Virus record (IMG/VR): IMGVR_UViG_2681813313_000009
Strand: one strand, 5' to 3'
From: a virus
Taxonomy: Duplodnaviria; Heunggongvirae; Uroviricota; Caudoviricetes
Length of the DNA stretch: 5,423 nucleotides
Made by a program: the position numbers and the translations under genes. The notes under the pieces were generated by a model, which saw nothing but the letters and a program-made list of their open reading frames with translations, was not told where the DNA came from and did not search any database. Below, one piece after another: positions 1 to 5,423 of this stretch (the stretch's first letter is position 1; the number at the start of each line of letters is the position of its first letter).

Positions 1-60
1 CCGGCAGAAGCAGAAAAAGCTTATTATGCTTCCATCGGAAACGATGATCTGGCAGCCTGA
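1..60 (+). CDS. Possible 3' end of a gene starting upstream of the window (partial; C-terminus ...PAEAEKAYYASIGNDDLAA)
   Basis: Plus frame 1 is open from nt 1 to a TGA at 58-60. Only 19 codons are visible, and two minus-strand frames are also open across the same 60 bp, so coding status is unresolved. Confidence 0.15.
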   Translation, partial: PAEAEKAYYASIGNDDLAA

Positions 61-62
61 GT

Positions 63-1151
63 TCACAGATAAAACACTCTCCAGGAAACCCGGGGCGGTT
101 CATTCAGAACATCCAGTAGATTTTCCGCAGGTACACGATGGGCGTTATCCAGAACCAGCACCAAGGTGGTACCCTGCTCTTTCAGGTAGGTATCAAAACT
201 CCTAAGAGCCTCAAAACCACTGGCACCGGGGAGCAAAATCCTGCGCAAACCGTCTTGGTCACGGGCTGTAAATCTAGCAGCCATCTCGCGCACCAGCGTA
301 CTGGCCAGAGCTGGACCGGGAAGATCACCGGTGTCGTAATAAGCACAAAGTGCAGTGGAGTGTAATGCGGCCTGTGCGGCCCAAGCTGTCTTGCCTGCAC
401 CTGAGAGTCCACAAAGGATACGGATCCGCTCACCAGATGTGAGAGAAGGTTCTTCGTTCTGTGGGCGGTACAGTGCTGGTGGTGCAGGAAAGTCCTGTAG
501 CTGAACGATCAACTGTTCAAATAGTTCAGTAAGTTCTTCCGTGAAAAACGTATGTTGTCCATTGGTATCGCCTCCGGTGGCGGCAAGCTGAACCAATCCT
601 GCTAACTTCCAAATCAAGGATTCTGGGGACAATAGTGAAAATTTCAGCTTTTCTGCTTCTGCGATACACCATGTGGCCGCATCAGCCAGAGTACTCCATG
701 CGGGCGGAAGTGCCGGGTGACGTCCAGCTGTCGACTGGGGCCAGACAATAAGAACATCAGAAGGAAGCTTTTTATCGTCAATCATCTTCTGAAGCAGCGG
801 TCCAGGCGCCTGGTTTACAATAATCACAAAAGAAGCCACCCCTTCGCGGTTTGCCGAAGTATGCTCATTTCTGAGCTTTACAAATCGCTCCAGAGCCCCC
901 GACACATCGTTGGGCATAATAGGTTTTGAACGGGTTTTAACCTGAATGTAGAGACGTTCCTGTTTGGATTTCAGCTCAATATCCTCATCAAGCTCGACAG
1001 TTACTGAGTCCATAGCTGCCCTCTGCGCCAAAAGTAAGCAGCCTACAGCGTAAAGATGCTGGTAAAGGAACCCCCGGTGTACCGCTTCGATACGCACCAA
1101 CTGCACAGGATCCAGTACGTCCAGATTTTGTTTGTTTTCACTTCCCCACAT
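63..1151 (-). CDS. Putative defence-type protein: N-terminal PD-(D/E)xK-like nuclease region fused to a P-loop NTPase with STAND/AAA_16-like Walker A and Walker B (possibly truncated)
   Basis: 362-codon ORF with ATG at 1151-1149, an AAGGAA Shine-Dalgarno-like sequence about 6 nt upstream, and TGA at 63-65. Walker A GLSGAGKT lies at residues 248-255 (nt 387-410). A hydrophobic strand ending in Asp, LVLVLDNAH, lies at residues 330-338 (nt 138-164), 82 aa later. The N-terminal part contains ELDEDIELK...ERLYIQVK (about nt 936-989), compatible with a (D/E)xK nuclease core, and a GFLYQHLYAV segment. The ORF ends about 27 aa after the Walker B-like motif, which is short for a complete NTPase domain. 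Confidence 0.6.
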   Translation of the reverse strand: MWGSENKQNLDVLDPVQLVRIEAVHRGFLYQHLYAVGCLLLAQRAAMDSVTVELDEDIELKSKQERLYIQVKTRSKPIMPNDVSGALERFVKLRNEHTSANREGVASFVIIVNQAPGPLLQKMIDDKKLPSDVLIVWPQSTAGRHPALPPAWSTLADAATWCIAEAEKLKFSLLSPESLIWKLAGLVQLAATGGDTNGQHTFFTEELTELFEQLIVQLQDFPAPPALYRPQNEEPSLTSGERIRILCGLSGAGKTAWAAQAALHSTALCAYYDTGDLPGPALASTLVREMAARFTARDQDGLRRILLPGASGFEALRSFDTYLKEQGTTLVLVLDNAHRVPAENLLDVLNEPPRVSWRVFYL

Positions 1152-1394
1152 GACCTATTCCTTGAGCTATTTGTTTGACGGACTCACATTAGTACTTCAA
1201 TGTAATCAATTGAACTTGAATTATAATTAAAAGAGGCAAAGAAAAGTCATTTGGCCTATTCTCCGTTGATTAATACAAACTAACGATACCAACGTTCACC
1301 TAGCTCAAAGCTGACAACCAGACTAGGTCTGGGCCTGTGCCATCGAAGTGTCAATTAATATCTGAACTAATGCTCTTTAATTTCGTCACTTCAA
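1152..1394 (-). promoter_or_regulatory. AT-rich intergenic region upstream of the nuclease-NTPase gene; likely promoter/leader
   Basis: Strongly AT-rich compared with flanking coding sequence. Contains a 10-bp direct repeat TCAATTAATA (1353-1362 and 1391-1400) and ATTAAT-type palindromes. No convincing ORF. It sits immediately 5' of the ATG at 1151 on the minus strand. Confidence 0.4.
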
Positions 1395-1565
1395 TTAATA
1401 CCGAACATTTCCCTGATAAAATTCCAGTATGCGCTGCATAACTTCGCTCTGACGACACTCGCGACAAATTATATTCTGTCGTCTGTTGTAACGGCGTATT
1501 TCGCCATCTAGCAATGAATAAATCAGGTCAGGGTCGCTCTTCTTTTTCACTGCCGCTCTCGACAT
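1395..1565 (-). CDS. Possible C-terminal continuation of the 1528..1803 gene in the +1 frame (frameshift-split gene), or an independent small ORF
   Basis: The ORF-track frame 1395..1646 overlaps 1528..1803 on the same strand. The two frames cross at an A8 run (T8 on the plus strand, 1565-1572). Removing one A would fuse the N-terminal 79 codons of the upstream ORF to 57 codons of this frame (...KARKKMSRAAVKKKSDPDLIYSLLDGEIRRYNRRQNIICRECRQSEVMQRILEFYQGNVRY). No independent RBS is evident for a start at 1646 or 1565. Confidence 0.3.
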   Translation of the reverse strand: MSRAAVKKKSDPDLIYSLLDGEIRRYNRRQNIICRECRQSEVMQRILEFYQGNVRY

Positions 1566-1803
1566 TTTTTTTGCGGGCTTTTCCCCAGTCCTTACGAGCC
1601 TGCTCCGAAGGAAATATTCCATGTCCTGAACCATATACTGCGCCACTAACTACCAGCTCTTTCACCAGAACTTCTATCAGGTGTCTCGTCGCCCCGGTTT
1701 CATTTTCCAGTTGTTTACGCGTTTTTCGCCCATCTCTGCGTACCAGTTCCACAATGCGCGCCTTCACTTCTTCCCGCAGTTCGGGAGTAAAAACTTTTGC
1801 CAC
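1528..1803 (-). CDS. Small basic HTH-like protein (91 aa), function unknown
   Basis: GTG start at 1803-1801 preceded by a strong AGGAGG Shine-Dalgarno about 5 nt upstream on the minus strand (plus-strand CCTCCT at 1808-1813). The product has a helix-turn-helix-like segment (RKTRKQLENETGATRHLIEVLVKEL) and a Lys/Arg-rich tail. It lies 37 bp downstream of the rep-like gene on the same strand. Confidence 0.55.
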   Translation of the reverse strand: MAKVFTPELREEVKARIVELVRRDGRKTRKQLENETGATRHLIEVLVKELVVSGAVYGSGHGIFPSEQARKDWGKARKKNVESGSEKEERP

Positions 1804-1840
1804 AAGCCCTCCTGAAAATTACCCCATGACCTGAAATCTG

Positions 1841-2911
1841 TTACCCTCTGAATCCCGGCGGAATTTCGGTGTCCGGTTCAGAAATATGATTAACACAACG
1901 CTGGTTGTTCGTGCCGCTTACCGGGAGCAACCAGGGGTTTTCAAAATTCCGGTCCGGTCCAAAAAACGTCGTCGCTCGCTGAACAAATTCCGTTCCCGTT
2001 TTCCCGGTAGCAGCCAGGTATCTTGTGTAACGCCTTACACCATCCAGCATGGCCTCTGGTGGCACCCCCTCGCGTAATCTGGCCTTCCAGGCACTGAAAG
2101 CGGATTTCTTCGGGTTTGCCCCGGCTCGTAACGGGTATTCCCGCCAGACCTGTTCGAACACATCCGGATAATCCACTCGTCCCACAGGCTGCCCGGTGTT
2201 TTCCGGGACTACCCGATCGGCTTCCCGCTGAATGGCGGAATCGGCTTCAGGCTGCTGCAGTTGGTGTGATTGCTCCGGCCCAGCGGTCATCGCCTGCTGC
2301 ACAGCGCCCGAATCGGCTTTCAGCGCATACGCTGAATCGGCTTCCGGTGTCGTGCCTGCGGGCTGGCCAGGAGTGACGGTCTGAACATCCCCTACATGGT
2401 TCGTGGCGTTTTTTACGCCATGGACCATAGTGTTTTGATCTTCTTTATCTGTATCTCTATCTGTATCTTTATCTGTCGTGACTCGTCGTGACATGTGCGT
2501 GACATTTCGTGACGCGCCGTGACAATCGCCATTTTGTTCCCGCTTTCTTTCCCTCTCACGCTGCGCCCTCTTGCGCTCTGCCGGAGATTTTGCGGTTTGC
2601 GAAATATTGCCGTTGTCCTCTTTAAGCACCTGGCGTTTTTCCCATCCAGTGATTAAATCACCATCAAGTACCCGCCCCTGCATCGTCTGCAAAATTGAAT
2701 CAATTACCTCTTCTGTCACGTCGAGCGCACTTGCCAAATCTTCTGTCGTGACATCAATGTGACCTCGCGTGACATTTCGTGACGCGCTCACCAGGAGGTG
2801 GATATACACTGCCATCACTGTTGCAATTGGCTGCCCTGACACCCTGGCAATTGTTCGCCACTTAGGGTCATTTGGCATGTCATGCCATAATCTGAGCCAG
2901 GCGTTAGCCAT
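1841..2911 (-). CDS. Phage replication initiator / replisome-organizer-like protein (N-terminal winged-helix DNA-binding domain, acidic low-complexity linker, conserved C-terminal domain)
   Basis: ATG at 2911-2909 with GAGGTG 3-4 nt upstream; the ORF track starts two codons earlier at GTG 2917. TAA stop at 1841-1843. The N-terminus MANAWLRLWHDMPNDPKWRTIARVSG... follows the W-x-hydrophobic...DPK pattern I associate with phage replisome-organizer N-domains. The C-terminal segment FEQVWREYPLRAGANPKKSAFSAWKARL... resembles a motif common in phage replication proteins. Iteron arrays lie inside the gene, as in lambda O. It sits where a replication gene is expected, downstream of the cro/cII-like genes. 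Confidence 0.6.
   Translation of the reverse strand: MANAWLRLWHDMPNDPKWRTIARVSGQPIATVMAVYIHLLVSASRNVTRGHIDVTTEDLASALDVTEEVIDSILQTMQGRVLDGDLITGWEKRQVLKEDNGNISQTAKSPAERKRAQRERERKREQNGDCHGASRNVTHMSRRVTTDKDTDRDTDKEDQNTMVHGVKNATNHVGDVQTVTPGQPAGTTPEADSAYALKADSGAVQQAMTAGPEQSHQLQQPEADSAIQREADRVVPENTGQPVGRVDYPDVFEQVWREYPLRAGANPKKSAFSAWKARLREGVPPEAMLDGVRRYTRYLAATGKTGTEFVQRATTFFGPDRNFENPWLLPVSGTNNQRCVNHISEPDTEIPPGFRG
2447..2523. repeat. Candidate origin: three 12-bp T-rich tandem units followed by five CGTGAC iterons at 10-11 bp spacing
   Basis: ATCTGTATCT recurs at 2447 and 2459, with a partial copy at 2471 (12-bp period). CGTGAC occurs at 2477, 2487, 2498, 2508 and 2518, about one helical turn apart. 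The array is inside the rep-like coding sequence. Confidence 0.6.
2747..2787. repeat. Second iteron cluster (four CGTGAC-type repeats) including the second copy of an exact 21-bp direct repeat
   Basis: CGTGAC at 2747, 2768 and 2778, plus an imperfect TGTGAC at 2758 (10-11 bp spacing). The 21-mer GCGTGACATTTCGTGACGCGC is identical at 2497-2517 and 2767-2787. An inverted GTCACG lies at 2715-2720. Confidence 0.55.
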
Positions 2912-2982
2912 ACTCACCTCTTCTGATACCGAATCTTTTTACTCACGAATTGCCGGAAGCGATTCGATATGGCTATTGTCAG

Positions 2983-3408
2983 TCAATGTACTGCCACAGC
3001 ATTTCCTGCCGGGCCACCACGGTTCATCTGATTGAAACCGGCGATTGCCACTGCGACAAAATCATCAGCGTCTCTCACCAGTCGCTCCCGCGTCTCCACC
3101 AACTCCCGAAAATAAGCTGAACTGTGGCTGCGCATTCTGGCCACCAGCAAAGGTGGCATTGCCTTTTCGATCGCTGGTAACAACGCCTGAATTTTTTCAA
3201 CTGCATCAGGGGTGTCTTTCTCTACCCAGCGGAAAATTTTCTGGGTATTGCGAGCCAGGGCTTCCGGATGGCTGTCGTCATACAGTTCAGGAAACGTCAT
3301 ACCCAACTCAAAATAAGCCTGGGTTATTCCAGCTGCTGGAACTTTTTCGCCATCAGGACGCGCCCAGGCATTCATCGCCATGCGGATGTGTTCATGCTTG
3401 ATTTTCAT
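2983..3408 (-). CDS. ydaT: YdaT-like protein (CII-analogue regulator of Rac-type prophages; historically annotated as a toxin)
   Basis: 141-aa ORF with ATG at 3408-3406 and an AGGAG Shine-Dalgarno about 8 nt upstream. It overlaps the 3' end of the upstream Cro-like gene by 17 bp. The N-terminus MKIKHEHIRMAMNAW... and the length match my recollection of the YdaT family; position immediately after a YdaS-type gene supports this. Not verified by search. Confidence 0.5.
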   Translation of the reverse strand: MKIKHEHIRMAMNAWARPDGEKVPAAGITQAYFELGMTFPELYDDSHPEALARNTQKIFRWVEKDTPDAVEKIQALLPAIEKAMPPLLVARMRSHSSAYFRELVETRERLVRDADDFVAVAIAGFNQMNRGGPAGNAVAVH

Positions 3409-3673
3409 GAATCAAGCTCCTAGTAAGTGGTTGTGTTAACGTTTTGGTATCTTCCAGCTCGGGCCAAATATTCATCCAATCAAAAGGCCTTAGTTGCTGA
3501 CGTGTAACTTCACCATTACTGGCTCGCTCAATAAGGACACATAACGATGCCCCTAACATTTGACCTTTACTCAATGCCTTTCTTAGATAACCGATGCTAG
3601 TACCACACTCACATGCAAACATACGCTGTTCATCTGACGAAAGAGAATTGAGAAATATTCTTAATTCTTCCAT
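3392..3673 (-). CDS. ydaS: YdaS-family Cro-type HTH regulator
   Basis: 93-aa ORF with ATG at 3673-3671 and an AAGGAG Shine-Dalgarno 6 nt upstream. The product contains ...CGTSIGYLRKALSKG...CVLIERASNGEVTRQQLRP..., resembling the YdaS/Cro-like family pattern (IERAT-GEV...LRP). It is transcribed divergently from a CI-like repressor gene. Confidence 0.6.
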   Translation of the reverse strand: MEELRIFLNSLSSDEQRMFACECGTSIGYLRKALSKGQMLGASLCVLIERASNGEVTRQQLRPFDWMNIWPELEDTKTLTQPLTRSLIHENQA

Positions 3674-3682
3674 AGCTACTCC

Positions 3683-3770
3683 TTAGTAAACACAGCAAAG
3701 AATACCCACAGGTAAACAAAAGTCAATACCCTTGGGTTGTTTACCTTGCGGTAATCGCATCTATTATTTA
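3683..3770. promoter_or_regulatory. Divergent promoter/operator region between the Cro-like and CI-like genes
   Basis: Repeated half-site (A/G)GTAA(A/T)C: AGTAAACA at 3685-3692, GGTAAACA at 3711-3718, inverted copy TGTTTACC at 3738-3745, and GGTAATC at 3750-3756. CAGGTAAACAA (3709-3719) and TTGTTTACCTTG (3737-3748) form an 11-12 bp inverted repeat with a 17-bp spacer. Candidate leftward promoter on the minus strand: -35 TTGACT (plus 3721-3726) and -10 TATTCT (plus 3699-3704). Candidate rightward promoter: -35 TTTACC (3740-3745), -10 TATTAT (3762-3767), placing the start at or near the ATG at 3774 (leaderless). Confidence 0.5.
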
Positions 3771-3773
3771 CCT

Positions 3774-4193
3774 ATGGACAAATATGAATTTAGACGACAA
3801 CAACTCATCAAAATTCGTGATGAGAAATGCGATGGTAAAGCGGTTAACGTGGCCAGAAAGATCGGTCGCGAGCCTTCTTATGTATCAAGAATGTTGTACC
3901 CAGAGGGGAAAAAAGGAAAAAAACGGATCGCTGATGATATGGTGGAGATTATAGAAGAGTCCTTTGGGTTACCCCGGGGATGGATGGATGGTATCGTTTC
4001 ATCATCAACGAACACAGCCTCCAATTATGAAACAAGGGTTCTAACGCCACGACAACGTATTTTTTTAGATCTCTTAGACGAACTGCCAGAAAGTGAAGCG
4101 GATAACTTATTAAAAACTCTTGAAGAGAAAAAACAGTATTACAATATGATCTACGAAGAAATCCGTAAAAAGAAAGCACAAAACGCATCATAA
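3774..4193 (+). CDS. CI-like prophage repressor (N-terminal HTH, no obvious peptidase S24 domain; RacR-like position)
   Basis: The ORF track starts at 3732 (MGCLPCGNRIYYLP...), but that extension has no RBS and is compositionally odd. The ATG at 3774 gives MDKYEFRRQQLIKIRDEKCDGKAVNVARKIGREPSYVSRM... with an HTH (AVNVARKIGREPSYVSRM) near the N-terminus. No Shine-Dalgarno, consistent with a leaderless mRNA from the adjacent TATTAT. TAA stop at 4191-4193. Divergent from the cro-like gene. Confidence 0.6.
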   Translation: MDKYEFRRQQLIKIRDEKCDGKAVNVARKIGREPSYVSRMLYPEGKKGKKRIADDMVEIIEESFGLPRGWMDGIVSSSTNTASNYETRVLTPRQRIFLDLLDELPESEADNLLKTLEEKKQYYNMIYEEIRKKKAQNAS

Positions 4194-4235
4194 CTCACCA
4201 AACAACCAGTCACCAGTTAAGACACATCAAAAAAT

Positions 4236-4275
4236 TACCCATGGGTATTTACTTTTTGGATACCCATGGGTATCC
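4236..4275. promoter_or_regulatory. Tandem perfect palindromes (12 bp and 18 bp) sharing a CCCATGGG core; candidate operator or terminator
   Basis: TACCCATGGGTA at 4237-4248 and GGATACCCATGGGTATCC at 4258-4275 are each perfectly self-complementary and are separated by about 9 bp. They lie in the 265-bp gap between the CI-like gene and the small-ORF cluster. The second is followed by TTCCTTTC. Confidence 0.45.
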
Positions 4276-4458
4276 TTCCTTTCATACCAACCCACCCCAC
4301 CCCACAGAATGCAGGGCAATACTTCGAGTTACCAGGCAGTGGTCAGGGGTTAAGTAGCCAGCCCGAGGCGTAAGAACATGACGGCAGGGTTCAACTTTAA
4401 TAACTATGCAGCAGGTTTTTGTTCCGCTACCCCGGCGTTAAGGGGAAATGAGGTCAAC

Positions 4459-4614
4459 ATGGATACTATCGATCTTGGCAACAACGAATCTCTGGTGTAC
4501 GGCGTGTTTCCCAACCAGGACGGTACGTTCACCGCGATGACGTATACCAAAAGCAAAACGTTTAAAACCGAAAATGGTGCCCGTCGCTGGCTGGAAAGAA
4601 ACTCAGGTGAGTGA
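4459..4614 (+). CDS. Small hypothetical protein (51 aa)
   Basis: The internal ATG at 4459 of the track ORF 4378..4614 is preceded by GAGGT 4-5 nt upstream. Product: MDTIDLGNNESLVYGVFPNQDGTFTAMTYTKSKTFKTENGARRWLERNSGE. The upstream extension from 4378 lacks an RBS. Position and size recall the small ydaF/ydaG-type genes beside racR in Rac, unverified. Confidence 0.5.
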   Translation: MDTIDLGNNESLVYGVFPNQDGTFTAMTYTKSKTFKTENGARRWLERNSGE

Positions 4615-4615
4615 T

Positions 4616-4744
4616 ATGGATTTCGACACAATCATGGAAAAGGCTTACGAAGAATACTTCGAAGGTCTTGCCGAAGGCGAAGAAGCTCTCAGCTTCAACG
4701 AATTTAAACAGGCGCTTTCCAGTTCGGCAAAATCTAACGGCTGA
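4616..4744 (+). CDS. Small acidic hypothetical protein (42 aa), not in the supplied ORF track
   Basis: ATG at 4616-4618 preceded by AGGTGAG (4606-4612). It starts 2 nt after the TGA of the preceding ORF, suggesting translational coupling. Translation by hand: MDFDTIMEKAYEEYFEGLAEGEEALSFNEFKQALSSSAKSNG, TGA at 4742-4744. Confidence 0.45.
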   Translation: MDFDTIMEKAYEEYFEGLAEGEEALSFNEFKQALSSSAKSNG

Positions 4745-4773
4745 TAAGCGAAACAGCACCGCGAGGAATCAGT

Positions 4774-4992
4774 ATGCAGAAACGAGAACCCGTCATCATC
4801 GCGCCAGACTATACCGATGATGAACTTTATGAGTGGATGCACCAGAAAATTAATGCAGCGCAGGATCTGAAATGGGCCAATGAAGCCAGAGCTAAGCAGG
4901 CTGAAAATCTGTCCGCTCTGGAGCAGGATATCACCAATCTGGAAAAAGCAGCGGCATTAAGCATTGCCAGAATGATTACATACCCGCGTTAG
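4774..4992 (+). CDS. Small hypothetical protein (72 aa), predicted helical
   Basis: ATG at 4774 with a GAGGAA Shine-Dalgarno 5 nt upstream (4763-4768). TAG stop at 4990-4992. The product looks protein-like (MQKREPVIIAPDYTDDELYEWMHQKINAAQDLKWANEARAKQAENLSALEQDITNLEKAAALSIARMITYPR). Same strand and tight spacing as the two preceding small ORFs. Confidence 0.5.
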   Translation: MQKREPVIIAPDYTDDELYEWMHQKINAAQDLKWANEARAKQAENLSALEQDITNLEKAAALSIARMITYPR

Positions 4993-5423
4993 TAGCTAAT
5001 CAACAAAGCTAAGGTTAGTAATTAAGGAGTTCTCCACGGGTGAGGTGGAGTGCGTGCGCCGGACACGGGTGAGCATCCGGCATTGACAGTTTACTGAAAG
5101 GATATTTCCCTGAAAAGTCAGACCATAACGCGAAAGCGCACGGCGAGGTAGCTGGTTCATAGATAGCCTGTCGTTAAATTTTCGTCGACCGTGCGCTTCC
5201 GGTTGTGGCAATCCGCGAAATGGCGCGGCGGTAAGTATGGCGGGGTTATTCCTTCCCCCGTTGAGGACACCGGGTTGTCAGGTTGACCATACGCTTAAGT
5301 GACAACCCCGCTGCAACGCCCTCTGTTATCAATTTTCTGGTGACGTTTGGCGGTATCAGTTTTACTCCGTGACTGCTCTGCCGCCCTTTTTAAAGTGAAT
5401 TTTGTGATGCGGTGAATGCGGCT
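4993..5423. other. Apparently non-coding, GC-rich region with long inverted repeats (possible regulatory site or structured RNA)
   Basis: No convincing ORF; the only track ORF here (4996..5211, minus) has Arg-rich, non-protein-like composition and no RBS. AGCGCACGG (5135-5143) pairs with CCGTGCGCT (5189-5197), a 9-bp perfect inverted repeat with a 45-bp spacer. GGGTTGTCA (5272-5280) pairs with TGACAACCC (5300-5308), 9 bp with a 19-bp spacer. A TTGACA hexamer sits at 5083-5088. Confidence 0.3.

Follow-up and report, generated by a model that had tools for sequence, protein, structure and literature searches.

The disrupted minus-strand gene at the left end of the window (the whole stretch of DNA analysed here, 5,423 nucleotides in length) is almost certainly a pseudogene, in which a prophage-borne, 932-aa Avs-like defence candidate has been interrupted by the insertion sequence IS1203. 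The window corresponds to the complete contig CXZW01000059.1 (5423 bp) of the draft assembly GCA_001285525.1 and ends 102 bp into the IS. Short-read assemblies typically break within multi-copy IS elements, and the contig stops at this place because the short-read assembler was unable to resolve such a repeat. A preliminary description of the window had proposed that a longer Avs-like STAND gene was cut off soon after its Walker B motif, possibly by a frameshift, and had offered a genuinely short protein as the alternative. The existence of the longer gene has been borne out, since intact alleles and homologues have 932 aa and the predicted fold matches a STAND-TPR protein and Avs3. With regard to truncation by a frameshift, the location of the break (in the 63-105 region) stands, whereas the mechanism does not: an IS1203 insertion takes its place. 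The coordinates of all features are collected in Table 1.

Table 1. Features located in the window (coordinates refer to its first nucleotide; residue numbers refer to the intact protein)
Feature	Position	Strand	Remarks
IS1203/IS629-type right (3') end, IS3 family	1-102	+	100% identical to annotated IS1203 copies
Transposase (OrfAB/OrfB) C-terminus	1-60	+	last 19 codons and TGA 58-60; ...PAEAEKAYYASIGNDDLAA*
Right terminal inverted repeat TCTCCAGGAAACCCGGGGCGGTTCA	78-102	+	terminal IS3-family CA; includes the CCGCCCCGGG run
Target-site duplication, one copy	103-105		TTC on the plus strand, GAA on the coding strand; 3 bp
Truncated ORF	63-1151	-	362 aa: 350 native and 12 IS-encoded residues; TGA 63-65 within the IS
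Native proximal gene part	103-1151	-	1049 nt: codons 1-349 and 2 nt of codon 350
IS-encoded C-terminal residues (12) EPPRVSWRVFYL	66-101	-	read-through into the IS1203 terminal repeat
Walker B strand LVLVLD	147-164	-	residues 330-335; final NTPase core strand before the break
Walker A / P-loop GLSGAGKT	387-410	-	residues 248-255; from translation and AAA_22 match
Cap4-type dsDNA endonuclease core	918-1079	-	residues 25-78; still present in the truncated product
Replication initiator	1841-2917
cII/YdaT-like gene	2983-3408
cro/YdaS-like gene	3392-3673
Repressor-like gene	3732-4193
DicF RNA	5335-5386

The break was located by a three-way alignment. On the coding strand, the native part of the gene shows 0 mismatches to the first 1049 nt of the intact allele (WP_000264572.1), after which the match ends abruptly at nt 102/103 and the sequence to the left switches to 100% identity with IS1203. 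Past the break the intact gene reads ...LLDVLNATTHIRF, whereas the window DNA left of nt 103 is wholly unrelated to it. At the protein level, the window ORF reads ...LLDVLN-EPPRVSWRVFYL*, as against ...LLDVLN-ATTHIRFVLLCQP... in the intact protein. As 350 native residues are kept, 582 (62%) of the 932 residues are absent from the window ORF. Translation confirmed that the TGA at 63-65 falls exactly 27 codons past LVLVLD, as had been described. The identical 362-aa sequence has been deposited as CTS66186.1, CTU38831.1, CTW54556.1 and WP_261289285.1, the last of which is named 'ATP-binding protein' in RefSeq. The nuclease domain in this ORF was detected by PF14130 at 27.8 bits, a narrow margin over the cut-off of 26.2, and by the PADLOC model for LmuA (a Cap4-type effector) with E = 3.9e-7. 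A promoter and terminator scan of nt 1-1500 returned nothing exceeding shuffle expectation.

The identity of the DNA to the left of the break is established along its full length. Window nt 1-102 show 0 mismatches to the end of a 1310-bp reference copy of IS1203 from O157:H7 (L004:393-1702), and approximately 4,070 of 5,426 complete E. coli genomes contain copies of this IS end, the median being 3 places per genome. When nt 1-1300 were compared with these complete genomes by megablast, the query fell into two parts: nt 1 to about 120 matched thousands of records of an 'IS3 family / IS1203 family transposase', and nt 98-1300 matched a 'SEC-C metal-binding domain-containing protein' gene in 15 genomes. 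The 25-nt inverted repeats of the reference copy (TGAACCGCCCCGGAAATCCTGGAGA and TCTCCAGGAAACCCGGGGCGGTTCA) are 88% complementary, with arms 1260 nt apart, and its right arm is the same as window nt 78-102. The plus-strand frame ending at 58-60, correctly noticed in the preliminary description, reads ...ASIGNDDLAA* and is the C-terminus of the IS1203 transposase; the CDS annotated as 'IS3-like element IS1203 family transposase' stops at the same position in the reference copies. It had been suggested that a conserved plus-strand gene ending at nt 60 would speak against a truncated gene. Such a gene is literally there, but as a transposase it explains the truncation and does not refute it.

Other sequence features to which significance had been attached are also accounted for by the IS. 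The C/G run at nt 89-98 is real (CCCGGGGCGG on the plus strand and CCGCCCCGGG on the coding strand), and the other two minus-strand frames indeed stay open between about nt 100-105 and the window edge, one of them containing SGCQIIVSDGS. Both frames are antisense to the IS1203 transposase; one of them stops 78 codons into the full IS1203 copy, in which antisense frames stay open for 159 codons at most. These frames thus carry no information on the NTPase. The SGCQIIVSDGS reading, which had been loosely compared with a sensor-1 strand, is antisense IS sequence, and the true sensor-1 strand, IRFVLLCQP (residues 355-363), lies beyond the IS.

The opposite side of the insertion was identified in public sequence data. 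The ORFs expected beyond the IS were predicted for a target duplication of either 3 bp or 4 bp and then sought by exact sequence. Predicted distal fragments of 575 aa and 560 aa were present in the protein collection, and a 584-aa form (corresponding to a 4-bp duplication, TGAA) and a 573-aa form were absent from it by exact-sequence lookup; the presence of the 575- and 560-aa forms and the absence of the 584-aa form agree with the 3-bp duplication that was read directly. The 575-aa form (CTU38492.1 and CTW53074.1) shares its accession series with the 362-aa entries CTU38831.1 and CTW54556.1, and the RefSeq identifiers of the 362-aa and 560-aa products (WP_261289285.1 and WP_261289284.1, respectively) are consecutive. 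Among the three 362-aa depositions, two have a matching 575-aa entry and one, CTS66186.1, has none.

The 575-aa fragment is encoded on contig CYBR01000061.1 (L006) of the sister assembly GCA_001277515.1. The first 98 nt of this contig match the IS1203 left end without a mismatch, and the junction consists of ...GGGGCGGTTCA (IS left end), the second copy of GAA, and TGCAACTACACAT..., which is the gene from codon 351. When the proximal part in the window and the distal part on L006 are joined and one GAA is removed, the 2799 nt of the intact allele are restored without a mismatch. The contig continues with hokD, DUF968, rusA and Q, the same order that is found downstream of the intact gene. Together, the two junctions carry every mark of a simple transposition by an IS3-family element that duplicates a 3-bp target. 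The reciprocal junction comes from a sister assembly with the identical truncated ORF, and we strongly infer the same arrangement for the strain of the window. The exact junction was not found among the 5,426 complete E. coli genomes.

Uninterrupted, the gene (allele WP_000264572.1, L001:4257-7055) comprises 2799 nt and encodes 932 aa. The gene is present at no less than 99.3% identity in 16 complete E. coli genomes (0.3% of 5,426), 15 of which carry it uninterrupted; in the sixteenth carrier, AHB10 (NZ_OZ546984.1), it is split by ISEc52 at gene nt 584-587, and both halves are kept. A protein search returned 933 homologues, the best 120 of which are almost uniformly 932 aa long and come from Serratia, Providencia, Klebsiella, Yersinia, Vibrio, Shewanella, Pseudomonas and others, with identity down to 49%. 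Nearly all of these 120 have 901-961 aa, a few are shorter (731-884 aa), and none ends at residue 350. On the basis of the best 120 of 933 homologues, the family is widespread in Gammaproteobacteria and uniform in length, and a natural form of about 360 aa appears not to exist among them. Conservation was read from an alignment of 35 homologues. Across these sequences, the acidic/QxK motif of the nuclease (E53, D55, D57, E59, Q70 and K72), the P-loop residues G248, G251, G253, K254 and T255, and the Walker B pair D335-N336 are all invariant. The C-terminal 580 residues are also strongly conserved in the same alignment, with invariant residues across positions 351-931, such as L359-P363, R378, G383-W384, H525-D526 and E591-G597.

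Domain searches with Pfam assigned three regions of the intact protein to known families: a Cap4 dsDNA endonuclease (25-78), AAA_22 (239-364, above the cut-off) and a SEC-C motif (914-931). The SEC-C motif (PF02810; CPCGSG-x-KYKKCHG) scores 38.8 bits against a cut-off of 20.4, and it is encoded on the distal fragment, outside the window ORF. An AlphaFold2 model of the intact protein (mean pLDDT 79.3) was built on the 35-sequence alignment. In this model, the Walker B strand (330-335) is followed by a helix (342-350) and by the next core strand (356-361), which holds the sensor-1 position and, lying on the far side of the IS, is missing from the window ORF. A helical domain (386-474), a winged-helix-like unit (483-538) and helical repeats (541-909) are modelled further downstream. 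By fold similarity, the helical and winged-helix domains that are predicted to follow the nucleotide-binding domain complete a STAND core, and the all-helical repeats modelled at 541-909, with many TPR proteins among the fold matches, form a C-terminal TPR-like sensor. The top Foldseek match in the PDB was a STAND-TPR protein (6mfv, E = 8e-14, TMt 0.63), and further matches included Avs3 in complex with terminase (8dgc, E = 8e-12), EfAvs5 and the resistosomes of plant NLRs. The predicted order of effector nuclease, STAND NTPase and TPR-like sensor, which is that of Avs proteins, suggests that the intact gene is Avs-like.

At the level of profiles, the family is more difficult to place. No Avs/AVAST, bNACHT or PD-lambda-4 match was obtained for either the truncated or the intact protein in PADLOC-DB 2.0.0 (E <= 1), the matches there being solely to LmuA-type nuclease-domain and SEC-C-motif models. 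NCBIfam yielded nothing beyond SEC-C-motif families and a sub-threshold DUF4297 match, PHROGs gave a SEC-C-motif match only for the intact protein, and a sequence search of the PDB returned only the zinc-motif peptides of the SecA C-terminus and YchJ, and no solved structure related to the body of the protein. A literature search found no paper mentioning WP_000264572 or the product names, nor experimental work on the family. A named Avs family has not been established for the intact protein in a comparison that covered the families profiled in PADLOC, Avs11-24 (named in 2026; PMC13581612) standing outside it.

The window derives from a Qin/Rac-type lambdoid prophage of E. coli, of which it constitutes the early region; besides the genes listed in Table 1, it encodes DUF977, DUF1391/ydfA, ydfB and ydfC. 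The STAND gene lies between the replication genes on one side and hokD and the nin-region genes on the other. Neither an SMC partner (LmuB) nor a cyclase or HerA was found near it. A defence role for the intact family is suggested by this prophage context together with the domain architecture.

In the proposed course of events, a 1310-bp IS1203/IS629-type element of the IS3 family would have transposed into codon 350, duplicating the 3-bp target GAA, at a site between the Walker B and sensor-1 strands of the NTPase. For a simple insertion, the distal junction would consist of the IS1203 left end followed by GAATGCAACTACACAT, and the remaining part of the gene would be located beyond the IS on another contig. 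Translation of the proximal part runs 12 codons into the IS terminal repeat before stopping at TGA 63-65. The 362-aa product retains the nuclease domain together with roughly two thirds of the nucleotide-binding domain; lost from it are sensor-1, both the helical and the winged-helix domains, the entire sensor and the SEC-C motif. For SeAvs3 and SeAvs7, autoinhibition is reported to be lifted when the sensor binds its target, the Cap4 nuclease being assembled through ATP-dependent tetramerisation (PMC13581612). By analogy, the cut between Walker B and sensor-1 would deprive the 362-aa product of every part required to sense and to oligomerise, and it is expected to be inert. We therefore infer a loss of function, and the fragment is most likely a dead defence gene.

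Several other explanations of the truncated ORF were considered. A frameshift or indel in the C/G run at nt 89-98, truncating a longer gene that continues in another minus frame, is suggested by the run itself and by the two minus frames open from about nt 100 to the window edge. Its probability is nevertheless vanishingly small: everything to the left of nt 103 is IS1203 at 100% identity, the C/G run sits within the terminal inverted repeat of this element, and past nt 103 the DNA is unrelated to the intact gene, the open frames being antisense to the transposase and closing within 78 codons. The three-way alignment shows IS1203 leftwards from nt 102 and no indel in the run. Equally, there is hardly any chance that the ORF represents a genuine short nuclease-NTPase of about 360 aa, the frame ending at 58-60 belonging to an unrelated convergent gene. 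In favour of this reading are the conserved plus-strand gene that terminates at this position and the RefSeq entry WP_261289285.1 for the 362-aa product; however, the convergent gene is the IS transposase, and the last 12 residues of the ORF come from the IS repeat. Moreover, in the predicted structure the stop falls in the middle of the NTPase fold, ahead of the sensor-1 strand, and the strong conservation of the C-terminal 580 residues and the lengths of the best 120 of 933 homologues (almost all 901-961 aa, none ending at residue 350) also speak against a short form. The short protein put forward in the preliminary description is accordingly rejected, no homologues of about 360 aa ending at this point being present among these 120.

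Two further possibilities concern the integrity of the assembly and of the locus. An assembly chimera, in which a read from an IS copy was misjoined to an intact gene that is whole in the real genome, is conceivable in that the contig ends within a multi-copy repeat, where short-read assemblers do err. It is highly improbable, given that the identical 362-aa junction ORF occurs on three contigs or depositions and that the reciprocal junction shows a perfect 3-bp duplication, the two junctions rebuilding the gene exactly. It is also unlikely that, after the IS1203 insertion, the strain of the window underwent a deletion or rearrangement mediated by the IS, leaving the distal 582 codons absent or elsewhere. 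The origin of the distal contig, which came from the sister assembly and not from GCA_001285525.1, and the lack of a matching 575-aa entry for CTS66186.1 point in this direction, but at least two assemblies with the identical truncated ORF keep the distal half abutting the IS left end, and the absent third entry can be explained by another start-codon call or another contig break. The simple IS1203 insertion is thus retained. It is an ordinary event, the killing of genes by IS elements being commonplace in E. coli, and is neither a frameshift, a new short protein nor an assembly error.

The insertion matters mainly for correct annotation. Databases split the pseudogene into an 'ATP-binding protein' (362 aa) and a 'SEC-C domain-containing protein' (560 or 575 aa). 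As these pieces belong to one pseudogene, they should be listed neither as a short NTPase nor as a working defence system. More generally, a contig that terminates within an IS copy can give the false appearance of a truncated or frameshifted gene. The intact 932-aa family, of which the PADLOC 2.0.0 models cover the nuclease domain and the SEC-C motif only, is a reasonable Avs-type candidate. It is possible, though rather doubtful, that this family constitutes an uncharacterised Avs-type sensor apart from the named families, that its zinc tail recruits a host factor, and that the IS hits reflect a cost of carrying the gene. Avs7 recruits EF-Tu, a parallel that has been drawn for possible host-factor recruitment by the SEC-C zinc tail. 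The idea of a fitness or autoimmunity cost rests on the IS1203 and ISEc52 insertions in E. coli.

With respect to known insertion sequences, the element agrees with IS1203/IS629 of the IS3 group in every feature compared. Its 102-bp right end and 98-bp left end are 100% identical to annotated IS1203, and the TG...CA inverted repeats, the 3-bp target duplication and a transposase ending 42 bp before the right end are all alike. The reference copies have 1310 bp and are annotated with a 'programmed frameshift', whereas the present copy is read over its outermost 102 bp and 98 bp. In O157:H7, espY2 is split by the reference copy in the same manner; only the target gene and site are particular here. 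The ISEc52 insertion in AHB10 represents an independent IS3-family hit in the same prophage gene, which likewise yields two annotated fragments; it differs in its site (at about residue 196, in or just past the nuclease domain) and in its duplicated overlap of 4 nt.

Among defence systems, the closest resemblance in architecture is to Avs proteins with a Cap4 effector (SeAvs3, 8dgc; SeAvs7, PMC13581612), with which the intact allele appears to share the order of nuclease, NTPase and TPR-like sensor, and like other E. coli STAND defence genes it is prophage-borne. On the other hand, the chain of Avs3 has 2028 aa as compared with 932 aa, Walker B of the intact allele is an invariant D-N rather than D-D/E, and a C-terminal SEC-C zinc motif is present, for which no mention in connection with Avs was found in PMC13581612. 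The window allele differs from Avs in lacking everything after Walker B. The N-terminal nuclease is also shared with Lamassu LmuA, CBASS Cap4 and DUF4297 proteins, a likeness that concerns the effector domain only: in contrast to these effectors, the intact protein fuses the nuclease to a STAND NTPase of its own.

Interruption by an insertion sequence was found more than once in the 932-aa Avs-like gene. In E. coli AHB10, ISEc52, an IS3-family element other than IS1203, interrupts the gene at gene nt 584-587, at about residue 196, with flanks that overlap by 4 nt, and this split is an event independent of the IS1203 split. In the AHB10 annotation, each half of the gene has its own protein entry, one of 200 aa and the other of 719 aa, and further fragments of 194, 394, 499 and 530 aa are present in the 90%-identity cluster. 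Similarly, the halves of the IS1203-split pseudogene (window 63-1151; L006:124-1851, on the sister-assembly contig CYBR01000061.1) appear in public databases as ordinary separate proteins. In RefSeq, for example, the entry WP_261289285.1 is named "ATP-binding protein", whereas its counterpart WP_261289284.1 has the name "SEC-C domain-containing protein".

Features of the locus and of related loci
Feature	Location	Strand	Remark
SecA-type SEC-C zinc motif, C-terminal end of intact protein	residues 908-931; L001 (intact allele) 4257-4330		outside window
Codon N336	window 144-146	minus	alignment A2
DUF977 gene	window 1395-1803	minus	neighbour of STAND gene
DicF antisense sRNA	window 5335-5386	+	Rfam RF00039, 76.7 bits (gathering score 48)
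932-aa gene split by ISEc52	L005 (NZ_OZ546984.1, E. coli AHB10) 536-4587

In the STAND NTPase, the Walker B aspartate is followed by asparagine, and this pair (D335-N336) is invariant in all 35 homologues of alignment A2. The usual residue at this position in P-loop NTPases is acidic (D/E). Judging from N336 and general knowledge of P-loop NTPases, NTP hydrolysis may be slow or absent in the 932-aa family.

The SEC-C tail of the intact protein was found by PDB sequence search to be nearly identical to the C-terminal peptide of SecA, one PDB entry of which, 1ozb, is the complex with SecB. Among the best 120 of 933 homologues listed, most have kept the motif, and it is absent from a few proteins of 901-916 aa. 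No mention of a SEC-C-type tail for Avs proteins was found in PMC13581612.

The neighboring DUF977 gene carries a T-run of 8 (A8 on the coding strand) at window 1565-1572, versus a run of 7 in the intact, 138-aa AHB10 allele, and because of the resulting +1 frameshift it is divided into two overlapping ORFs (1528-1803 and 1395-1646). An assembly error is an unlikely source of the A8 run, since the complete E. coli genome Z1322HEC0003 has the same allele, annotated there as "frameshifted"; the frameshift is genuine.

The DicF sRNA, which is located downstream of ydfC, marks the locus as a lambdoid prophage of the Qin/Kim dicB-dicF type.

What the first reader, a model, noticed from the sequence alone, without database searches (positions are those of the whole stretch)
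2440..2790. Iteron-type origin embedded in the rep-like gene (two CGTGAC arrays at helical-turn spacing next to a T-rich 12-bp tandem repeat)
Seen in sequence: five CGTGAC copies at 2477-2523 and four at 2747-2783 (one imperfect), all spaced 10-11 bp, with three 12-bp T-rich tandem units (2447-2481) just upstream of the first array. By analogy with lambda, where ori lies inside gene O as iterons plus an AT-rich unwinding element, this is a strong candidate for the replication origin and for the binding sites of the N-terminal domain of the encoded initiator. Two separate arrays about 270 bp apart is unusual and could indicate DNA looping or handcuffing.
Basis: partly seen in the sequence, partly recalled or inferred. 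Interest (0 to 1): 0.6.

Follow-up and report, generated by a model that had tools for sequence, protein, structure and literature searches.

The report
Prophage replication origin inside initiator gene
The repeats are real and are very probably the replication origin of a common but unstudied E. coli prophage: two rows of short initiator-binding sites plus an easily melted A+T-rich tract, all written inside the initiator's own gene. This is a familiar design (as in phage lambda) in a new layout.

Summary
CGTGAC (GTCACG on the coding strand) occurs five times at 2477-2523 and three times exactly plus once imperfectly at 2747-2783, always 10-11 bp apart. A 12-bp T-rich tandem repeat lies at 2442-2476. 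All of this sits inside a 356-aa prophage replication initiator gene (1841-2911, minus strand).

Comparison with about 60 homologous genes shows selection on the DNA itself:
- The hexamers fall in all three codon phases.
- Synonymous sites inside them are nearly frozen (0.24 vs 1.28 bits, p=2e-6).
- 45 of 58 relatives carry the same two-array layout.
- The core differs between clades (GTCACG, GTAACG, CGAACGC), and both arrays of a gene carry that gene's core.
- A gene with the same C-terminal domain but an unrelated N-terminal domain has different repeats.

The A+T-rich, purine-rich tract follows the linker array family-wide, even when read in another frame. It is the least stable stretch of the gene.

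Best reading: a lambda/SPP1-style origin embedded in its initiator gene, in a two-array variant. Origin firing, initiator binding and looping are untested. The module occurs in 1821 of 5426 complete E. coli genomes. I found no paper describing it.

The parts
1841..2911 (-). Replication initiator gene (356 aa from ATG 2911; the ORF lister starts at GTG 2917). It has an N-terminal winged-helix domain (about residues 1-95), a basic helix (about 107-127), a disordered linker (about 128-160) and a C-terminal domain that ends in a DnaT-like tail.
2477..2523 (-). Array 1 (linker array): five GTCACG units (coding strand) at 10, 11, 10, 10 bp. It encodes part of the disordered linker (CHGASRNVTHMSRRVTT). 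Proposed core initiator-binding iterons.
   Evidence: Relatives carry 3-7 copies at the equivalent place. In an otherwise variable linker, SR..VT is invariant. The model has pLDDT below 50 here.
2442..2476 (-). A+T-rich, strand-asymmetric tract: (TACAGATAAAGA)x3 on the coding strand, T-rich on the + strand. It abuts array 1 on its downstream side in the direction of transcription. Proposed DNA unwinding element.
   Evidence: tandem repeat; 2433-2473 is the least stable 40-bp window of the gene (-44.1 kcal/mol; next in the gene -51.9; window mean -56.0, sd 4.4); in 46 relatives the 42 nt after array 1 are 68% A+T against 44% for the genes (Wilcoxon p=1e-14) and 76% purine, and AGATAA-type DNA persists when read in another frame. 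GAT and AAA are fixed at synonymous sites.
2747..2783 (-). Array 2 (N-domain array): four units (2747, 2757 imperfect, 2768, 2778) at 10, 11, 10 bp. It encodes the loop SRNVTRGHIDVT between helix 29-45 and helix 56-63 of the winged-helix domain. Proposed auxiliary initiator-binding array.
   Evidence: codon third positions of GTC, ACG, GGT and CAC are identical in 22-23 of 23 genes from different genera; it maps to a loop. E. coli variants carry a 21-bp insertion here (two units, 7 codons); most relatives have it; L043 and L044 lack it.
2715..2720 (+). Single inverted copy of the hexamer, 27 bp downstream of array 2 in coding direction.
   Evidence: It is present at the same place in most GTCACG-class relatives, but its synonymous sites are only moderately conserved (GAC 16, GAT 7). 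Its significance is uncertain.
2396..2428 (.). Inverted repeat (14-nt arms, 12 of 14 paired, 5-nt loop) on the far side of the A+T-rich tract from array 1.
   Evidence: It is the best hairpin in this gene but is not consistently present in relatives (median rank 0.37 across 46 genes). Whether it belongs to the origin is uncertain.
3699..3726 (-). Candidate rightward early promoter (TTGACT-16-TATTCT) upstream of the cro-like, cII-like and rep genes. Transcription from it would run through the proposed origin.
   Evidence: a consensus match only: 3 sites found against 2.4 expected. Gene order.

Best explanation
This is the replication origin of a Qin/DicA-type lambdoid prophage, embedded in the gene of its own initiator.

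Proposed mechanism:
1. Early rightward transcription makes the initiator.
2. Its N-terminal winged-helix domain plus the adjacent basic helix binds the short direct repeats (consensus (T)GTCACG(C/A)). There is one repeat per helical turn, so the proteins line up on one face of the DNA.
3. The five-unit linker array (2477-2523) abuts the A+T-rich, purine/pyrimidine-asymmetric tract (2442-2476), which melts first.
4. The C-terminal domain, which ends in a DnaT-like tail, then brings in the host DnaB helicase machinery. No phage-encoded loader gene lies next to rep here.
5. The second array (2747-2783), about 225 bp away inside the coding sequence of the DNA-binding domain, is an auxiliary set of the same sites. 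It either enlarges the initiator-DNA complex or restrains it by looping or pairing.

Shown by sequence comparison: the repeats and the tract are real, selected at the DNA level, confined to the gene, and co-inherited and co-varying with the N-domain.

Inferred: binding by the initiator, melting at the tract, helicase recruitment, and the role of array 2.
For: 1. The gene is a replication initiator.
2. The repeats exceed chance: 11 copies against 2.1 expected, 0 of 200 shuffles. Spacing across 23 genes is 10 bp (99 times) or 11 bp (30 times).
3. They are a DNA-level feature, not a protein repeat. Units occupy codon phases 2, 0, 1, 0 and 1, 2, 0, 2, 0. Synonymous third positions inside hexamers have 0.24 bit of entropy (n=12) against 1.28 bit outside (n=57), Mann-Whitney p=2.3e-6.
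4. The architecture is shared. 45 of 58 homologous genes have one 5-mer at least three times in both array regions, against 0.4% of codon-shuffled genes. Within the 3-kb flanks and the 25-kb L001, the only other run of three or more was one loosely spaced trio in L012.
5. The core co-varies with the N-domain clade: GTCACG, GTAACG or CGAACGC, with both arrays of a gene carrying that gene's core. Clade-specific residues lie in the basic helix after the wing.
6. The repeats follow the N-domain. Pseudomonas phage Marin has the N-domain as a separate 186-aa protein upstream of a primase/helicase and keeps 4+4 GTCACG. O157 prophage L005 has the same C-domain and an 89%-identical YdaT but an unrelated N-domain; it has AAGGGGCTT repeats instead, again in two arrays followed by a purine-rich tract.
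7. The A+T-rich tract is conserved, frame-independent and the least stable part of the gene.
8. The order iterons, then A+T-rich tract, in the direction of transcription and in the linker-coding middle of the initiator gene matches oriLambda (PMC7466680). Direct repeats plus an A+T-rich unwinding element inside the initiator gene match SPP1 oriL (PMC6316719).
9. The N-domain model is a winged helix, and both arrays fall in a loop or in disordered linker, where sequence constraints from DNA can be tolerated.
Against: - There is no experimental evidence. Nothing here shows replication initiating at this place, or the initiator touching these repeats.
- The predicted recognition helix of the winged helix (residues 67-77) is acidic and variable. 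The closest replication-related fold (DnaD N-domain) is, from my own knowledge, an oligomerisation module rather than a DNA reader. Which part reads the hexamer is therefore unclear.
- This particular prophage looks partly decayed: integrase and DUF977 are frameshifted. The element may no longer fire here.
- No phage helicase loader is adjacent, so the helicase-recruitment step is speculative.
- About a fifth of the family members (e.g. L033, L035, L051, L054, L056) show no obvious arrays with my simple k-mer scan.
- The literature search covered open-access papers only.
Confidence: 0.8

Rival explanations
1. The arrays are initiator-binding sites whose main role is control rather than origin opening. 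They could act in autoregulation, as a transcription roadblock inside rep, in initiator titration, or in pairing between arrays or between co-resident prophages. This could hold for array 2 alone, which is compatible with the best explanation, or for both arrays with the true origin elsewhere.
For: Two arrays of identical sites about 225 bp apart lie in the transcribed gene. Array 2 has no adjacent A+T-rich tract. Some relatives lack array 2 but keep array 1 (L043, L044), so array 2 is dispensable for whatever array 1 does. Up to 4 copies of the module occur per E. coli genome, which gives scope for cross-talk. From my own knowledge, plasmids such as P1 and F use a second iteron array for negative control.
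Against: Array 1 is always joined to the conserved, easily melted tract, the classic origin signature. No other cluster of these sites exists within 25 kb. The distance between arrays varies (about 258 to 350 bp first-to-first), so there is no fixed helical phasing.
Confidence: 0.25
2. The repeats are a by-product of protein coding (a repeated peptide such as ASRNVT, or a low-complexity linker) with no function as DNA.
For: The two arrays are 270 bp (90 codons) apart, and ASRNVT occurs twice in the protein. The loop SRNVTRGH..VT is invariant in GTCACG-class proteins.
Against: Units are 10-11 bp apart and so cycle through all three reading frames. Synonymous positions inside them are frozen across 23 genera of differing G+C content. 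Array length changes by 21 bp, which is two units. The A+T tract is kept when translated in another frame. The invariant peptide lies in a disordered, otherwise variable linker.
Confidence: 0.03
3. The repeats are bound by another factor (the YdaT/cII-like protein, DUF977, the repressor, or a host protein), not by the initiator.
For: YdaT-family genes sit upstream of rep in this window, in the E. coli loci examined (L001-L003, L005, L065) and in Pseudomonas phage Marin. No binding data exist.
Against: YdaT is 89% identical between this window and L005, although their repeats are unrelated. DUF977 is absent next to the Marin homologue, which keeps the arrays. The core sequence changes clade by clade with the N-domain in hosts from several bacterial classes, which argues against a host factor. 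No DnaA boxes are present.
Confidence: 0.05
4. The A+T-rich (GATAAA/GATACA)n tract is conserved mainly as a recombination joint for shuffling N- and C-terminal modules, not as an unwinding element.
For: The break between the N-module and the C-module in E. coli genomes falls at 2436-2454, in the tract (hits cover query 3-596 or 614-1077). The same tract occurs in Rac YdaU, which has a different N-domain. N-domains are combined with many different C-domains.
Against: A joint does not need to be A+T-rich in G+C-rich hosts, nor to abut an iteron array in every clade. The two roles are not exclusive.
Confidence: 0.1

Closest known systems
oriLambda inside gene O of phage lambda and Stx phages (O/P replication module)
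   Same: The origin lies in the middle of the initiator gene, in the part coding for the inter-domain linker. An array of initiator-binding iterons is followed, in the direction of rightward transcription, by an A+T-rich tract that is unwound (PMC7466680, PMC6022878). Iteron number varies between relatives (4 in lambda, 6 in Stx phages; here 3-7 and 3-6).
   Different: - The initiator is not an O homologue: no Pfam match to the lambda O family.
- The sites are 6-7-bp cores repeated head-to-tail every 10-11 bp with no internal dyad. From my own knowledge, lambda's are about 19-bp dyad-symmetric iterons.
- There are two arrays, one inside the coding sequence of the DNA-binding domain.
- No P-type loader gene is adjacent in this prophage.
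SPP1 oriL inside gene 38 (replisome organizer gp38/G38P)
   Same: Direct repeats plus an A+T-rich unwinding element lie within the gene of the origin-binding 'replisome organizer' (PMC6316719). PGAP names this protein 'phage replisome organizer'. PHROG replisome-organizer families match weakly, and the fold resembles the DnaD N-domain.
   Different: - Sequence membership in Pfam PF09681 is below threshold.
- SPP1 has a second origin about 13 kb away (oriR), not a second array in the same gene.
- SPP1 encodes its own loader and helicase (gp39, gp40). This prophage shows neither next to rep.
Iteron plasmids with two iteron arrays flanking rep (P1 incC/incA, F ori2/incC); from my own knowledge, not tested here
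   Same: There are two separated arrays of the same initiator-binding site. In those plasmids one array is at the origin and the other acts as a control locus through initiator-mediated pairing or looping.
   Different: In the plasmids the arrays flank the rep gene, the iterons are about 19-22 bp, and the initiators are Rep_3-type double winged-helix proteins. No such Pfam match was found here. No evidence for control or looping exists here.

Membership tests
Lambdoid oriLambda-type origin (O/P module) | The origin (iterons plus adjacent A+T-rich tract) is located inside the initiator gene | tested here: met
   Arrays at 2477-2523 and 2747-2783 and the tract at 2442-2476 all lie inside the ORF 1841-2911. 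This is met at the level of sequence anatomy only.
Lambdoid oriLambda-type origin (O/P module) | The initiator is homologous to lambda O | tested here: not met
   No Pfam family reached E<=0.01 for the whole protein. At E<=1, the only matches to the N-domain were sub-threshold PF09681 and HTH_Crp_2.
Lambdoid oriLambda-type origin (O/P module) | Long (about 19-bp) iterons with internal dyad symmetry, each bound by an initiator dimer (feature recalled from my own knowledge) | tested here: not met
   The unit is a conserved (T)GTCACG(C/A) with variable spacer, in direct repeats every 10 or 11 bp, with no dyad.
Lambdoid oriLambda-type origin (O/P module) | A P-type helicase-loader gene lies immediately downstream of the initiator gene | tested here: not met
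   Here, and in phage vB_EcoS-640R1, rep is followed by DUF977. A relative with a different C-domain (L002) does have 'replication protein P'.
Phage replisome organizer (SPP1 gp38 type; Pfam PF09681 Phage_rep_org_N) | The N-terminal domain matches PF09681 above its gathering score | tested here: inconclusive
Phage replisome organizer (SPP1 gp38 type; Pfam PF09681 Phage_rep_org_N) | Direct repeats plus an A+T-rich unwinding element inside its own gene, bound by the protein | not testable with these tools
   The sequence anatomy is present and co-varies with the N-domain. Binding needs EMSA or footprinting.
Iteron-plasmid Rep initiators (Rep_3 / RepA-RepE-pi type) | A double winged-helix Rep_3 initiator with about 19-22-bp iterons | tested here: not met
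   No Rep_3 match. There is a single winged helix plus a basic helix, and the cores are 6-7 bp at a 10-11 bp pitch.
DnaT (primosomal protein I) | A full-length match to DnaT or the DnaT DNA-binding domain | tested here: not met
   Only residues 335-358 match the last 24 residues of DnaT: NF002770 gives 18 bits against a cut-off of 201, and PDB 6aep, 2ru8 and 9zbt match at E=0.018-0.065. PF17948 is absent from this protein but present in relatives with another C-domain.

The most novel reading that the evidence does not exclude
The family uses a bipartite, self-encoded origin. One iteron array is written inside the coding sequence of the initiator's own DNA-binding domain, in a permissive loop that grows in 21-bp steps (two iterons, 7 codons). 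The other array sits in the linker next to the unwinding tract. A switch of origin specificity (GTCACG to GTAACG to CGAACGC) therefore has to change both arrays and the protein together. Array 2 would serve as a built-in looping or handcuffing control. That control would also couple co-resident prophages carrying the same module (up to four per E. coli genome). In addition, the initiator would recruit host DnaB through a DnaT-mimicking tail, without a phage-encoded loader.
Probability: 0.25. Interest if true: 0.65.

Novelty: new variant of a known kind. Interest (0 to 1): 0.5.

Why it matters
- This replication module is in about a third of complete E. coli genomes (1821 of 5426) and in phages and prophages of Pseudomonas, Aeromonas, Bordetella and many other proteobacteria. 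I found no description of its origin or initiator specificity.
- Knowing the origin gives a handle for mini-replicon construction, for predicting which prophages can still replicate after induction, and for studying interference between co-resident prophages that share iterons.
- The family is also a clean natural experiment. It offers three iteron dialects with matched initiators. Its binding sites overlap coding sequence, so they can be partly recoded synonymously. Array length changes in steps that satisfy both the reading frame and the DNA helical repeat.
- Conceptually it extends, rather than overturns, the lambda and SPP1 design.

Tried and rejected
- **Protein-repeat artefact.** Rejected by codon phase and synonymous-site conservation.
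- **YdaT/cII-like protein as the specificity factor.** Rejected: it is 89% identical in L005, which has different repeats.
- **DnaA boxes.** None beyond chance.
- **A lambda-like palindrome beyond the A+T tract as a family feature.** It is present here (2396-2428) but not consistently in 46 relatives, so I did not count it as a core part.
- **Fixed helical phasing between the two arrays.** Distances vary from about 258 to 350 bp, so there is no evidence for it.
- **Pfam and NCBIfam assignment of the N-domain.** Nothing reached threshold.
- **Literature.** Searches for iterons with replisome organizer, for GTCACG with iteron, and in the non-lambdoid Stx-phage replication paper found no description of this origin.
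- **Rac prophage YdaU as a characterised relative.** It has a different N-domain (DUF1376), so it gives no direct support.
- **Simple k-mer scan.** It found no arrays in about a fifth of the distant family members (L033, L035, L051, L052, L054, L056, L061, L062). I did not resolve whether they lack iterons or have degenerate ones.
Full report

**Checking the observation.**
- CGTGAC occurs on the + strand at 2477, 2487, 2498, 2508 and 2518, and at 2747, 2768 and 2778. An imperfect TGTGAC at 2757 fills the gap, and one inverted copy lies at 2715.
- The window has 11 copies against 2.1 expected, and no shuffle reached 11.
- The 12-bp T-rich tandem repeat is at 2442-2476.
- In the 25-kb prophage stretch L001, clusters of three or more copies occur only in these two places.

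**Are the repeats a DNA feature or a coding by-product?**
- On the coding strand the unit is GTCACG. Because units are 10 or 11 bp apart, they fall in codon phases 2, 0, 1, 0 (array 2) and 1, 2, 0, 2, 0 (array 1). A repeated peptide cannot explain them.
- I aligned 23 genes of the GTCACG class from different genera (Escherichia, Pseudomonas, Bordetella, Aquitalea, Rahnella, Serratia, Acidovorax, Stenotrophomonas and others). I compared synonymous third positions at conserved residues. Entropy was 0.24 bit inside the hexamers (n=12) against 1.28 bit outside (n=57), Mann-Whitney p=2.3e-6. For example, Val is GTC in 23 of 23 genes, and the adjacent Thr is ACG in 23 of 23 (first VT pair) and 22 of 23 (second VT pair).
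- In the linker, which is otherwise variable and predicted disordered, the residues forced by two adjacent hexamers (S-R-x-V-T) are invariant.
- Array length varies in whole units. Several E. coli and E. albertii variants have six units in array 2 through a 21-bp insertion. That is two units, 7 codons (TCHGVSL) and about two helical turns. Array 1 has 3-7 units in relatives.

**Comparative anatomy.**
- The N-terminal 158 residues have 749 database relatives at E<=0.001.
- A scan of one genome per species returned 59 loci. They come from gamma-, beta- and alpha-proteobacteria, plus a few MAGs labelled otherwise.
- A de novo search for the 5-mer with the most 10-11-bp neighbours found two arrays in most of the genes scanned. 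One lies at coding nt about 129-165 and one at about 350-450.
- 45 of 58 genes have one 5-mer at least three times in both regions, against 0.4% of codon-shuffled controls.
- The core differs by clade: GTCACG in proteins at least about 58% identical to the query, GTAACG(C) in a second group, and CGAACGC in a third. Both arrays of a gene always carry that gene's core. The encoded peptides change accordingly (ASRNVTRGH..VT versus ASNATERGRTQ).
- Outside the array-encoded segments, the clearest clade-specific residues are in the basic helix after the wing: AERKREQRERE, AERVREYRERKK or SAERAKAWREAQK. The wing itself (AMQGRVLDG..GWEKRQ) is invariant.

**The repeats follow the N-domain, not the rest of the module.**
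- Pseudomonas phage Marin encodes the N-domain as a separate 186-aa protein upstream of a primase/helicase. It keeps 4+4 GTCACG units and the A+T tract.
- E. coli relatives with a DnaT-type C-domain and a P-like loader keep the repeats too.
- Conversely, an O157 prophage gene (L005) shares this window's C-domain and an 89%-identical YdaT but has an unrelated N-domain. It has no GTCACG. It has AAGGGGCTT repeats at 11-bp spacing, again in two arrays (nt 172-207 and 441-474), followed by a purine-rich (GAACAG)n tract.
It also argues against YdaT, DUF977 or a host factor as the reader of the sites.

**The A+T-rich tract.**
- In 46 relatives the 42 nt after the last unit of array 1 average 68% A+T against 44% for the genes (Wilcoxon p=1.4e-14), with 76% purine on the coding strand.
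- The DNA motif (C)AGATAAAGATA(A/C)AGATAAAGA is kept in G+C-rich hosts. GAT and AAA are fixed at synonymous sites. The motif persists where it is translated in another frame (LDKIREE, DRLDKRR, PQIRED instead of TDKDKDK).
- In this window, 2433-2473 is the least stable 40-bp stretch of the gene. Its nearest-neighbour energy is -44.1 kcal/mol; the next in the gene is -51.9, and the window mean is -56.0 with sd 4.4. Only two stretches in the window are less stable: one intergenic (1193-1233) and one at the 3' end of the DicA-like repressor gene (4107-4147).
- No DnaA boxes are present.
- An inverted repeat (2396-2428) lies beyond the tract. It is not a consistent family feature.

**The protein.**
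- An AlphaFold2 model of residues 1-158 (mean pLDDT 74; core 86-97) shows three N-terminal helices and then a loop at 46-55. A helix-turn-helix (56-63 and 67-77), a beta-hairpin wing (78-88) and a long basic helix (110-127) follow. Residues 131-158 are disordered.
- Array 2 encodes the 46-55 loop, which is also where the 7-residue insertion sits. Array 1 and the A+T tract encode disordered linker. The DNA elements therefore occupy the parts of the protein most tolerant of imposed sequence.
- Pfam PF09681 (replisome organizer N-domain) matches only below threshold.
- The last 24 residues resemble the C-terminal end of DnaT, and the motif IPPGFRG recurs in relatives with other C-domains.
- DnaT is thought to recruit DnaB/DnaC during restart, by an unknown mechanism (PMC13377028).
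- Neither this prophage nor phage vB_EcoS-640R1 has a loader gene next to rep. Host-helicase recruitment through this domain is therefore a reasonable inference, but it is untested.

**Interpretation.**
- The anatomy is iterons, then an A+T-rich tract in the direction of transcription, in the linker-coding middle of the initiator gene. That is the anatomy of oriLambda (PMC7466680, PMC6022878) and, in general terms, of SPP1 oriL (PMC6316719).
- I therefore read array 1 plus the tract as the core origin and array 2 as an auxiliary array of the same sites. L043 and L044 lack array 2 but keep array 1, which fits that ranking.
- Whether array 2 helps build the initiation complex or restrains it by looping or handcuffing cannot be decided from sequence. 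The inter-array distance is not fixed (about 258-350 bp), so strict helical phasing is not required.

**Differences from known systems.**
- The sites are short cores at one per helical turn, without dyad symmetry.
- There are two arrays within one gene.
- One array lies inside the DNA-binding domain's own coding sequence.
- The initiator family is neither lambda O nor a Rep_3 plasmid initiator.
- In this prophage and in phage vB_EcoS-640R1 no loader gene lies next to rep; relatives with other C-terminal domains do carry one.

**Novelty and limits.**
- No model phage carries this N-domain. Only recently sequenced phages do: vB_Eco-series phages, Tritos, Evi, Aeromonas pAEv1818, and Pseudomonas phi1 and Marin.
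- I found no paper describing its origin. That search covers open-access literature only.
- The N-module with its arrays is present in 1821 of 5426 complete E. coli genomes, with up to four places per genome.
- Everything functional here is inferred from comparison. Binding, melting, firing, helicase loading and any looping need the experiments listed under next steps.
- I rate this a well-supported new variant of a known kind of element, of moderate interest.

Noticed in passing
window 5335-5386 (+): DicF antisense sRNA (Rfam RF00039, 76.7 bits against a gathering score of 48). It lies downstream of the ydfA/B/C-like genes, as in the Qin prophage.
   Followed up: partly
window 63-1151 (-); L001 8513-11311: The gene after DUF977 encodes a 933-aa protein with Cap4-type nuclease, AAA and SEC-C features. 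It has a weak match to a DUF4297 anti-phage-associated family. It looks like a defence gene inserted in the early-right operon of the prophage.
   Followed up: no
window 2436-2454; L005 2999-4090 (-): The boundary between exchangeable N- and C-terminal modules of the initiator falls in the A+T-rich tract. An O157 prophage gene has the same C-domain joined to an unrelated N-domain. That N-domain carries its own AAGGGGCTT repeats in two arrays (gene nt 172-207 and 441-474), followed by a (GAACAG)n tract. The two-array layout therefore recurs in a non-homologous N-domain.
   Followed up: partly
L066 2120-2977 (+) (E. coli K-12 Rac prophage ydaU): YdaU has a DUF1376-type N-domain. Its linker carries TGTTCAA repeats followed by the same AAAGATACAGATAAAGAT tract, and it ends in the same IPPGFRG tail. 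This suggests a shared design among several enterobacterial prophage initiators.
   Followed up: partly
window 1841-1915 (-), residues 333-356: The C-terminal tail resembles the last 24 residues of E. coli DnaT (weak hits to PDB 6aep, 2ru8 and 9zbt). It is conserved (IPPGFRG) in relatives with otherwise different C-domains. It is a possible host-protein docking peptide.
   Followed up: partly
L002 3295-3347, L003 3908-3960, L007 3129-3181: E. coli and E. albertii variants carry six units instead of four in array 2. This comes from a 21-bp insertion (7 codons, TCHGVSL), a step that satisfies both the reading frame and two turns of the helix.
   Followed up: yes
window 2396-2428: A 14-nt-arm inverted repeat lies next to the A+T tract and is the best hairpin in the gene. 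From memory, a palindrome sits in a similar position in oriLambda. It is not conserved across the family.
   Followed up: yes
window 1528-1803 (-); L001 11555-11963 and 18922-19972: The DUF977 gene and the integrase of this prophage are annotated as frameshifted, so the prophage may be defective even though the origin elements are intact.
   Followed up: no
L052 and L061 (Serratia and Pantoea loci): Here the N-domain is fused to a different, longer downstream region (396 and 434 aa). The start of that region (YVYYV...GIS.NPWAR) looks like a small nuclease-type motif. These genes have other short repeats (ACTAC/CTACG) only around nt 326-369. I did not analyse them further.
   Followed up: no
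E. coli genome search with window 2437-2917: The N-module occurs at up to four places in one E. coli genome, so several co-resident prophages can share identical iterons.
   Followed up: no

What the first reader, a model, noticed from the sequence alone, without database searches (positions are those of the whole stretch)
4236..4275. Two perfect palindromes (12 bp and 18 bp) sharing a CCCATGGG core in the gap between the repressor and the small-ORF cluster
An 18-bp perfectly self-complementary site (GGATACCCATGGGTATCC) is unlikely by chance, and a second shorter copy lies 9 bp upstream. The core differs from the GGTAAAC operator half-sites near the repressor, suggesting a different DNA-binding protein (possibly encoded outside this window), or a tandem-hairpin terminator/attenuator between the repressor gene and the downstream small genes. 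A C-rich tract (CCCACCCCACCCC, 4283-4295) follows.
Basis: seen in the sequence. Interest (0 to 1): 0.45.

Follow-up and report, generated by a model that had tools for sequence, protein, structure and literature searches.

The report
Left operators of a prophage repressor
The two palindromes are most likely the "left operator" binding sites of the prophage's own repressor, placed over the promoter of the neighbouring cell-division-inhibitor (dicB/DicF) operon. This is the ordinary lambda-type arrangement, here in an immunity type that has not been studied.

Summary
TACCCATGGGTA lies at 4236-4247 and again at 4261-4272; the second copy sits inside the 18-bp palindrome at 4258-4275. The interpretation that a different protein binds here is not supported.

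- **Same motif at the right operator.** The shared element is TACC-N4-GGTA. It also occurs three times between the repressor and cro-like genes (3703, 3727, 3742).
- **Promoter overlap.** The pair brackets a promoter: -35 TTTACT at 4248-4253 and -10 TATCCT at 4271-4276. The whole cassette is an inverted paralogue of the PR cassette.
- **Module boundary.** Just downstream begins a leader shared by at least five immunity types. Each type carries its own operator motif at this position.
- **Link to the repressor.** In IMG/VR relatives of phage mEp043 CI, 36 of 36 loci with this N-terminal DNA-binding domain carry the motif at both operators. None of 44 loci with a different N-domain do.
- **What is not conserved.** The 18-bp palindrome itself is not conserved. 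Only the outer TACC/GGTA bases are invariant.

Verdict: OL1/OL2 plus a PL (dicBp-like) promoter, a new member of a known kind. One loose end remains. The two sites stay mutually complementary and can form a -24 kcal/mol RNA hairpin, so a secondary terminator role cannot be excluded.

The parts
4236..4247 (.). OL1: promoter-distal left operator, TACC-CATG-GGTA. It ends directly against the -35 hexamer of the left promoter.
   Evidence: Exact motif hit. Fixed position in 107 of 107 related loci. The outer TACC/GGTA bases are invariant and the centre is variable. Phage mEp043 has the same geometry relative to its annotated putative PL.
4261..4272 (.). OL2: promoter-proximal left operator, TACC-CATG-GGTA. 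It lies in the promoter spacer and overlaps the -10 hexamer by 2 bp. In this haplotype it extends to the 18-bp palindrome at 4258-4275.
   Evidence: 106 of 107 loci at +25. The outer arms of the 18-mer are not conserved.
4248..4276 (+). Predicted PL / dicBp-equivalent promoter: -35 TTTACT (4248-4253), 17-bp spacer, -10 TATCCT (4271-4276). The predicted start is near 4283-4284.
   Evidence: Inferred. It matches 8 of 12 consensus positions, just below the scan threshold, so one search did not list it. The cassette 4232-4277 is an inverted paralogue of the PR cassette 3698-3742, which the scan did find (TTGACT-16-TATTCT) (I1/I2, 5, 41). -10 variants in relatives keep TATnnT: TATTCT, TATACT, TATCAT, TATGCT. 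Scan-detected promoters sit at the equivalent position in the Rac, CP-933P-type and MY504 immunity types. mEp043 has an annotated putative PL there.
3703..3714 (.). ORa: right operator TACCCACAGGTA, overlapping the -10 and spacer of the cro-ward promoter.
   Evidence: offset -533.
3727..3738 (.). ORb: right operator TACCCTTGGGTT, with one weakened half-site (GGTT). It abuts the -35 of the cro-ward promoter and lies just upstream of the -35 of the repressor promoter.
   Evidence: The GGTT deviation is also present at the homologous site of mEp043.
3742..3753 (.). ORc: right operator TACCTTGCGGTA, over the -35 and spacer of the repressor's own promoter.
   Evidence: offset -494. Homologous third sites lie 15 bp after ORb in mEp043 and CharmingMan.
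3774..4193 (+). Gene for the 139-aa CI-type repressor. Its N-terminal domain specifies the TACC-N4-GGTA operator. Its C-terminal part resembles DicA and PaaR2.
   Evidence: phrog_5736 transcriptional regulator, E 4.7e-70. 65% identity to the N-domain of mEp043 CI. PaaR2-type similarity, E 9e-9. Match to the DicA C-terminus, E 2.5e-5, below the family cutoff.
3392..3673 (-). Cro-like (YdaS-type) gene, the second regulator expected to use the same operators.
   Evidence: YdaS family hit. phrog_35 hit. 73% identity to the mEp043 cro-position protein.
4236..4272 (+). Potential RNA hairpin formed by OL1 pairing with OL2, followed by the tail TCCTTCCTTT. It could act as a terminator of the repressor transcript (secondary, unproven).
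   Evidence: Minimum free energy -24.2 kcal/mol, z = -4.07. Listed as terminator-like. Inter-site covariation.
4286..4458 (+). Conserved 5' leader of the ydfA-ydfB-ydfC-DicF-dicB operon. It begins with the C-rich tract (4291-4303) and marks the right-hand boundary of the immunity module.
   Evidence: Alignment of five immunity types. Matches in thousands of E. coli genomes, including K-12 Rac.

Best explanation
The two palindromes are the left operators (OL1, OL2) of this lambdoid prophage's own immunity system.

Proposed mechanism (inferred):
- Dimers of the adjacent 139-aa CI-type repressor recognise the 12-14 bp site (A/T)TACC-N4-GGTA(A/T). The Cro-like protein probably recognises it too.
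- Contact is through the outer TACC/GGTA half-sites. The central four base pairs are not read directly and can only tune affinity.
- OL1 abuts the -35 hexamer and OL2 overlaps the -10 hexamer of the leftward early promoter. This promoter is the PL or dicBp equivalent: TTTACT-17-TATCCT, with a start near 4283.
- Occupancy in the lysogen therefore blocks RNA polymerase. This silences the ydfA-ydfB-ydfC-DicF-dicB operon, whose products stop cell division.
- The sites are 25 bp apart centre to centre. Lambda's adjacent operators are about 24 bp apart (from memory), a spacing that allows pairwise cooperativity.
- A DicA/PaaR2-like C-terminal domain makes OL-OR looping over about 530 bp plausible.

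Shown here: the motif, its positions, its conservation, its link to the repressor's N-terminal domain, and the module boundary. Not tested: protein binding, promoter activity and looping.
For: 1. All four exact TACC-N4-GGTA sites in the window lie in the two intergenic regions flanking the repressor gene. None of 200 shuffles reaches the observed count.
2. In 107 related loci (1.04 Mb) the motif sits at four fixed offsets (0, +25, -494, -533). Only 6 copies occur elsewhere.
3. The OL cassette 4232-4277 is a 79-84% inverted copy of the PR cassette 3698-3742. The operator-to-hexamer geometry is the same.
4. Among 71 haplotypes the outer TACC/GGTA bases and the hexamers are essentially invariant. 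The central 4 bp, the flanks and the arms of the 18-mer vary.
5. Four other immunity types lie upstream of the same conserved leader: Rac, CP-933P-type, MY504 and Tritos. Each carries its own motif, shared between its OR and OL. In Rac, CP-933P-type and MY504 the scan finds a promoter at the same place. A candidate was read by eye in Tritos.
6. Phages mEp043 and CharmingMan have a repressor N-domain about 65% identical and a homologous Cro. They carry three TACC-N4-GGTA sites at OR and two at OL, 25-26 bp apart. In mEp043 the pair sits around an annotated putative PL.
7. Natural domain swap: 36 of 36 loci with this N-domain carry the motif at OR and, where the sequence reaches that far, at OL. 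None of 44 loci that share only the peptidase C-domain do.
8. Experimental precedent in sister systems. PL933P with OL1-3 is regulated by PaaR2 and YdaS (PMC8630535). dicBp is repressed by DicA (PMC10448788).
Against: - No binding or transcription data exist for this immunity type.
- The promoter hexamers are weak (4/6 each) and fell below the scan threshold.
- The repressor has no Pfam hit. Its helix-turn-helix is inferred from homology only.
- The sequences cannot say whether the CI-type protein, the Cro-type protein or both bind at OL.
- The excess complementarity between OL1 and OL2 is not needed by a simple operator model, so some additional constraint or mutational process is acting.
Confidence: 0.85

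Rival explanations
1. The palindromes act at the RNA level. OL1 pairs with OL2, or the 18-mer folds on itself, to form an intrinsic terminator or attenuator. This would stop transcripts of the repressor gene from reading into the toxic dicB operon. The confidence given is for this as the primary function. As an additional property of the operator pair I put it at about 0.25.
For: - The plus-strand RNA folds into a 16-bp hairpin of -24.2 kcal/mol (z = -4.07). The tail is UCCUUCCUUUCAU.
- The scan lists both 4236-4272 and 4258-4275 as terminator-like.
- No other hairpin was seen by eye between the repressor stop codon (4193) and the sites.
- OL1 x OL2 pairing is kept in 98.5% of cells. Three pairs show changes on both sides, with G:U intermediates (3-7 of 500 shuffles reach this).
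Against: - Two adjacent copies of a palindromic operator are complementary by construction.
- The 18-bp hairpin is not conserved. Its outer pairs are lost in 19-21 of 25 haplotypes.
- The U-tract is interrupted by C residues.
- The same excess of OL1 x OL2 complementarity is seen in the mEp043 family. There a separate terminator-like hairpin, GCCCGCAAAGCGGGCTTTTTT, lies upstream of OL (read by eye).
- This model does not explain the three copies of the motif at OR, or the link to the repressor's N-domain.
Confidence: 0.07
2. The sites are bound by a different regulator from the one acting at the repressor/cro promoters, possibly one encoded elsewhere.
For: The perfect CCCATGGG centre is found only at the left sites in this window. 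Nothing else supports this reading.
Against: - The invariant part of the sites, TACC/GGTA, is shared with the OR sites.
- The CCCATGGG centre varies freely among close relatives.
- The motif co-occurs strictly with this repressor's N-domain and its Cro across unrelated phage backgrounds.
- It is essentially absent from the rest of about 1 Mb of related prophage DNA.
Confidence: 0.03
3. The inverted pair is largely a product of mutation rather than selection. Template switching at quasi-palindromes, or gene conversion among operator copies, would keep the copies alike. The perfect 12- and 18-bp palindromes would then have no meaning beyond the operator half-sites.
For: - Operator centres appear to change in concert. 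ORa and ORb are both CATA in L189 and both CGCA in L053. OL2 carries the ORa-type centre in L172 and L188.
- Compensated OL1/OL2 haplotypes recur.
- The same pattern appears in the mEp043 family.
Against: - This explains only the fine structure of the centres and the extra arms. It does not explain the existence, position or conservation of the sites.
- The shuffle statistics are not corrected for phylogeny.
- A Y-R-Y-R preference in the centre already raises the background level of pairing.
Confidence: 0.05

Closest known systems
Phage lambda OL/PL, and the two-site OL of Stx phage 933W
   Same: - Operators with the same recognition sequence lie on both sides of the repressor gene.
- The left sites overlap the -35/-10 of the leftward early promoter.
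- Adjacent sites are about 24-25 bp apart.
- There are three sites at OR. There are two sites at OL, as reported for 933W, which has five natural sites in total (PMC3317979).
   Different: - The recognition sequence differs: TACC-N4-GGTA here, against 17-bp lambda sites and 15-bp 933W sites.
- The repressor is short (139 aa) and lacks the self-cleaving peptidase domain.
- The operon under control is ydfABC-DicF-dicB, not N-cIII-red.
- OL and OR are only about 530 bp apart.
PL933P with OL1-OL3 of cryptic prophage CP-933P (PaaR2 / YdaS), PMC8630535
   Same: - Both sit upstream of the same conserved ydfA leader.
- The repressor is a distant homologue (23% identity, E 9e-9).
- The left promoter resembles the right promoter.
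- Regulation of PL933P by the CI-like and Cro-like proteins has been shown experimentally.
   Different: - The operator consensus is different (GTTTAGTAA-type inverted repeats).
- A toxin-antitoxin pair lies between the repressor gene and OL.
- Three left sites are reported there, against two here.
dicBp and its DicA operators in the Qin prophage of E. coli K-12 (PMC10448788 and the work it cites)
   Same: - The downstream operon is the same type (ydfA-ydfB-ydfC-DicF-dicB).
- The repressor is short and non-cleavable, with a related C-terminal region.
- The operators are described as overlapping the promoter.
   Different: - The immunity specificity is different.
- DicA family membership is not met: 24 bits against a cutoff of 101.
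- Three operator sequences are reported for Qin.
Phage mEp043 (Aguilavirus) immunity region, GenBank NC_019706
   Same: - Same operator motif, number of sites and spacing at OR (3) and OL (2).
- Same operator-promoter geometry.
- Repressor N-domain 65% identical and Cro 73% identical.
   Different: - The mEp043 CI has an S24 peptidase C-domain, so it is probably SOS-cleavable.
- Its PL drives an N antiterminator gene.
- A separate terminator-like hairpin and a third, split element (TTACCTG-N10-CAGGTAA) precede OL.
- I found no paper in the held library that describes its operators.
Phage 434 operators (ACAA-N6-TTGT), from memory
   Same: Conserved outer tetranucleotides are contacted by a helix-turn-helix dimer. 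The central bases are variable and uncontacted, and modulate affinity.
   Different: The sequence and the centre length differ (4 against 6). This is an analogy only and was not tested here.

Membership tests
Lambdoid left operator / PL promoter cassette | The same recognition motif occurs at the divergent repressor/cro promoters (OR) and at the left site (OL). | tested here: met
   TACC-N4-GGTA lies at 3703, 3727 (1 mismatch), 3742, 4236 and 4261. None of 200 shuffles reaches the count. The offsets are fixed in 107 loci.
Lambdoid left operator / PL promoter cassette | The operators overlap a sigma-70 promoter that reads away from the repressor gene into the early-left operon. | tested here: inconclusive
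   TTTACT-17-TATCCT (4248-4276) matches 8 of 12 consensus positions and was below the scan threshold. Support for it:
- The cassette is an inverted paralogue of the scan-detected PR cassette.
- TATnnT is kept in variant haplotypes.
- The geometry is identical to the annotated putative PL of mEp043.
- Scan-detected promoters sit at the same position in three other immunity types.
The transcription start has not been mapped.
Lambdoid left operator / PL promoter cassette | The operator sequence is specific to the immunity type and co-inherited with the repressor's DNA-binding domain and Cro. | tested here: met
   36 of 36 loci with this N-domain carry the motif; 0 of 44 with other N-domains do. 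The Cro homologues are co-inherited. Four other immunity types have their own motifs at the same place.
Lambdoid left operator / PL promoter cassette | The repressor and/or Cro physically bind the sites and repress the promoter. | not testable with these tools
   This needs EMSA or footprinting and reporter assays. There is experimental precedent only in sister systems (PMC8630535, PMC10448788).
Rho-independent (intrinsic) terminator | A stable G+C-containing stem-loop in the transcript. | tested here: met
   A 16-bp stem of -24.2 kcal/mol, z = -4.07.
Rho-independent (intrinsic) terminator | An uninterrupted U-rich tract immediately 3' of the stem. | tested here: inconclusive
   The tail is UCCUUCCUUU. 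It passes the lenient scan (5 T in 8) but is interrupted by C residues. Most relatives have UCCUUCUUUU.
Rho-independent (intrinsic) terminator | The structure is conserved through compensatory change for reasons other than protein binding. | tested here: inconclusive
   The OL1 x OL2 helix shows 3 pairs with changes on both sides. The same excess occurs in the mEp043 family, which has its own upstream terminator-like hairpin. The 18-mer hairpin is not conserved.
DicA subfamily repressor (NCBIfam NF007257) | A whole-protein score above the curated cutoff. | tested here: not met
   24.1 bits against a cutoff of 101. Only residues 84-136 match the C-terminal part of the model.

The most novel reading that the evidence does not exclude
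OL1 and OL2 are kept as exact inverted copies of each other even when neither is itself a palindrome. Examples are centres CATA/TATG, CACG/CGTG and TATG/CATA here, and TACA/TGTA in the mEp043 family.

This suggests a constraint beyond independent dimer binding. One possibility is that the operator pair doubles as the terminator hairpin that insulates the toxic dicB operon from repressor-gene read-through. Another is that a two-fold symmetric repressor tetramer requires mirror-image sites. A third is that operator copies evolve in concert by templated mutation.
Probability: 0.25. Interest if true: 0.45.

Novelty: new member of a known kind. Interest (0 to 1): 0.2.

Why it matters
- It assigns the operator sequence, (A/T)TACC-N4-GGTA(A/T), and the left promoter for an uncharacterised immunity type. 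About 800 complete E. coli genomes carry this immunity region.
- It shows which switch keeps the DicB/DicF cell-division inhibitors silent in these strains.
- It provides a clean natural domain-swap case. The operator follows the repressor's N-terminal domain whether the C-terminal domain is a LexA-like peptidase or a DicA/PaaR2-like oligomerisation region.
- This is useful for annotating prophage immunity groups and predicting cross-immunity. It does not change current understanding of lambdoid switches.

Tried and rejected
- **Rfam.** The gathering-threshold search found only DicF. The permissive search over 4190-4470 gave only spurious microRNA-hairpin matches to the palindrome pair.
- **Pfam.** No hit for the repressor, even at E = 1.
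- **Solved structures.** The PDB sequence search gave only insignificant winged-helix matches, E >= 0.075.
- **Sequenced phages.** No phage in the INPHARED collection carries this immunity region at the DNA level. Phage Tritos matched the window's flanks but has a different immunity type with its own AGTACA-type motif.
- **Fourth OR site.** I rejected 3769-3780 (TACCTATGGACA) because it has two half-site mismatches and has no counterpart in mEp043 or CharmingMan.
- **Within-site symmetry.** I tested palindromic symmetry of the centres as the conserved feature. It does worse than shuffles.
- **RacR.** No detectable similarity to this repressor.
- **Not run.** I skipped the large protein-homologue searches and structure prediction. 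The comparative evidence already identified the binding protein.

Full report
**What the window is.** The window is the immunity and early region of a lambdoid prophage of E. coli. It is 100% identical over 3600-4500 to a prophage in strain Z1323HEC0108, next to tRNA-Ser/mtfA.

The genes, from right to left on the minus strand, are:
- a Cro-like YdaS-family gene (3392-3673);
- a YdaT/CII-like gene (2983-3408);
- a replication-organiser-like gene (1841-2917);
- a DUF977 remnant;
- the start of a large nuclease-ATPase gene.

On the plus strand are a 139-aa repressor gene (3774-4193), then ydfA (DUF1391), ydfB, ydfC and the DicF small RNA at 5335-5386. In the full prophage dicB follows. This is the Qin/Rac-type layout: cro and repressor are divergent, and the repressor points toward the early-left operon that carries the cell-division inhibitors.

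**Checking the observation.** TACCCATGGGTA is at 4236-4247. GGATACCCATGGGTATCC is at 4258-4275. The 13-mer TACCCATGGGTAT is repeated exactly, 25 bp start to start.

The gap between the two palindromes is 10 bp, not 9. The C-rich tract is at 4291-4303, not 4283-4295. An 18-bp perfect palindrome arises in 2.35% of randomised windows, and a 12-bp one is expected by chance. Taken alone the palindromes are only mildly unusual. The meaningful signal is the motif they share with other sites.

**The motif is shared with the right operator.** A mismatch search with the 12-mer also found 3703 (TACCCACAGGTA) and 3727 (TACCCTTGGGTT) in the repressor/cro intergenic region. Reducing the pattern to TACC-N4-GGTA adds 3742 (TACCTTGCGGTA). 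It gives 6 hits at 1 mismatch or fewer, against 1.13 expected, and none of 200 shuffles reaches 6. All four exact hits lie in the two intergenic regions that flank the repressor gene.

In 107 related loci (1.04 Mb) the exact motif occupies four fixed offsets: OL1, OL2 at +25, ORc at -494 and ORa at -533. Only six copies occur anywhere else.

**Promoter context.** The scan finds two promoters in the OR region:
- a cro-ward promoter, TTGACT-16-TATTCT on the minus strand at 3726-3699;
- a repressor promoter, TTTACC-16-TATTAT at 3740-3767. Its -10 puts the start at the A of the ATG at 3774, giving a leaderless mRNA, as reported for lambda cI and paaR2 (PMC8630535).

ORa overlaps the cro promoter's -10 by 2 bp. 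ORb abuts its -35. ORc covers the repressor promoter's -35. This mirrors lambda OR1, OR2 and OR3.

The left region 4232-4277 is a 79-84% inverted copy of 3698-3742 (I1/I2). It has -35 TTTACT (4248-4253), a 17-bp spacer and -10 TATCCT (4271-4276). OL1 abuts the -35 and OL2 overlaps the -10 by 2 bp, exactly as at the cro promoter.

This promoter matches 8 of 12 consensus positions and so was missed by the scan. It remains an inference. In related haplotypes the -10 appears as TATTCT, TATACT, TATCAT or TATGCT, always keeping TATnnT.

**Module boundary and other immunity types.** BLAST against 5,426 complete E. coli genomes shows about 820 genomes with the whole 3600-4500 region. Thousands match only from about 4283 onward.

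I aligned five immunity types: this one, K-12 Rac, the CP-933P (PaaR2-PaaA2-ParE2) type, MY504 and phage Tritos. Homology begins at about 4286 (ACCAACCCACCCC...), and the sequence upstream of that point cannot be aligned.

In each of the other types the unalignable stretch carries a motif that is also present in that type's own repressor/cro intergenic region:
- TAGGC...GCCTA in Rac;
- TTTAGT...ACTAAA in the CP-933P type;
- ATCAAAAC in MY504;
- AGTACA in Tritos.

In Rac, the CP-933P type and MY504 the scan also finds a sigma-70 promoter whose -10 ends a few bases before the shared leader. In Tritos I read a candidate by eye.

For the CP-933P type this promoter is the experimentally studied PL933P with OL1-3, regulated by PaaR2 and YdaS (PMC8630535). 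For Qin it is dicBp, repressed 22-fold by DicA (PMC10448788). The palindromes sit at the position of OL/PL in this family of prophages.

**Link to the repressor protein.**
- The repressor has no Pfam hit. It belongs to a PHROG of transcriptional regulators.
- It is distantly related to the PaaR2-type repressor (E 9e-9).
- Its residues 84-136 resemble the DicA C-terminus, below the family cutoff.
- Its first 86 residues are 65% identical to the N-terminal domain of the CI repressor of phage mEp043. That protein otherwise carries an S24 peptidase domain.
- The Cro-like protein is 73% identical to the protein at the mEp043 cro position and 49% identical to that of phage CharmingMan.

Both phages have three TACC-N4-GGTA sites at OR, spaced 25 and 15 bp apart (24 and 15 here). 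The middle site of mEp043 has the same GGTT deviation. Both have two sites at OL, 25-26 bp apart. In mEp043 the OL pair brackets the annotated putative PL in the same geometry, and that promoter drives an N gene.

Among 80 IMG/VR relatives of mEp043 CI, 36 have the MDKYE...REPSYVSRMLYPEGK N-domain. All 36 carry the motif at OR, and every one whose sequence reaches OL carries the 25-bp pair there. None of the 44 that share only the C-terminal domain carry the motif at these positions. This natural domain swap ties the motif to the repressor's N-domain, and to the co-inherited Cro. It rules out an unrelated regulator for practical purposes.

**What is and is not conserved.**
- Across 71 haplotypes of this immunity type the repressor coding sequence is nearly invariant (mean column entropy 0.02).
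- The outer TACC/GGTA bases, the -35 hexamer and the TATnnT of the -10 are essentially invariant.
- The central four bases of every operator copy are among the most variable positions.
- The extra GG/CC arms that create the 18-bp palindrome are present in only a minority of haplotypes.

This is the pattern expected for a dimeric helix-turn-helix protein that reads the outer half-sites and leaves the centre uncontacted. From memory, the phage 434 operators behave this way.

**The hairpin question.** Because the two sites are copies of a palindrome, the plus-strand RNA can fold into a 16-bp hairpin. Its energy is -24.2 kcal/mol (z = -4.07), and a T-rich but C-interrupted tail follows. I saw no other hairpin between the repressor stop codon and OL.

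The centres of OL1 and OL2 tend to stay complementary to each other rather than each staying palindromic. Compensated states occur alongside their single-step intermediates: CATA/TATG, CACG/CGTG and TATG/CATA. On 25 haplotypes, 3 pairs show changes on both sides and 98.5% of cells pair; 3-7 of 500 shuffles reach these values. Within-site symmetry does worse than shuffles.

The same excess appears in the mEp043 family. There a terminator-like hairpin with a T run lies upstream of OL (read by eye). The shuffle tests are not phylogeny-corrected, and the centres follow a Y-R-Y-R bias that raises background pairing.

Operator centres also seem to change in concert at OR. That fits templated mutation or gene conversion among the copies. 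I therefore treat a terminator role as an unproven secondary property (about 0.25) and not as the explanation of the sites.

**Conclusion.** The palindromes are OL1 and OL2 of this prophage's own CI/Cro-type switch, overlapping the PL (dicBp-equivalent) promoter of the ydfABC-DicF-dicB operon. Confidence is about 0.85.

This is a new member of a well-known kind. The operator sequence and this immunity type appear not to have been described: one search found no paper on the mEp043 operators, and one search found no sequenced phage with this region. The architecture is textbook lambdoid. It has direct experimental precedent in CP-933P and Qin.

Noticed in passing
window 3398-3415: TTGATTTTCATGAATCAA is a perfect TTGATT-N6-AATCAA inverted repeat spanning the start codon of the YdaT/CII-like gene. 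It matches the published YdaT box of CP-933P and Rac (PMC9986795, PMC11879457). By analogy it is where the CII-like protein would activate a reverse promoter toward the repressor gene.
   Followed up: partly
window 4286-4458 (C-rich tract at 4291-4303): A leader of about 170 nt is conserved in thousands of E. coli genomes and in at least five immunity types. This includes K-12 Rac, where different genes follow it. It has no Rfam match and folds no better than shuffles (z = +1.4). The ATG at 4378 opens a reading frame that is not kept in Rac. A C-rich, unstructured 5' end could be a Rho-loading site, but its function is unknown.
   Followed up: partly
window 3774-4193: The repressor looks like a domain chimera. 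Residues 1-86 resemble the N-domain of the SOS-cleavable CI of phage mEp043. Residues 84-136 resemble the C-terminus of the non-cleavable DicA/PaaR2 repressors. Induction would then need an antirepressor rather than RecA-mediated cleavage.
   Followed up: partly
window 3703-3753 and 4236-4272; loci L053, L189, L172, L188, L003, L047, L066: The central 4 bp of all five operator copies are hypervariable among otherwise near-identical prophages, and they seem to change in concert. ORa and ORb are both CATA or both CGCA in some loci. OL2 takes the ORa-type centre in others. OL1 and OL2 remain inverted copies of each other.
   Followed up: partly
window 3762-3776: The predicted -10 of the repressor promoter (TATTAT, 3762-3767) places the transcription start on the A of the ATG at 3774. 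The repressor mRNA would therefore be leaderless, as for lambda cI and paaR2.
   Followed up: no
window 63-1151 minus strand (full gene in L001 754-3552): This is the N-terminal part of a 932-aa protein. It has a Cap4/LmuA-like nuclease domain, an AAA ATPase domain and a C-terminal SEC-C motif. It sits next to a frameshifted DUF977 gene in the replication region. It is a candidate phage-defence gene carried by the prophage.
   Followed up: partly
L207 about 2850-2880 and L209-L244 (mEp043 family): Upstream of OL1 these phages have a conserved TTACCTG-N10-CAGGTAA element. It consists of the same half-sites set one extra helical turn apart. The window has no counterpart. It may be a third, split left operator.
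   Followed up: no
window 5335-5386: A DicF antisense small RNA (Rfam RF00039, 76.7 bits) lies downstream of ydfC. This confirms that the operon under the left promoter is a dicBF-type operon.
   Followed up: yes
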